From contig JAISEO010000088.1 in NCBI GenBank assembly GCA_031264075.1, positions 1-53,067 on the forward strand: a stretch of 53,067 bases of DNA, written 5' to 3'. This document shows positions 1 to 53,067 of the stretch, one piece after another (positions within the stretch are counted from its first letter, which is position 1; each line of letters starts with the position of its first letter). The stretch is from Coriobacteriales bacterium. Lineage in GTDB: Bacteria; Actinomycetota; Coriobacteriia; Coriobacteriales; UBA8131. The notes under the pieces are model-generated. The model saw nothing but the letters and a program-made list of their open reading frames with translations. It had not been told where the DNA came from and did not search any database. Made by a program: the position numbers and the translations under genes.

Positions 1-55
1 TTCCTCGACTGCGGGGCTTGCGCCCCTGCGCTCGGCAATGGTTCTATGAGTACGC

Positions 56-1303
56 TTATAGCGTAACAACTCTGGTGGCCAATTCATGCAGGATGTGCTC
101 GCGGAGCTTAGAGGCGACCTCTGCATACTCTGATATTTCGGAGGCAACATCTTTCATGACGGCATCAATATTTTCTACGATGCTTTCATACAAGGCGTGC
201 AGTTCATCGGCTATAACCTTGATATTTATGCCAGATTCCTCGGCAAACAGTCGGAAGTCCTCCTGGTCTATCCTGTCGATATGGCTGTGTCTGCCGATTC
301 GCATCGCCATCGAACGGAGTAGTCTTTCCCCATAAAACGTAGTGCAGACCAGGTCGTAAGCTGGAGCTACTGATATCTGTCCATTGTCATGTCTTCGCAA
401 GAGGGAGAAATTCTTGGCGTGGGCATCACAGTTGCCTATGAGGTAGTTGAACAGGGCTATTCTGAGCAGAGATCGCATGTTAGCCAACGGAGGTAACGCG
501 TTGTGTAATACTGTGGTAAAAAGTTCCGCGAGCCCCGGGCCGCCGTCGCCTTCGTATTTTGCCAGCGGGCTGATGGAGAGGGCTTGACAAAAATCCTCTT
601 GTCCCACGCGGATGATCTCGTCATTTTGCGCAACTCTATCAAAGCGCTCTATTACAAGCCCGTAGTTCTGTCCGGCTTGGATTACCCAGGTCTCAGGAAC
701 AGTCAGACCACAGCTCTTTGCCAAGCGCATCATGAAGAATTCGTTAACAAGCACTGTGTTGTCAAAAAGCGCGGACGGCTTGATGATATGTGTGGTCGGA
801 GCCAGCCCCTGGGTGGCAAACCACTCTCCACGATTGCGGTAAAGCCCGATCTTGGCCTGTGCGCCAGCCAGCGACAGTCTCCTGGCAGCCAGAAAGCGCA
901 GCCTTTCAATCGACTGTGGCCTGAGCAACGTTTCCAGTTCGCCTGATGTCACCTGCGTATATCCTGAGCCCTCCAGGACTTCGTTGATGTCCATGTTCTC
1001 GCTAACAAGTATGAGGTCGCCCACGCACTCGCCTGCCAGAGCAGCCAGTAACTTCATCACGCTGGTTGATGAGACGTGTAGTATCTCGCTGAGCTCTCGC
1101 CGTTGTTCACCTTCTGGCAACAGGCCGTCAAAGAAGGGCATCGCGATGTTTTGGGCGTAAGGTTCTTCCAGGATAGGCATGGAAACAGAGATCGGATAGC
1201 AGCCTGGCCCGCGATAGTTTCTGTCATAGGAAAAGGCAAGGCCGTTGGATGTAGTGGCAAGAACGCCTACGAGCTGTGTAGTGCGGTAAATAGACAGTTT
1301 CAT
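56..1303 (-). CDS. hipA: HipA-family Ser/Thr kinase toxin with N-terminal couple domain
   Basis: Motifs LSLAGAQAK, HIIKP, GNCDAHAKNFS and APAYD; N-terminal PISVSMP...FFDGLLPEG; start overlaps the hipB stop. Confidence 0.95.
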   Translation of the reverse strand: MKLSIYRTTQLVGVLATTSNGLAFSYDRNYRGPGCYPISVSMPILEEPYAQNIAMPFFDGLLPEGEQRRELSEILHVSSTSVMKLLAALAGECVGDLILVSENMDINEVLEGSGYTQVTSGELETLLRPQSIERLRFLAARRLSLAGAQAKIGLYRNRGEWFATQGLAPTTHIIKPSALFDNTVLVNEFFMMRLAKSCGLTVPETWVIQAGQNYGLVIERFDRVAQNDEIIRVGQEDFCQALSISPLAKYEGDGGPGLAELFTTVLHNALPPLANMRSLLRIALFNYLIGNCDAHAKNFSLLRRHDNGQISVAPAYDLVCTTFYGERLLRSMAMRIGRHSHIDRIDQEDFRLFAEESGINIKVIADELHALYESIVENIDAVMKDVASEISEYAEVASKLREHILHELATRVVTL

Positions 1304-1548
1304 CGTGCCTCCTCACTCGGTTGTTCATTGTTCTCGCACACATATACCTTCAGCCCTAACGAACTGGCTACCGCCAAGGCTTTGTCCAACTCTACTGTGG
1401 GCTTGCCGTTCTCCAGGTCTGAGAGGAACTCACGGCTAAAGGTCGAAAAAAAGTCGGCAAGCTGGCTTTGGGTCAATCCTTGCCCTTTGCGAGCAGAGCG
1501 AATGCTTGCACCAAGGTCTGCTGCGGTGTGTATTCTGGTTCCCATCAT
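1300..1548 (-). CDS. hipB: HipB-like XRE helix-turn-helix antitoxin
   Basis: 82 aa HTH (IRSARKGQGLTQSQLA...FLSDLENGK) directly upstream of and overlapping hipA. Confidence 0.9.
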   Translation of the reverse strand: MMGTRIHTAADLGASIRSARKGQGLTQSQLADFFSTFSREFLSDLENGKPTVELDKALAVASSLGLKVYVCENNEQPSEEAR

Positions 1549-1572
1549 CTCTCCGATTATTGGAAGGTGTAC

Positions 1573-1615
1573 GTACTGGCATATTTTAGCAGTGTTGCCT
1601 TAAATGCGCCAGTAC
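1573..1615 (-). promoter_or_regulatory. hipBA promoter/operator inverted repeat
   Basis: GTACTGGCATATTT (1573-1586) and AAATGCGCCAGTAC (1602-1615) are 12/14 complementary and overlap a minus-strand extended -10 TGcTAAAAT (1591-1583). Confidence 0.55.
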
Positions 1616-1798
1616 AGGCATGTACCCTCACCACGAAACTCTCAGCTTGCGAGCGCAGCGATGCTCCTTGAGGCAGCGTGGAAAAGCTGCTCCACCTTTT
1701 GCCCAGGGCAGGCCGCAAAACCAAGGCGAGGCGACACGAATCGCAGAATCGGTATCAGAGGAACCCGAGGTAGATGCCCTGTTTGTGGAGGAATACGA

Positions 1799-1828
1799 GT
1801 GTGCCAAAACCTATAGGTTTTGGCACAC
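1799..1828. repeat. Left recombination site of switch A (perfect 30-bp palindrome)
   Basis: GTGTGCCAAAACCTATAGGTTTTGGCACAC is its own reverse complement; the 20-bp core occurs four times in the window. Confidence 0.9.
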
Positions 1829-1973
1829 CGTTTTCAGGCCGTTTTTGAGTGGAAGTTGACGAGGCCGAAAATTGATGTAGATTTCTCAAAACACTCCATC
1901 TACAAGCTGTTATACTGTGAAATAGTCCTGCAGCGGACAGACAGGGGTCTTCCGTTTTTAAGGGTGATTTTAC
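1829..1973 (-). promoter_or_regulatory. Invertible promoter segment A (145 bp), pointing away from the CWB2 gene (putative OFF)
   Basis: Reverse complement of 9970-10113 with about 12 differences while the flanks are co-directional; -10-like TATAAC on the minus strand at 1914-1909. Confidence 0.85.
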
Positions 1974-2003
1974 GTGTACCAAAACCTATAGGTTTTGGGA
2001 CGC
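1974..2003. repeat. Right recombination site of switch A
   Basis: GTGTACCAAAACCTATAGGTTTTGGGACGC; same 20-bp palindromic core. Confidence 0.9.
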
Positions 2004-2047
2004 CATCTACCAGCAGTTTAAGCGCGATATTGGCAAAGGAGAGGCAC

Positions 2048-5000
2048 ATGAAAAGCAAGATAATGGGCAAGACAAGGAAGCTGCTATCCGTCCTATTGGT
2101 ATTGGCCCTTGTGGGCATGGTGCCGGCTGTTCCGGCGTTTGCCGAAGAGGGGGTTATCGCAGGCGATGAGTTCAGCTTTAATACTACAACCGGTACGCTG
2201 ACCATCACTGACGACGGTAATAATGGAGAAAACCCGTGGATAGCCGACTGGTATTCTGCATTACAAACTGCTCTTTCTGACGCAGAGCTCTCAACGTCTG
2301 ATATAACTACCGTAAATGTTGGTGCAAAGACAAGCTTTTTGCCGCCGCCTGACTACAGCTATGGGTATTTCTGGAACGGTTGGGATGGGCTTGAGGCTGT
2401 CAACGTTGATTCCGATAACGCGAACTTCTCTTCTGTAGAAGGTGTTCTTTTTGACAAGGCAAAGCAAACGCTGCTCTGCTATCCAAAGAAGCGCGAAGCA
2501 GCCGCATACAGCATCCCAGAGGGCGTCGTCGCAATGAATGCTGACGTTTTTGCAAGGTGTAACGAGCTGACGAGCATCTCTCTGCCCAGCACCCTGCTGA
2601 GGCTCTACAACGATTCCCAGTACTTACCTAGCTTTGAGCCGTTTTACAGCTGTACAAACCTTGAGACAATCTCCGTTGCGTCTGGCAACGCCGTATTCAT
2701 CGCAGAAGACGGTGTGCTGTATGACAAAGCAAAGTCCGCGCTCATTTCATTTCCGGCAAAGAACGCCCAAACATCCTATACGCTTCCTGCTACGGTCAGC
2801 ATAGTCAACCGCATAGCCTCAAAGAATCTCACTCGTGTTGTTATACCTGATGACACCGCAATGACTAGAATTCCTGGCCCTACTCTTGAATACTCCGAAC
2901 AAGATGCGAGGGCCTTCAAGTATTACGCTTCTGGGTTCACAGCAATGCCGCTGTTGGAGTCAATCACCATACCGGCTGCCATATCATCCATAGGGATCTT
3001 GGCATTTAGCAACTGTTCGAGTCTGGACGAACTGGTATTCAAAGGCGCTACGCCGCCTGCCATTTTGGGCCAGAATGAGATAGGTTCCGGTGCCGCGCTC
3101 TGGGATACATACACGAACCCCGACTACCCCGACCTTCCACTACAACCCAGTGCTTCAGGGACTCTCCGGTGCCCATTTGGTGCTATCGCTGCCTACACCC
3201 CGTTGAAGACGGACTTCAGTTTGACTCTTGGAGGTTGGAGTATCGTCGAGGAGCCAGCCACTGCCACGAAAGACATAAGCCGCTTCGTGCTTGCCGGTGT
3301 GGAAGGCACCATTAACGGCACGGACATCTCTCTGGTACTGCCCTCCGGCACCAACGTCACCAGCCTGGCACCGACCATCACCCATACCGGAGCCTCCATC
3401 AGCCTGGAGAGCGGAACAGCACAGAACTTCACAACCCCAGTGGTCTATACCGTGACTGCCGGGGACAGCTCCACCAAGATCTACACCGTCACGGTGACGG
3501 TTGCAACGATAAGCAATGTAGTGGTTACGCGTACGAGCGCGACAGAGTTTTCCGTCAGGTTCAACAGCAACCTCGCAGGCGACATTCAGATCTTCGGCTC
3601 TAACGGCGAGAGCCCCATCTATCCGATAATCAGGCGTCCTATCACTCCCGGCCAGAATACGTTCGGCCCGGGTCTTCCTGCTACAGACATCTATGGTGAC
3701 TGGGGACACCTTGGAGAGACTGCCGCAGCTGTCGAACTAACAGCCATGGTCTCTGAGATCCCTGTCTGGTCTGACACATTCGCCATCCCCGCTTGGAACG
3801 ATGGAAAGGCAAGTACCAAGGACATCACCTCCTTCAAGATAGGCACGGTCGTAGGCACGATAAGCGGCACAACCATCAGCGTCACTGTCCCCTATGCGAC
3901 AGATGTTACTTCGCTGACTCCGGCCATCACCCACAGCGGAGTTTCCATCACTCCCACAGGCTCACAGAACTTCACACGTCCCATCACCTACACGGTGAAA
4001 GCAGAAGACGGAACCACGAAGGCCTACACCGTGACGGTATCGAAAGAACCTCCCCCAGTAGACACAGAATGGCCCCGCCTCGACGGCAACAAGGGAGAGA
4101 AGGGAGGCCGCTACGACACCATGCAGGCCATTGTGAGCACAGGCTGGAAGGATGAAGGCTCTCCCTACGTCATAGTGGCAAGCGGCATGAACTTTCCTGA
4201 CGCCCTCGCAGCCTCAAGCCTTGCTGGCATCTACGGAGCACCGGTCGTACTCACCGAGAGCTCAACACTCACCTCTCAGGCAGAACAGACCATAAAGGAC
4301 CTCGGTGCGACGAAGGCTCTTGTCATAGGTGGAGAAGCCGCAGTCTCCAAAGAGATACTCGCGGCACTGGAAGACATCGTAGGCCCAGGGAACGTAAGCC
4401 GAATCTCAGGAGGTACCCGTATAAGCACAGCCCTCGACATCTATGAGAAGGGAAGGACACCTGACGCTAACCAAGCCTCCTGGGGAGACATCGCCATCAT
4501 AGCCAACGGCTTCAGCTTTGCAGATGCCCTCTCCGTCTCTCCCTTTGCCAACGTCACTCGCTCCCCCATATTCCTCTCTACTCCAGAAAGCATGTCGGGA
4601 AGCGGCCTTGACGAGGCAACACTTGCTGCCATCAACACCGGAGGCTTCAAGAGGATAATCATCACCGGAGGCACCGCTGCCGTACCAGGCATCGTAGAGG
4701 ATCAACTCGCCTCATCAGGAGCTACAGTAGAACGCTGGTCAGGAGCCAACCGCTATGAGACGAGCGCAGCGATTGTAGAGAATTCACTTGAGAACTCAGG
4801 AGGTGCGCTCTCTCTCAATAACATAGTCTGTGCCACCGGCTTCAACTACCCCGATGCCCTCGCAGGAGGAGCCTTCGCAGGTCACATAGGCACCGTGCTC
4901 CTGCTCGTACACGCAGAAGCAGAGGGTGGACGTACGGGACTGAGTATTATCGAGGCGCATAAGGACGAGATAGGGAAGGGCTATATCTTAGGTGGCAGTG

Positions 5001-5050
5001 CCGCTGTGCCAGATGAGCTACTGACACTCTTGCAGGGTGGAGCGAGGTAG
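2048..5050 (+). CDS. CWB2 surface protein A: signal peptide, BspA-type LRR region, two Ig-like (DUF5018-like) repeats, three C-terminal CWB2 repeats
   Basis: RBS AAAGGAGAGG before ATG 2048; signal peptide ending PAFA; YSIPEGV..LTSISLPSTL LRR_5-like repeats; repeated KDIxxF...APTITHTG...TYTVTAxD; CWB2 motifs NFPDALAAS, FADAL, NYPDALAG, GANRYETS. Confidence 0.9.
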   Translation: MKSKIMGKTRKLLSVLLVLALVGMVPAVPAFAEEGVIAGDEFSFNTTTGTLTITDDGNNGENPWIADWYSALQTALSDAELSTSDITTVNVGAKTSFLPPPDYSYGYFWNGWDGLEAVNVDSDNANFSSVEGVLFDKAKQTLLCYPKKREAAAYSIPEGVVAMNADVFARCNELTSISLPSTLLRLYNDSQYLPSFEPFYSCTNLETISVASGNAVFIAEDGVLYDKAKSALISFPAKNAQTSYTLPATVSIVNRIASKNLTRVVIPDDTAMTRIPGPTLEYSEQDARAFKYYASGFTAMPLLESITIPAAISSIGILAFSNCSSLDELVFKGATPPAILGQNEIGSGAALWDTYTNPDYPDLPLQPSASGTLRCPFGAIAAYTPLKTDFSLTLGGWSIVEEPATATKDISRFVLAGVEGTINGTDISLVLPSGTNVTSLAPTITHTGASISLESGTAQNFTTPVVYTVTAGDSSTKIYTVTVTVATISNVVVTRTSATEFSVRFNSNLAGDIQIFGSNGESPIYPIIRRPITPGQNTFGPGLPATDIYGDWGHLGETAAAVELTAMVSEIPVWSDTFAIPAWNDGKASTKDITSFKIGTVVGTISGTTISVTVPYATDVTSLTPAITHSGVSITPTGSQNFTRPITYTVKAEDGTTKAYTVTVSKEPPPVDTEWPRLDGNKGEKGGRYDTMQAIVSTGWKDEGSPYVIVASGMNFPDALAASSLAGIYGAPVVLTESSTLTSQAEQTIKDLGATKALVIGGEAAVSKEILAALEDIVGPGNVSRISGGTRISTALDIYEKGRTPDANQASWGDIAIIANGFSFADALSVSPFANVTRSPIFLSTPESMSGSGLDEATLAAINTGGFKRIIITGGTAAVPGIVEDQLASSGATVERWSGANRYETSAAIVENSLENSGGALSLNNIVCATGFNYPDALAGGAFAGHIGTVLLLVHAEAEGGRTGLSIIEAHKDEIGKGYILGGSAAVPDELLTLLQGGAR

Positions 5051-5070
5051 GGGGCGATGGCAATCGCCCC
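5051..5070 (+). terminator. GC-rich hairpin right after the stop codon (no U-tract)
   Basis: GGGGCGAT-ggca-ATCGCCCC. Confidence 0.4.
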
Positions 5071-5102
5071 GGACAGCGAAGGAGACAGTACAAGTGTCCC
5101 AA

Positions 5103-5198
5103 TGGATTGCCGCGTCGCTTCGCTCCTCGCAATGACAAAGAGGAGAGATAGTCTCTTTTTGTCATTGCGAGGAGCGCGTAGCGCGACGCGGCAATCCA
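5103..5198. repeat. REP-like ~96-bp palindromic element (two inverted units)
   Basis: TGGATTGCCGCGTCGC..GCTCCTCGCAATGACAAA ... TTTGTCATTGCGAGGAGC..GCGACGCGGCAATCCA. Confidence 0.8.
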
Positions 5199-5309
5199 CA
5201 ACAGCAGAGAGGGAGGACAAGAACCAAAGGGCAAGAGGATACGTAAGGCAAGACAGGCAAGAAAGCTAAACAGAGACAAGCACATCGAGTCACGAAAGAG
5301 TAAGGAAAG

Positions 5310-7361
5310 GTGATAGGTATGACAAGAGTTTCAAGTAGGGCACTCCGGATGTTTTGCGCTTTGGCATTGGCCTTAGGTATAGCCGTGCCCTCGACGGTGG
5401 CATTTGCCTCCCCGGAACAGGAAGCGGAAGCAGTGGTGACAGCTGTGCAGGATGGTTCTGTAGGGATAACCTCTACAACAGGCACTGCGACAGCGGGCGC
5501 AGGCTCGTCAGTAGGCTTTGGGCAGAGTGTGGCATCCACCAGTGGGCAGGTAGGACCAGCTGCCACAGACGCATCCAGCACAGAAGGGGACGTTGTGCCT
5601 TTGGCCGGGGTCTCCGACTGGCAGTCAACGGCAGCTACCCAAACACTGGATGTTGCCTTTGACGCGGAACACTACCCAGGAGCTGTCTACAGCATCAAGG
5701 GTATAGAGTATACCGACGGTGTCATGACAATCAACTATGCGTTCTCCTCCGAAGGTGCCACCGAACATCCGAATGTGGCGATGTGGGATAGTATATTCCT
5801 AGAGAGCAACGATAATGTCAACTATGGCTACGGCCTTAACACCTATTATTTCATATGGAGCTATAACTCGAGTATCTATGGCCATTTTGGTGGAAGCTCC
5901 AGTTTTGAGGGTAGTATTGAGCTAAATGCTGCCCAAGTCGTTTCTCCTTCTGGCCTGTCCGGGGAGCTTGCAGCCTATCTCAGTGGTAGAGCAAGCGATT
6001 TAAGCAAGTGGACAGCCGAAGATGTCGCAGGGCTATTATCTTGGCGTTTCGCAGAGTATGCCAAGTTTGCGTTCCTTGACGTTCAGCGCACAGGCGCAGA
6101 CCGGGTGGCTGTCAGGGTACTCAGTAATCGGGACATTGTTGCTGAAGAGGGTGTTGAGTGGTCGGGTGCTTCTATGGAACTGTGTCTGAACAATGAACTC
6201 TTTGACTTCAATAACATCAGCTTGACAGCCGGCCCCCACAACGTCTTCGTGCTCAAGGCCTCAGAAGATACGCTAAGCGAATATAAACCGTCGGTGGATT
6301 ATGACTACGTCTTTGTCGGTATCATGCCGCTTCCCGGTACCTCTATACCCGTCCCCCCCTGGACAACCCCCACAGAAGAGCCCTGGCAACGCCTCGACGG
6401 CAACAAGGGAGACAGCGGCACCCGCTATGACACCATGCAGTCGATAGTAGAGACAGGCTGGGGAGCAGACGGCTCGGACTATGTCGTCGTGGCCTCGGGA
6501 GAAAACTTCCCTGACGCCCTTGCCGCCTCAAGCCTCGCCGGCATCTACGGGGCTCCCGTGGTGCTCACGACCAAGGGTACGCTCACTACCCAGGCAGAAG
6601 ACACCATAAAGGCACTCGGGGCCACCAAGGCCTATGTCATAGGCGGTACAGAAGCGGTTGCTTTGGAAGTAGAGCAGAGCCTCTCTGGCATAGAAGGCAT
6701 GGAGGAAGTCAAGCGTATCGAGGGCATAGACCGCTTCGCCACAGCACTCGACATCTACCGAGAAGGCAAGGAGACCGACTCCTGGGGCACCACTGCCATC
6801 ATAGCCAACGGCTTCAACTTCGCAGACGCGCTCTCCATCTCACCCTTTGCCAATGTGACAGGCTCCCCCATATTCCTCGCAAGCCTTGAGAAAGGTCTGG
6901 ACGCAGACACCCTCAAGGCCATCAATGAGGGCGGCTTCAAGAGGATAGTCATCACAGGAGGCGACAAGGCCGTCTCTCCTGCAGTGGAAGACCAGCTTGC
7001 CGAGTCAGGGGCCACGGTCCTGCGCGTCTTTGGCGAGAACCGCTACGAGACCAGTGCGGCGATAATCGAGTTCTCACAGGACAACTCGGCCTTAAGGCTT
7101 GACCGGATAATCTGTGCCACGGGCGCGAACTTCCCCGACGCACTTGCAGGAGGCGCCTTCGCAGGTCACATCGGTTCTGCGCTCCTCCTCGTGCACAGCA
7201 CGGCAGAGGGAGGACAGGCAGGGCTCGAGAGCATCATCAAGGCACACCCCGACGAGATAGGACTCGGCTACGTGCTCGGTGGCGCTGCCGCAGTGCCAGA
7301 AGAGCTCCGCCAGATTCTTGAGGCGGGCTCCAGGATCCCCGCCCCCACGGGCAGGGGTTAA
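5310..7361 (+). CDS. CWB2 surface protein B: signal peptide, S/T/A-rich linker, unknown passenger domain, three CWB2 repeats
   Basis: Signal peptide ending VAFA; C-terminal ~320 aa homologous to those of genes 2048 and 10188; alternative start ATG 5319. Confidence 0.9.
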   Translation: MIGMTRVSSRALRMFCALALALGIAVPSTVAFASPEQEAEAVVTAVQDGSVGITSTTGTATAGAGSSVGFGQSVASTSGQVGPAATDASSTEGDVVPLAGVSDWQSTAATQTLDVAFDAEHYPGAVYSIKGIEYTDGVMTINYAFSSEGATEHPNVAMWDSIFLESNDNVNYGYGLNTYYFIWSYNSSIYGHFGGSSSFEGSIELNAAQVVSPSGLSGELAAYLSGRASDLSKWTAEDVAGLLSWRFAEYAKFAFLDVQRTGADRVAVRVLSNRDIVAEEGVEWSGASMELCLNNELFDFNNISLTAGPHNVFVLKASEDTLSEYKPSVDYDYVFVGIMPLPGTSIPVPPWTTPTEEPWQRLDGNKGDSGTRYDTMQSIVETGWGADGSDYVVVASGENFPDALAASSLAGIYGAPVVLTTKGTLTTQAEDTIKALGATKAYVIGGTEAVALEVEQSLSGIEGMEEVKRIEGIDRFATALDIYREGKETDSWGTTAIIANGFNFADALSISPFANVTGSPIFLASLEKGLDADTLKAINEGGFKRIVITGGDKAVSPAVEDQLAESGATVLRVFGENRYETSAAIIEFSQDNSALRLDRIICATGANFPDALAGGAFAGHIGSALLLVHSTAEGGQAGLESIIKAHPDEIGLGYVLGGAAAVPEELRQILEAGSRIPAPTGRG

Positions 7362-7383
7362 GAGAAAGGCAGGCCAGACCCAA

Positions 7384-7416
7384 GGCAGCAGGGCGCGCGC
7401 GACGCGTCCTGCTGCC
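7384..7416. terminator. Hairpin between convergent genes
   Basis: GGCAGCAGGGCGCG...CGCGTCCTGCTGCC. Confidence 0.55.
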
Positions 7417-7523
7417 GGTAAGTAACGTAAGTCGCTTCCTCTATAGCCCTAAGAACTAGTGTGGGGTGGTTGTATGTATGAGGCTACCTGCTCGGTGATG
7501 AGGTGGCTCTGCCGACGGTTTCG

Positions 7524-7709
7524 TCACCTTATCGACATCGACTCCCATTCGGCACCGGTTATGCGCCGCCCTATCCTCTTTTCGATGGCAGGGACGTATT
7601 TGAGTCCTGTCAGGCTCTTCATCTCGTCAGACTTGAGTGGTCGCAGTCCGTAGTCCCCCGTACGGATAATATACTCCTCGGCCTTCTCTATCACCTCACT
7701 CTGCCTCAT
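7524..7709 (-). CDS. Small hypothetical protein (61 aa) overlapping the GNAT gene end
   Basis: Start overlaps the GNAT 3' end and is preceded by GAAAGG; no recognisable family. Confidence 0.5.
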   Translation of the reverse strand: MRQSEVIEKAEEYIIRTGDYGLRPLKSDEMKSLTGLKYVPAIEKRIGRRITGAEWESMSIR

Positions 7710-8112
7710 CGTTCAGATACCTTTCTATCAATGCCCTGCTGGCCTCGGTGTCAAAGTGCAGTCGTCTCCCAGGCAGAGGTTTTGCCCCATACTTCTCAAT
7801 GTAATACTCGTAGAGGAGCGTCTTGGGCTCCAAGACCACAAAGCCCTCGAAACCTTGGTCAAAGGAGTCCCGCGCCACATACGCCAACAGTTTGCCTGCG
7901 ACTTCGGTACCCCGGTACTCGGACTTGACCTCAATCAGATGAAGAAAGTCAAGCAGGCTACTCGGGATCCTCTCAAACTCAATCAGTCCGGCAATCTGGC
8001 CATCCTCGACACGTGCAACCGTCTGTGTCTGGTCGTTGGAGCGAGCCGTCCAGTCGAACTCAAAACCGACTGTACCCCGCAGTGTGGATATGTCCTCAAT
8101 CATTTTGAACAT
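7696..8112 (-). CDS. GNAT-family N-acetyltransferase, probably leaderless
   Basis: Motif A EVKSEYRGTEVAGKLL and motif B LYEYYIEKYG; extended -10 TGcTAGAAT ends 6 nt before the ATG. Confidence 0.75.
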   Translation of the reverse strand: MFKMIEDISTLRGTVGFEFDWTARSNDQTQTVARVEDGQIAGLIEFERIPSSLLDFLHLIEVKSEYRGTEVAGKLLAYVARDSFDQGFEGFVVLEPKTLLYEYYIEKYGAKPLPGRRLHFDTEASRALIERYLNDEAE

Positions 8113-8251
8113 GCTGGTATTCTAGCACAGGACAGAGGCCATGGCCCGTCCCGTCATGGATGCGTCAACACCGTATCCTTTGATACCACGATATTTCATC
8201 TGATAACGTTATGGTTAAACTAAGGACCGCCGAAGAAAAAACCAAAAGTTT

Positions 8252-9301
8252 CTAGCCTGCAATATACCTCGCGTCGTGTGTTGCGCCATCTTGTTGAATA
8301 TAGCCAGCATCTACCAAACGTTTGAGCCTCCGCTGTATCGTACGGCGTGACACATCCCTGAAAATGCCCTCGGCCTCGGATATGGAGATGGAGCCGAATT
8401 GCCGGACATAGCTCAAAATGTCAAGTTCTTCACGAGAGACCCTCTGGTCAATCGAGGCAGTGCGCACCGCACTCGCAAGCAGGGAAACCTCTGCGGCGAG
8501 GACATTTGCCGACACAAGGAACCCATCAGCAAAGTAGTCTATCCAAGGATCAAGGTTGGCTTCCCGCGCGGTCTCATAGTTATTGCCCTGTACGGTGTGC
8601 AGTGCCTCGTAGTAGGCCTTCTTATCCATGGCGTAATAGGAGTCAAGGACGAGAGCATTGCGAAAATCATAGCTGCGTAGACTGAGATACAGCATCGTGA
8701 GCGCCCGGGTAGTCCTCCCATTCCCATCAGCAAAGGGATGTATGGAGACAAACTGGACATGAAAAATGGCTGCTGCGATGACGGGGTGAATCTCGTAGGA
8801 ACTAGTGTTCAGCCAAGCTAAGAGCTCCTCGACTTCCCCTTCGACATCCTCGGTGTCTGCCGCATCATAGACTGTACGCCCATCCTGGTCCTCAATGTAG
8901 ACGGGGTTCTTGCGCCAGTGGCCAGTTCTGCTCTCATCCAGGAGTCCTGCAGTCATGATACGGTGGACTGTCAAGATGTCTTCGGCGGTCATTCTCTCCA
9001 TGGATGTTGCACGCTTCTCTATATGATCTATAGCTTTTTTGTAGTTGCGCACTTCGATCTCGGCGTACCTATGACGGGTGAGTGAGGGCTTCTCGGAGAG
9101 GGCCAACTCGACTTGCTTCCTGTTGAGTGGGTTGCCTTCGATAGACGTGGAGCTATGCGTCGCCTCAACAGTGGCTCTGTAGCGCATCTCAACCTCCCGC
9201 TCCGGCAAGATGTAGCTCAGACTGATTGCAGAGCGCACGCTTTCTATCTGCGCTATGATATTGAGCAGGTCATTTGAAATATGGTAATTCGGTCTGTACA
9301 T
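8252..9301 (-). CDS. Fic-family protein with C-terminal winged HTH
   Basis: Canonical HPFADGNGRTTR; inhibitory-helix motif STSIEGN; C-terminal SRRTIQRRLKRLVDAGYI. Confidence 0.92.
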   Translation of the reverse strand: MYRPNYHISNDLLNIIAQIESVRSAISLSYILPEREVEMRYRATVEATHSSTSIEGNPLNRKQVELALSEKPSLTRHRYAEIEVRNYKKAIDHIEKRATSMERMTAEDILTVHRIMTAGLLDESRTGHWRKNPVYIEDQDGRTVYDAADTEDVEGEVEELLAWLNTSSYEIHPVIAAAIFHVQFVSIHPFADGNGRTTRALTMLYLSLRSYDFRNALVLDSYYAMDKKAYYEALHTVQGNNYETAREANLDPWIDYFADGFLVSANVLAAEVSLLASAVRTASIDQRVSREELDILSYVRQFGSISISEAEGIFRDVSRRTIQRRLKRLVDAGYIQQDGATHDARYIAG

Positions 9302-9329
9302 GCTCCCATTATATCAGACGGCCAATCGC

Positions 9330-9361
9330 TTTGCGCCACATTTGCGCCACTCTTTGCGCCA
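9330..9361. promoter_or_regulatory. Three direct repeats TTTGCGCCA(C) in the Fic promoter
   Basis: Copies at 9330, 9341 and 9353; minus-strand TATAAT at 9313-9308 lies 6 nt before the ATG. Confidence 0.6.
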
Positions 9362-9428
9362 GCTCGTGAAACTACACGATAAGAGCACTGCTTAAACCAT
9401 CAGAAATGATGATTGACTCCGCTTTGCT

Positions 9429-9605
9429 TCAGTCACCTGCTGGCGGACTGTTGAGCGAAAGTAACTCAGAGGCAGCATAGCGCGTACGCTCCATAAGCGC
9501 GTCAAGCGAGCCGGATTCAAGCACAAGACCGGGAATCTCGTCACTGGTAGCAATCCATACAGCGGCTTCTTCATCCCAGAAAAAACTTACTTGATATTCA
9601 CTCAT
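9429..9605 (-). CDS. DUF1902-like (HicB-fold) small protein, 58 aa, absent from the ORF track
   Basis: Hand translation MSEYQVSFFWDEEAAVWIATSDEIPGLVLESGSLDALMERTRYAASELLSLNSPPAGD; upstream extended -10 TGgTACAAT. Confidence 0.75.
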   Translation of the reverse strand: MSEYQVSFFWDEEAAVWIATSDEIPGLVLESGSLDALMERTRYAASELLSLNSPPAGD

Positions 9606-9939
9606 TTCGCATCTCTCGATTCTCGACTGATTCTCTTAATTGTACCATGTTGACCTTAAAGCCTACGGCGATAATCGCTCACACTGTTAAGGATTTTAAT
9701 TGCGCCGTCTTTGTTGTTCGCCATATCTATATCCCGTTCATCTACTCACTAGATTCCACTTTGTCTGGCATGATTTTGCGATATCTCTACATACACGTAC
9801 GTTGTTACTTAAAGCGATGGTACCACAGCCACCTTACCGGTTTTCAAACAGACGCAAAACAAGTACCCAAAGGGGAGATACTGCGAGTCCTGACTTGCAG
9901 AGAACCCGAGGTAGATGCCCTGTTTGCGGGAGAATACGA

Positions 9940-9969
9940 GTGTGCCAAAACCTATAGGTTTTGGCACAC
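9940..9969. repeat. Left recombination site of switch B (perfect 30-bp palindrome)
   Basis: Identical to 1799-1828. Confidence 0.9.
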
Positions 9970-10113
9970 GTAAAATCACCCTTGAAAACGGAAGACCCCT
10001 GTCTGTCCGTTGCAGGACTATTTCACAGTATAACAGCTTGTAGATGGATTGTTTTGAGAAATTTCCACAATTTTTGGCCTCATCAACTCCCGCTCAAAAA
10101 CAGCCTAAAAACG
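9970..10113 (+). promoter_or_regulatory. Invertible promoter segment B (144 bp), pointing toward the CWB2 gene (putative ON)
   Basis: Inverted paralogue of 1829-1973; TATAAC at 10029-10034 on the plus strand; no canonical -35 at 17-bp spacing. Confidence 0.85.
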
Positions 10114-10143
10114 GTGTGCCAAAACCTATAGGTTTTGGGACGC
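10114..10143. repeat. Right recombination site of switch B
   Basis: GTGTGCCAAAACCTATAGGTTTTGGGACGC. Confidence 0.9.
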
Positions 10144-10187
10144 CATCTACCAGCAGTTTAAGCGCGATATTGGCAAAGGAGAGGTAT

Positions 10188-12512
10188 ATGAAAAGCAAGA
10201 TAATGGGCAAGACAAGGAAACTGCTATCTGTTCTACTGACACTGGCACTCATAGGCTTGGTGCCGGTTGCCCCGGCGTTTGCCGGGGAAGAGACAGATGT
10301 GCAAGAGCAGGCTGGGACGGTCGTTCCTTCTGAGGCTCTCATCGTGCCCACTGTCGAGTTCGGCGAGATAGAGCGTACGCACCCTGCATCGTTTCGCGCT
10401 CAGGTCACGATACGCTTTGCGCAGCCACAACCCGATTTCCGGCAAAAGAACCCTCAGATTGCCTATGAGGTCACGGAGTCAGGAGGGGGAGGTGCCGTCC
10501 TGGCAACAGGTACTGGCACGGATTTCAGTTGGAATGGAGAGCAGTACATCGAGTACTCTGTGTACTTCAGCGGAAATTTGTCCTCAACTGATTACAGCGC
10601 CAGAACCCTGTCCGTGACGCTCACCGCAGACGGCATCCAGACCACAGTTGTCGCGGCCACGTTGCCTGCCTGGCCGTCTGCGCCTGAGGGTACCTTCAGC
10701 GGCCCGGGCCTCTGGGGTATCGGTTCAGGCGGTGCTTGGGGAAAGACCTACGTCGCTTTCAATCAGAGAGGCGGCACGCTGAGCGGTGTGTCCCAGGTGC
10801 GCTTTGTGCTGGCGGGCTATCCCGCGACAATAGGGGACTACAGCACGAATTATGAAGGCTTTAAGGGCAACACGAACTATCTCTATGCTGTTCTCTCCGA
10901 GGACAACGGCTGGGACACGACCGCCATCCCGCTCAGCTGCACACAGGTGGGCACAACGGTGACCATGACCGTCGATCTCACTGCCCTGCCTGACTCGATC
11001 ACGCTTACTTCCAATACCATACTGTATCTGGAGTATTTCTACATCCCTCGTTGGCAGGGCGAGATTACGGCCAGTGTGTATTTTGACCAGACCTTGGCGG
11101 CAAGCAAGAAGCTCCAGGGTGGTCTTCCGGAGATAAGGTATCCCCGTACCGGCGATGCCACCTATGTCAAGGGCAGCGGAGTGGATCTTGTCGCGGACAT
11201 CCATGCGGCAACGCAGGCAGATTCCTATGACGATTACGGTGTCCTTCTGGGTGTGCCCGAGGTCATGGATAACTTCCTCTATACCTATATCGGAGAGTTT
11301 ACAGAAGGCGCCGTACGTGAGGAGGGCAACGGCTTCTGGCGCATCGATGCCAATGCGGCCCGAGGTGCGATACAACGCACTGCTTCAAACACTGTCGTGA
11401 CCGTCACTTCGGGTTTCCTGGATAGCCTGGTGCCGGGAAGCTATGTGCTTCGTGTGCATTATCAGGATGCAGCGACGGGCTTTTACGACATAGCGCTCAC
11501 CATAAAAGCCCCGACAGACACCTCCTGGCCCCGCCTCGACGGCAACAAGGGAGACAGCGGCACCCGCTTCGACACCATGCAGGCGATAGTCGAGACAGGC
11601 TGGAAGGACACCGGCTCCGACTACGTTGTGGTGGCCTACGGCCATGACTTCCCCGATGCATTAGCCGCCTCAAGCCTAGCAGGCATCTACGATGCCCCGG
11701 TGGTGCTCACCGACAAAGACAGGCTAACCGACCAGGCACGTGCCACCATAACAGGTCTTAACGCGAAGAAGGCCTATATCATAGGAGGAGATGCCGTGGT
11801 GTCTGAGGAAGTGGAAGGCTCCCTTGCCGAACTCCTCGGAGGAACAGCTAACGTAGAACGTATAGCAGGAGAAAACCGCTTCGCTACAGCACTCGACATC
11901 TATCGAGAGGGAAGCGAGAGCACAGGAGGCTGGGGAGACACCGCCATCATAGCCAACGGCTTCAACTTCGCAGACGCCCTCTCTGTCTCTCCCTATGCCA
12001 ACGTCATGCACTACCCCATCTTCCTCTCTACCCCCGATACCAGACCGGAAAGTGGTCTTGACGCAGACACGATAGCTGCTATCAATTCAGGAGGCTTCAA
12101 GAAGGTAATCATCACCGGAGGCACGGCTGCCGTACCGGGCATTGTTGAAGAACAGCTCATATCCTCAGGACTAACCATAGAACGCTGGATGGGTGATAAC
12201 CGCTATGAGACAAGTGTGGACATCATAGAGAAGTCACTGCAATTCTCTGGAGGTGCACTTACCCTTAACAACATCATCTGTGCCACGGGCTTTAACTACC
12301 CTGATGCTCTGGCAGGCGGGGCCTTTGCCGGACACATCGGGAGTGTGCTTCTTCTCATAGATGATGGCAGTGTGCGTGAGGGAGGCTACGCGGGACTGGA
12401 GCGTATCATCAGACCTCATGCCTCAGAGATAGGACAAGGGTATGTGCTTGGGGGTGAGGGGGCGCTGCCAAAAGAGCTACTGGACCTCCTTCAGTCGGGC
12501 TCCAAGAGTTAA
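10188..12512 (+). CDS. CWB2 surface protein C: signal peptide, unknown beta-rich passenger, three CWB2 repeats
   Basis: Same 5' UTR/RBS and MKSKIMGKTRKLLSVLL signal peptide as gene 2048; CWB2 motifs DFPDALAAS, FADAL, NYPDALAG. Confidence 0.9.
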   Translation: MKSKIMGKTRKLLSVLLTLALIGLVPVAPAFAGEETDVQEQAGTVVPSEALIVPTVEFGEIERTHPASFRAQVTIRFAQPQPDFRQKNPQIAYEVTESGGGGAVLATGTGTDFSWNGEQYIEYSVYFSGNLSSTDYSARTLSVTLTADGIQTTVVAATLPAWPSAPEGTFSGPGLWGIGSGGAWGKTYVAFNQRGGTLSGVSQVRFVLAGYPATIGDYSTNYEGFKGNTNYLYAVLSEDNGWDTTAIPLSCTQVGTTVTMTVDLTALPDSITLTSNTILYLEYFYIPRWQGEITASVYFDQTLAASKKLQGGLPEIRYPRTGDATYVKGSGVDLVADIHAATQADSYDDYGVLLGVPEVMDNFLYTYIGEFTEGAVREEGNGFWRIDANAARGAIQRTASNTVVTVTSGFLDSLVPGSYVLRVHYQDAATGFYDIALTIKAPTDTSWPRLDGNKGDSGTRFDTMQAIVETGWKDTGSDYVVVAYGHDFPDALAASSLAGIYDAPVVLTDKDRLTDQARATITGLNAKKAYIIGGDAVVSEEVEGSLAELLGGTANVERIAGENRFATALDIYREGSESTGGWGDTAIIANGFNFADALSVSPYANVMHYPIFLSTPDTRPESGLDADTIAAINSGGFKKVIITGGTAAVPGIVEEQLISSGLTIERWMGDNRYETSVDIIEKSLQFSGGALTLNNIICATGFNYPDALAGGAFAGHIGSVLLLIDDGSVREGGYAGLERIIRPHASEIGQGYVLGGEGALPKELLDLLQSGSKS

Positions 12513-12546
12513 AGGCGAGAAAGAAAACACAAAAAGCTACTACAGA

Positions 12547-12584
12547 CCGAAGGGGGGCAGAACCCGTGTTCTGCCCCCCTTCGG
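12547..12584. terminator. Perfect 17-bp stem-loop downstream of CWB2 gene C
   Basis: CCGAAGGGGGGCAGAAC-ccgt-GTTCTGCCCCCCTTCGG. Confidence 0.65.
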
Positions 12585-12661
12585 CCGCCCGGCCAAGGGC
12601 ATAGAGCAGCAGGATTCATAAGCACTCGACCATCATCCACGGTCTCCCTCCCTATAATTTG

Positions 12662-12706
12662 AGAAAAGAAAGCTCCCGATCCGTAGGGGTCGAGGGTTTT
12701 CTTTCT
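12662..12706. terminator. Terminator-like hairpin upstream of the recombinase
   Basis: AGAAAAGAAAGCTCCCGATCC-gta-GGGGTCGAGGGTTTTCTTTCT, with T-rich tails on both strands. Confidence 0.5.
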
Positions 12707-12761
12707 GTGGGGCCTCAAAACCATGGCATTTCGCCGGAATCGCCCCTGGGTAAGGGGGTGA

Positions 12762-13421
<660 letters not shown>

Positions 13422-13619
13422 AGAGCTCGTACATCCGGGCTCCCCAAACCAACGCCCCCCGTCGCACGAGCAGGGGGCGTTGTAATGCCGGGCGCGCGTC
13501 GCTCCTACGGGGAGCTGCTCTGATGAACGGCAGCGTTAGCCATGTGCAGGACTGTCGTGCAGTGATTGAGCTGCAATAAGCAGCATCTCAGAGTGCAAAC
13601 AAATCTCAACCTGAAAGGG

Positions 13620-14288
13620 CTATTGGTTTTCTTCGGTATCCATGCCCAGTATGCAGGAACTATACAAGAACTCCTTGAGTCCAGTGGGGTTTCCCGTTTC
13701 GTAGTAATCGCTCAGCAGGGTGTTGAAGTCAAGCAGTACCCGGTCGGATACCAGCAGGATTCCTGCTCCGGACTCTATGAGAATCTTGTTTGCGGCCAAC
13801 AGGGCTGTACGTTTATTGCCGTCCCAGAAAAGCTGCGTTCGCGTTATCCAGGCAAAGAGGTTGAGGGAAGTCTCTGTGCTTGAGAGCGGGGTTGCCAGGA
13901 GTTCGGAAAGTTCGCGTTCAACCGTTGTGGCAACAGGAACGGGGGGCACGTAAGCAACGACGCTGATTCCAATCGTTCCGTCTCTGAGGTTTCCCCAGGC
14001 AAGCGCCTCGCGATAGGCCACACGTTCCTGCAGTTTGCAGAGATACTCAAGAGTCAATTGGCCGTCAAGATGCGCGAGCAGGTAGTTCCACGCATCGCGC
14101 AGGTTGAGTATCGCCTGGATATCGTCAAGCTCCACACCGGCAACATTGACGCCGTCAACAATAGTCTGTGTCTGAGGAAAGGTGACATTGCGGTTTTCCA
14201 TGCGCATACCACTGTAGATGCTCTCGACTCCCCGCTTCCTGGCAAGGAATACATTCTCTTCTCTGCTGAGGTAGTATCTGTCTTGCAT
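13620..14288 (-). CDS. Fic/Doc-family protein with degenerate motif
   Basis: QLFWDGNKRTA replaces HPFxxGNGR; RBS GAGGAG. Confidence 0.85.
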   Translation of the reverse strand: MQDRYYLSREENVFLARKRGVESIYSGMRMENRNVTFPQTQTIVDGVNVAGVELDDIQAILNLRDAWNYLLAHLDGQLTLEYLCKLQERVAYREALAWGNLRDGTIGISVVAYVPPVPVATTVERELSELLATPLSSTETSLNLFAWITRTQLFWDGNKRTALLAANKILIESGAGILLVSDRVLLDFNTLLSDYYETGNPTGLKEFLYSSCILGMDTEENQ

Positions 14289-14499
14289 GAACTGCTCCTC
14301 TCAAGAGATAGTATAGCACTTGCTCAGAGCCACCATCGAGCCAGCTGTTCACTCGACTTACTTTGCCCCGAACAGAAACCTCTGGGAAGAATTGGCCTGC
14401 GCCGCAAGGCAGTAAGGGAGAGCCTTGAAGCTGCGTGCAGGAACGTAGTGAGCCAGACGGTGTATAATCTTTCTGCGACACATACAAAGGAGGTGCGCC

Positions 14500-14841
14500 G
14501 TGTGCGACGACAGACAGCTAAGTGAAATCATGACTTGCGTTACCAAATATTCTGAACAGGAGTTTGGAGACAACCTGAAAGATGTGGTTCTTTTCGGGTC
14601 GTATGCGCGTGGCGACTTTAACGACGAGTCTGATGTTGACATAATGATTCTCGTCGATAGGAGTCAGATGGAACTCAAAAGTCTACAGTCAGCGTTTTCC
14701 AGCCTGAGCACCGATATCGATCTTGCCTATGACGTTGTCTCTTCACTGCATCTTCAGGATTATCGCCTGTTTCAAGACTGGAAGGAAGCGTTGCCGTTTT
14801 ATCGCGAGGTTGTATGTGACGGAGTGAGCGCCTATGTCTGA
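14500..14841 (+). CDS. Minimal nucleotidyltransferase (MNT)
   Basis: LFGSYARGDFNDESDVD (GS-x10-DxD); RBS AAGGAGG; upstream TATAAT. Confidence 0.9.
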   Translation: MCDDRQLSEIMTCVTKYSEQEFGDNLKDVVLFGSYARGDFNDESDVDIMILVDRSQMELKSLQSAFSSLSTDIDLAYDVVSSLHLQDYRLFQDWKEALPFYREVVCDGVSAYV

Positions 14842-15220
14842 AAACAGGGAGAAAGCACTTGCTCACTACCGAATTGAACGAGCGCGGGAGCTCATCGAGG
14901 TCTCTGAGCGTCTTCTTGAAGAAGGGTACCTGAAAGACAGCATCAACCGCTCATACTATGCCATATTCGATGCACTGAGAGCGCAGCTGGCACTCGAAGG
15001 TTTTGATTCAAAGAAACACTCGGGGATAATCGCCGAGTTTCAAAAGCTCTACATCAAGACCGGTAGGTATCCCAAGGTGTTTTCCGATTACATCAAATCT
15101 GCTTTTGAAATCCGCAGCAGGAGCGACTACGACGATATGTATATCGCCACCAGGATTGAAGCAGAAACACAGATTGAACATGCAAAGGCCCTTGTTGCAG
15201 CCATAGAGATACATCTCTGA
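14834..15220 (+). CDS. HEPN-domain protein paired with the MNT
   Basis: INRSYYAIF, KKHSG and R-x3-DY motifs; overlaps the MNT gene. Confidence 0.88.
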   Translation: MSENREKALAHYRIERARELIEVSERLLEEGYLKDSINRSYYAIFDALRAQLALEGFDSKKHSGIIAEFQKLYIKTGRYPKVFSDYIKSAFEIRSRSDYDDMYIATRIEAETQIEHAKALVAAIEIHL

Positions 15221-15308
15221 CCAGAGAGTCTGTTTCTGTAAAGCCGTCTGTTCACTTCAGGGCTGGCGGACGGCATTGCGTGAAAGCGACAGCGCAAAGA
15301 GGATGGCT

Positions 15309-17192
15309 CTACCGAGCGCTACCCGTGTCAAAGGCCAGCAGCTTTTGATAGTAGGCGTTGCTCTGTGCCAACTCTCCCGGGGAGCCGCTGAGACAGAGGC
15401 TGCCGTCTTCGATGAAGATGACCCGGTCCATCAGGGAGACCCCTTGCAGGTGATGCGTAATCATGATGAGGGTCTTGTCTCGCAAGGTCTTGAACAGGGT
15501 GTCGAGCAAAAGCTGCTCGGACACCGGGTCCAGGCCCACGCCTGGCTCGTCGAGGATGACGAGGGGCACGTCGCTGAGCAGCACCCGGGCCAGCGCGATG
15601 CGATGCTGTTCACCACCTGAGAACCTGAGGCCCGCCTCATCCACGAGCGTGTCGAGCCCCGAGGGCAGACGCCTGCCAAGCTCGCCGAGGCCGACGCTTT
15701 CGAGAACCTCCCACAGCTCCTCGTCGGATGCTCGCTGGTTTCCTATGCGGAGGTTTTCGGCGAGCGTCGCGTTGAAGAGATAGGACTGCTGCTGGACCAC
15801 GCCCACATACTCGGTGATCCTGTCTCCCAGTGCGCAGGTGGCAACGCCGCCCAGTTCTACGGAACCCCTGGTGGGGACGAGGTCGCCGCGAATGAGGGCG
15901 GCAAGCGTGCTTTTACCCGCGCCGCTGCGACCGAGTATCGCGAGCTTCTCGCCCGGCGCGAGGGTGAGGTCAATGTCGTGCAGCACGGAGCGAGACGCGG
16001 CGGAGTACCGATAGGCGAGCCCCTTAATAGCAAGCGTGAGCGGAGCCCGTGGCGTTGCGGAAATATGCTCTGCGGCGTCTTGCCGCGGGGTGTCATCGGG
16101 GGCGCTTAGAGGCCTCTCCTCGGAAGGGTTCTCTGAGACAGCCCGCGCCCGCTCCCCCGTATCGGCAGCTGTTTCATCCTCGTGTGGCAGTCTGCCCAGG
16201 CGGTCTGCGGAATCGCGGTAGGAGTTCATCTCGACGGCGGCCTTGGGGAGGGGGGCAAACACCTCGATGAGCGGAAAGAATCCCAGCACAAAGGCCGCAA
16301 TCCAGTCAGCCGCTCCGCCGTAGGATCCGCCAAACTGGAATGCGGCCCACGCGAGAAGCGCCACCACCACGAGCGCGTACAGGACCTGGAGCAGAAGGTC
16401 TCGGTTGCGGGACGCGCGATGGAGCTTTGCCTCAACACCGCGCAGGGCCTCCTCCGAGGCACGGTAGGTCTGTGTGTACTCGTCGCTGCGGCCTGAGATT
16501 ATCCAATCGGAAACGCCGAGGACATTATCGGTGAGCTGCTCGTACAGCTGGTTTTTCATGGTCTTGCGGCGTGCCTCGCAGGCCCCCTGTCTGAGCGCCG
16601 ACACCAAGGGCACCAGCAGCACGATAACGCTCAGCATGAGCAGCATGGCCAGCGCAAACCAGAGCGAGAAGAAGCCCAGGCACACAACTATAAGTACGGT
16701 AAGCACCCAGGCTCTGATGAGGGGAAAGATGCTGCGCAGGTAGAGGTTCTGGATGTGCCCGATGTCCTCTGCAAGCAGGCCCAGAATATCGCCGGTTCTG
16801 AAGCGCTGCTTAAAGAAGATAGCGTCCCTCTCAAGCGCGTTATAGAGCTTGAGACGCAGGCTTGAAGTCATGCGGAGGATCCAGTTATGGCTCACCAGGC
16901 GTTCTGCGTACTGCAGGATGGGTTTGCCTACGCCAAAGATCCTGACCAGGGCCACCGGCACGAAGATGGCAACGATGTTGCCCGGCGCCTCGGCGGCCCG
17001 GCTGATGAGGTAGCCCGAGCTGAACATGAGCGCACTGGCAAACACGTAGGTCGCAACACCGAGAAGGAGGGCGAGGATGAGTGCGCCGCGATACTGCTTG
17101 AAGAAGGGCCGTATCCAGCGGTCGCCTCGTCTACCCGCTCTTGAGCCTGCCTTTGCGCGTGGACTTTTGTCGTGGGCCGAAGGAGCGCTCAT
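15309..17192 (-). CDS. cydC: Thiol-reductant ABC exporter CydC
   Basis: TM domain with YAERLVSH, Walker A GRSGAGKS, FSGGE signature; last gene of the cyd operon. Confidence 0.93.
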   Translation of the reverse strand: MSAPSAHDKSPRAKAGSRAGRRGDRWIRPFFKQYRGALILALLLGVATYVFASALMFSSGYLISRAAEAPGNIVAIFVPVALVRIFGVGKPILQYAERLVSHNWILRMTSSLRLKLYNALERDAIFFKQRFRTGDILGLLAEDIGHIQNLYLRSIFPLIRAWVLTVLIVVCLGFFSLWFALAMLLMLSVIVLLVPLVSALRQGACEARRKTMKNQLYEQLTDNVLGVSDWIISGRSDEYTQTYRASEEALRGVEAKLHRASRNRDLLLQVLYALVVVALLAWAAFQFGGSYGGAADWIAAFVLGFFPLIEVFAPLPKAAVEMNSYRDSADRLGRLPHEDETAADTGERARAVSENPSEERPLSAPDDTPRQDAAEHISATPRAPLTLAIKGLAYRYSAASRSVLHDIDLTLAPGEKLAILGRSGAGKSTLAALIRGDLVPTRGSVELGGVATCALGDRITEYVGVVQQQSYLFNATLAENLRIGNQRASDEELWEVLESVGLGELGRRLPSGLDTLVDEAGLRFSGGEQHRIALARVLLSDVPLVILDEPGVGLDPVSEQLLLDTLFKTLRDKTLIMITHHLQGVSLMDRVIFIEDGSLCLSGSPGELAQSNAYYQKLLAFDTGSAR

Positions 17193-18928
17193 GCTTCAAC
17201 CCCCTCCAGCTGCCGTATGAGTGAGCTACAGTATCCGCCTCGCGCACGGAGTTCCTCAAGCGTGCCGCTCTCAACAATTTTGCCGCCGTCCAGCACCCAG
17301 ATGAGGTCCATGCTTTGCATCCAATGAAGGCGATGGGTGGCAAAGAATACCAACCTGTCCTGCATGAGCGAGAGCATCCGGGCTTTCAACTCGAGTTCTG
17401 TCTCTATATCGAGGTGCGCGGTGGGCTCATCAAAAAGCAGCACCCGTATTCTGGTATCGAGGCATACCCGGGCCAGGGCCACGCGCTGGGCCTGACCGCC
17501 GCTGAGCGCACGGGCGCCTTCTCCTATCTGGGTATCAAGGCCCTCGGGCAGTTCTGCAATCAAATCCTGCAGTCCCACCACGGCCACGGCCTCTGCAATC
17601 TCCTCATCGCTTGCCTGTGGATGGTAAAAGGCGAGATTCTCGCGGAGCGTGGCATGAAAGAGAGAGGGATTCTGGGGCAGAAAGGCAATCTGGCTATGCC
17701 AATCCGCGCGCTTGAGAGAAGGGGCTGGCGTGTCGTTTACGTGGATCGTGCCCGCGTCGGGCACAGAAAAGCCAGCCAGCAGCTGTATCAGGCTGCTCTT
17801 GCCGGCTCCGCTCGCACCTATGATCCCGACTTTGGTAAAGCCGCTCACCTCAAACGAGACGGCGCTGAGTGCCTCGAAGGCTTCGTGCTCAGCGTCGTAG
17901 GTAAAGCCCAGGCCGCTTGCCGCGAGTCGGGCACGGTTATTCCAGAGCGGGAGGGAAGGAGGGCTCACATCAGCCGCGTCCGGCCTGGCACCTCGTAGCA
18001 TGGTCTGTATTGAGGCCAGCGCGTTTCTTCCGTCGAGGGAGGCATGAAAATCTGCGGCAAACTCACGGAGCGGCTTAAAGTATTCCGGCGCCAGAATCAG
18101 GATGGTCAGGGCGGGAAAGAGGGTGAGCGACCCGTCCAGCAGTCTCAGTCCCAGTAAAATGGCCACCGCCGCTACCGACAGCGTTACGAAGAGGTCAAGC
18201 ACACCCCCCGACAACGTTGCTATCCGGAGCGTCTTAAGCGTGGCCCTGCGGAACTGCTCGCTCACCGCGTAGATATTCTTTCCATGCCGCCTGCTGGCAC
18301 CAAAGAGTTTGAGCGTGTCGATGCCACGCAGCGAGTCGATGAAGTGATTGGACAGCACCTGATATTTCCGGTGCTGCCGGGCGGCCTTCTCTCCTGCCAC
18401 GCGGCCCAACAGTACCATGTAGAACACGATGAATGGGAACACGATAACCACGACCACCCCCGACACCCAGTCAAGCAGGAAGATGGGTACAACCAGGAGG
18501 AGTGGAATGATAAGGAGGCGGCAGATCTTGGGGAGTATGAGACGGAGATAGGCCTCTACCTGCGCGACTCCCTCTAGAAGCAGGGTGGTGGTCGTGCCGG
18601 TGCCGCTTGCCTGCACCAACTCGGGGCCTCGCGTGAACACGGCTGTTACCAGCTTGTGCCTGAGCTCGTCCGCCCGCTCATGGGCATAGTTGTCCAGAAG
18701 CAGATCCTGGAGCCAGGCAATGCCCTGAACACCCACAAAGCACAGCAGGAAAAGGCCTATCCACACGCATTGATCGGAGAGGGCAGCCCCCTGCCACAGA
18801 TGAGTCAGAGCGCTCGAAAGCGACCAGGCCAGCCCAAAGGTGGCTGAACCTGCGAGGACGGCTAATCCCGCAAGCAGCAGAAGGATCCTTCTGATCCCCG
18901 GCAAGCCAAAGAGCGATCGGTCAATCAC
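17189..18928 (-). CDS. cydD: Thiol-reductant ABC exporter CydD
   Basis: LAPEYFKPLREFAADFHASLDG, GASGAGKS, LSGGQ; start moved to GTG 18928 (MIDRSLF). Confidence 0.93.
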   Translation of the reverse strand: MIDRSLFGLPGIRRILLLLAGLAVLAGSATFGLAWSLSSALTHLWQGAALSDQCVWIGLFLLCFVGVQGIAWLQDLLLDNYAHERADELRHKLVTAVFTRGPELVQASGTGTTTTLLLEGVAQVEAYLRLILPKICRLLIIPLLLVVPIFLLDWVSGVVVVIVFPFIVFYMVLLGRVAGEKAARQHRKYQVLSNHFIDSLRGIDTLKLFGASRRHGKNIYAVSEQFRRATLKTLRIATLSGGVLDLFVTLSVAAVAILLGLRLLDGSLTLFPALTILILAPEYFKPLREFAADFHASLDGRNALASIQTMLRGARPDAADVSPPSLPLWNNRARLAASGLGFTYDAEHEAFEALSAVSFEVSGFTKVGIIGASGAGKSSLIQLLAGFSVPDAGTIHVNDTPAPSLKRADWHSQIAFLPQNPSLFHATLRENLAFYHPQASDEEIAEAVAVVGLQDLIAELPEGLDTQIGEGARALSGGQAQRVALARVCLDTRIRVLLFDEPTAHLDIETELELKARMLSLMQDRLVFFATHRLHWMQSMDLIWVLDGGKIVESGTLEELRARGGYCSSLIRQLEGVEA

Positions 18929-19060
18929 GGCACGGTTTCGTTTTTCTGCTCGGGTCGTTCTGTTCGGTTTTACAGGAGATCTTACGATACCATAAGCCAC
19001 AGAGGCCGCCACAGGCGGCCTCTGCACTCTGAGCCAAGGGGGAGCTGTTCATCGCTTGAG

Positions 19061-20101
19061 CTAATACGATGCCAGATCCTTGTCCGAAATCCTGCCCCTG
19101 AACGACCGATATATGATGACGTGATAGATAAGCACGAGGGGCACGCCGATACAGGCGATAATCGTCATGCACATCAGGGAGAACTCAGACGATGACCCAT
19201 TCATGATGGTGATCGATTCTCCCACGCCCTCCGCGCCGGCTTTTGTGGCAACGACCAGCGAGGGAAAGAGCGAGGCGGCCCAGAGTGCCACGAGAAAGAA
19301 CACGGAGGCAGCCTGGCTGACAAACGCCAGGAGGTCACTCTTTTTGCGCAGGGCAAGAGACATCAGCAGTCCGGCGACGAAGAGCACCGCAAAGACGATG
19401 CGCAGCACTGCGGTGGAGTCTGCGAGTTCTGGTTGCACAACGGCAAACAGCACGATGCTGGCCACGACAAACACGACGAGCGCGACGAGCTGCAGCGGCA
19501 TGGCCAGGGCTGTGGCGCGCGACTGGAGGGCTGAGTGCTCGGGTGCTTTGAGCGCAACCCACCGGGCGCCGAGCGTGAGAAACAGCAGGAGTCCGAGCAC
19601 CCCGCAGAGCAGGGTAAAGGGTGAAAGGAGGCCGAGCAGGGGGATACCGGCATAATCGCCGTTGGCATGCATCGGGATACCCTGCAAGACATTACCGGCG
19701 GCAACGCCAAACAGCAGCGCCGGCAGGAAGGACCCTACGACAAAGCAGGCATCCCATAGCTTGCGCCACGCACCGTCGTGGGCACGGAACTCCAGAGAGA
19801 CCGCCCGCACTATGAGGCCGAAGAGCACCAGCATTATAGCCAGATAGAACCCGGAGAACGTGGTGGCATAGGCGGGCGGAAAGGCCGCGAAGAGCGCGCC
19901 ACCGGCGGTGAGCAGCCACACCTCGTTGCCGTCCCACACGGGGCCGACGCTCCGGCGAAGGATGGCCTTCTCCTTCTCATTCTTTGCGAGAAACGGATAG
20001 AGTACCCCGACGCCCAGATCAAAGCCGTCGAGCACGAAATACCCACCAATCAACAGCGCGATGAGCCAGAACCAAAGAACCTGAAAAACCGTTGCATCCA
20101 T
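19061..20101 (-). CDS. cydB: Cytochrome bd oxidase subunit II
   Basis: LDGFDLGVG and PVWDGNEVWL motifs. Confidence 0.97.
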   Translation of the reverse strand: MDATVFQVLWFWLIALLIGGYFVLDGFDLGVGVLYPFLAKNEKEKAILRRSVGPVWDGNEVWLLTAGGALFAAFPPAYATTFSGFYLAIMLVLFGLIVRAVSLEFRAHDGAWRKLWDACFVVGSFLPALLFGVAAGNVLQGIPMHANGDYAGIPLLGLLSPFTLLCGVLGLLLFLTLGARWVALKAPEHSALQSRATALAMPLQLVALVVFVVASIVLFAVVQPELADSTAVLRIVFAVLFVAGLLMSLALRKKSDLLAFVSQAASVFFLVALWAASLFPSLVVATKAGAEGVGESITIMNGSSSEFSLMCMTIIACIGVPLVLIYHVIIYRSFRGRISDKDLASY

Positions 20102-20103
20102 GA

Positions 20104-21648
20104 TTACTCACCTTCCTGTATCGGCTTGGAGCCTGTTTGCGAACGCTCTGCGGAAGAACCGGATTCGTCGCGCTCGGCCACGGTAAACACCGAGATTTTC
20201 TCAATGATGCTCTCATCGTCATCATCAGCATCTCCGCCGGATAGAGCGGCAGCTCCCACTCCCGCGGCATCGAGCACCGGGCCCTGCCTGATGAACTTGA
20301 ACACCACCCGTATGAGCGCGATGAAGATAAGCGTGTACACCACGGTAAAGAGCAGCAGGGTGATAAGGATTTCCGGCGCGGATACAGCCTGCGAAACACC
20401 GTTGGCGGTGAGCAGGGTAAGCCCCTCAGGCCCCGTGGTAGAGGGATAGACGACCCAGGGCTGGCGTCCGTATTCTGCGGTGAGCCATCCCGCCTGAATG
20501 GCCAGCATCGGAAAGACGGGCGAGATGATCAAGAGGCGCTGGAGCCACTTTTTGGAGGTGATTGTTCCTCCGCGGAAGCTGAACACGAGTGCGAGGATCA
20601 AAACAATCATGATGACGCCAAACAGGAGCACCATGATGTGATAACTCTGAAACACGAGGTTGGCCGGTGCCTCCTCTACTACCATACCGTCAAACTCTTG
20701 CGTTTGGGCCAACTCGTTGAGCCCCTCAAACTCGGTGTCCCAGGTTCCCGTTGCAAGGAAGCTGCTCCCGCCGGGAATCCCGAGGCCAAAGACTTCCTGT
20801 GTTGCCTCGTCCACCCAGCCGGCAAGGTAGAGCGGCGGCACCTCCGAGTCGTACATGCCCTCCATCAGGGCGAACTTTGTAGGCTGTTCCTCAGACACGA
20901 CGACTGCCGAGGCGTGTGCCGACACCAATAGGAGGCACATCGCAACGATGCCGACGACAGACCCGGTGCGCATCGTTCGGAGGGCAAACTCGGGGTGGCG
21001 CTTCTTATACATATACCAGGCCGAGATTGCCATGGCGATAAACGCGCCAACGGCCAGCACCGAGAACACGGTGTGGAAATACCGCGAGGCCAGCGAGGGA
21101 TTAAAGGCCGCCGCAAAGAAGTCGGTGATAACTGCCCGGGAGCCGTCCGCACTCAGCTCGCCGCCTGCGGGGGTCTGCATCCAGGAGTTGGCGATGAGGA
21201 TCCACAGCGCGGACAGGCAGGACCCAAACCAGACCAGCCAGGCAGAGACCATATAGAACCGGGGGGAGACCCTGTTGCGGCCAAAGATGAGGATTCCGAG
21301 GAATACCGATTCAAGGAAGAAGGCAAACAGGGCCTCGGCCGCGAGAGGGGCTCCAAAGATGTCTCCCACAAAACGCGCATAATCGGCCCAGTTGGTGCCA
21401 AAACTGAACTCCATGGTAATGCCCGTTGCAACGCCAACGATAAAACACGCCGCGAATATCTTGACCCAGAGGCCGGTAGCACCGGCATCCTTTGGGTCTC
21501 GGGTGCGATAATAGCGCGTCTCGTTAAGAGCCATCATCAAGCCAATGCCAATGGAGAGTGGAACAAATACAAAGTGAAAGATTACCGTAGCGGCAAACTG
21601 AAAGCGTGCCAGAAAGATCGGGTCTGTGAGCAATTCCATAACGATCAC
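20104..21648 (-). CDS. cydA: Cytochrome bd oxidase subunit I
   Basis: ARFQFA..FHFVFVP, EFSFGTNW, QPTK, GWLTAEYGRQPW. Confidence 0.97.
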   Translation of the reverse strand: MIVMELLTDPIFLARFQFAATVIFHFVFVPLSIGIGLMMALNETRYYRTRDPKDAGATGLWVKIFAACFIVGVATGITMEFSFGTNWADYARFVGDIFGAPLAAEALFAFFLESVFLGILIFGRNRVSPRFYMVSAWLVWFGSCLSALWILIANSWMQTPAGGELSADGSRAVITDFFAAAFNPSLASRYFHTVFSVLAVGAFIAMAISAWYMYKKRHPEFALRTMRTGSVVGIVAMCLLLVSAHASAVVVSEEQPTKFALMEGMYDSEVPPLYLAGWVDEATQEVFGLGIPGGSSFLATGTWDTEFEGLNELAQTQEFDGMVVEEAPANLVFQSYHIMVLLFGVIMIVLILALVFSFRGGTITSKKWLQRLLIISPVFPMLAIQAGWLTAEYGRQPWVVYPSTTGPEGLTLLTANGVSQAVSAPEILITLLLFTVVYTLIFIALIRVVFKFIRQGPVLDAAGVGAAALSGGDADDDDESIIEKISVFTVAERDESGSSAERSQTGSKPIQEGE

Positions 21649-21909
21649 CCCTCCTTATGGTGTGAACGACTGCGGTGGCGGTAAGGCCAACATCCCTTGC
21701 TAAGCATTATACTCTCCTTTTCTCCCCGCGGGTAGCCCTGCTATGATGTTATATGATACTTTAACAGTAGCATATAAAGCAAGACCCAATTTTGAAAATC
21801 TTTGAGAAGGGTATTGAAATGCCGCTGAGAGGTGTAGCTGCCCAAAGCGGAGTAGTACAATACTGAGAACGAACAGGCCAGTACAGAGAAAGGCGCAGGA
21901 GCGAGGCAT

Positions 21910-22512
21910 ATGTCATTTCTGTCTAAAAACGATGAGCTGTCTGGGTACCGGCCCGACACCTGGGTCTTCTGGCGCAACCTCGCCGTGTACTTCTGTGCCT
22001 TCAGTGTGATAGGGCATTGGCTGGAGATTGTGTATTGCAGTTTTATGAGCCTCTTTGGCATTGTCGACGCGGATTCCCTGGTGTGGGACGATCCGATGTA
22101 TCCCTTCCTGGTGTACGGGGTGGGCACGGCGATAGCGTCGCTGCTTCTGGTACCACTCAAACAGGCACTCATCAACAGGCGAAAGACCCTGCTAGGTGCC
22201 GCTCTGCTGTTCTTCCTCATGACGATTGTGCTCTGCATGCTCATGGAGCTTGCCATGGGCCTCCTGCTTAACCAACCTGACAGCATGGGTGAGTATCCCC
22301 TGTGGGATAACTCAGACCTGCCCCTCAACATCTTCAGTCAGGCCTGGCTGGTCAACGATATCTTTCTCAGCATCCTGGCCATGCTCTATGTCTGGATAAT
22401 CTATCCCGTCTGCGAAAAGTATCTGAAAAAGCTGCCCACCGCCCTGATGAACGTGCTCTCGATACTGATGGTTGTCTGCTTTGTTGTTCTGTGTACGCTG
22501 AAGTTCTCCTAA
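21910..22512 (+). CDS. CmpB/TMEM229-like membrane protein (putative ABC transporter permease family)
   Basis: FCAFSVIGHWLE..PFLVYGVG..LWD pattern with several TM helices. Confidence 0.7.
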   Translation: MSFLSKNDELSGYRPDTWVFWRNLAVYFCAFSVIGHWLEIVYCSFMSLFGIVDADSLVWDDPMYPFLVYGVGTAIASLLLVPLKQALINRRKTLLGAALLFFLMTIVLCMLMELAMGLLLNQPDSMGEYPLWDNSDLPLNIFSQAWLVNDIFLSILAMLYVWIIYPVCEKYLKKLPTALMNVLSILMVVCFVVLCTLKFS

Positions 22513-22601
22513 GTAGGGCCGCCTGATGGGTTAGAATAGCTGTGGCAACCAGGAACCCGCCACTACCCGTTTTGAGAAAAACGCAGGAATAAGGAAGAAG
22601 C

Positions 22602-23873
22602 ATGAGCAACAACAAACCAGAAGGCGAAGATACGCTCCCAGCCAAGCCAGCTCCCCCGGCGGAGCAAGCCCCTTCTGTTGCCACCGCTCTCTCAGCGGAA
22701 AATGCGCCCACACCCGGATCTGACGAAACTCAGGTGCATAAGAAAACTCCGCTCATACTCAAGATACTCGCGATTCTGCTGATTCTCGCCACGATTCTGG
22801 CCGTGCCCGTCCTCGTACTCCTTATCATCACCATGGTAATGGAACATGAGCAGGTCACGAGTGATCTGGGAATAGCCACCTTCGTCATTGCGGTTGTCCT
22901 CATCCTTATCCTCCTTGTCAGCGCGGTGCTGGGCTGTGTGCTCGGTGTCAATCTCCTGCGGAACAGACGACGCAACGCACAGCGGATAGCGGAGCTCCTG
23001 ATTGTTGCGACGATTCTGGCCATCGTGTGCGAGTTTATGCTCGACGGTGCCAGCCCCGCGATACTCTCCTACCTGGTTCGCCTTGCCATCCTCATCGCCA
23101 TTGCCGTGTACATCGACCCGGTGCTCTTGCAGGAGCGTAAGGTCCAGCGCAAACTCAGGGATATGGAGACGCGCGAAGAAGCGGAGGACGGAACCCTTGG
23201 ACGGGATTCCAGCGGCAAGGGCTATATCAAGCTCGACTTCTTCAACATCTTCTGGATATTCGTCATCTGCAGTATTATCGGCGTCGTTCTCGAGACCATC
23301 TACTACGCCGTGGTCGTGGGCGGGTATGAGGACCGAGCGGGGCTCCTCTATGGACCCTTCTCGCCTATCTACGGTTTTGGTGCCGTGCTGATGACCATTG
23401 CGCTCAACCGTCTCTACAAAAAGCCTCTCATCGTGATCTTTTTTCTCAGCGCGCTCATCGGCGGCGGCTTTGAATATGTCGTGAGCTGGTTTCTGCAATT
23501 TGCCTTCGGTATCACCGCCTGGGACTACACCGGCACCTTTCTTTCCATAGACGGTCGCACCAATGGCATCTATATGTTCTTCTGGGGCGTGCTCGGCTGC
23601 ATATGGATCAAATTCATGCTGCCTTACATCCTCAAGTTCGTCAATCTCATTCCCTGGAACTGGCGCTACTCGCTTACGACGGTCTGCGCTGTTTTGATGA
23701 TTGCCAATGGCGTTCTCACGCTGGGAGCCTACGATAGCTGGTACAAGCGCAAAGCGGGAGAACCGGCCAGCAATGCCCTGGAGGAGTTCTGCGACGCCCA
23801 CTATGACGACACGTTCATGCAGGACCGCTTCCAGACCATGACGATAGATCCCAGTAAGGTCACCCGTACCTGA
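22602..23873 (+). CDS. CmpB/TMEM229-like membrane protein with extra N-terminal TM region
   Basis: FVICSIIGVVLE, RAGLLYGPFSPIYGFG, WDY, IDGR motifs. Confidence 0.8.
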   Translation: MSNNKPEGEDTLPAKPAPPAEQAPSVATALSAENAPTPGSDETQVHKKTPLILKILAILLILATILAVPVLVLLIITMVMEHEQVTSDLGIATFVIAVVLILILLVSAVLGCVLGVNLLRNRRRNAQRIAELLIVATILAIVCEFMLDGASPAILSYLVRLAILIAIAVYIDPVLLQERKVQRKLRDMETREEAEDGTLGRDSSGKGYIKLDFFNIFWIFVICSIIGVVLETIYYAVVVGGYEDRAGLLYGPFSPIYGFGAVLMTIALNRLYKKPLIVIFFLSALIGGGFEYVVSWFLQFAFGITAWDYTGTFLSIDGRTNGIYMFFWGVLGCIWIKFMLPYILKFVNLIPWNWRYSLTTVCAVLMIANGVLTLGAYDSWYKRKAGEPASNALEEFCDAHYDDTFMQDRFQTMTIDPSKVTRT

Positions 23874-23992
23874 GAGAGAACAGGGGTAACACACAAGCTG
23901 AGATGACGCTGGCAAACCGGCCGGTGTGTGCGCGGCAGGGTGCGGCCACCATCCGGGGGAATATGATGTGTCGCGCCGTTTGGTTGTGGCGT

Positions 23993-25135
23993 CTAGCCTT
24001 CTTTCTCGAATATGCCCACGGCGCGCTCCAGCTCGTCGATGATGGCTATCTCCTGAGGACACACGGCCTCGCAGCTTCCGCATTGTATGCAGTCCGAGGC
24101 GCGTCCACGGTTGTGGCCCTTGGTCTGCCAGAAGTAGCCAAAGGCGGCCCCACCCTTGTTGCCATACAGCGTCAGGTCGTTCATGGTCTCGAAAATGCCG
24201 GGGATGGCGACGTGTTCCGAGCACTCATCAAGGCAGTAGCCGCAGGAGGTGCAGGGCACGGTGGGTACCTTCTCTATCTCGATAACGGTGCGGTGTATCG
24301 CAGTGCGTTCCTCGCTGGTGAGAGGCTTGAAGTCCGTAAAGGTGGCGATGTTGTCACGCATCTGTTCGAGGTTGCTCATGCCGGAGAGCACCGTGATGAT
24401 GCCATCGAGAGAACCGGCGTAACGGAGTGCCCAGGATGCGATGGAGGGTGCGGGGTTTACGGCGGTGAGCTCGGCTGCGGCCGCCGGAGGCAGGCTCACG
24501 AGGTTGCCACCCTTGACAGGCTCCATGAGGATAATGGGTTTGTTGTGCCTCTGCGCCGTCTCATAGCACAGCCGCGACTGCACGCTCGGGCTCTCCCAAT
24601 CGGCATAATTGATCTGGAGCTGTACAAACTCCATCTCCGGATGCTCGGTAAGCACCTCGTCCAGTACCGTGGCGGTGTCATGCAGCGAGAACCCCAGGTG
24701 CCTGATGAGCCCCTCCGCCTTACGCTCGGCCAGAAAGCTCCAGGTATCAAACTCGTCAAACACGGCCCGGCGTGCGGCACCGATGTTATGGAGGAGGTAG
24801 TAGTCGAAATATCCCGCACCCGTGCGCTCCAGCGACTCATAGAACAGGGCCTCTGCGCCCTCACGGGTGTTTGAACGCCAGGCGGGGAGCTTGGTGGCCA
24901 GCTGGTAGCTCGCGCGCGGATACCGGTCTACCAGTGCTTCTTTGATAGAGACCTCAGAATCCTCATAGCCGTAGGCCGTGTCAAAGTAGGTAAAACCCGC
25001 GTCCATGAAGAGGTCTACCATCTCCTTGAGTACCGCCTTATCTACCGGACTGCCCATACCATCGACGCGCGGCAGACGCATGAGTCCAAATCCCAGTTTG
25101 GGGATGTCCTTGCCCAGATAATCGCTGTAGTCCAT
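23993..25135 (-). CDS. Aldo/keto reductase with C-terminal 4Fe-4S dicluster
   Basis: LGFGLMRLP, YFDTAYGY, LATKLP, CTSCGYC, CIQCGSCEAVCP; start moved to ATG 25135. Confidence 0.92.
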   Translation of the reverse strand: MDYSDYLGKDIPKLGFGLMRLPRVDGMGSPVDKAVLKEMVDLFMDAGFTYFDTAYGYEDSEVSIKEALVDRYPRASYQLATKLPAWRSNTREGAEALFYESLERTGAGYFDYYLLHNIGAARRAVFDEFDTWSFLAERKAEGLIRHLGFSLHDTATVLDEVLTEHPEMEFVQLQINYADWESPSVQSRLCYETAQRHNKPIILMEPVKGGNLVSLPPAAAAELTAVNPAPSIASWALRYAGSLDGIITVLSGMSNLEQMRDNIATFTDFKPLTSEERTAIHRTVIEIEKVPTVPCTSCGYCLDECSEHVAIPGIFETMNDLTLYGNKGGAAFGYFWQTKGHNRGRASDCIQCGSCEAVCPQEIAIIDELERAVGIFEKEG

Positions 25136-25590
25136 GCCACTTACCCTTTCTCCCAGATGCGCCCGGCAGCTCCAGTGCTCCCAGTCCTGCGAACCCAACT
25201 CGCTTCGCCATCCCGATTCCAGCAGCCTTGACTCCGCCGATCCTGTTCCGCCAGCGTCCTGCCAAAGCCCTGGAGAAAAGTATAGCGCTTTTGGCAGGGC
25301 TTTTGTGTCAGCCCCAATATACTACCGCCTGCGGAAAAGTTGAGCAGGGAGCATACCGGTTACGCTGCCTGCGCTGCCTGCCAGCAGGGCCGTGCTTGCG
25401 TAACGATGCTTTCGGGGAATATGCTGAACGCGAAGGTTTTGCTTGTCTGTAGGCCCTGCAAGACCTGGCTGCCTCTGCGCGGCATTGGAGTAAGGGGGAC
25501 GGCCAGATACCCGGATTGGGTGGCCGTTCTATTGAGAAGTCGCGTACCCCGAGCAGAGAAGGCGGGTTCGCGCGAAAGGTGGTGTTTCCC

Positions 25591-27132
25591 ATGTCAAATC
25601 AGGAAAGAGTAGTGCGGGACGAATCAGTACAGGAGGAATGGAGCCTCGACAGGCGAGGCTTTATCAAGATTGGTGCAGCATGTGGTGCGGCAGCGGCTCT
25701 CAGCACGGGAGCGCTTGCCTTTCTGGCCGGGTGCGACTCCAAGACCGAAGGCTCAGGGAGTGATGGCAGCGGTACTTCCGAGGAGGCAGCCAGCTACGAC
25801 ATCGTCATCGTCGGTGCGGGTGGGGCCGGCCTGGCGGCAGCGCTTGCGGCCAGCCAGGAAGGCGTCGAAAAGGTGCTGATTCTTGAGAAGGGCATCTCCA
25901 GCGGCGGCAACACGAACTTCTCCTCCTCGGGCATGAACGCCTCAGAGACCAGGTTCCAGAAACGGGATGGTATCGATGACACCAACACCCTGTTTGCGGA
26001 GGACACCTTCAAAGGTGGACATGAACTCGGAGAGCATGCCCTGATAGACTACATGTGCGACAGTTCGGCGGCTGCCATTGACTGGCTTGACAGCGTGGCC
26101 ATCACGCTCGATAACATTACGCAGATGGGCGGCGCCAGTGTCAAACGCTGCCATCGTCCCACCGACGGCAGCGCCATTGGCAAGACGCTTATCCCCGGCC
26201 TCAGGGCTGCGGTCGAGCAGAGCGGCCTGGAAATCCTCACGGAGACCCCTGCGACCGAGCTGGTTAAAAACGACAGCGGCGCGGTAACGGGCGTCAAGGC
26301 AAAGGCGAAGGACGGCACGGAAAAGGTCTACCAGGCCGGAGCCGTTATCATTACCGCCGGGGGCTTTGGCTCCAACAAGGAGATGCTTCGCGAGTATCGG
26401 CCGGAGGTAGCGGACTTTGTTACCACCAACATCCCGTATACCACCGGGGACGGCATGATGATGGCGCAGAAGGCGGGTGCCGAGCTTATCCTGATGGATC
26501 AGATACAGACCCACCCCACCGTCGAGCAGGAGACCGGTGCGCTTATCGCGGAGGGAATCAGGGGAGGCGGAGCCATCCTCATCAATTCCGAGGGCAGGCG
26601 CTTCTTTGATGAGATGGGGACGCGTGACGCCGTCTCGGAAGCCGAGCTTGAGCAGCCGGGCAAGTACGCCTTTGTGGTCTACGACCAGCAGGTGTATGAC
26701 AAGAACCTCGACGCGGTGAGCTATAGCGAACGTGGCCTGAGCGTTCAGGCTCCCACGCTGGCAGAGTTGGCTGACAAGATAGGCGTTGACGCCGCCGCCC
26801 TGCAAGACGCGGTAGCAACGTATAACGCGGTCACCACCGAAGGCGCAGCCGATCCCTTTGGGCGCACCAAGGGCCTCATCGCTTTTGGCAACGGCCCCTT
26901 CTATGCCTGCAAGATAGCCCCTGGCATTCACTACTGCATGGGCGGGATACGCGTTGATGAGCTCAGCCGCGCGCTGGACGCAAACGGAAAGCCCATCGAC
27001 GGACTCTACGCCGCCGGAGAGACCACCGGTGGACTGCATGGCGGCAATCGCCTGGGTGGCAATGGTGTCTGCGACACCATGGTCTTTGGCCCCAATGCCG
27101 CGAAACAGGCAGCAGCGTATATCGCAGGATAG
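25591..27132 (+). CDS. Tat-exported flavocytochrome c flavin subunit (fumarate-reductase-like lipoprotein)
   Basis: DRRGFIK Tat motif, LAGC lipobox, GAGGAG FAD motif, QTHPT, HYCMGG, HGGNRLGGN; RBS GAAAGGTGG. Confidence 0.9.
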   Translation: MSNQERVVRDESVQEEWSLDRRGFIKIGAACGAAAALSTGALAFLAGCDSKTEGSGSDGSGTSEEAASYDIVIVGAGGAGLAAALAASQEGVEKVLILEKGISSGGNTNFSSSGMNASETRFQKRDGIDDTNTLFAEDTFKGGHELGEHALIDYMCDSSAAAIDWLDSVAITLDNITQMGGASVKRCHRPTDGSAIGKTLIPGLRAAVEQSGLEILTETPATELVKNDSGAVTGVKAKAKDGTEKVYQAGAVIITAGGFGSNKEMLREYRPEVADFVTTNIPYTTGDGMMMAQKAGAELILMDQIQTHPTVEQETGALIAEGIRGGGAILINSEGRRFFDEMGTRDAVSEAELEQPGKYAFVVYDQQVYDKNLDAVSYSERGLSVQAPTLAELADKIGVDAAALQDAVATYNAVTTEGAADPFGRTKGLIAFGNGPFYACKIAPGIHYCMGGIRVDELSRALDANGKPIDGLYAAGETTGGLHGGNRLGGNGVCDTMVFGPNAAKQAAAYIAG

Positions 27133-27154
27133 AAGCGCGAGAACCGTATACTAC

Positions 27155-27187
27155 AAAGAGGGACGGCAAGCTGCCGTCCCTCTTTTT
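27155..27187. terminator. Intrinsic terminator, likely bidirectional
   Basis: AAAGAGGGACGGCA-agc-TGCCGTCCCTCTTTTT between convergent genes. Confidence 0.85.
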
Positions 27188-27300
27188 GGTGGTGGTACGC
27201 TGAGCTCTGTCGGGTGCAGGTTCTCGCAAGGCCTCCTGACACAATCCCAGGCATCAGGAGAGCATTCCCGGGCATCAGCTGAGACTCAGGGGCAGGGGCA

Positions 27301-30096
27301 TCAGGCCTTCCAGTTGGCATCCAGGCTCGCGTAGCCCGGCTGGTTGGAGGAGAAGCAGTTGCTGGGATAGCTGGGAGTAGGACAACCATTGATGATACTC
27401 TGTGCCGTGGTGGGGCCGGCAAGTGTCACGGATGATGAGTTAAAGGCATTGGCAAAACTTTCTGAAGTATCTGAGAAAACAAGACTGGGCCACAGAAAGC
27501 TTGCAGGCAGATAGGTGAGGGCACCATCATTGTTGAAAGACCCAAAGAACTTATCGCCCGCAGTGGTGATATGCGAGGTATCGAAGGATCCCGCTGGCAG
27601 TGAGGCGAGCCTGCCCGACGAGTTAAAAACGTTAAAGCAGTAGCTGCCCACCTTGGTGAGCTGTGAGGTGATAAAGGAGCCCGCAGGCAGTGAGGTGAGG
27701 CTGCCTTCATAGTTGAAACCGAAGAAAAAGAAGTCGCCCGCAGTGGTGATGTGCGAGGTGTCAAAGGAGCCCTCCGGCAGTGAGGTGAGGGCACCATTGG
27801 AGTTGAAATAGTAGAAGAAGTCGTTTGGGGCAGTGGTGAGAGAGGAGAGGTTAAAGGAACCAGCGGGCAGCGAAGTAAGCTTGCCGATGTAGTTGAAGGT
27901 TCGGAAGAAGTCCTCCCCTGCCGTGGTAAGAGCAGAAGTATCAAAGGAGCCTTCTGGCAGCGAGGTGATCTTGGCCGTGGAGACGAAGCTCGAAAAGAAA
28001 CGCTCTCCTGCGGTCGTGATGCGTGAGGTGTTGAAGGATCCCGCGGGCAGCGAGGTGAGGGCGGAGTATTCTGCGAATTGCGAGAAGAACCTGTCGCCTG
28101 CCGTCGTGATCTGAGAAGTATCAAAGGATCCCGCGGGCAGCGAGGCGATGGCACCCCCGTAATTGAAGTAGGCGAAGAAGTAGTCCGGTGCGGTGGTGGC
28201 ATCTGAGAGGAAGTAGTGCATCGGTGGCATAGAGGAGATGATCACGCTGCTTGCCGTTGTGCCGGTGGCGCGGACGAAGGGAAGGTAATTGGCTGGGTCA
28301 AAGGTCCAGAGCGCATACTCCGAAGGGGGGCCGGTCGGTGACAGCCGGATGGTATAGCTGCCCGGTGTTGCATAGGTATACACGGTGATGCCAGGCTCTT
28401 TGGTCTCTGTTGGTGTGCCGTCACCCCAGCTGACGAGGCAGTCGTTGGAGAAGAATTTGTTCAGTTCCACCGTCTGGGAAGCCTCTGTGGTGGTCACCTG
28501 CAGTTTGATTGCCAGATCGGTGATAGTGCCGGTGAGCACCGGCGTGCTCAGCGTGTAGTTACTGGCCAGGGCAGCTCCCAGAGGGGCCGTCAAGGTGGGT
28601 GCACCGGTATAGCTCAGCGCATAGCTGCCAGCGTCAGGAGAGGGAAAGGGGCTCACGGCCGTGATACCGCTGGTAGACAGCGTAAAGCCTTCCCCTGCCA
28701 CCAGGCCGGAGAACGAGCTGGGATCGGTCACCGTGATAGCGGCAAGCGAGGCTGCCGTGGTGCCGTCATAGATCCTGGCAAGCGTGAGCGAACCGGTAAA
28801 GCTCAGCGGCCGGGGCGTTACCATGACGCTCAGCGGGGCACCCGTTGTGTCCACGACCCTGGGGGCCAGCTGATATTTGAAGGCATCGGCGCCGCCGAGG
28901 CTGCCCGTAACCTCCACCGCGTGGCTGCCTGCGTCCTTGCCGTCCAACACAAAGCTCGGGCTGTTGAGCACGAGGTCATCGCCTGCCGCTCTGCCTTTGA
29001 GCGAAGGGGTGCCGGTAGGGGAGATATCCGTGGTACCGTCGTAGGGTCGCGAAGCAGCGGTGATGCCCGAGACGGAGACAGTGGTGCGCTTGTCTATGGT
29101 GGTAATCTCAAGCGTGAGGTGGTAGGTACCTGCCGGTGTCAGGGCACTCACCGAGACGACCAGGTCCAGGGGATAGCTGCCCGATGCTACGATGTCCGAG
29201 GCCGTCTTGACATCAAACACCGTGGTAGTTACGACGGAGAGGGGCTTTGACTGGAGCGTGAGGACCATGCCCCTGGGAGGAGACTCTTTGAGGGATGCCC
29301 CGAGGCTTATGTAGCGGTTTGGTGTCTGGGCGGCGGTGTCGTGATTGAGGACGGTAGTGGCCGAGCCCGAAACAGCGCGGTTTACGGTGAGGGTGATGGC
29401 AGCCTGCGCGGGCAGGGCCACCAGGAAGGAACACGTGAGCAGGGCAAGGGTGAGCAGGAAGGCTCGGCCTCCCTCCCGATACAGCAAGGAGCGCGAAGCT
29501 GAAGCCTGCGGCAGAGGCCGCGAGCTCGAAGCGTGTAAACCTGCCGCACGGCGCATCGACGGGCCTCCGGGACCTTCTGATACGCGGGAAAGCCTGACAC
29601 GCCTTGCAAAGAGTCCGATTCCTGTAAGTGTCGCGCCGGAGAGGAGAACCACGAGTGCCACGACGCCAAGGGAAGCACTGCCGTCTCCCGTAACGGGAAC
29701 AGTACCCGAAGCGTCTGTGACGACGACGGTGATGGGATAACTCGTCACCTGAGGCTCGTCTGCGCCATAGGCTACCGGCAGAGGCAGGACGAGGGAGCAG
29801 ACCCAGAGGAGTGCAGCAAGCAGCAGCAGCAAGGCCGTACGTGCTACGAGACGGAAGGCCCGAGAAGGGCAGCACGCCGGGCGGGAGCCATGAGACAGCT
29901 CATCGCCATACCAGGGTGGGCGCTCACTGGCGCCAAAAAACACGCCGGGAACTCTCCTGCTGGTACTGGATTCCCCCCGAGAACCCTCAGCTTGATACAA
30001 TGCAGTCCCGGTATCCAAGAAAGGTGTTTGACCAGAAAGGGACTTGTGCGGAGCGAACAGAAAAGACCGAGTAGTACGAGTCTGGCATCTTCGCAT
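27301..30096 (-). CDS. Large surface protein with two YDG-type domains, a PKD-like domain and C-terminal 30-aa LRR-like repeats
   Basis: RPYDGTT and RIYDGTT; VSWGDGT..YTYATPGSYTI; repeats LTSLPAGSFDTSxITTAGxxFFxxF; RBS GGGAGG; start uncertain. Confidence 0.8.
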   Translation of the reverse strand: MRRCQTRTTRSFLFAPHKSLSGQTPFLDTGTALYQAEGSRGESSTSRRVPGVFFGASERPPWYGDELSHGSRPACCPSRAFRLVARTALLLLLAALLWVCSLVLPLPVAYGADEPQVTSYPITVVVTDASGTVPVTGDGSASLGVVALVVLLSGATLTGIGLFARRVRLSRVSEGPGGPSMRRAAGLHASSSRPLPQASASRSLLYREGGRAFLLTLALLTCSFLVALPAQAAITLTVNRAVSGSATTVLNHDTAAQTPNRYISLGASLKESPPRGMVLTLQSKPLSVVTTTVFDVKTASDIVASGSYPLDLVVSVSALTPAGTYHLTLEITTIDKRTTVSVSGITAASRPYDGTTDISPTGTPSLKGRAAGDDLVLNSPSFVLDGKDAGSHAVEVTGSLGGADAFKYQLAPRVVDTTGAPLSVMVTPRPLSFTGSLTLARIYDGTTAASLAAITVTDPSSFSGLVAGEGFTLSTSGITAVSPFPSPDAGSYALSYTGAPTLTAPLGAALASNYTLSTPVLTGTITDLAIKLQVTTTEASQTVELNKFFSNDCLVSWGDGTPTETKEPGITVYTYATPGSYTIRLSPTGPPSEYALWTFDPANYLPFVRATGTTASSVIISSMPPMHYFLSDATTAPDYFFAYFNYGGAIASLPAGSFDTSQITTAGDRFFSQFAEYSALTSLPAGSFNTSRITTAGERFFSSFVSTAKITSLPEGSFDTSALTTAGEDFFRTFNYIGKLTSLPAGSFNLSSLTTAPNDFFYYFNSNGALTSLPEGSFDTSHITTAGDFFFFGFNYEGSLTSLPAGSFITSQLTKVGSYCFNVFNSSGRLASLPAGSFDTSHITTAGDKFFGSFNNDGALTYLPASFLWPSLVFSDTSESFANAFNSSSVTLAGPTTAQSIINGCPTPSYPSNCFSSNQPGYASLDANWKA
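27510..28230 (-). repeat. Intragenic 90-bp tandem repeat (7 full plus 2 partial units)
   Basis: GGCAGYGAR.. block recurs every 90 bp (near 27598, 27688, 27778, 27868, 27958, 28048, 28138). Confidence 0.85.
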
Positions 30097-30436
30097 ATCT
30101 TCCTCCCAACCTCTGAGGCTCTATCAGCATATGCGCTGCTATCATGCCATTGTATTGACAAGCACTAGCATATCATGCCAGGCCGGCCTTCCGTAAGGGT
30201 GCTATCTGTAGACGGTGAAGCCATTCGGATTGGCAGGCGTTGGGAAGCGCTGGAAGGCATTGCCACGGTGCTGAAAGGCAGGCTGCTGCTGCCAAGATCT
30301 GCCCTGCGGTTTCAATAGACCTGAATGTACCGGTTCATGCAGGCCTGCGGCTTTATACTTCTGGAGCTATTAACTGGGTGCCAGCCAGCCTGTCGGAGAA
30401 GGTTTGTCGGAGTCAGTGAAGACTATAGGACAGGAG

Positions 30437-30883
30437 CTACGAGGACACGACCAGCCTGCCTGCCTTGGCATCGTTTTCTGTGATGATGATGTACTGCCTC
30501 TCGAGCTCCTTCTTCATGCGGAGGCAGTTGACGGTGGTAAAAACCGCGCAGAGGACGGTGTAGACAAGGGTCACCACCACCTTGACCTCAGCAAACGCAG
30601 GCACGATGCCGGCCCTTGTGGCAAAGGCATACAGCATGATGAGCACATACGGCAACAGCATGAGATACTGCGCGGTATAGAACCTCGACACCTCAAACCC
30701 CGTCTTTTTGAAGCGTCGTTTGCTGACGATGAAGAGCACTATGCCGCCGTGCATGGCAACGAGCGCGATGACGAACCAGGGCATCGGCAAGACCTGTAGC
30801 AAGGCGATGAATCCAAAGGTCGCCGTTGCAGCCGTAATGAAAAGCGCGAGATTGCGCCTGAAGTCCTTGCCTGATCGTTCCAT
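30437..30883 (-). CDS. Hypothetical four-TM membrane protein
   Basis: Four hydrophobic segments; RBS GAAAGG before ATG 30883. Confidence 0.7.
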   Translation of the reverse strand: MERSGKDFRRNLALFITAATATFGFIALLQVLPMPWFVIALVAMHGGIVLFIVSKRRFKKTGFEVSRFYTAQYLMLLPYVLIMLYAFATRAGIVPAFAEVKVVVTLVYTVLCAVFTTVNCLRMKKELERQYIIITENDAKAGRLVVSS

Positions 30884-31025
30884 ACAGATACCTTTCACTC
30901 ACTATTCAGCTGAGTTCCTTAGGTCAGCTGAGACTCTCCCATGGATTATAGCGCTTATGGCCTGCAACACGACAGAGCACAGAGGTGAGAACAGCACAGC
31001 TGGTAGCAACTGGTCGAGGGCGACC

Positions 31026-31352
31026 TTACACAAACGACCGTATACACTCAGCGATTGCTGCGGTCAGCGCGGCATCGTTCAGGGCTTCTATCCGTGTGGC
31101 GCGTCTGGTTTGCAGATCAAAGGCCCGCACCTGCTCTACAACCACAAAGCCGTAGGTGTGCAGGTTCTCGGGAAGCCGAAAGTGCAGCGGAAAGCCATTG
31201 TCTATCGTGGTTATGGGGCAAACCAGCGTCATGGACGTGCCTACATTGAAGTGGGCGTTGCTCACCACCAGTGCTGGACGTCGGCCTTTTGGCTCGTGCC
31301 CTTCAGCCGGGCTGAAATCAAACTCGACAATATCGCCCTGGTCGAATATCAC
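31026..31352 (-). CDS. mazF: MazF/PemK endoribonuclease toxin
   Basis: QGDIV..FSPAEGHEPKGRRPALVVS..CPITT..EQVRAFD. Confidence 0.95.
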   Translation of the reverse strand: MIFDQGDIVEFDFSPAEGHEPKGRRPALVVSNAHFNVGTSMTLVCPITTIDNGFPLHFRLPENLHTYGFVVVEQVRAFDLQTRRATRIEALNDAALTAAIAECIRSFV

Positions 31353-31585
31353 CAGAGTTCCCTACCCATCGGCTCTCCCCAGTCGTATTCGCTGGGCTTG
31401 GGGCCGGTGTAACCCTTGAGCAAATCCTCAACACGATAGCTTTTTGAAGGCTGTAGCTCCAGCTTACCGTCTCTCAGGCTGATGTCCAGCTTGTCGCCTT
31501 TGTGTAAACCCAGCTGTTCAAGATACCGCTTGGGAATGAGCACGCCGTGGCCATTGCCCCATTTGTGTATTGTGGCTGTACTCAT
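31349..31585 (-). CDS. mazE: MazE/AbrB antitoxin
   Basis: KWGNGHGVLIPK and DWGEPMGRE; overlaps mazF. Confidence 0.95.
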   Translation of the reverse strand: MSTATIHKWGNGHGVLIPKRYLEQLGLHKGDKLDISLRDGKLELQPSKSYRVEDLLKGYTGPKPSEYDWGEPMGRELW

Positions 31586-31599
31586 AGGGTGCCTCTCTC

Positions 31600-31649
31600 T
31601 GTACTAAACATGTTTAGTACATGGTAGCCGCTGCCTGGCACGATGTCAA
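31600..31649 (-). promoter_or_regulatory. mazEF promoter with 22-bp palindromic operator
   Basis: TTGACA (31649-31644), 17 bp, TACCAT (31626-31621); TGTACTAAACATGTTTAGTACA (31600-31621) is a perfect palindrome. Confidence 0.8.
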
Positions 31650-31680
31650 GGCCTCTGCGAAGAGCGTCTGACCCAGCCTG

Positions 31681-32655
31681 CTACGATGGCCGGGGTTCCC
31701 GGCTTGCTTTGACCAGCTCCTCGGCAAACCCTTCGGCGTAGGCGCTGGGTATGACGATGGTGCCCTTCGACTCCTTGACTCCTTCGCTCAAGAGGTGCAT
31801 CGAGCGCAGCCGGTAGGCCATCTCGTCCTCGCGATAGATCTTCGTCGCTTCCAGGAGCATGGAGGCAATGTCGCTTTCCACCTCGGCCAGCACTATTCGG
31901 GCGTCTTTCTCCCGTTCTGCCTTGGCCTCGGCCGCCATGTCCTTCTGTAGATCCTTCGGGATAACGATATCGCGGATCTCAACATACAGGATGGAAATCC
32001 CCCAGGACGTCGTCTTTTCTTCAACCGCTGTTCGGAGCTCCTGATCGAGCTGAACCCTTTGCATGACGACCTCCGCGATGCTTTTGCGCCCTATGGCATC
32101 ACGGAGCGCGGTCTGTGCGGCGAGCGCGACGGAATCGTAGTAATCCTCCACTTCGATGCAGGCCTTCTCCGCGTCCCATACGACCCAGAAGATTGCCGCG
32201 TCCACGTTCACCGGAACCAGATCGGCCGTCAAGGTTTCCTCCGCACCAAAGCCGGTGAGCATGACCCGTTGGTCCGCCTTGAGCGCGATGTGCTCGATGA
32301 AGGGAATGGTGCAATAGAAGCCCGGCCCGACCGTTCTACTGTACCTTCCAAAGCGGAGGATGACGACCTTTTCCCATTGGGAAGCGATATGCACGGTAAA
32401 CAGCATCAGGACCGCGACGATGAGCGCCAGGGACAGGGTCCAGATGTTGATGACTCCAAACCCGAGAAAGCTGATGGCAACGACGAGGGCGAAGAACAGG
32501 ATGAAGACGAGGCCGGAGAATACGATGCTCGCGTTTTCATTGGTGTGCTTTGTTTTGGGAGAATTGTAGGTCTCTATTCGTGCGTGCTCCTTCTTCTCGA
32601 CCCGTCGGGCCCCGGGCAGATCCTGCCGCTTCCGTTTTTCTTCTCGCTCACTCAT
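31681..32655 (-). CDS. SPFH/stomatin-family membrane protein
   Basis: QWEKVVILRFG, VPVNVDA, AQTALRDAIG, WGI..VEIRD, AEAKAEREK; alternative start 32676. Confidence 0.92.
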   Translation of the reverse strand: MSEREEKRKRQDLPGARRVEKKEHARIETYNSPKTKHTNENASIVFSGLVFILFFALVVAISFLGFGVINIWTLSLALIVAVLMLFTVHIASQWEKVVILRFGRYSRTVGPGFYCTIPFIEHIALKADQRVMLTGFGAEETLTADLVPVNVDAAIFWVVWDAEKACIEVEDYYDSVALAAQTALRDAIGRKSIAEVVMQRVQLDQELRTAVEEKTTSWGISILYVEIRDIVIPKDLQKDMAAEAKAEREKDARIVLAEVESDIASMLLEATKIYREDEMAYRLRSMHLLSEGVKESKGTIVIPSAYAEGFAEELVKASREPRPS

Positions 32656-32672
32656 CGCGACACTTCCTTTTC

Positions 32673-33119
32673 TCATGCATCGTAATACTCCATCTTCTCT
32701 TCCGCGGCGCTCCGCGTCTCCGTCTCCAGCTGTTCTGTGATGTGGTTAATGCGGGCACGAATATCCTCAAACGTCATGCCGACGGCACGGTATTGCTTGA
32801 TACAGTCCTCAAGAGCGATGTCAATAGCGGTGTCGGCACCCTCTTGATGGGGAGCGATGCCTTTCTGGACATACATGCCCCGACCCCTGATTGAGACGAT
32901 GAGATCGTTTTGCTCGAGGTTCTTATAGGCTTTGGTCACCGTCGTGTAGTTGATCCGGGCACTGGTTGACAGGCTTCTCACACTGGGAATCTGCTCGCCC
33001 GGCTTGAAGAAGCCCACGCGTATCAGATACGCCATGCGGTTTCTCAATTGCACCCAGATAGGCAGGTCAGAGGTATCGTCTACCGTGAATATCGGTTCAT
33101 TATTTGCTGAGTGTTGCAC
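32673..33119 (-). CDS. GntR-family regulator (YtrA-like)
   Basis: PIWVQL..PSVRSL..TTVTKAY..L..GRGMYV. Confidence 0.9.
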   Translation of the reverse strand: MQHSANNEPIFTVDDTSDLPIWVQLRNRMAYLIRVGFFKPGEQIPSVRSLSTSARINYTTVTKAYKNLEQNDLIVSIRGRGMYVQKGIAPHQEGADTAIDIALEDCIKQYRAVGMTFEDIRARINHITEQLETETRSAAEEKMEYYDA

Positions 33120-33209
33120 AGTGTCACCCGTTCACGTTCTGTTTTTCTTGTGCAAGATCCAGCACCAGAGAGAGCCGTATCGTTGCGACTGCATAAGGAG
33201 TGTACCCAT

Positions 33210-34160
33210 TCAATGGATACCACACTGGATTATAACGTAACGCAGGCAAAACCCTCCCAATAGGCAAATCGCATCAGAAACGGGAATAGTCCGAAAGGGC
33301 TTTACTCTGAGGTTGTATGACTCGAGGAAGAAGGGTGCGAGTATGCCCATGCCAACAACGCCGACAACAACAACGGAAAGCATGCTCGGGCTGAGTAGTA
33401 GGGCAAGGGATTTCTGGGAGGCGGGGTCGAGGAAAACGACAGTCAAAAACGCCGCAAGCGACAGCAGTTCCAGAAGCAGGACAACAACATGCAGCTTTTG
33501 GAGCGGGCGGGCAGCCCGGAGGAGCAACGTCTGGTCTTTGATGAAGTAGTCGATGAGCAAGACTATCGAAACCCCTGCCGAAAGCGAGGAGAAGAGGAAG
33601 AGCACAAGCAGCGCCCAGGTATTCCAGAACGGTACCGCGGCATTGGTTGCCAGGAATACACCGGTGTAGAGCATTATCGCAAAGGAAACGACGCAACAGA
33701 GGTATTCGAGTAGCTTACGCACCCTGCCGCCGATAAATGACAGGCTGAAAAGATTGGCAGCGGCCAGCAGAAACACGATGAGCAATTCAAGCAGCAGGGC
33801 ATAGGCACCAAATGTCAGCACCGTAAAGTGAGGACGCAGAAACAGTAATAGTACGCGCTCCGGAGAACCCAGATCCCAGATGAGGCAGAGTATCGAGAAT
33901 ACCAGCAGGAGAGCGCAGATGACGTAACAACGTGCCATCAGGGATTTGAATGCGCTGTTGAGCCGCTCACTATGCTGCTTCTCTCTGCGGTGAAACACAA
34001 TGCTCCAGGCCGACATGATGCACAATGCGCCAGCTGAGGCACCACCTAAAAAGAGATAGAGAATTACCATCAGGTCAAACAGGGGTATCCCAAACAACAG
34101 TACTCCTTCAGGTTGCGTACCATCCGATGAAAACGCCTCTCCAACAGGCAGAGACAGCAC
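33210..34160 (-). CDS. NrfD/PsrC-family membrane anchor
   Basis: YLFLGG, DLGSPER, YTGVFL, GGFCLRY; about 8 TM helices; start uncertain. Confidence 0.88.
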   Translation of the reverse strand: MLSLPVGEAFSSDGTQPEGVLLFGIPLFDLMVILYLFLGGASAGALCIMSAWSIVFHRREKQHSERLNSAFKSLMARCYVICALLLVFSILCLIWDLGSPERVLLLFLRPHFTVLTFGAYALLLELLIVFLLAAANLFSLSFIGGRVRKLLEYLCCVVSFAIMLYTGVFLATNAAVPFWNTWALLVLFLFSSLSAGVSIVLLIDYFIKDQTLLLRAARPLQKLHVVVLLLELLSLAAFLTVVFLDPASQKSLALLLSPSMLSVVVVGVVGMGILAPFFLESYNLRVKPFRTIPVSDAICLLGGFCLRYVIIQCGIH

Positions 34161-34403
34161 GACGCTGGACTTCCTTCCAATCCTTCAAGGCCCATTATCC
34201 TACATTTCGAGAAAAAGTGGAATACCTATTGACTGAATCAGTGAATGGTAGTAGCATATCACCAAGGATGACCGGCAGTCTAGGAGGCGCCAAAGGCCGG
34301 GGCATGCGATATTTGGCAAGGATGACAGAGAAAGGAGCGTCCAGATGAACAAGGTACTTCGACCTCCCGCAGGCAGAGTCAATGAGAGAGGAAGGAAGGG
34401 CTT

Positions 34404-37043
34404 ATGGCTATTCAAGCAGTAAGCACTGAAGGCGCGCGCCGTCTTGAGCTTAGCAGGCGGCGCTTCCTGCTCACGGCAGGTGCGCTGGCCGGGCTGGCAG
34501 CAACGACCGGCGCGTATGGCTGCTCAAACGTTGACACCGCACCTGGCGGCAACAACGCCTCTGAGGCGGTAGACACGGAGGCAGTCATCAAATCGCAATG
34601 TCGCATGTGCCACGGCACCTGTGGCACCCTGATTCATACTCGCAATGGGCGAGTAACCAAAGTTGAAGGCTATGAGGACTCGCCAACCAACCATGGCACG
34701 CTGTGTGTCAAAGGCCTGTCAACCATTCAACACCAGTATAATCCGCGTCGTCTGCGCTACCCCATGAAGCGTATTGGCGAACGAGGCGAGGGCAAGTGGG
34801 AGCGCGTTTCCTGGGACGAGGCCTATGAGATGATTGCAGAGGCGTATTACGCCAGCGAACCCACGCAGCGCGCCATGAGTTCTGGCACCGGTCGCCATCA
34901 ACAAGACTGGAACGGTATCTTCATCAATGCCATGGGCTTGCGCAACAGCAGCTTTGGCATGCCGCCACTGTGCTATCTACCGCGCATCCAGGTGAGCACC
35001 AAGATGTTTGGCTATCGCCTGCCCGTTGCCGATTACTTTGGCTTCAAGGGCGATGTTAACCCCGGCGTGGTACTTTTCTGGGGCAACAACATCACCAATT
35101 CACACGCCGATGGCATGTCTGGCTCAGCACCGCTTCGCGCTATCAACAAGGGATCCAAGCTTATCTGCATTGATCCTGTCTTTACCAACGTAGCTGCCAA
35201 GGCCGAAAAGTGGCTGTCCATTCGTCCAGCGACGGACGGCGCATTGGCCATGGGCTTTTTGCATGTCATCATCAACGAGGATCTCTACGATCATGAATTC
35301 GTCGAGCAGTGGTCTAATCTCCCCGGTCTGGTGCGTGACGACACCGGTACCATGCTCACCGAGCATGACCTCAACGGAACCGAGGCCGAAGAGTTCCATG
35401 GTCCGCCTACGGCCATTTTGCCCCCCGAGCTGGTGGTATTTTGGGATGCGGCCTCCAATTCGGCGGTCTTGGCAGATTCCCCGGAAATCAAACCGGCGAT
35501 GAGCGGCAGCTTTACGGTGGATTTGCCCAAGGAAGGTCCGGTCAGTTGTCACACTGCCTGGGATGACCTGGTAAAGCGCGTCAATGAGTACCCAACCGAC
35601 AAAGTGGCCGAGATCACAGCGTTAAAAAAAGAGGACATCGAAGAAGTCGCGCGCATCATTGCCACCGAAGGCCCGCTGGCCTTGCAATGGGGTGTCTCCT
35701 TTGACCAGTGGGGTGTCAACTCGGCTGACGCAATTCAGGCGGCCCTGATGATGATTCCGCTCGTGGGCAGTCTGGATGTGCCAGGCGGCATGGCCATGTG
35801 GGCACCACTCAACTACCGCAAGGGCTCCTTTCCCTCTGAACTGGGCGACGACTACAATTCTCACGACATGTATCGTGCCGACCTGCTGCCAGCAGAAGTC
35901 CAGGCCAAAGGTGCGGAATACTCTGCCTGCCCCTGGGGCGGCGGCGGTGCCAACTTCTACATCGAGGCTGTTGCCAAGGGCGAGGAAGACTGCCAGTTCC
36001 TGTGGGTAGTGGGCGCAAATCCTCTCCACAATACTGCAGAAACCGCCCAAACGCTCAGCGCCTTGGAAAAGGTCGGCTTTATTGTGGTGTGGGATCACTA
36101 CATGACTGCCACGGCACAAATGGCCGATCTGGTGATGCCCGTGGCAATCTGGACAGAGATGAGCCGGCTGGCGGATATGCACTTCCTCTGGGGGCTGCAA
36201 TCCAGGATCAAAGCAGTTGAACCACTGGGCGAAGCGCGTTCAGATGAAATGGGCTGTATGGGCCTGGCCCGCGTACTGGCCAAGACCGACCCGGACTACT
36301 GGGATGAAATAATTCCCTGGTCTTCAGAAGAAGAGTGGATCGACTGGCGCCTCGAGCCCATGGAGACCACATGGAACGAGTTCAAGGAAGAGTGGTTGCA
36401 TCTGGCACCGCAAAAGCCTTATTCCTACAAGGAGAGCAAGTTCCTCTTGCCCGCAGGCAAAGCCGAACTCTTTATTCGTGCCAAACAACAGCAAGGGGAA
36501 GACCCTCTGCCGCGTTATCGCGAACAGCCCCTGTACAATCTGGCCAATAGCGAACTGGTGGAAAAGTATCCATTCCTCTGCGTAACCCGTCGAGTGGCAG
36601 GCTATTTCCATACCGAATACCGGCAGTTGCCCTTCATCCGCGAAATCTGGCCAGAGCCAATGATTGAGATCAACCCGCTGAGTGCTGCCGGGCTGGGCAT
36701 TGCCGAAGGCGACTGGACGGTGGTTGAGACCAACAGGGGCAAAATCAAGCTCAAGGCCAAAGTCACCGAAACCGTTGCACCGGATGTTGTCTGTACCGAA
36801 CACGACTGGTGGTTCCCCGAAGTTGAAGAAGGCACGGATCCCAAGCTCAGCGGTGTCATGGAGTCAAACCTGAGTGTAATTGTTGATAACGACAGATCCA
36901 CGGGCTACGATGCCTTGATTGGCACGCCTATTCTGCGCGGCTTTTTTGTCAATGTCTACAAGTCGCCCGACGGCCCGCCAAAGGGGCTTGACCCTGATGT
37001 CGCGGTAACGTGGATACCCGACGCTGAAACGGAGGTGGACTGA
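34404..37043 (+). CDS. Tat-exported molybdopterin (bis-MGD) oxidoreductase catalytic subunit
   Basis: SRRRFL Tat motif, AYGC possible lipobox, CRMCHGTC..C 4Fe-4S, LRYPMKR..GEGKWERVSWDEA, ADLVMP, FHT..R, EINP. Confidence 0.95.
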   Translation: MAIQAVSTEGARRLELSRRRFLLTAGALAGLAATTGAYGCSNVDTAPGGNNASEAVDTEAVIKSQCRMCHGTCGTLIHTRNGRVTKVEGYEDSPTNHGTLCVKGLSTIQHQYNPRRLRYPMKRIGERGEGKWERVSWDEAYEMIAEAYYASEPTQRAMSSGTGRHQQDWNGIFINAMGLRNSSFGMPPLCYLPRIQVSTKMFGYRLPVADYFGFKGDVNPGVVLFWGNNITNSHADGMSGSAPLRAINKGSKLICIDPVFTNVAAKAEKWLSIRPATDGALAMGFLHVIINEDLYDHEFVEQWSNLPGLVRDDTGTMLTEHDLNGTEAEEFHGPPTAILPPELVVFWDAASNSAVLADSPEIKPAMSGSFTVDLPKEGPVSCHTAWDDLVKRVNEYPTDKVAEITALKKEDIEEVARIIATEGPLALQWGVSFDQWGVNSADAIQAALMMIPLVGSLDVPGGMAMWAPLNYRKGSFPSELGDDYNSHDMYRADLLPAEVQAKGAEYSACPWGGGGANFYIEAVAKGEEDCQFLWVVGANPLHNTAETAQTLSALEKVGFIVVWDHYMTATAQMADLVMPVAIWTEMSRLADMHFLWGLQSRIKAVEPLGEARSDEMGCMGLARVLAKTDPDYWDEIIPWSSEEEWIDWRLEPMETTWNEFKEEWLHLAPQKPYSYKESKFLLPAGKAELFIRAKQQQGEDPLPRYREQPLYNLANSELVEKYPFLCVTRRVAGYFHTEYRQLPFIREIWPEPMIEINPLSAAGLGIAEGDWTVVETNRGKIKLKAKVTETVAPDVVCTEHDWWFPEVEEGTDPKLSGVMESNLSVIVDNDRSTGYDALIGTPILRGFFVNVYKSPDGPPKGLDPDVAVTWIPDAETEVD

Positions 37044-37654
37044 TGGCACGCCTGAGCCTTTTAATTGATCTGCAGCGTTGCGTGGGCTGCATGTCCTGTG
37101 TTGTTGCCTGCAAAATGGAAAACGACGTACCCGTAGGAGTGTCTTGGAACAACGTGGAGACAGTGGGCCCAGTGGGCCAGTATCCAGACACGGTCAGGCA
37201 GTACTATCTGCCACACGGTTGCATGCATTGCATGAATCCAGCCTGTGTGCCGGTCTGTCCGGTGGGAGCAATCTGGCGCGATGCGGAGACAGGTCTGGTG
37301 CCCCTCGATGCAGAAGCCTGCATTGGCTGCGGTGCCTGTGTCACAGCCTGTCCTTATGCTGCCAGAACCATGGATCCGATAAGCAATCTGCCGGTCAAGT
37401 GCACACTCTGTACACAGCTTCTCGACGAGGGCAAGCTGCCAAGCTGTGTCAAGCACTGCATTGCGCAGGCCCGCTTCTATGGCGATTTGGACGACCCCGA
37501 CAGTGACAGTGCCAGGTATCTTGCCGAGCCAGGCTCAAGCAGAGAGCTTCACTTGATGGAAAGCCAGGGAACCGGGCCTTCTGTGGCCTATCTTGAGCCC
37601 GCGGTAGGCATGCTTTCCGCAGATGTTCCGCTGACTTTGACCCAGGGGCTGTAG
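37043..37654 (+). CDS. 4Fe-4S electron-transfer subunit (DmsB-like)
   Basis: CVGCMSCVVAC, CMHCMNPACVPVCP, CIGCGACVTACP, KCTLC. Confidence 0.95.
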   Translation: MARLSLLIDLQRCVGCMSCVVACKMENDVPVGVSWNNVETVGPVGQYPDTVRQYYLPHGCMHCMNPACVPVCPVGAIWRDAETGLVPLDAEACIGCGACVTACPYAARTMDPISNLPVKCTLCTQLLDEGKLPSCVKHCIAQARFYGDLDDPDSDSARYLAEPGSSRELHLMESQGTGPSVAYLEPAVGMLSADVPLTLTQGL

Positions 37655-37663
37655 GTTTTTGCG

Positions 37664-37697
37664 TGGCAGGCTGCCGGTCAAAACCGACAGCCTGCCA
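37664..37697 (+). other. Intra-operon hairpin (stabiliser or attenuator)
   Basis: TGGCAGGCTGCCGGT-caaa-ACCGACAGCCTGCCA. Confidence 0.5.
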
Positions 37698-37738
37698 TCC
37701 TGCCCATTTTGGACAAAAGCGATCGAGAGCGAGGAGCC

Positions 37739-38443
37739 ATGGACTCTGCTGCAACAAAAGAATGGCGAGAGGCAATGACGGCCCGCTCGGGTGCCTACCG
37801 TCTGCTTGCGCGGCTTTGGATGGAAGAGATTGACGAGGAGTTCTGGCAGGGACTCAGCGCAGCTGCCCTTCTTGGGGTGCCGGAGCACCTGCAGTTGGAC
37901 AGTGCCTATCGCACCATGGAACGCTACGTGCAGGGCGCGCCGGGCAATGTGCTCAAACTGCTGGCGGCGGATTACGCGGTGCTCTGTCGCGGTGTTGATC
38001 CCAACAGGGGTGCCGACCCCTATGAGTCTGTCCACCGCAGTTCCCTTGGCTTGATGATGCAGGACGAATGGGAGGCGGTGCTGCACTTCTATCGCTCTGT
38101 TGGCTACAGCCGCACCGCGTCATCTGTAGAGCCGGAGGATCATTTGGGAATCGAGCTGGAATGTATGGCACACCTCTGCCAGCGTGCGGCCGATGCTTCT
38201 CTGCAAGGCGACGCTGCAGCTGCTCTGGATGCCGTTGAGCAGCAGGACACCTTGCTCAATGAGCACCTTCTGAAGTGGGTATTAGACTTTGTGCAGGCAG
38301 TCTTGGGAGCGGCTGACACAGAGTTCTACAGGGCGGCCGCAACGATAACCCAGGAGTACCTGCTCATGGACAGGGAGTTCCTGCAAAGGCTACGCGAAGA
38401 AATGCTGGTAATTCCAGGCACACTTGCCAGCACGGTAGCATAA
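37739..38443 (+). CDS. TorD/DmsD-family molybdoenzyme chaperone
   Basis: PYESV and EPEDHLGIELE motifs; RBS GAGGAG. Confidence 0.92.
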   Translation: MDSAATKEWREAMTARSGAYRLLARLWMEEIDEEFWQGLSAAALLGVPEHLQLDSAYRTMERYVQGAPGNVLKLLAADYAVLCRGVDPNRGADPYESVHRSSLGLMMQDEWEAVLHFYRSVGYSRTASSVEPEDHLGIELECMAHLCQRAADASLQGDAAAALDAVEQQDTLLNEHLLKWVLDFVQAVLGAADTEFYRAAATITQEYLLMDREFLQRLREEMLVIPGTLASTVA

Positions 38444-38599
38444 TCTGTCGCTCGCCCTGCGAAACGATATACTTACTCTCATCATGTGAATCTGCAGGCC
38501 GGATGGCGTGTACGCGTGTGCGGTGTCTCTGCACAGTACGCGCCGTGGCGCCGTATGCTCCAGCCTGCCGGGCAGTACGTTAAAAGGAATGTAACCAGA

Positions 38600-41500
38600 G
38601 TGAGTACTCCCAGCTTGTTGGGTATAGATGTTGGCTCGACCACCGTAAAGTGTGCGGTCCTGGACGCGGAGCGCAGGCTGCTCTATTCCGACTACCAGCG
38701 CCACCATACCGACATACGCGCCACTATCACCGAGATGCTTACCGCCGCCGCCGCGCGCTTTGGTGAGCAGGAGTTTATCGTGGCCATTACCGGCTCGGGC
38801 GGCCTGCTCCTGGCACAGTGGCTCGAGCTTCCCTTTATCCAGGAGGTCATCGCCTCCAAGACGGCGGTGGAGCTGTGTATCCCTGCGACGGACGTGGCCA
38901 TTGAGCTCGGCGGTGAGGATGCCAAGATAATCTATTTTGACCACGGCATCGAGCAGCGCATGAACGGCACCTGCGCGGGCGGCACCGGCTCCTTCATAGA
39001 CCAGATGGCGGTGCTGCTCAACACCGACGCGCTCGGCCTCAACGCCCTGGCGGCGGATGCCGAGATTATCTATCCTATCGCGAGCCGCTGCGGCGTGTTT
39101 GCCAAGACCGATGTACAACCCCTGCTCAACGAGGGCGCGCGCCGCGAGGACATAGCCGCCTCCATCTTTCAGAGCGTGGTAACGCAGACCATCGGCGGGC
39201 TCGCCTGCGGTCGTCCTATCCGGGGCAACGTCGCATTCCTCGGCGGCCCGCTCCAGTACCTGCCTGAGCTGCAGAAGCGTTTTGAGCTGAGCCTCAAGCT
39301 CGCGCCCGAGCAGGTACAGAAGCCCGAGAACGCCCATCTCTTCGTAGCTCAGGGTGCGGCACTCGCCGTGGCGCGGGAGGCGGGCACCTCGCTAACCGCC
39401 CCTACCTTCACCCTCCAGGAGATCCTCACCCGTCTCGGCGCACTCGGTACCACGCAGGGCTCCGAGGTGCATCGCCTCAATCCGCTGTTCGCGAGCGAGG
39501 CGGACTATGAGAGTTTCCAGAAGCGACACACGCAGTCCTCCGTGCCCCGGGGCGATATAGCCAGCTACCTAGGCACGGCCTTCCTCGGCATTGACGCGGG
39601 CTCCACCACCTTCAAGGCGGTGCTTACCGGCGAGGAGGGCGAGCTGCTCGCCGAGTATTACACAAGCAATAAGGGAGAGGTGTTGGAAACCGCCCGGCGC
39701 TCCCTCCTTGAGATATTCGCGGCCATCCCTGTGGATGAGGCAACGGGCGAGCCCCTCATCAGCATCGGCCATACCACCGTGACCGGCTATGGCGAGGCGC
39801 TGCTCCTCGAAGCCCTGCAGGCGGACAGCGGAGAGATAGAGACCATCGCGCACCTCCGAGGCGCGCAGGCCCTCCTGCCCGACGTCGAGTTCATCCTCGA
39901 CATTGGCGGCCAGGACATGAAGTGCCTGCGCATCCGCGACGGCGTCATCGACCATATCATGCTCAACGAGGCCTGTTCCAGTGGCTGCGGCTCCTTCATC
40001 GAGACCTTTGCCCACAGCATGCAGATGGACGTGAGGGAGTTTGCCCGGGCAGCACTGGGCGCAACAAGCCCCGTGGACCTCGGCAGCCGCTGCACGGTGT
40101 TCATGAACTCGCGTGTCAAGCAGGCCCAGAAAGAAGGCGCGACCATAGGCGACATCTCCGCTGGGCTTTCGTATTCGGTCATCAAAAACGCGCTCTTCAA
40201 AGTCATCAAGATTCGCGACCCCAGAGACGTGGGCAACAAGGTCATCGTCCAGGGCGGCACCTTTCTCAACGACGCGGTGCTGCGTTCCTTTGAGCTGATG
40301 AGTGGCTGCGAGGCCGTGCGTCCGGACATTGCCGGCCTGATGGGGGCCTACGGTGCCTCGCTGCTTGCCAAAGACCGCTTTGCAGCCGCTCAGGATGGCA
40401 CGGGCACGAGCACGCTGCTCAGCGCCGCCGACATCGCCGGCCTCAAGGTGAGCCACCGCACGACGCACTGCAAGGCCTGTTCAAACAGCTGCCTGCTCAC
40501 CATCAGCAGCTTTGGCACCGACGAGCACACCGGCAAAACACGTCGCTTCATCACCGGCAATCGGTGTGAGAAGGGGGCCGGCATCAAGCCTCTCGTGGCC
40601 GACCTCCCCAACCTCTTTGCCTGGAAGTACCGCCGCCTGTTTGAGGGAACAGAGCACAACCCCTATCTTTCCCTGAGCGCCGAGGAGGCCACGCGGCCCA
40701 CCGTAGGCCTGCCGCGCGTGCTGAATATGTATGAGAACTACCCCTTCTGGTTCACGCTCTTCAGGGAGCTGGGCTTTGCGACGGTCCTGAGTGACGAGTC
40801 TGACAGCAGCACCTACGAGCGCGGGCTGGAATCCATGCCTTCGGAGAGTGTGTGCTATCCGGCCAAGCTGGCACACGGCCACATCATGAACCTCCTGGAG
40901 AAGGCGCAGGATTCTGGTATCGATATCATCTTCATGCCCTGTATCCGCCATGAGCGCAAGGAGGACGAAGGCGCTCCCAACCACTTCAACTGCCCCGTCG
41001 TGGTGAGTTATCCCGAGGTCATCAAACTCAACGTGGACGAGCTTGAGCAGGGCACGGCCGAGCCCGTCTTTCTCAACCCGTTTCTGCCCTATGACAGCAA
41101 GGAACTCCTCCCCAGGCGCCTGAGGCAGGAGCTGGATACCTGGTGGGCCGCGCATCCCCACGCAAAGGGTACGCCGCCCACGCTCGCGGAGCTTGTTGCC
41201 GCCGTTGATGCGGCCTGGGCCGAGGACGAACGCTTCAAGCAGGAGCTGCGCGATGAGGGTGAGCGGGTCCTCAGCTGGCTCGAGGAGACCCATCAGCACG
41301 GCATCGTGTTGGCTGGCCGGCCCTATCACCTCGATCCGGAGATCAACCACGCCATACCGGAGCTTCTGGCCTCGTATGGTCAGGCAGTGCTCACCGAGGA
41401 CAGCGTGTCGCACCTGCTCAAACCGGAGCGCCCGCTCCGGGTCGTTGACCAGTGGATGTTCCACAGCAGGCTCTACGCGGCGGCCAAGTATGTCACCACC

Positions 41501-43021
41501 AGGAGCGACCTCGACCTCATCCAACTCAACAGCTTCGGCTGCGGCCTCGACGCACTCACCACCGACCAGGTACAGGAGATACTGGAGCCGGCCGGCAAGG
41601 TCTATACCGTGCTCAAGATTGACGAGATCTCCAATCTGGGAGCAGCGCGTATCCGTATCCGAAGCCTGCTTGCCGCCCTCAGAGACAAGCAGGAGGAGGC
41701 ATCCGCGTCAAGCACGATCGCAGCCGCAGCCGCGACACAGGCTCTCTCCACCGCCATCGAACGACCTCAGTATACCGAGAACATGAAGGCCGAGGGCTAC
41801 ACCATTCTGGCACCGCAGATGGCACCCATCCACTTTGAGCTGCTCGGCGTGCTGTTCCACTACGGCGGCTACAATCTCGAACTTCTGCCCAGCGTTGACC
41901 AGGGAGCGGTGGAGGCCGGCCTCAAATACACCAACAACGATATCTGCTATCCCTCCATCCTCACTACCGGGCAGATTATGGAGGCCGTCACCTCGGGACG
42001 CTATGACCTGGACAGGACTGCCGTCATCATCACCCAGACGGGCGGCGGCTGCAGGGCCACCAACTACATCGGGCTTATCCGCAAGGCTCTCAGAGAATAT
42101 GGCGCGCCTCAGATTCCGGTCATCGGGTTGAGCTTTCACAAGGGTCTCGGCGAGACACACCCCGGCTTTACGGTGCCGATGAGTCTCTTGCGCCGCGCGG
42201 TCTATGTGTTCCTGTACGGCGACCTTCTCATGCAGTGCCTGTATCGTACGCGGCCCTATGAGGCAGTGCCCGGCTCGGCCCAGAAGCTCTACCGGCACTG
42301 GATGGAGCGCTGCAAGGAGCAGATTGGCACCAAGGTCAACCGCTGCATATTCAAGCGCACGGTGAGGCAGATGATACGCGACTTTGACGAGCTTGAGCTC
42401 ACCGGCGACGGGAGCAAGCCGCGCGTGGGCGTCGTCGGGGAGATCCTCGTCAAGTTCCATCCCACGGCAAACAACGGCATCGTCGAGACCATCGAGAATG
42501 AGGGCTGTGAGTGCGTGGTGCCGGGCCTCACGGAGTTCTTCCTCTTCGGTATCAGTGGCGGCATCTGGCAGCATCGCCAACTCACCAAGCCGCTTAAGAG
42601 CGAGTTGGGCACCCGGGCATCGCTCGCCCTGCTGAGCGCCTGGCGAAGACCCCTCACCCGGGCCCTCGCCCAATCAAAACGCTTTCATCCTCCGGCGGAT
42701 ATTTACGAGCTGGCCAGCTATGCCAGCGAGATACTCAGCCTCTGCAACAGCATGGGGGAGGGCTGGCTGCTCACCGCCGAGATGGTCGAGCTCATCAAGA
42801 CCGGCGTGCCCAATATCGTTTGCACCCAGCCCTTTGCCTGCCTGCCCAACCATGTCACGGGCAAGGGGGTTATCAAGGAGTTGCGCCGGCGGTATCCGGA
42901 GAGCAACATCGTGGCGGTGGACTACGACCCGGGTGCGAGCGAGGTCAACCAGCTCAACCGCATCAAGTTGATGATCAGCGTTGCCAAGGCCAACTTCAAC
43001 GGAACGGCGCATGAACACTGA
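38600..43021 (+). CDS. Fused 2-hydroxyacyl-CoA dehydratase activator-related protein (two ASKHA ATPase/Fe-S modules plus dehydratase-like domains)
   Basis: GIDVGSTT and [14 protein letters not shown] and GGQDMK, CAGGTG and [26 protein letters not shown]; start moved to GTG 38600. Confidence 0.9.
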
Positions 43022-43550
43022 GAGGGCAGGCACACTCGCCAAACAGAGCGGCTTTGCCGTCGTAGGGCCTCTTGACGTCGGCGCCCTCAGCTTCCGGCAG
43101 GACGTACGGGATATGTGCACGCCCGAACTCTGCCCAGAGGGCTATGGGCAGAGTTGGAGCTGCCCTCCGGCAGTGCCCGCGCTGGAAGAGCTCAGCGTCA
43201 GGGCCAGGGCCTTTACGGAAGGCATCCTGGTGCAGACCATAGGGGAGCTGGAAGACCCCTTTGACTTTGAGACCGTCATGGAAACCAGCGCTCTCCATGC
43301 GGAGCACTTCATGGAACTGACCGACAGGCTGGGCGCAGAAACAGAGCGGCCTCTGCTTGCCCTTGGCGCCGGCGCCTGCAAGCGCTGTGCATCCTGCACC
43401 TATCCCGACGCTCCCTGTGCTCTCCCCGATAAGCAGATCGTCTCCATGGAAGCGAGCGGACTCCTCGTAAATCAGGTATGCGAAGACAGCGGCATCAGCT
43501 ACAACAACGGAGAAAACACCATCACGTTTACGAGCTGCTGTCTGTTCTGA
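43011..43550 (+). CDS. DUF2284-like Cys-rich metal-binding protein
   Basis: [31 protein letters not shown]. Confidence 0.8.
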
Positions 43551-43581
43551 GGGGGAGCCTCGATACTCTGGCGCTTGCCGC

Positions 43582-44220
43582 TCAGGCGGTGACGAGCTCG
43601 GCTGCCATGATGGCGGCAGAGCCGGCGTCGGGGGTATAGCCGTCGGCACCAATCTCGTCGGCGAACTTCTGCGTTACCGGGGCACCGCCAACCATGATCT
43701 TGACCTGATCGCGCAGGCCAGCCTTGTTGACGGCAGCGATAGCCTCGGGAACCATGGGCAGCGTCGTGGTGAGCAGGGCCGAGAGGCAGAGCAGCTGGCA
43801 CTCGGGGTGTTCCTGAAGATACTCGACAAAGGCCTCGGGCTTGACGTCCACGCCCAGGTCGGTAATCTCTATGCCCTTGCCCTCTATCATCATGCGCACG
43901 AGGTTCTTGCCAATGTCGTGCATGTCGCCCTGCACGGTGCCGATAACGGCATAGCCCAGAGGCTCACTGCCCTCCTCGACAAGCGAAGGCTTGAGCACGG
44001 TGGTACCCGCGGTCATCGCCCGTGCGGCCACGAGCATCTCGGGAACAAAGACCTCGTTTCGGCTGAACTTGTCGCCTATGATGGTCATGGCATCGATGAG
44101 GCCTTCGTTGAGGATTGTCTTGGGATCCATGCCCTCGTCAAGCGCCTGTTGGGTCAGCGCGGCAACAGCCTTTCTATTGCCAGCCTGTACTGCCTGCGAA
44201 AGCTCCTCTAATAACGCCAC
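43582..44220 (-). CDS. Corrinoid (B12-binding) methyl-carrier protein
   Basis: Cap domain FVPEML; GDMHDIGKNLV, SALLT, MVGGAP; RBS AGGAGG before GTG 44220. Confidence 0.93.
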   Translation of the reverse strand: MALLEELSQAVQAGNRKAVAALTQQALDEGMDPKTILNEGLIDAMTIIGDKFSRNEVFVPEMLVAARAMTAGTTVLKPSLVEEGSEPLGYAVIGTVQGDMHDIGKNLVRMMIEGKGIEITDLGVDVKPEAFVEYLQEHPECQLLCLSALLTTTLPMVPEAIAAVNKAGLRDQVKIMVGGAPVTQKFADEIGADGYTPDAGSAAIMAAELVTA

Positions 44221-44444
44221 TGCTGCCTCCTGTATGTCCCGATCCGTCAATCAGTAGACTATACCATACCCGGGATGACTTCACCAAAAGGCGAGACAAT
44301 TCCGCAGGCGAGTTACGTCATAACTCTACGCTCTGAGTGAGCATCCAGTCTCTGTTAGTTGTGTAATATAATGAGTTGGGGCAGCGTCTGCCAGACGGGT
44401 ACGCCTCCCTTGGGTCTTTTGGCCCGGGAAGGAGGTGATTACCT

Positions 44445-44567
44445 TTGGAAGCTCTCATGATCTTTGGTGCGCTCGCGTCGATATTTTCGGCGGCAGCAGT
44501 GGCTTGGGATTTAGGGGGCAGAGTCTGGCGCTGGATGCGCCAGGACAGCAAGAAGCGAAAGCCATGA
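44445..44567 (+). CDS. Candidate type I toxin: 40-aa hydrophobic peptide with basic tail
   Basis: TATAAT 44367-44372; SD AAGGAGGTGA before TTG 44445; MEALMIFGALASIFSAAAVAWDLGGRVWRWMRQDSKKRKP. Confidence 0.65.
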   Translation: MEALMIFGALASIFSAAAVAWDLGGRVWRWMRQDSKKRKP

Positions 44568-44632
44568 GGCTTTCGCTTCACAAAGTTTTGGCGTACCCGT
44601 CGGCCTAGCAAGCCACACGGCGGGCGCTGCCT
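44546..44632 (-). ncRNA. Candidate antisense antitoxin RNA (ends approximate)
   Basis: Minus-strand TTGCAT (44668-44663), 18 bp, TG-extended TATCAT (44644-44639); 12-bp stem hairpin at 44552-44579 as terminator. Confidence 0.45.
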
Positions 44633-44678
44633 TCAACCATGATACCACAGGGGATGTTGGCGATGCAACTTTGTGGAC

Positions 44679-46028
44679 TCAGCTCTGTCTGAGCGCGAGG
44701 AAGTCCCTGCCGGAAAGCCAACTCAGGGTGCAGGCGCCGGTGGGACACAGCTGCACACAGGCGCTACAGCCGAGGCAGCACAGCTGGTCGGTAATGGCAG
44801 CCTGTTTGCCCTGCGGGCGTTCTGCTTCTGGGAGCTTGCCAAAGTACAGGACGGACGTACTGCTGATAAGACGCCGCGCATTGAGAGGACAGGCAGAGAC
44901 ACAGGTGCCGCAGCCGGTACAAACCGCTGCCTCAGTGGCGGCAGAGAGCAGCTCCACCCTGTCTGCCAAGGTCTCATCCTGCTCCAAGGCAGACCGCAGG
45001 AGCCCACGACGCTGACTTTTTTTGCCAAACGGGCGGGGCGCGTTATGGTCAGGCGGCTTTGCCTTCCTGGTCTGCTTGCGCCTCTGCGCCAAGAGTTCGG
45101 CCCGGTTCTTCTCTCGAGTGAGGCTGCCCCCGGCACTTTTCCAGCTCCGTTTGAATCCGTCTGCCAGCTGCGTCACCAATTCGCGCCGGTCATCGGAAGC
45201 CACATCGCCGAGCGCGGACATGAGGGTGCCCGCGGGAGTGTTGCGCAGCTGTTCTGGCTCGCTCACCAGTTCGATGTTGTCCGCACCCCAGGCCTCGGCC
45301 TCGTCAATGGCCGCGAGGTAGCTGTTCTCAGCGTCCCCACAGATATTGACCGGACAGTCCTCGCAGATGAGCGGCGGAAGATACACCTTCAGGATGCCGG
45401 ACTCCAAACTCTCCTCATCAGGGTCGGGGAGGATGGCGTCACGCGCCTGTGCGGCTGCCCGGAACCATTCTTCGCAGGAGAGATCCGCCAGACACGGGAG
45501 GCTGAGGGCCTGCGCGGCAAGGCGTGACGGAACACCGTACAGCGAGCGGGCACAGCCAAGCGCGATTCCATCTGCCTCAGCCACCTTGTCCTTGAGTTGC
45601 TTCTCAAGGCTCTTGGGATGGCGTTTGGTCGCGGTGAGGGCCTCAAGCGGGCAGACCGCAGTACAGATGCCGCAGTGGATACAGGATTCGCCTACCGTGA
45701 CCCCCAGCTTTGTTTCAAGCAGCTCCTTGGCGCTGAGCTTGGGTTTTTCTGCTCCGCTGCTCGCACCGGCATCTGCTCCCGCATCGGGTTCGCTCCCCGC
45801 GCTGACCGTTGCGTCCCGCGTTGTCTCGACCGCTGCCGCTGGCACATCCGACGCCCGTACCAGGGCTTTGGGCGTGATGGCAGAGACCGGGCAGGCCTGG
45901 GCACAGATGTCGCAATCCGTAGGCTCCCTGGCAACACGCAGACAGCGCGAGGGCAGGGGCGTCATCGCGCCGGCGCCAAAGTCCAGTTGGGTCTCGTGGT
46001 CCTGCGTATCGTTTGTGGCCTCATTCAT
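44679..46028 (-). CDS. Multi-4Fe-4S (polyferredoxin-like) protein
   Basis: CDICAQACP, CIHCGICTAVCP, CTGCGTCVSACP, CLGCSACVQLCP; only the C-terminal part of the listed 860-aa ORF looks real. Confidence 0.8.
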   Translation of the reverse strand: MNEATNDTQDHETQLDFGAGAMTPLPSRCLRVAREPTDCDICAQACPVSAITPKALVRASDVPAAAVETTRDATVSAGSEPDAGADAGASSGAEKPKLSAKELLETKLGVTVGESCIHCGICTAVCPLEALTATKRHPKSLEKQLKDKVAEADGIALGCARSLYGVPSRLAAQALSLPCLADLSCEEWFRAAAQARDAILPDPDEESLESGILKVYLPPLICEDCPVNICGDAENSYLAAIDEAEAWGADNIELVSEPEQLRNTPAGTLMSALGDVASDDRRELVTQLADGFKRSWKSAGGSLTREKNRAELLAQRRKQTRKAKPPDHNAPRPFGKKSQRRGLLRSALEQDETLADRVELLSAATEAAVCTGCGTCVSACPLNARRLISSTSVLYFGKLPEAERPQGKQAAITDQLCCLGCSACVQLCPTGACTLSWLSGRDFLALRQS

Positions 46029-46151
46029 TTCAGGTTTATCATAGCGCATGTTGGGGGATTTTGGGAAACTCCCCACTCTTACTCGGCAACTTTCCCGTAG
46101 TATAATGTGCGGAAGTCCCCGGAGCAGGTCCCAGAATAGTCCCAAGAGTGA

Positions 46152-47450
<1,299 letters not shown>

Positions 47451-47454
47451 AGAC

Positions 47455-48459
47455 ATGAATTTCAAATCCTATCTGGAAGAGAACTCCGAGCGCATTGATG
47501 CACTCATCGCCACTTACTTCAAGCCCGACACCTACGACGACATCAACCGCTATCTGTATGAGCCGCTGGCAAAGTACAGCGCCAACGGGGGCAAGCGGCA
47601 TCGTCCGCTCATCTGCGAGCTGGCCTCAGGGGCGGTAGGTGGCAATACGCAGCTGGTGTCTGCCGCCGCCGCTGCCATCGAGCATTTTCACACTGCGGCG
47701 CTCATCCATGACGACATTGCCGATGAGTCTGCCATGCGCAGGGGCGAGGCCTGTCTGCATATCTCCGAGGGGGAGGGCCTTGCCATCAATGCCGGCGATC
47801 TCGCGCTTTCGCAGGTGACCGGCAGCGTGCTCGCCGACAAGCGTCTGCCCGAGGCCCTGCGTTTGCGAGTTCTTGAGGAGCTGGTCAAGATGACGACCCG
47901 CACCATCGAGGGCCAGGCTCTCGACATAGGCTGGGCGCGCGATGGCCGGTTTGACCTGAGCATTGAGGACTACCTGCAGATGGCAAAGCGCAAGACCGCC
48001 TACTACTCTGGGGGCACCCCGCTGGCCGTAGGTGCCATCATCGGCGGCGGCAGCGAAGAGCAGATTGCGGCGCTGAGAGAGTTTGGCATGGCCGCTGGCC
48101 TGGCGTTCCAAATCCAGGACGACCTGCTCAATCTCACCGGCAACAGAGAACTGCTGGGCAAGGATTATCGCTCGGACATCACCGAGGGCAAGCGTACGCT
48201 CATTGCCGTGCACGCGCTCCAGCACGCTCCGCAAAAGGATGAGCTTGTCAGCCTGCTCGCCTCGCATACCACCGAGCCGCGCCAGCTGGCCTCAGCCGTA
48301 GAGATCATGCAGGCCGCCGGCTCACTGGAGTTCGCGCGCGATTATGCAACCAAGCTGGTCATTTCGGCCAAGACAGATGTTGCCGCTACGCTGGAGGACA
48401 ACGAATACACCAGGCTGCTCACGCAAATGGCCGACTTTTTCATAGAGCGGATACAGTAG
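47455..48459 (+). CDS. Polyprenyl diphosphate synthase
   Basis: GGKRHRP, LIHDDIAD..RRG, GQALD, KT, AFQIQDD. Confidence 0.95.
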   Translation: MNFKSYLEENSERIDALIATYFKPDTYDDINRYLYEPLAKYSANGGKRHRPLICELASGAVGGNTQLVSAAAAAIEHFHTAALIHDDIADESAMRRGEACLHISEGEGLAINAGDLALSQVTGSVLADKRLPEALRLRVLEELVKMTTRTIEGQALDIGWARDGRFDLSIEDYLQMAKRKTAYYSGGTPLAVGAIIGGGSEEQIAALREFGMAAGLAFQIQDDLLNLTGNRELLGKDYRSDITEGKRTLIAVHALQHAPQKDELVSLLASHTTEPRQLASAVEIMQAAGSLEFARDYATKLVISAKTDVAATLEDNEYTRLLTQMADFFIERIQ

Positions 48460-48548
48460 GAATACGGTAAACCAGGGGAGCGATGATGAGTCACCGCTTT
48501 CCAAGACCAGGGCAGGGGAGCAGCAGGCTCTCCGGAACGGAGGCTACG

Positions 48549-49124
48549 ATGAAGCAGAGTGCAGGCAGGCTCGGACTGTTATTTCCCAATCCGGTGCTCG
48601 TAGTGGGTACCTACGACCAACGCGGTGAGCCTAACGTGGCAACCCTTGCCTGGGGCGGCATTGCCTCCTCCGGCCCGGAAAGCGTGAGTATTGCCGTGAG
48701 GCCCTCGCGCTATACCTTTGAGGCGCTCAAGCGCACCGGGGCCTTTACGGTCAATCTACCTTCTGTCGCATACGCTGCCGAGGCGGACTTCTTTGGCATG
48801 GTGAGCGGGCGCACCATCCGCAAACTCGAGGCAACCGGGCTCACGCCGGTGCACGGCGAGTTTGTGGACGCGCCGTATATCGCCGAGTTCCCGTACAACA
48901 TGGAGTGTGAGGTGGTACAAAGCCTTGACCTCGGGCAGCACACGCTGTTCATCGGTGAGGTCAGAGACGTCAAGATAGACGAGACACTCATTGATGAGGA
49001 AGGCAATCCCCGCTGGGGCGAGGCCAAAATACTCGGCTTTGATTCGGGCATGAGGGCCTACCGGGCACCCGGCGAAGTAATGGGCGACGCCTTCAGCATA
49101 GGGCGGAAGTTTATTTCGAGCTGA
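48549..49124 (+). CDS. Flavin reductase family protein (flavoredoxin-like)
   Basis: FPNPVLVVGT, FTVNLP, APYI.E....EC, HTLFIGEV; RBS GGAGG before ATG 48549. Confidence 0.9.
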   Translation: MKQSAGRLGLLFPNPVLVVGTYDQRGEPNVATLAWGGIASSGPESVSIAVRPSRYTFEALKRTGAFTVNLPSVAYAAEADFFGMVSGRTIRKLEATGLTPVHGEFVDAPYIAEFPYNMECEVVQSLDLGQHTLFIGEVRDVKIDETLIDEEGNPRWGEAKILGFDSGMRAYRAPGEVMGDAFSIGRKFISS

Positions 49125-49190
49125 TGCGGAGAGGGAAATGTGTTATCCTATCTGAGCACTGGGCACGTTGGGCTAGTACGGAGGGATATA

Positions 49191-52100
49191 TTGAGAAAGC
49201 TGGTAATTCCTGAGGGCGACCACGGGCGCTCTTCTGTTGACATAGCGTCGTCTGCCCAACAGCCTCCGCATACTGCCGAAATGGGGGGGGGGGGGGGGGC
49301 ACCCAATCAAACAAACGCCGTGGACCCACCCCCAGGGCCTAACCAGACCGGCAGGTCAAAACCAAGCTTCACCGGCACTTGACACGCAGGTACTGCGTGA
49401 GAGGATAGCTGCGGCCCGCGATTCCCTTTCCGGCACTCTCTCCGATCTGAGCGCCAGGCTCAATGCCCTTACCGAACAGATGCCTCCCATCAAGGCTGCT
49501 GATGCAGAACGCCTCGATACGGAGGTTAATCAGGCTCGCGCGCAACTGCAAGTCCGGCAGGCTGCCGCCGAGAAAAGGGTGCACGAGGAATTCTCTTCGC
49601 GAAGCAGGCATGAGTACGAAGCCCTACGCTCACTTTGCGAGCAATTGGCTCCGCGTGCTGCCTCCCGCAATTGGACGGAGATGGCAACGCAGCTTGCCGC
49701 CCAACCCCAACTCGTAGATTTCGTTGCTGTTGGCGAGGCCAGGCTTTCTGGCACCCATGTTGCGCAGGATGGCATCGCTGGCATCCATGATCCTGCCGGT
49801 ACTGGCGCGGTTGATGGTCTTACCGCTGCAACCAACGGCACAACCTTAGCCGATTCGGAGTCGTGGCCGGCCCTGGTGCCCTTCAATGCCGACAGGGGCC
49901 TGTACCTCAGCGGCGACGCGCGATCTGCGGCCCAGATAGCCCTGGAAGTGGTGTTGCGCATAGTGGCCAGTGTGCCGGAGCGTAATCTCAGCATCCATGT
50001 CTTCGACCCCAGGCTCACGGCGACTTTTGCTCAACTGAGCCCGCTCAGGCAGATGCGTCCCGAATGCTTCCCCATTCCAGAGACCCAGGCTGCTGGCTTT
50101 CGCTCCACTTTGGAAGGCCTTTTGCGCTCGGCCTCACTCTGCGCGGAAAAGGTGTCCGTCTCCGGAGCTGCAAGCCTGTCCGAGCTTTGGGCAGACGATC
50201 CCCTGGCCGACGGCGTGCTCAATATTGTGGTAGTCCTGGATTACCCGTACGCTCTTGACGCGCAGCTGCACAGTTTGCTCAAACGGCTGTCCCAAATGGG
50301 CTCGGCATCCGGCGTGCAGCTCATTGTCCAGGAACTTGCCGGAGTCGAGGCCGCGCGCGATGTGCTGCCCGAGGAGCTGCGTACCATCCACCAGCAGATT
50401 CATTGTGAGCGTGGGACGATCCTCATCACGGGCTATGACACGGCTATCCAGGTAGCGCCTTCCCCGGATTTTACCGACGCGCGCGTCCACGAACTCATTG
50501 CCGCACGCCAGCAGGTGTCCAGCAACCCGGAGTTGCCTGTCATCCCGCTCGAGGAGCTTATTGCCGCAGACATCAGGGAGCCCTGGCAGCATCTCTCCAC
50601 CGACGCGCTCCGCGCCTCCATCGGCCGCAGGGGACGCAGCGAGATGCTCAGCTTTGAGTTCAGGAGCGAGTCGCCTCCCAACGCCAGTGCCCTCATTGGC
50701 GGAGCGGTGGGACAGGGCAAATCGAATCTGCTCATGGACATAGTCTACTCGCTCTGTTGTGCCTATGGGCCCGATGAGTTGGAGTTGCTGCTGCTCGACT
50801 TTAAGCAGGGAGTGGAGTTCAAGCGCTTTGACACAAACAGCAGGGGAGAGAACTGGCTGCCGCATGCCCGGATCCTCTGCCTTGAATCAAATCAGGGCTT
50901 TGGTCTGGCGGTACTCAACTATGTGGACAGGGAGCTCGAGCGCCGTTCCTCGGCCTTCAAGAATGTCGAGTCGCCGGATGGCCAGCTGGGTGTCAGCTCG
51001 CTCAAGGCCTATCGCGAGGCAACCGGCCGCCCTCTGCCCCGTATCCTGCTGGTCATCGACGAGTTCCATCGTATTTTTGATGGCGAGCGCGATAATACTG
51101 ATACTGCCGTCAACCTGCTGGAAAATATCGCCAAACAGGGTCGCACCTACGGCGTGCATCTGATCCTGGCCTCGCAGACGGTTTCCGGCATCACGGCCAT
51201 GGGAGCACGCAAAGACGGTATCTTCGCCCAGTTTCCGGTGCGCCTCAGCCTGAAGAATACCGCTGCCGAAAGCCAGGCCATCCTGTCCATGGGCAACAAG
51301 GCTGCCGCAGAACTGAACTTCAGAGGCGAGATAATCCTCAACCAGAACACCGGCGGCGACCCGGAGAATAGCAATGAGCGAGGGCTTTCGGCCTATGTTG
51401 ACCCTGAAGTCTTTGCCGGAGTTCAGGCACAGCTGTGGCAGAAGGGCCACGATAAGCCGCCACTCATCTTCAACGGTAAGGCCTTTGCGCAGTTTCCTGG
51501 GCACCGTCTTGCTGACCATGTGCGGCAAGATGGTGAGGATGATGCCCTGGAGTTCTGGCTGGGGCAAAGCATCACCATCGCTACAGAAGAGCGGGATGGC
51601 AGGATCCTTGCAACTGACGCTCCCTATCGTCTGCGACTGTCCCGCAACGCCGATCAGGGTGTGGCACTCATCGGCCCGGACGACGAGAACATGCCGGTGG
51701 TTCCCGCTGTGCTTGGTTCCATGCTACGCACCGCTGCGACTTGGCTGAGGGAGCGGAAGGTCAAGGTCATCGTACTCTCCGGAGAAGGGGAGGAGCCCAA
51801 AGGCTCCAGCGCCACCCTCGTCTCGCGCTTGCAAAAGGAGCGCATCGAATATGAGTTCATCCCCAGAAGTGAGGCCCGAAGCTGGTTATTGGGCCCCGTG
51901 CGAACCCGCCTGAGCCTCGCAGATCCAGGGCAGGCCAGTGCCAGCACCCAAGCGCAGCTGATAATCGCTCTGGGCCTGCAACGTATCGTTGGTTTGGACG
52001 AGGAGTTCACCGAGGGCGAAGGCTTCGCGGCACCGCGCTACAGCGGACGCTCGGTGCTACAGGATCTCGCCTCGCGCGGTGCCATCAATGACCTGTTCTT

Positions 52101-52365
52101 CATCGGCTGGTGGCATAATCTGCGTGCAGCCGAAACCGACATGGGCATGAAGCGTACGGCGCTCTCGGTGTACATCACGGTCATGGCGGGCCTTGAGGAT
52201 CTCAAGTCTCTGGTAGGCGCGCGCGTGCAACGCATCGATGGTCGTCCGCGTATCGGGGTCTATGACCGTAATGGCTCCGGCGGGCTCGTTGAGGTTATTC
52301 CCTATGCTCTGCCTGCCGATTCGAGCGATTCAGGCAACGCATCAGAATCAAGGGAGGGGCAGTGA
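49191..52365 (+). CDS. FtsK/SpoIIIE (EccC/EssC-like) ATPase, frameshifted at G17 as given (main ORF 49480-52365)
   Basis: Walker A GGAVGQGKS, LLLDFK, Walker B LVIDEF, GRTYGVHLILASQ; RBS GGAGGG plus TTG 49191 joins the main frame if the tract is G16 or G19. Confidence 0.8.
49283..49299 (+). repeat. G17 homopolymer inside the 5' end of the FtsK-like gene
   Basis: 17 consecutive G counted directly. Confidence 0.9.
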
Positions 52366-52913
52366 TGGTCGGATCGCGCGCCTATGAGGAGTATCTCGAG
52401 GCTCTCAAGGGACGCTTCACAGCACAGGATGAATATGAGCAGGCATTGGACACCGCGAAGAAGAGCGGTCAGGCGGACTATAGCACTGCCGTACGTGAGC
52501 AAAGGCAGCAGAGCGAGAACTGGGAAGAATTCGAGCAGCGTGCAGACAAGCTCAAAAGAAGGCTGACCTCCCTCCAAAGCCGTGCGGGAGTCACGCCGGA
52601 AAATGGCAGCGCTCCGCTGCTTCTGCGCACTAGCAACGATGTGAAGGATACCCTGGGCACGCTCGCAGACGATGTGGCACGCGCAGAGGAGAAGCTGGCC
52701 TGGATACAACGCAACGAGCCCGCTCTCGATACCGTGGTCGGTGTGCAGGCACCCGCACCCGCCCAGGCCCCTCCCGTTTCGCAGGCTTCGTCAGGGGCAA
52801 GCAGCCACCAGACAAAGAAGAGTGGCTGTGTGGGATCGGTGTTGCTACTGGGCGGGCTGGGTCTCCTGCTTACCGTCGTAAGCATAGCTGTCGTTGGCGT
52901 ACTCATAAGTTAA
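52362..52913 (+). CDS. Coiled-coil protein with C-terminal TM anchor
   Basis: Overlaps the FtsK-like stop; helical N-terminus, Pro/Ala linker, hydrophobic C-terminus. Confidence 0.75.
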   Translation: MMVGSRAYEEYLEALKGRFTAQDEYEQALDTAKKSGQADYSTAVREQRQQSENWEEFEQRADKLKRRLTSLQSRAGVTPENGSAPLLLRTSNDVKDTLGTLADDVARAEEKLAWIQRNEPALDTVVGVQAPAPAQAPPVSQASSGASSHQTKKSGCVGSVLLLGGLGLLLTVVSIAVVGVLIS

Positions 52914-52938
52914 AGGAGAGGTACAGAAGGGATGCAGG

Positions 52939-53067
52939 ATGGCAGATGAATTCAGGATTTTGAATCGCAATAGCACGAGCACTGGCCAGCAGCTTGGACA
53001 GATAGCGCCCCAGATCATAGATACCAGCAAGAGCACTATTACTGCCGACAAGCACCAGAAGAAGATG
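52939..53067 (+). CDS. Partial ORF running off the window
   Basis: Purine-rich RBS, then MADEFRILNRNSTSTGQQLGQIAPQIIDTSKSTITADKHQKKM with no stop. Confidence 0.55.
   Translation, partial: MADEFRILNRNSTSTGQQLGQIAPQIIDTSKSTITADKHQKKM

Follow-up and report, generated by a model that had tools for sequence, protein, structure and literature searches.

A 2.18-Mb termite-gut Coriobacteriales MAG, 90% complete, likely carries a multi-locus set of invertible promoter cassettes that are flipped by a serine recombinase, are ON in the orientation that we call the A state, and vary the surface proteins of the cell in ON/OFF combinations. Two of these cassettes lie in the window, by which we mean the whole 53,067-nt stretch of DNA that was analyzed. 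A cassette consists, in order, of a conserved left flank of ~45 bp, a palindromic site, an invertible segment of ~155 bp, an identical second site, a fixed 5' UTR with a ribosome-binding site, and the signal-peptide start of a secreted protein, which in most cases is a CWB2 cell-wall protein. The segment would hold an extended -10 promoter, TGTTATACT, and, downstream of it, a conserved hairpin in the leader. Dimers of a recombinase that belongs to the Sin/Bin3/resolvase-invertase superfamily most likely bind the individual palindromes; the enzyme would then cut at the central dinucleotide and flip the segment. With the promoter facing the gene, as at gene A, the gene would be transcribed; with the segment flipped, as at gene C, the promoter would fire away from it. 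Across loci, this is predicted to yield combinatorial phase variation in the set of proteins at the cell surface.

The window contains the cassette twice, at 1804-1998 and 9945-10138, with the inner segments in opposite orientation (Table 1). Both have the same layout, in which a 20-bp perfect palindrome, CCAAAACCTATAGGTTTTGG, is followed by an inner segment of ~155 bp and a second palindrome. Repeat comparison across the window recovered two direct repeats (1761-1828 versus 9902-9969, 96% identity; 1974-2144 versus 10114-10284, 89%) and two inverted repeats (1868-2001 versus 9942-10075, 134 nt, 93%; 1801-1874 versus 10068-10141, 74 nt, 91%). The flanks therefore run in the same direction, whereas the DNA between the palindromes is inverted, in agreement with an earlier note that had described the two blocks as co-directional paralogues. 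When copy A is aligned to the reverse complement of copy C, 13 of the 196 columns differ; the half that holds the -10 box accounts for three of these and the other half for 10. The note's tally of about 12 differences was close, and its count of about two in the -10 half rises to three. Its broader proposal, that inversion switches lie upstream of CWB2 surface-protein genes, is borne out: the switches have the build of promoter invertons and occur in both orientations. The motif CATCTAC appears three times (left flank, promoter spacer, and right flank), and TTTTGG/TTTTGAG repeats resembling half-sites are found at one end of the invertible segment. No Rfam family matched window positions 1-14500 at E ≤ 0.1.

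Table 1. Positions in the window of the two switches, the genes beside them, and the candidate recombinase.
Feature	Position	Strand	Remarks
Left flank of switch A, conserved (GAACCCGAGGTAGATGCC...)	1761..1803	+	Present at all family-1 loci
Left recombination site, switch A	1804..1823		20-bp perfect palindrome; 30-bp palindrome at 1799-1828
Invertible segment, switch A	1824..1978	+	A state, predicted promoter facing gene A
Predicted extended -10 element TGTTATACT	1908..1916	+	Invariant in 7/7 copies; predicted transcription start near 1923
Conserved hairpin, predicted 5' leader	1932..1956	+	One compensatory change across copies
Right recombination site, switch A	1979..1998		Palindrome CCAAAACCTATAGGTTTTGG
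Fixed 5' UTR of gene A, including ribosome-binding site (AAGGAGAGG)	1999..2047	+	
Gene A, 1000-aa secreted protein	2048..5050	+	DUF5018, BspA-type LRR domains, three C-terminal CWB2 repeats
Gene B, 683-aa CWB2 protein	5310..7361	+	Without a switch of its own (context)
Left flank of switch C, conserved	9902..9944	+	Direct repeat of the A flank
Left recombination site, switch C	9945..9964		30-bp palindrome at 9940-9969
Invertible segment, switch C	9965..10118	-	C state, flipped relative to A; predicted promoter away from gene C
TGTTATACT element in switch C	10026..10034	-	Same predicted element as in A
Right recombination site, switch C	10119..10138		Palindrome CCAAAACCTATAGGTTTTGG
Fixed 5' UTR of gene C, with ribosome-binding site	10139..10187	+	
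Gene C, 774-aa secreted protein	10188..12512	+	Three C-terminal CWB2 repeats
Small serine recombinase, 205 aa	12804..13421	+	Candidate invertase for CCAAAACCTATAGGTTTTGG sites

These switches are not the twin pair that the earlier note took them for. A search of the genome with the 20-mer found 17 occurrences at ≤1 mismatch (16 exact and one with a single mismatch), marking at least 10 loci. The same 20-mer read backwards gave no occurrence in the genome at that threshold, and the recurrence is not due to chance. Seven switches are complete, with identical 20-bp sites 155 bp apart; three are in the A state and four in the C state. Their inner segments are only 73-92% identical to one another, which indicates that the sites are kept unchanged even as the DNA between them diverges. 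Relative to the fixed flanks, both segment orientations were seen among paralogous loci: the pair C1A and C1C (92% identity) shows opposite states, as does the pair C9 and C105 (79% identity). Related TnpB-like loci also occur in both orientations (L090 versus L003, L008, and L075). We infer that such segments flip within living populations.

Contigs break at a switch, or within 342 nt of one, in 4 of the 10 family-1 loci, and in G007 a contig break shows an overlap of ~127 nt that runs through a switch. Such breaks are expected from mixed orientation, though repeats would also cause them. Three sequencing runs from one termite-gut study are listed, one of which contains the window (0.90 of sampled words). 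Among the assembled Logan contigs of one run, none bridges either switch; at switch A they stop at 1820 and start again at 2050, and at switch C they stop at 9961 and start again at 10241. One contig (depth 10.4) joins 9940 to 10115, skipping 174 nt, and could represent a paralogue, a deletion product, or an alignment effect. Extra depth and variants at 1960 and 1967 come from paralogous copies.

The genes behind the switches largely encode surface proteins. Three CWB2 repeats were detected in each of the products of genes A and C (PF04122, E = 8e-44 and 8e-46), and three tandem CWB2 repeats together with a signal peptide are found in genes A, B, and C and in the gene at C105. CWB2 or secreted proteins are encoded downstream of the switches at A, C, and C105. 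The 750-aa product at C54 has the shared signal-peptide start without a CWB2 domain, the C70 switch fronts only a 45-aa remnant ORF, and locus C71 is truncated.

The small serine recombinase encoded ~290 bp downstream of gene C probably flips the whole set of switches, judging from its sequence and from the company its relatives keep. It matches PF00239 (E = 1.7e-25) and has the catalytic domain, with active-site serine and arginines, and the C-terminal helix-turn-helix of small serine recombinases. Its closest solved relatives are Bin3/Sin (1.4e-27), followed by gamma-delta resolvase (2e-20) and Gin (3uj3 and 4m6f; 3e-13 and 2e-12). The alignment covers residues 3-190 with Bin3 and 1-190 with gamma-delta resolvase, extending through the helix-turn-helix, and catalytic residues R8, S10, D67, R68, and R71 are invariant in all five homologues. 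No site adjoins the gene itself. Contig C91 encodes two paralogues, and each of them has a short switch of its own next to it, with 112 and 118 nt between the arms. The sites of these switches share a CAAAA..TTTTG architecture, and in each pair, what distinguishes one site from the other is precisely the central dinucleotide (AA/TT or GT/AC). Homologues also adjoin switches in the sister species and on metagenome contigs (81.5% identity in G003; 59.6% in L078, where an SLH protein gene follows; 51.6% in L042). In the main site, AAACC and GGTTT blocks stand four bases apart and the central dinucleotide is AT. Because this centre is self-complementary, the sites have no polarity, and deletion is chemically as possible as inversion.

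Only three tyrosine recombinases were found in the genome (PF00589; on C28, C20, and C30), none on a switch-bearing contig; at 90% completeness, this does not prove the absence of a tyrosine invertase. Among other Coriobacteriia, 160 of 401 genomes have homologues of the serine recombinase at E ≤ 1e-30, including 134 of the 144 genomes of one genus. At the 29 homologue loci sampled from these Coriobacteriia (50-58% identity), no site or inverted repeat of ≥14 nt was found within 1.5 kb, and five complete Coriobacteriia genomes gave just single weak matches to the site pattern.

Promoter sequence suggests that gene A is probably ON and gene C OFF, the reverse of the earlier call. The predicted extended -10 element TGTTATACT faces gene A but is directed away from gene C; it is invariant in all seven copies, and the copy alignment shows a conserved block upstream of it. 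As judged by motif counts, TGTTATACT matches the dominant promoter type of the organism, the extended -10. Upstream of 35 tRNA genes, TGnTAnnnT was found at 21 in the sense direction (6 antisense; shuffle mean, 2.7), and TA[TCG]A[AC]T was found 23 times sense versus 3 antisense. Few hexamers upstream of genes favour the sense strand as strongly as TATACT does (27 sense versus 9 antisense). The paralogous C91 switches carry TGgTATGAT and TGcTATGAT close to one site. Furthermore, the sole match of a generic promoter scan, at 1856-1883, runs in the same direction as TGTTATACT, with none in the opposite direction. The -35 region of the predicted promoter is weak (AAAACA). Note that a hairpin and U-run lie 15 to 40 nt downstream of the -10; if they form an efficient terminator, expression toward gene A would be hard to reconcile with them. 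A simple terminator scan found none at either window locus.

The earlier polarity came from a TATAAC box that does lie where it was described, on the + strand at 10030-10035 in C and on the - strand in A; the opposite strand of the same bases is TGTTATACT. It is unlikely that TATAAC is the promoter, leaving C ON and A OFF. The box agrees with TATAAT at five of six positions, and its transcript would begin near GUAGAUGG, which could pair with CCAUCUAC in the right flank of five loci; CCAUCUAC is also present in the left flank when read leftward. A transcript in this direction would meet no U-run before the gene, and in the other direction the hairpin with its U-run and the site hairpin with a U-run could be OFF-state terminators. 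However, TATAAC lacks the final T that is found in essentially all apparent tRNA promoters of this genome (it occurs 3 times sense and 5 antisense upstream of the 35 tRNA genes), and it has no sense bias upstream of genes genome-wide (8 sense versus 12 antisense). Neither a -35 box nor a TG extension precedes it, in what is the less conserved half, and the right flanks of C9 and C105 are without CATCTACC. The conserved hairpin contains G-U pairs that are compatible with the opposite strand alone, and a TATAAC promoter would put most loci ON at once.

Two further explanations dispense with a promoter that flips today, and we regard both as very improbable. Transcription could enter from outside, as at cwpV, with segment orientation deciding whether a terminator forms in the leader. 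A palindrome followed by a T-run at one segment end, such as CGTTTTTTGG in C9, C51, and C54, would halt transcripts that enter the cassette in the A state alone, and the gene regulated in the known cwpV case is likewise a CWB2 gene. Yet no conserved promoter lies upstream of the left flank, beyond which the DNA at the 10 loci is unrelated (hipA, Fic, Mfd, ABC-2, MNT-HepT, and Asp23 genes); every copy has a predicted consensus-type promoter inside the segment; and the absence of terminators in the scan of the window loci also speaks against this explanation. The least probable account is that the palindromes are regulator operators or relics of a spent mobile cassette, with orientations fixed by rare past inversions. 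The assembled contigs of one run, which end at the sites, reveal no population-level heterogeneity; the sister species has the cassette at different genomic places, indicating a history of movement or loss; and the truncated C71 and the remnant at C70 fit as well. Against such fossils stand the identity of 16 of 17 sites over 20 bp around DNA that has diverged to 73-92%, the opposite states of the closest pairs, and a recombinase that is intact in all its catalytic residues. Each paralogous recombinase also has a site type to itself, and the asymmetry of these sites falls precisely on the crossover dinucleotide. The contig breaks at family-1 loci and the G007 overlap argue in the same direction, with repeats as another possible cause. 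Promoter inversion by a serine recombinase is our preferred reading.

In logic, the switches appear closest to the Mpi system of Bacteroides, and we regard them as a new variation on a known kind. The Mpi of Bacteroides fragilis is reportedly a 'master' serine invertase acting on many invertible promoter regions for surface structures. As there, we propose one trans-acting small serine recombinase for many short, scattered promoter segments and combinatorial surface variation. Unlike Mpi, the recombinase here scores only 29.4 bits against NF009949 (cut-off, 272) and is not an Mpi orthologue; it comes from a different phylum, and its cargo is cell-wall-anchored proteins rather than capsule loci. 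Whereas Mpi acts on ordinary inverted repeats, each site here is a perfectly palindromic sequence whose centre is self-complementary, and three paralogue and site pairs coexist in one genome.

RecV of Clostridioides difficile is a tyrosine recombinase, and at cwpV, transcription starts from a promoter outside the segment and is stopped by a terminator that arises in just one of the two orientations. The analogy with cwpV drawn in the earlier note stands for the gene class (CWB2), the inversion switch upstream of it, and one recombinase serving several switches. It fails for the enzyme, here probably a small serine recombinase: no switch contig carries a tyrosine recombinase, and the predicted promoter is inside the segment.

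Hin, Gin, Cin, and Pin are likewise small serine recombinases with a C-terminal helix-turn-helix, and there, as in the paralogous C91 switches, the central dinucleotide sets polarity. Their hix and gix sites are similarly dimer-binding, nearly palindromic, and rich in AAAACC/GGTTTT half-sites, with AAACC/GGTTT blocks two bases apart rather than four; the main site here is fully symmetric. The recombinase is closer to Bin3/Sin (1.4e-27) than to Gin (2.9e-13), and the invertible segments are 112-155 bp, unlike those of the Hin group, which are about 1-4 kb. Sin and Bin3 (Tn552; PDB 2r0q and 5c31, among others) are the closest solved sequences, with the same catalytic residues and domain order. 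Hin inverts a promoter, as we propose for the enzyme here, and Sin resolves directly repeated res sites with an accessory site II and HU/IHF (both as described in PMC3798978). Unlike the arrangement for Sin, paired single palindromes here flank short segments that are found in both orientations.

Similar sites occur elsewhere. A metagenome scan with an 18-mer returned 55 stretches, none with a G000-type inner segment, and many of these are probably chance matches or other site families. A scan of genome contigs returned eight stretches, among which only L001, from the G003 species, belongs to the same family. In Firmicutes, related copies lie upstream of SLH, pilin-like, and TnpB-like genes. 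Large surveys report invertons in Actinobacteria/Actinobacteriota (PMC11602134, PMC11892184). Our literature search found no characterized phase-variation mechanism and no invertible promoter in Coriobacteriia, though the supplementary tables of the surveys could list such switches; for Actinobacteria, the serine-recombinase invertons that it found were hsdS only. Among the papers listed by the same search, none on serine recombinase phase variation mentions CWB2 and none describes a TnpB invertible promoter; no relevant use of the site half-sequences emerged.

A wider picture is possible, which we offer tentatively and with some doubt. Miniature invertons of 110-190 bp with Sin/Bin3-like invertases may extend across phyla, with paralogues forming orthogonal enzyme/site pairs, a non-polar main site allowing reshuffling between loci, OFF promoters driving divergent neighbours, and TnpB-like genes of Clostridia under the same site class. 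Because the main site is fully palindromic, AT crossover dinucleotide included, and recurs 17 times, exchange, deletion, or inversion of DNA between different loci could also be within reach of the enzyme. Such recombination, if it occurs, would reshuffle promoters and chromosome segments beyond the toggling of single genes. The symmetric crossover also raises the mechanistic question of how inversion is chosen over deletion. An OFF-state promoter would drive the divergent neighbour; within the window this would be hipA and Fic, and at C70 it would be MNT.

The module is compact: the enzyme has 205 aa and the site 20 bp, and paralogues paired with different sites occur naturally. It offers a handle for finding many more switches and is possibly a source of orthogonal inversion tools. 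If active, the system would amount to programmed combinatorial surface variation in Coriobacteriia, a group of gut Actinomycetota. It would govern part of a CWB2 repertoire of ~30 genes, with a bearing on phage evasion and on attachment to host or particles in the termite gut.

We find that the multi-copy inversion-switch system of this Coriobacteriales genome is genuine. Switches A and C are two blocks as the earlier note described them, with left and right flanks that are direct repeats (96 and 89% identical, respectively) and inner DNA that aligns only when one copy is reverse-complemented (over 134 nt, 93%; over 74 nt, 91%). The perfect palindrome CCAAAACCTATAGGTTTTGG lies at both ends of each segment and extends to 30 bp at the left sites of A and C. 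The sequences abutting the sites trade ends between A and C, which places the exchange inside the palindromes. When A is aligned with the reverse complement of C, 13 of 196 columns differ; three of these fall in the half that contains the −10 box and 10 in the other half. The product of each downstream gene has a signal peptide and, at its C terminus, three CWB2 repeats.

Coordinates of switches and neighboring features (window positions unless a contig or locus is named)
Feature	Position	Remark
Left flanks, A and C	1761-1828; 9902-9969	direct repeats
Right flanks, A and C	1974-2144; 10114-10284	direct repeats
Genes downstream of A and C	2048-5050; 10188-12512	
Generic promoter match	1856-1883 (+)	sole match of the scan
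CATCTAC(C) motif	1770-1777, 1895-1901, 2008-2015	equivalents at locus C
HipA-family kinase and two Fic-domain genes	56-1303 (−), 8252-9301 (−), 13620-14288 (−)	flank switch loci
Long hairpin	5101-5196	just 3' of gene A; two inverted 37-nt units
Serine recombinase gene	12804-13421	205 aa; PF00239
Mini-switches (L100, L101)	C91:14121-14278; C91:44449-44616	beside paralogous serine recombinases
Hybrid site	C31:16258-16277	33 nt from contig end
TnpB-like switches	L003:4495-4652; L008:4984-5130; L075:1418-1590; L090:114-260	
Same-class switches	L004:2153-2297; L083:10936-11119; L078:2225-2370	

A genome-wide check for further site pairs, which the earlier note had proposed, returned 17 occurrences of the 20-mer site in 2.18 Mb (105 contigs), against none for a backwards-read control. 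BLAST of cassette parts placed at least 10 loci: seven complete switches (C1-A and C1-C, which are A and C, and C9, C51, C54, C70, and C105, named by contig), two cut by contig ends (C67 and C94), and one truncated (C71). Four of the 10 lie no more than 342 nt from a contig end. At 16 of the 17 sites all 20 bp are the same, while inner segments are 73 to 92% identical. With the gene side as fixed reference, C1-A, C9, and C51 lie one way; C1-C, C54, C70, and C105 lie the other way, together with the partial loci C67 and C71. The closest pairs, A with C (92%) and C9 with C105 (79%), are in opposite states and therefore indicate repeated flips. In the promoter half, the inner segments of C51 and switch A show 100% identity; in the other half, identity is only 81%, a pattern that suggests gene conversion between cassettes.

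The earlier note took TATAAC as the −10 box, and this polarity is probably reversed. That rival reading puts the promoter on the strand opposite to the one favored here, with C ON and A OFF, and its main argument is the U-run of the leader hairpin. TATAAC shows no sense bias, either upstream of 35 tRNA genes (three sense, five antisense) or upstream of co-directional genes (8 versus 12, compared with 27 versus 9 for TATACT), and an extended −10 lies opposite. The apparent promoters of this genome are of the extended −10 type, with TGnTAnnnT upstream of 21 of the same 35 tRNA genes in sense and six in antisense (shuffle mean, 2.7). On the premise that this element is a switch, we consider it probable that the promoter faces the gene in A (ON) and away from it in C (OFF), because TGTTATACT, which lies at the end of the segment's best-conserved block, is invariant in seven of seven copies and matches this type; paralogous switches (TGgTATGAT and TGcTATGAT) and the direction of the generic promoter match agree. 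A hairpin 3' of the −10 is also conserved in all seven copies (leader, −18.5 to −25.4 kcal/mol); one change in it is compensatory, and its G-U pairs are compatible only with the strand of the proposed promoter. It is taken as a putative 5' leader structure. Each cassette has three occurrences of CATCTAC(C) or its complement, one each in left flank, promoter spacer, and right flank, except that C9 and C105 lack the one on the right. The transcript predicted for either segment orientation runs into G(C/G)CAUCUACC past the site.

The candidate recombinase is encoded in the window beside gene C. Its closest solved structures are Bin3/Sin, followed by gamma-delta and Tn3 resolvase and then Gin, so that Hin/Gin are not its nearest relatives; the structure-set alignment extends through the C-terminal helix-turn-helix, and no catalytic residue varies across five homologues. 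The genome has four PF00239 matches. Bacteroides Mpi is the functionally closest known system, although the protein, at 29.4 bits, falls below the cut-off of 272 for an Mpi equivalog. The likeness to Clostridioides difficile cwpV that had been drawn holds for gene class and fails for the tyrosine recombinase, as only three such enzymes were found in this 90%-complete genome, none on switch contigs. Serine recombinases are expected to cross over at a central dinucleotide. Each of two C91 recombinase paralogues adjoins its own mini-switch, one with sites ATCAAAAGGT-AA/TT-ACCTTTTGAT (118 nt between arms), the other with CTCAAAAGGTGTACTTTTTGAG, centre GT/AC (112 nt; recombinase with a TAA stop codon). 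The mini-switch at C91:44449-44616 also has genes for a zinc-ribbon protein and a Flg_new/NPCBM surface protein as neighbors. In a sister species of the same genus (G003), a recombinase of 81.5% identity lies directly 5' of a variant switch (L013; centres AC/GT), and a switch in another genus (G007) has centres GT/AC. In all four, the central dinucleotide is asymmetric between paired sites, and in three it is the sole difference. A hybrid site on C31, TCAAAAGGTG followed by TAGGTTTTGA, may be a fourth site class with its partner outside the assembly.

The cassette was matched in three of 34 family genomes, this one included: G003 carries at least three, in genomic locations that differ from those here, and G007 one switch, split across two overlapping contig ends. 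The sole run containing the window sequence is a termite-gut metagenome. The switch system is a variant within an already known inversion-switch class. Bulk surveys (PMC11602134, PMC11892184) already report invertons in Actinobacteria; no report on Coriobacteriia switches, the CCAAAACCTATAGGTTTTGG site, or CWB2 with a serine invertase turned up in the papers searched.

Genes to the left of the switches are mutually unrelated (hipA, Fic, Mfd, ABC-2, MNT, MNT-HepT, and Asp23). Two of them, hipA and the first Fic gene, run divergently from the switches and would be faced by the promoter after a flip; C70 and C71 adjoin MNT or MNT-HepT modules. The hairpin 3' of gene A is a widespread palindromic repeat element, with related units on eight contigs of this genome. 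All three termite-gut runs, including the ones without this organism, contain such units at extremely high abundance and next to variable flanks (depth in run X1, about 4000).

Downstream, A, C, and C105 precede CWB2 genes, C54 a gene whose 750-aa product begins with the shared signal-peptide sequence and has no CWB2 domain, and C70 a 45-aa remnant ORF and then a ComEA-like gene. The genome has 85 CWB2 matches in roughly 30 genes, and therefore only a subset is switch-controlled. Metagenome loci retrieved by the site alone carry adjoining recombinase homologues (51.6% identity in L042; 59.6% in L078, followed by the switch and an SLH-protein gene). Four Clostridia-type contigs (Hungatella, Clostridiaceae, and two metagenome contigs) pair the same palindrome 125 to 153 bp apart around a sigma-70-like promoter, directly 5' of a TnpB-like gene (437 to 446 aa; PF07282 in four of four; L090 and L003, 61% identical). 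The segment is oriented toward the gene in L090 and away in the other three, an arrangement that points to putatively phase-variable TnpB-like genes. Switches in L004, L083, and L078 adjoin genes for VWA/tip-pilin-like, phosphoenolpyruvate mutase/cytidylyltransferase, and SLH-domain proteins, respectively. Generally, switches of this site class go with surface structures.

Follow-up and report, generated by a model that had tools for sequence, protein, structure and literature searches.

The Fst/RNAII system (par of pAD1), a member of the Fst/Ldr superfamily, combines convergent RNAs with a 30-40-aa, one-helix peptide that carries a charged tail, and intramolecular structure in its mRNA limits translation. 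Type I toxin-antitoxin families are described as few and each as narrow in lineage, with most of the known ones coming from Bacillota and Proteobacteria (PMC5367252, PMC8594479). The T1TAdb paper gives the gene layout of the Gram-positive type I families and places the RNA interaction of Fst/RNAII outside the overlap region (PMC8594479). SR4, an antitoxin that overlaps the 3' end of its target, is reported to recruit RNase III and to trigger a structural rearrangement at a distance, which hides the ribosome-binding site (RBS) (PMC5848175). For the hok and aapA mRNAs, a long-distance interaction of the 5' end with the 3' end is described as keeping the full-length mRNA inert until 3' truncation activates it (PMC6733600).

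In the window (the whole 53,067-nt stretch of Coriobacteriales DNA that was analysed), a ~290-nt element lies in the gap between two metabolic genes, with 428 nt separating the two ORFs that flank it. The initial annotation had listed five sequence features in this gap and had proposed a type I toxin-antitoxin module. All five features are present, and comparison with relatives supports them; the proposal itself gained support from the conserved ORF, the covarying 5'-3' pairing, the position of the antisense promoter and the hairpin at the stop codon. From these comparisons, we consider it likely that 44367-44668 is a self-contained, two-RNA type I toxin-antitoxin-like module of a hitherto unreported family. 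The TATAAT noted at 44367 is the predicted -10 box of the peptide mRNA (44367-44372, plus strand); its -35 is poor, and TATAAT, TATACT or TGcTATAAT stands at the equivalent place in other copies. It also forms the left edge of the paralogue homology, which spans exactly the sense -10 to the antisense -35.

The peptide ORF lies at 44445-44567 on the plus strand, starts with TTG, stops with TGA (44565-44567) and encodes a 40-aa peptide (MEALMIFGALASIFSAAAVAWDLGGRVWRWMRQDSKKRKP). It is the 40-aa frame that had been annotated as a hydrophobic helix with a Trp/Arg/Lys tail, and it is kept in every copy, with the same layout of a single hydrophobic helix followed by W-R and a basic tail. The Shine-Dalgarno (SD) sequence AGGAGG lies at 44430-44435 (plus strand) within AAGGAGGTGA at 44429-44438, and the TTG at 44445 is 9 nt beyond GGAGG. 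The spacer between GGAGG and the start was 7-11 nt in the nine copies measured, and the SD-to-start spacer was 5-11 nt in 22 copies when anchored on any of several SD-like words. Across copies, the ORF ranges from 32 to 55 aa, mostly 39-41 aa, with an SD and a start codon (ATG or TTG) retained. A hydrophobic peptide ORF of fewer than 60 aa, equipped with its own ribosome-binding site, is shared by 30-odd copies. AlphaFold2 predicted one helix spanning residues 2-36 with a mean pLDDT of 83. The source genome also encodes a second peptide subtype (MEAFNLVAQLASIFTAMVEVVRMV...) with lower hydrophobicity.

The peptide shows only moderate purifying selection. The pN/pS ratio was 0.18-0.84 in 12 of 13 pairs, and the ratio for the TM part reached 1.77 in one pair. 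Among the five closest copies, the sole indel in the ORF is 3 nt long and in frame, while the 1-nt indels all fall outside the ORF. The conserved V/I/F-W-R codons fall on a conserved RNA hairpin, and constraint on the RNA may therefore account for some of the conservation of the peptide. That the initial annotation did not recognise the peptide family agrees with the absence of a match to any curated family: Rfam, Pfam and NCBIfam gave no family match to the element or its peptides, the Pfam search with 34 peptides returned none, and a sequence search of solved structures gave no significant match, small membrane subunits coming closest at E 0.088.

The range of the family was searched by BLAST, pattern and peptide-profile searches. 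Within the same Coriobacteriales family, the peptide profile was found at 30 places, in 18/34 genomes and 10/19 genera; across the class it was found in 2/151 genomes, one of them the source genome. Against 1.84 billion representatives, it gave 34 matches at E<=1e-3, 29 of which are 36-47 aa long, and the peptide family also occurs in metagenomes. With 1-3 copies per genome at unrelated sites, the distribution is patchy, multi-copy and lineage-restricted, and narrow ranges are described as typical of type I families (PMC5367252). Gene callers mostly miss the peptide genes of this family or leave them unnamed.

Exact-word searches extended this survey. A 17-mer scan of metagenomes gave 62 loci, of which three carried the 3' arm motif at 0-1 mismatch; at locus L059, the SD and the ORF start are visible and the end of the contig cuts off the remainder. 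The other 58 loci had at least 3 mismatches or no testable sequence and were treated as chance. The same was done with ten exact 17-mer matches on viral contigs, none of them accompanied by the 3' arm motif (3 or more mismatches in every case), and with one match from an order-wide pattern search (G237), which lacked the 3' motif (4 mismatches). Plasmid and phage collections gave no match by blastn at E<=1e-3.

The element is present in three copies in the source genome and in two in a same-genus genome. Gene contexts differ between copies, and a partner gene in an operon with the element was never seen among these contexts. In the same-genus genome G004, the syntenic spacer is ~145 nt long and lacks the element, and a copy lies elsewhere in G004. 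The G004 and window spacers have diverged too far for alignment, so the comparison is one of spacer content and length without base-level insertion boundaries. Some copies have a decayed appearance. Judged by the empty syntenic site, the differing contexts and the decayed-looking copies, this looks like the behaviour of a selfish element.

The mRNA, whose 5' end is predicted at ~44379, has ends that can pair over a long distance. The initial annotation had noted that 44394-44405 is complementary to 44590-44601, and the two are indeed 100% complementary: the 5' inner arm (GACGGGTACGCC, plus strand) is the perfect 12-nt complement of the 3' inner arm (GGCGTACCCGTC, plus strand), a pairing that covariation also supports. 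A second, outer pairing had been drawn between 44375-44392 and 44619-44637; of this, the minimum-energy fold and covariation retain 44378-44392 (5' outer arm, plus strand) with 44619-44633 (3' outer arm, plus strand). Between the two 3' arms, the minimum-energy fold places a junction hairpin, GGC-cuagcaa-GCC, at 44602-44614 (plus strand). By eye, similar small hairpins were seen in other copies. The anti-SD GCCUCCC (44403-44409, plus strand) overlaps the end of the inner arm and pairs with GGAGG in alternative folds, and its CCTCC is invariant in an 11-sequence alignment. Inside the ORF, RNAalifold identified a CUGGCGC/GCGCCAG hairpin at 44523-44543 (plus strand). No terminator for the peptide mRNA itself was identified at the locus.

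Folding of 44373-44640, as the initial annotation had suggested, gave -145.8 kcal/mol for the plus strand compared to -104.2 +/- 5.35 for 200 shuffles (z -7.78, with 0/200 as good), and -114.9 (z -5.53) for the minus strand. The covariation analysis proposed alongside it bore out the 5'-3' helix. In a 23-sequence alignment, the outer arm has compensatory changes in 10/15 pairs with 92.5% of cells paired, and the inner arm in 5/12 pairs with 94.5% of cells paired; covariation of the inner arm also extends to more distant copies. Overall in these 23 sequences, 89.2% of cells are paired, compared to 34-41% with the partners slid, and 29 of 46 pairs show compensatory changes. Compensatory cells numbered 136 compared to 45.5 +/- 5.5 in shuffles, a value reached by 0/500. 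Pairing of the 5' flank with the 3' flank beat all 30 shuffles in 18/21 loci. An alternative third helix, in which the 5' strand of the ORF-internal hairpin (44523-44530) pairs with 44389-44396 instead, has compensatory changes in 6/8 pairs, with 86.1% of cells paired vs 33-43% when slid. Single changes in the inner arm yield G-U on the plus strand only. Because the arms covary and their G-U wobbles would read as C-A on the opposite strand, they point to RNA pairing rather than to protein-binding DNA repeats. Across 30-odd diverged copies, conservation extends to the ORF, the 5'-3' pairing, the antisense promoter position and the hairpin, and one refuting outcome named in the initial annotation, a lack of conserved ORF or pairings, clearly failed to appear.

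On the minus strand, the convergent promoter TTGCAT-18-TGgTATCAT and the hairpin at 44552-44579 are both present as annotated. The predicted antisense promoter occupies 44639-44668, with a -35 TTGCAT at 44668-44663, an 18-nt spacer and an extended -10 TGgTATCAT at 44647-44639, and it forms the right edge of the paralogue homology. In 26 of 31 copies, the best promoter-like site is an extended -10 adjoining the outer 3' arm, a count made without a shuffled control. The RNA predicted from this promoter, a candidate antitoxin of ~85-90 nt (44545-44632, minus strand), has its two ends placed by the promoter position and by the hairpin with its tail, and its 5' end is the complement of the 3' outer arm at 44619-44633. 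A look-up of sequencing runs that contain this locus returned DNA assemblies and no RNA run. The 12-bp hairpin, which holds the stop codon in its loop, is its predicted intrinsic terminator (44552-44579, minus strand, tail 44551-44543); it would serve the antisense strand only and would not form the 3' end of the mRNA.

This hairpin has a folding energy of -20.7 kcal/mol and compensatory changes in 9/10 stem pairs, and a stable hairpin occurs at or near the stop codon in 30/31 copies. By manual count, the minus-strand tail is richer in U than the plus-strand tail in 29/31 copies, and at least 5 U of 9 were found in 16/31 minus tails and in none of the plus tails. The minus-strand tail of the window copy has only 4 U of 9. 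A simple consensus scanner called neither promoter, because both -35 boxes are poor. Nor did it flag the hairpin as a terminator, since the 9-nt minus tail of the window copy contains only 4 U.

Sequestration of the SD by the anti-SD, which the initial annotation had claimed, held for some of the predicted RNA states. The CGCCUCC/GGAGGUG pairing is predicted when the RNA is nascent, lacks the 3' arm or is blocked by antisense, and the anti-SD pairs with GGAGG in these folds in 9/9 copies folded. It does not hold in the full-length minimum-energy fold, in which GGAGGU pairs with a downstream ACCUUU that overlaps the start codon. The modelling indicates that the closed full-length fold would mask the SD only weakly and that the strong anti-SD helix would form with the 5' arm free. 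Because the SD is weakly masked in the closed full-length fold, the regulatory logic is probably not simply hok-like.

When the antisense-covered stretch was blocked, 20 of 22 copies showed a rise of over 1 kcal/mol (+1.6 to +9.8) in the cost of opening the SD-to-start region, while blocking the antisense target changed nothing in the other two. In the control, in which an ORF-internal stretch was blocked, a rise of that size occurred in 6/22 copies and amounted to +2.5 at most. Opening the SD-to-start region in the 'on' state was predicted to require 5-12 kcal/mol. The SD is paired in every predicted state, so that none of them stands out as clearly open and translatable; this translation-restraining fold has helices that covariation supports.

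These folds suggest a possible switch. The plus strand would give a ~260-nt mRNA for the 40-residue peptide, the presumed toxin, with its two ends held together by a ~27-bp helix in two parts. A convergent promoter directly outside the 3' arm would give the ~85-90-nt antisense RNA, the presumed antitoxin, whose complementarity would span the final codons and all of the 3' arm region and which would end at the stop-codon hairpin. Once transcribed, the 3' arm would capture the 5' arm, leaving the SD in a weak hairpin and the mRNA translatable. The modelling suggests that the antisense RNA, which repeats the 5' arm sequence, competes for the 3' arm and captures it, freeing the displaced 5' arm to return to the helix that locks the SD; the long duplex between antisense RNA and mRNA would then undergo RNase III cleavage. 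Such a switch would join hok/aapA-like and bsrG/SR4-like logic. We infer transcription of both strands, toxicity of the peptide and the direction of the switch alike from sequence and predicted folds. In its complete form, this account would make the element the first type I toxin-antitoxin family of Actinomycetota, with an antitoxin that mimics the mRNA 5' end, takes the 3' arm of the ~27-bp helix, flips an RBS lock 200 nt away and marks the mRNA for RNase III, and with the closed form being ON, the reverse of hok/aapA; we put it forward tentatively, as less likely than not.

The same module could instead follow the logic of hok and aapA, with the closed 5'-3' form serving as an inert store that 3' trimming or 5' processing activates and with the antisense RNA mainly triggering decay. 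An inert long-distance form followed by 3' truncation is documented (PMC6733600), the helix in our element involves the very 5' end, as in hok and aapA, and the covarying helix 44389-44396/44523-44530 points to more conformers than a two-state model uses. However, the SD is not a pairing partner of the 3' arm, and removal or blocking of that arm is predicted to tighten SD sequestration (9/9 copies in one set, 20/22 in another). The predicted antisense RNA also overlaps the 3' end rather than the translation start region, where PMC8594479 places Sok and IsoA. We consider this arrangement rather unlikely.

It is also unlikely that the element is the gene of a non-toxic small membrane protein, such as a regulatory or accessory subunit peptide, under cis-antisense control and with no part in addiction or defence. 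Its 1-3 copies per genome occupy unrelated sites and were not found in about half of the family's genomes, the site is empty in a congener, some copies look decayed, and none stands in an operon with a partner gene, even though single-helix peptides with basic tails are commonly harmless membrane proteins and the sub-threshold matches were to CcmD, FeoB-associated, FixQ-like, cytochrome and antenna subunits. Multi-state control of translation is, in addition, described as typical of toxic products (PMC6733600).

That there is no peptide gene at all, and that the locus is a structured non-coding RNA, a miniature inverted-repeat mobile element or a ~100-aa minus-strand gene, is highly improbable: the terminal inverted repeats superficially resemble a miniature mobile element and 97-112-aa minus-strand frames are open in the source genome's three copies, but the plus-strand ORF and its SD are kept despite nucleotide divergence, the longest stop-free minus-strand stretch varies between copies from 39 to 91 codons, the minus-strand translations of two paralogues align in their mid-part only (43/81 identical, with gaps), and Rfam holds no family that matches. 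Three specific candidates were rejected along the way: the miniature inverted-repeat element, by the strand-specific G-U pairs and compensatory changes; the 97-aa minus-strand ORF at 44318-44611, as a GC-rich artefact; and a riboswitch or 5' leader belonging to the corrinoid-protein gene downstream, the structure being on the opposite strand and the element recurring in unrelated contexts. Rfam gave no match at gathering thresholds over the whole window and three chance-level matches locally at E<=10.

If the locus is indeed a type I toxin-antitoxin-like module, a family from uncultured gut Coriobacteriales would widen the range of type I systems, and the proposed switch would be a natural case of long-range RNA strand exchange governing translation. 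About 30 diverged copies with covarying helices provide a comparative set that is already at hand, and the family illustrates how peptide genes go unseen in the 'empty' intergenic gaps of metagenome-assembled genomes. A literature search returned no paper that combines 'type I toxin-antitoxin' with Coriobacteri*, which is not proof of absence, and a search for type I toxin-antitoxin and Actinobacteria showed no such system in the titles among the matches listed.

Compared with hok/Sok (plasmid R1) and aapA/IsoA (Helicobacter pylori), the module shares an mRNA whose 5' and 3' ends pair to close it, and the co-transcriptional SD-sequestering hairpins and several mutually exclusive conformers described for hok and aapA are likewise predicted for it. 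In hok and aapA, the SD or its activator is hidden by the 3' element, whereas the 3' arm of the module pairs with the 5' end (44378-44405) and not with the SD (44430-44435), unlike the 3'-end anti-SD of aapA/IsoA. Trimming of the 3' end activates the hok and aapA mRNAs, while loss of the 3' arm is predicted to tighten the SD lock of the module; Sok covers the 5' part, over the mok/hok leader, and IsoA the 5' part or the ORF, while the predicted antisense RNA of the module lies at the 3' end. None of the 34 peptides matched the Hok/Gef family (Pfam HOK_GEF), and Rfam gave no Sok match.

The likeness to Fst/RNAII consists of a convergent RNA pair, a one-helix peptide with a charged tail and a restraining mRNA structure, all of which are also predicted for the module. 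A language-model look-up (Atlas) placed the Fst-toxin and holin-like-toxin clusters as the nearest named ones, both at 0.77, a score in the chance range that serves as a lead only, and 0/34 module peptides matched PF13955 or any Fst model at E<=1, with no match in Rfam. In contrast with Fst/RNAII, the overlap itself is the obvious target in the module.

The bsrG/SR4 system of Bacillus subtilis, together with bsrE/SR5, txpA/RatA and yonT/SR6, shares the 3'-overlap gene layout with the module, and the computed switch of the module would work as that of bsrG/SR4 does. No peptide or RNA match to TxpA/RatA, BsrG/SR4 or BsrE/SR5 was found, a result limited to the families modelled in curated libraries. 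The antisense RNA of the module would target one of the two arms of a covarying 5'-3' helix of ~27 bp; we know of no Bacillus system in which an arm of this kind is the antisense target. The hosts differ as well, the module coming from an actinobacterium (Coriobacteriales) and the bsrG/SR4 group from Bacillota.

The candidate locus occupies a gap (44251-44678) between two minus-strand genes, which encode a B12-binding corrinoid protein (43582-44250) and a 4Fe-4S protein (from 44679). The initial annotation had proposed a hidden type I toxin-antitoxin locus here, and all of the elements that it listed could be confirmed directly. On the plus strand, a TATAAT -10 box lies at 44367-44372, and a 40-codon ORF extends from a TTG start at 44445, 9 nt beyond the SD-containing stretch AAGGAGGTGA (44429-44438), to a TGA at 44565-44567. 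The claimed 5'-3' complementarity consists of inner arms that are perfect 12-nt complements (44394-44405 and 44590-44601) and of an outer pairing found in the fold at 44378-44392/44619-44633. The convergent minus-strand promoter (TTGCAT, 18-nt spacer, TGgTATCAT) is also in the sequence, as is the stop-codon hairpin (44552-44579), which the fold recovers too. Neither promoter was picked up by a simple consensus scanner, which also missed the hairpin at 44552-44579, because both -35 boxes are weak and the terminator tail of this copy has only 4 U of 9. The same scanner flagged a terminator-like hairpin with a TATTTTCGGC tail inside the peptide ORF (44464-44481, plus strand), which is probably fortuitous since its T-run is confined to this copy within the subgroup. 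Rfam returned no family at gathering scores over the whole window, and locally nothing beyond chance.

Two long ORFs lie nearby. An 860-aa minus-strand ORF (44679-47261) overlaps an enolase-like ORF (46158-47450) on the opposite strand and is probably over-extended; a domain scan placed 4Fe-4S cluster domains in its part from 44679 to ~46040. Further off, a 1511-aa ORF (38486-43021) looks, by eye, like a fusion of a BcrAD/BadFG-type ATPase with dehydratase-like parts.

Three copies of the element are present in this genome, the two others (84% and 76% identity) sharing one contig, and one same-genus genome carries two copies (94% and 75% identity). In an alignment of five copies, homology runs from the sense -10 box to the antisense -35 box, with unrelated sequence on either side; judging by these limits, the element is a repeated, bounded unit. 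The copy in the window is flanked by the corrinoid and Fe-S protein genes, while the other copies in this genome are flanked by genes for a PD-(D/E)XK transposase-like protein and a nucleotidyltransferase, and for RNase Y and an HD-domain protein. On contig 5 (L002), the former of these has as its neighbours a transposase-family gene of the PD-(D/E)XK type and a gene for a small nucleotidyltransferase (187-1104 and 2259-2612), kinds of genes that are common in mobile or toxin-antitoxin-rich regions. In a second same-genus genome, G004, the spacer between the adjacent corrinoid and Fe-S genes is ~145 nt, compared to 428 nt between the flanking ORFs here; this syntenic spacer lacks the element, and the G004 copy is located elsewhere in the genome. 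The element can be dismissed as a riboswitch or leader for the corrinoid gene, since it is on the wrong strand, has no Rfam match and recurs elsewhere.

Family members were recovered first with a 17-nt motif from the 5' arm and afterwards with a peptide profile. Searching 401 genomes of the order with the 17-nt pattern yielded five genomes, all of the same family, plus one chance match. A metagenome scan gave 62 exact-motif matches, comprising three complete copies, one cut copy and 58 matches that we took as chance. The peptide profile located 30 places, 1-3 per genome, which are spread over 18 of the 34 genomes and 10 of the 19 genera of the taxonomic family. Of 151 sampled genomes of the class, this genome and G419 alone were detected, and by eye the G419 copy shares the layout seen here. 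A search of 1.84 billion representative proteins with the profile produced 34 matches at E<=1e-3 (29 of them 36-47 aa long), and all ten that were looked up were single metagenomic sequences either without a name or called "hypothetical protein". The sequencing runs that contain the window DNA are labelled termite gut metagenome. Plasmid and phage collections held nothing similar, and the 3' arm accompanied none of the ten motif matches in viral contigs.

The peptide has the consensus M-D/E-x-L..AAxA(S/T)I.SAL.A......(V/F)WR..R....KKRP(R)K. Across 34 sequences the initial Met alone is invariant, with W28 and R29 conserved in at least 90%. The SD and start codon are kept across copies, the latter being ATG in most and TTG in this subgroup. 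In the five closest copies, a single indel, 3 nt long, falls within the ORF and the 1-nt indels are all found outside it, and pN/pS was below 1 in 12 of 13 computable pairs (range 0.18-0.84); on these small numbers, the peptide appears to be under moderate constraint. Since the V/I/F-W-R codons fall on an invariant nucleotide stretch, UCUGGCG, that is part of an RNA hairpin, the conservation of these residues may be partly RNA-driven. The codon preceding Trp ends in C in 11/11 sequences of the smaller alignment (by eye), and differs in two of the 23 in the larger one. A 97-aa minus-strand frame was rejected as unconserved, its longest open stretch varying from 39 to 91 codons across copies and its paralogue translations aligning partly.

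AlphaFold2 with the family alignment predicted a single helix (residues 2-36, mean pLDDT 83). The initial annotation did not recognise the peptide family, and Pfam and NCBIfam likewise matched none, giving scattered sub-threshold matches to other single-helix membrane proteins; type I toxin models matched 0/34 members, and solved structures gave no significant match. The nearest named clusters in a language-model look-up, Fst-toxin and holin-like-toxin, scored 0.77, which is in the chance range, and this proximity is only a lead. Three copies in one genome (L117, L131 and L135 in G012) encode a 55-aa variant with ~15 extra residues within the basic tail; their 3' inner arm begins 5 nt past the stop, and the hairpin is inside the ORF. 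Other loci (L122, L132 and L136 in G019, L124 in G043, L118 in G047) look decayed or have an in-frame stop in the profile match, the reported stops being TAA in G019:C20 and TAG in G047:C99 and both G019:C71 copies. Judging by the alignment, the true start in G047 and G019:C71 would lie downstream of the reported stop.

Folding of 44373-44640 gave -145.8 kcal/mol for the plus strand, more stable than 200 shuffles (-104.2 +/- 5.35, z -7.78), and a weaker fold for the minus strand (-114.9, z -5.53). RNAalifold on 11 copies returned the outer helix, the inner 12-bp helix, an ORF-internal hairpin and the stop-codon hairpin, with compensatory changes in 15 of 41 pairs. When the pairs of this structure were counted in 23 copies, 29 of 46 had compensatory changes. 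Pairing was found in 89.2% of cells, compared to 34-41% when the 3' partners were slid 1-3 columns, and compensatory cells numbered 136, compared to 45.5 +/- 5.5 in column shuffles (0/500 reaching 136); the comparison with slid controls is biased towards the structure because it was derived from the same sequences, and that with shuffles because the sequences are related, but the margin is still large. Among close copies the inner arm is invariant except for single changes that create G-U pairs, which would be C-A on the opposite strand, and it covaries in distant copies (e.g. GACGGGTTCGCC with GGCGAACCCGTC in three copies of one genome). Of 21 further loci, 18 had a 5' flank that paired with the 3' flank better than in any of 30 shuffles, and two of the remaining three are decayed copies. 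Taken together, these data indicate that the folded strand is the plus strand and that the mRNA 5' end pairs with the 3' region. Because of the covarying arms with strand-specific wobble pairs, a miniature inverted-repeat element was also rejected. No terminator of the peptide mRNA was identified.

A third possible helix (44389-44396/44523-44530) joins the 5'-arm junction to the ORF-internal hairpin's 5' strand, excluding both that hairpin and the end-to-end helix. It has 86.1% of cells paired (33-43% in slid controls) and compensatory changes in 6 of 8 pairs. By analogy with hok, it may serve as a folding intermediate.

For the antisense RNA, the best minus-strand sigma-70-like site in the 195 nt around the stop codon was an extended -10 (TGnTAnnnT) in 26 of 31 copies, a count made without a shuffled control. 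This conserved -10 lies directly outside the outer 3' arm, whose complement would therefore form the start of the predicted RNA. Of the 31 copies, 30 have a stable hairpin (-15 to -27 kcal/mol) at the stop codon or close to it, with covariation in 9 of 10 stem pairs. The tail of this hairpin is rich in U on the minus strand, where it is the complement of Lys codons, and rich in A on the plus strand: 16/31 minus-strand tails contained at least 5 U of 9, compared to 0/31 plus-strand tails, and U content was higher on the minus strand in 29/31. From this asymmetry, the hairpin is a predicted one-way terminator of an antisense RNA of ~85-90 nt (~44632 to 44545 here), which would be the complement of the final codons, of the inner and outer 3' arms and of the small junction hairpin between them. 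The evidence for this gene consists of conserved signals. By eye, the sense promoter and mRNA 5' end (44367-44386) approximate an inverted near-copy of the antisense promoter and 5' end (44644-44625, minus strand), so the two predicted RNAs would share almost the same first ~15 nt.

The claim that an anti-SD sequesters the SD held for some predicted states. In the nascent, 3'-arm-less and antisense-blocked folds, the SD and following bases are paired in a long helix with the freed 5' inner arm and the adjoining CCUCC, whereas in the closed full-length fold the SD is in a short hairpin only. Opening the SD-to-start region of the first nine copies was computed to cost 4.7-8.9 kcal/mol for the closed form and, when the antisense target was blocked, 6.6-18.7 kcal/mol, with an increase in 9/9. 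In a wider set of 22 copies, the same blocking raised this cost by >1 kcal/mol in 20 (by +1.6 to +9.8) and left two unchanged, compared to increases of >1 in 6/22 (at most +2.5) when an ORF-internal stretch of similar length was blocked.

Based on these folds and opening costs, we propose that the module probably acts through a three-step switch. The anti-SD helix would protect the nascent transcript; the end-to-end helix would then provide the translatable form; and the antisense RNA, having the same sequence as the 5' arm, would compete for the 3' arm, the capture of which would re-lock the SD and yield an RNase III substrate through antisense-mRNA pairing. The SD is fully open in no predicted state, which counts against the switch or leaves a gap in it, and the third helix falls outside the model despite its own covariation support. 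The module may instead follow a hok-like logic, in which the closed end-to-end form is inert and trimming activates the mRNA.

The three-step switch resembles the reported action of SR4 on bsrG mRNA (PMC5848175), and the predicted 3' antisense layout is that of Gram-positive type I systems (PMC8594479). End-to-end pairing and co-transcriptional hairpins, also proposed here, are features of hok and aapA (PMC6733600). By its function-defining features, namely a small hydrophobic peptide, a predicted restraining mRNA structure and a patchy multi-copy distribution, the module is type I toxin-antitoxin-like, with putative toxin and antitoxin roles. It matched no curated peptide or RNA family, and it is outside the hok/Sok, aapA/IsoA and Fst/RNAII families, as tests for the peptide or RNA homologies and the antisense positions that define them were negative. 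In a check of literature listings, no paper paired type I toxin-antitoxin with Coriobacteri*, and among the matches listed for type I toxin-antitoxin and Actinobacteria no title concerned such a system. Type I families are typically limited to one phylum, or even one family, according to PMC5367252, and the narrow range found here fits this lineage-restricted pattern.
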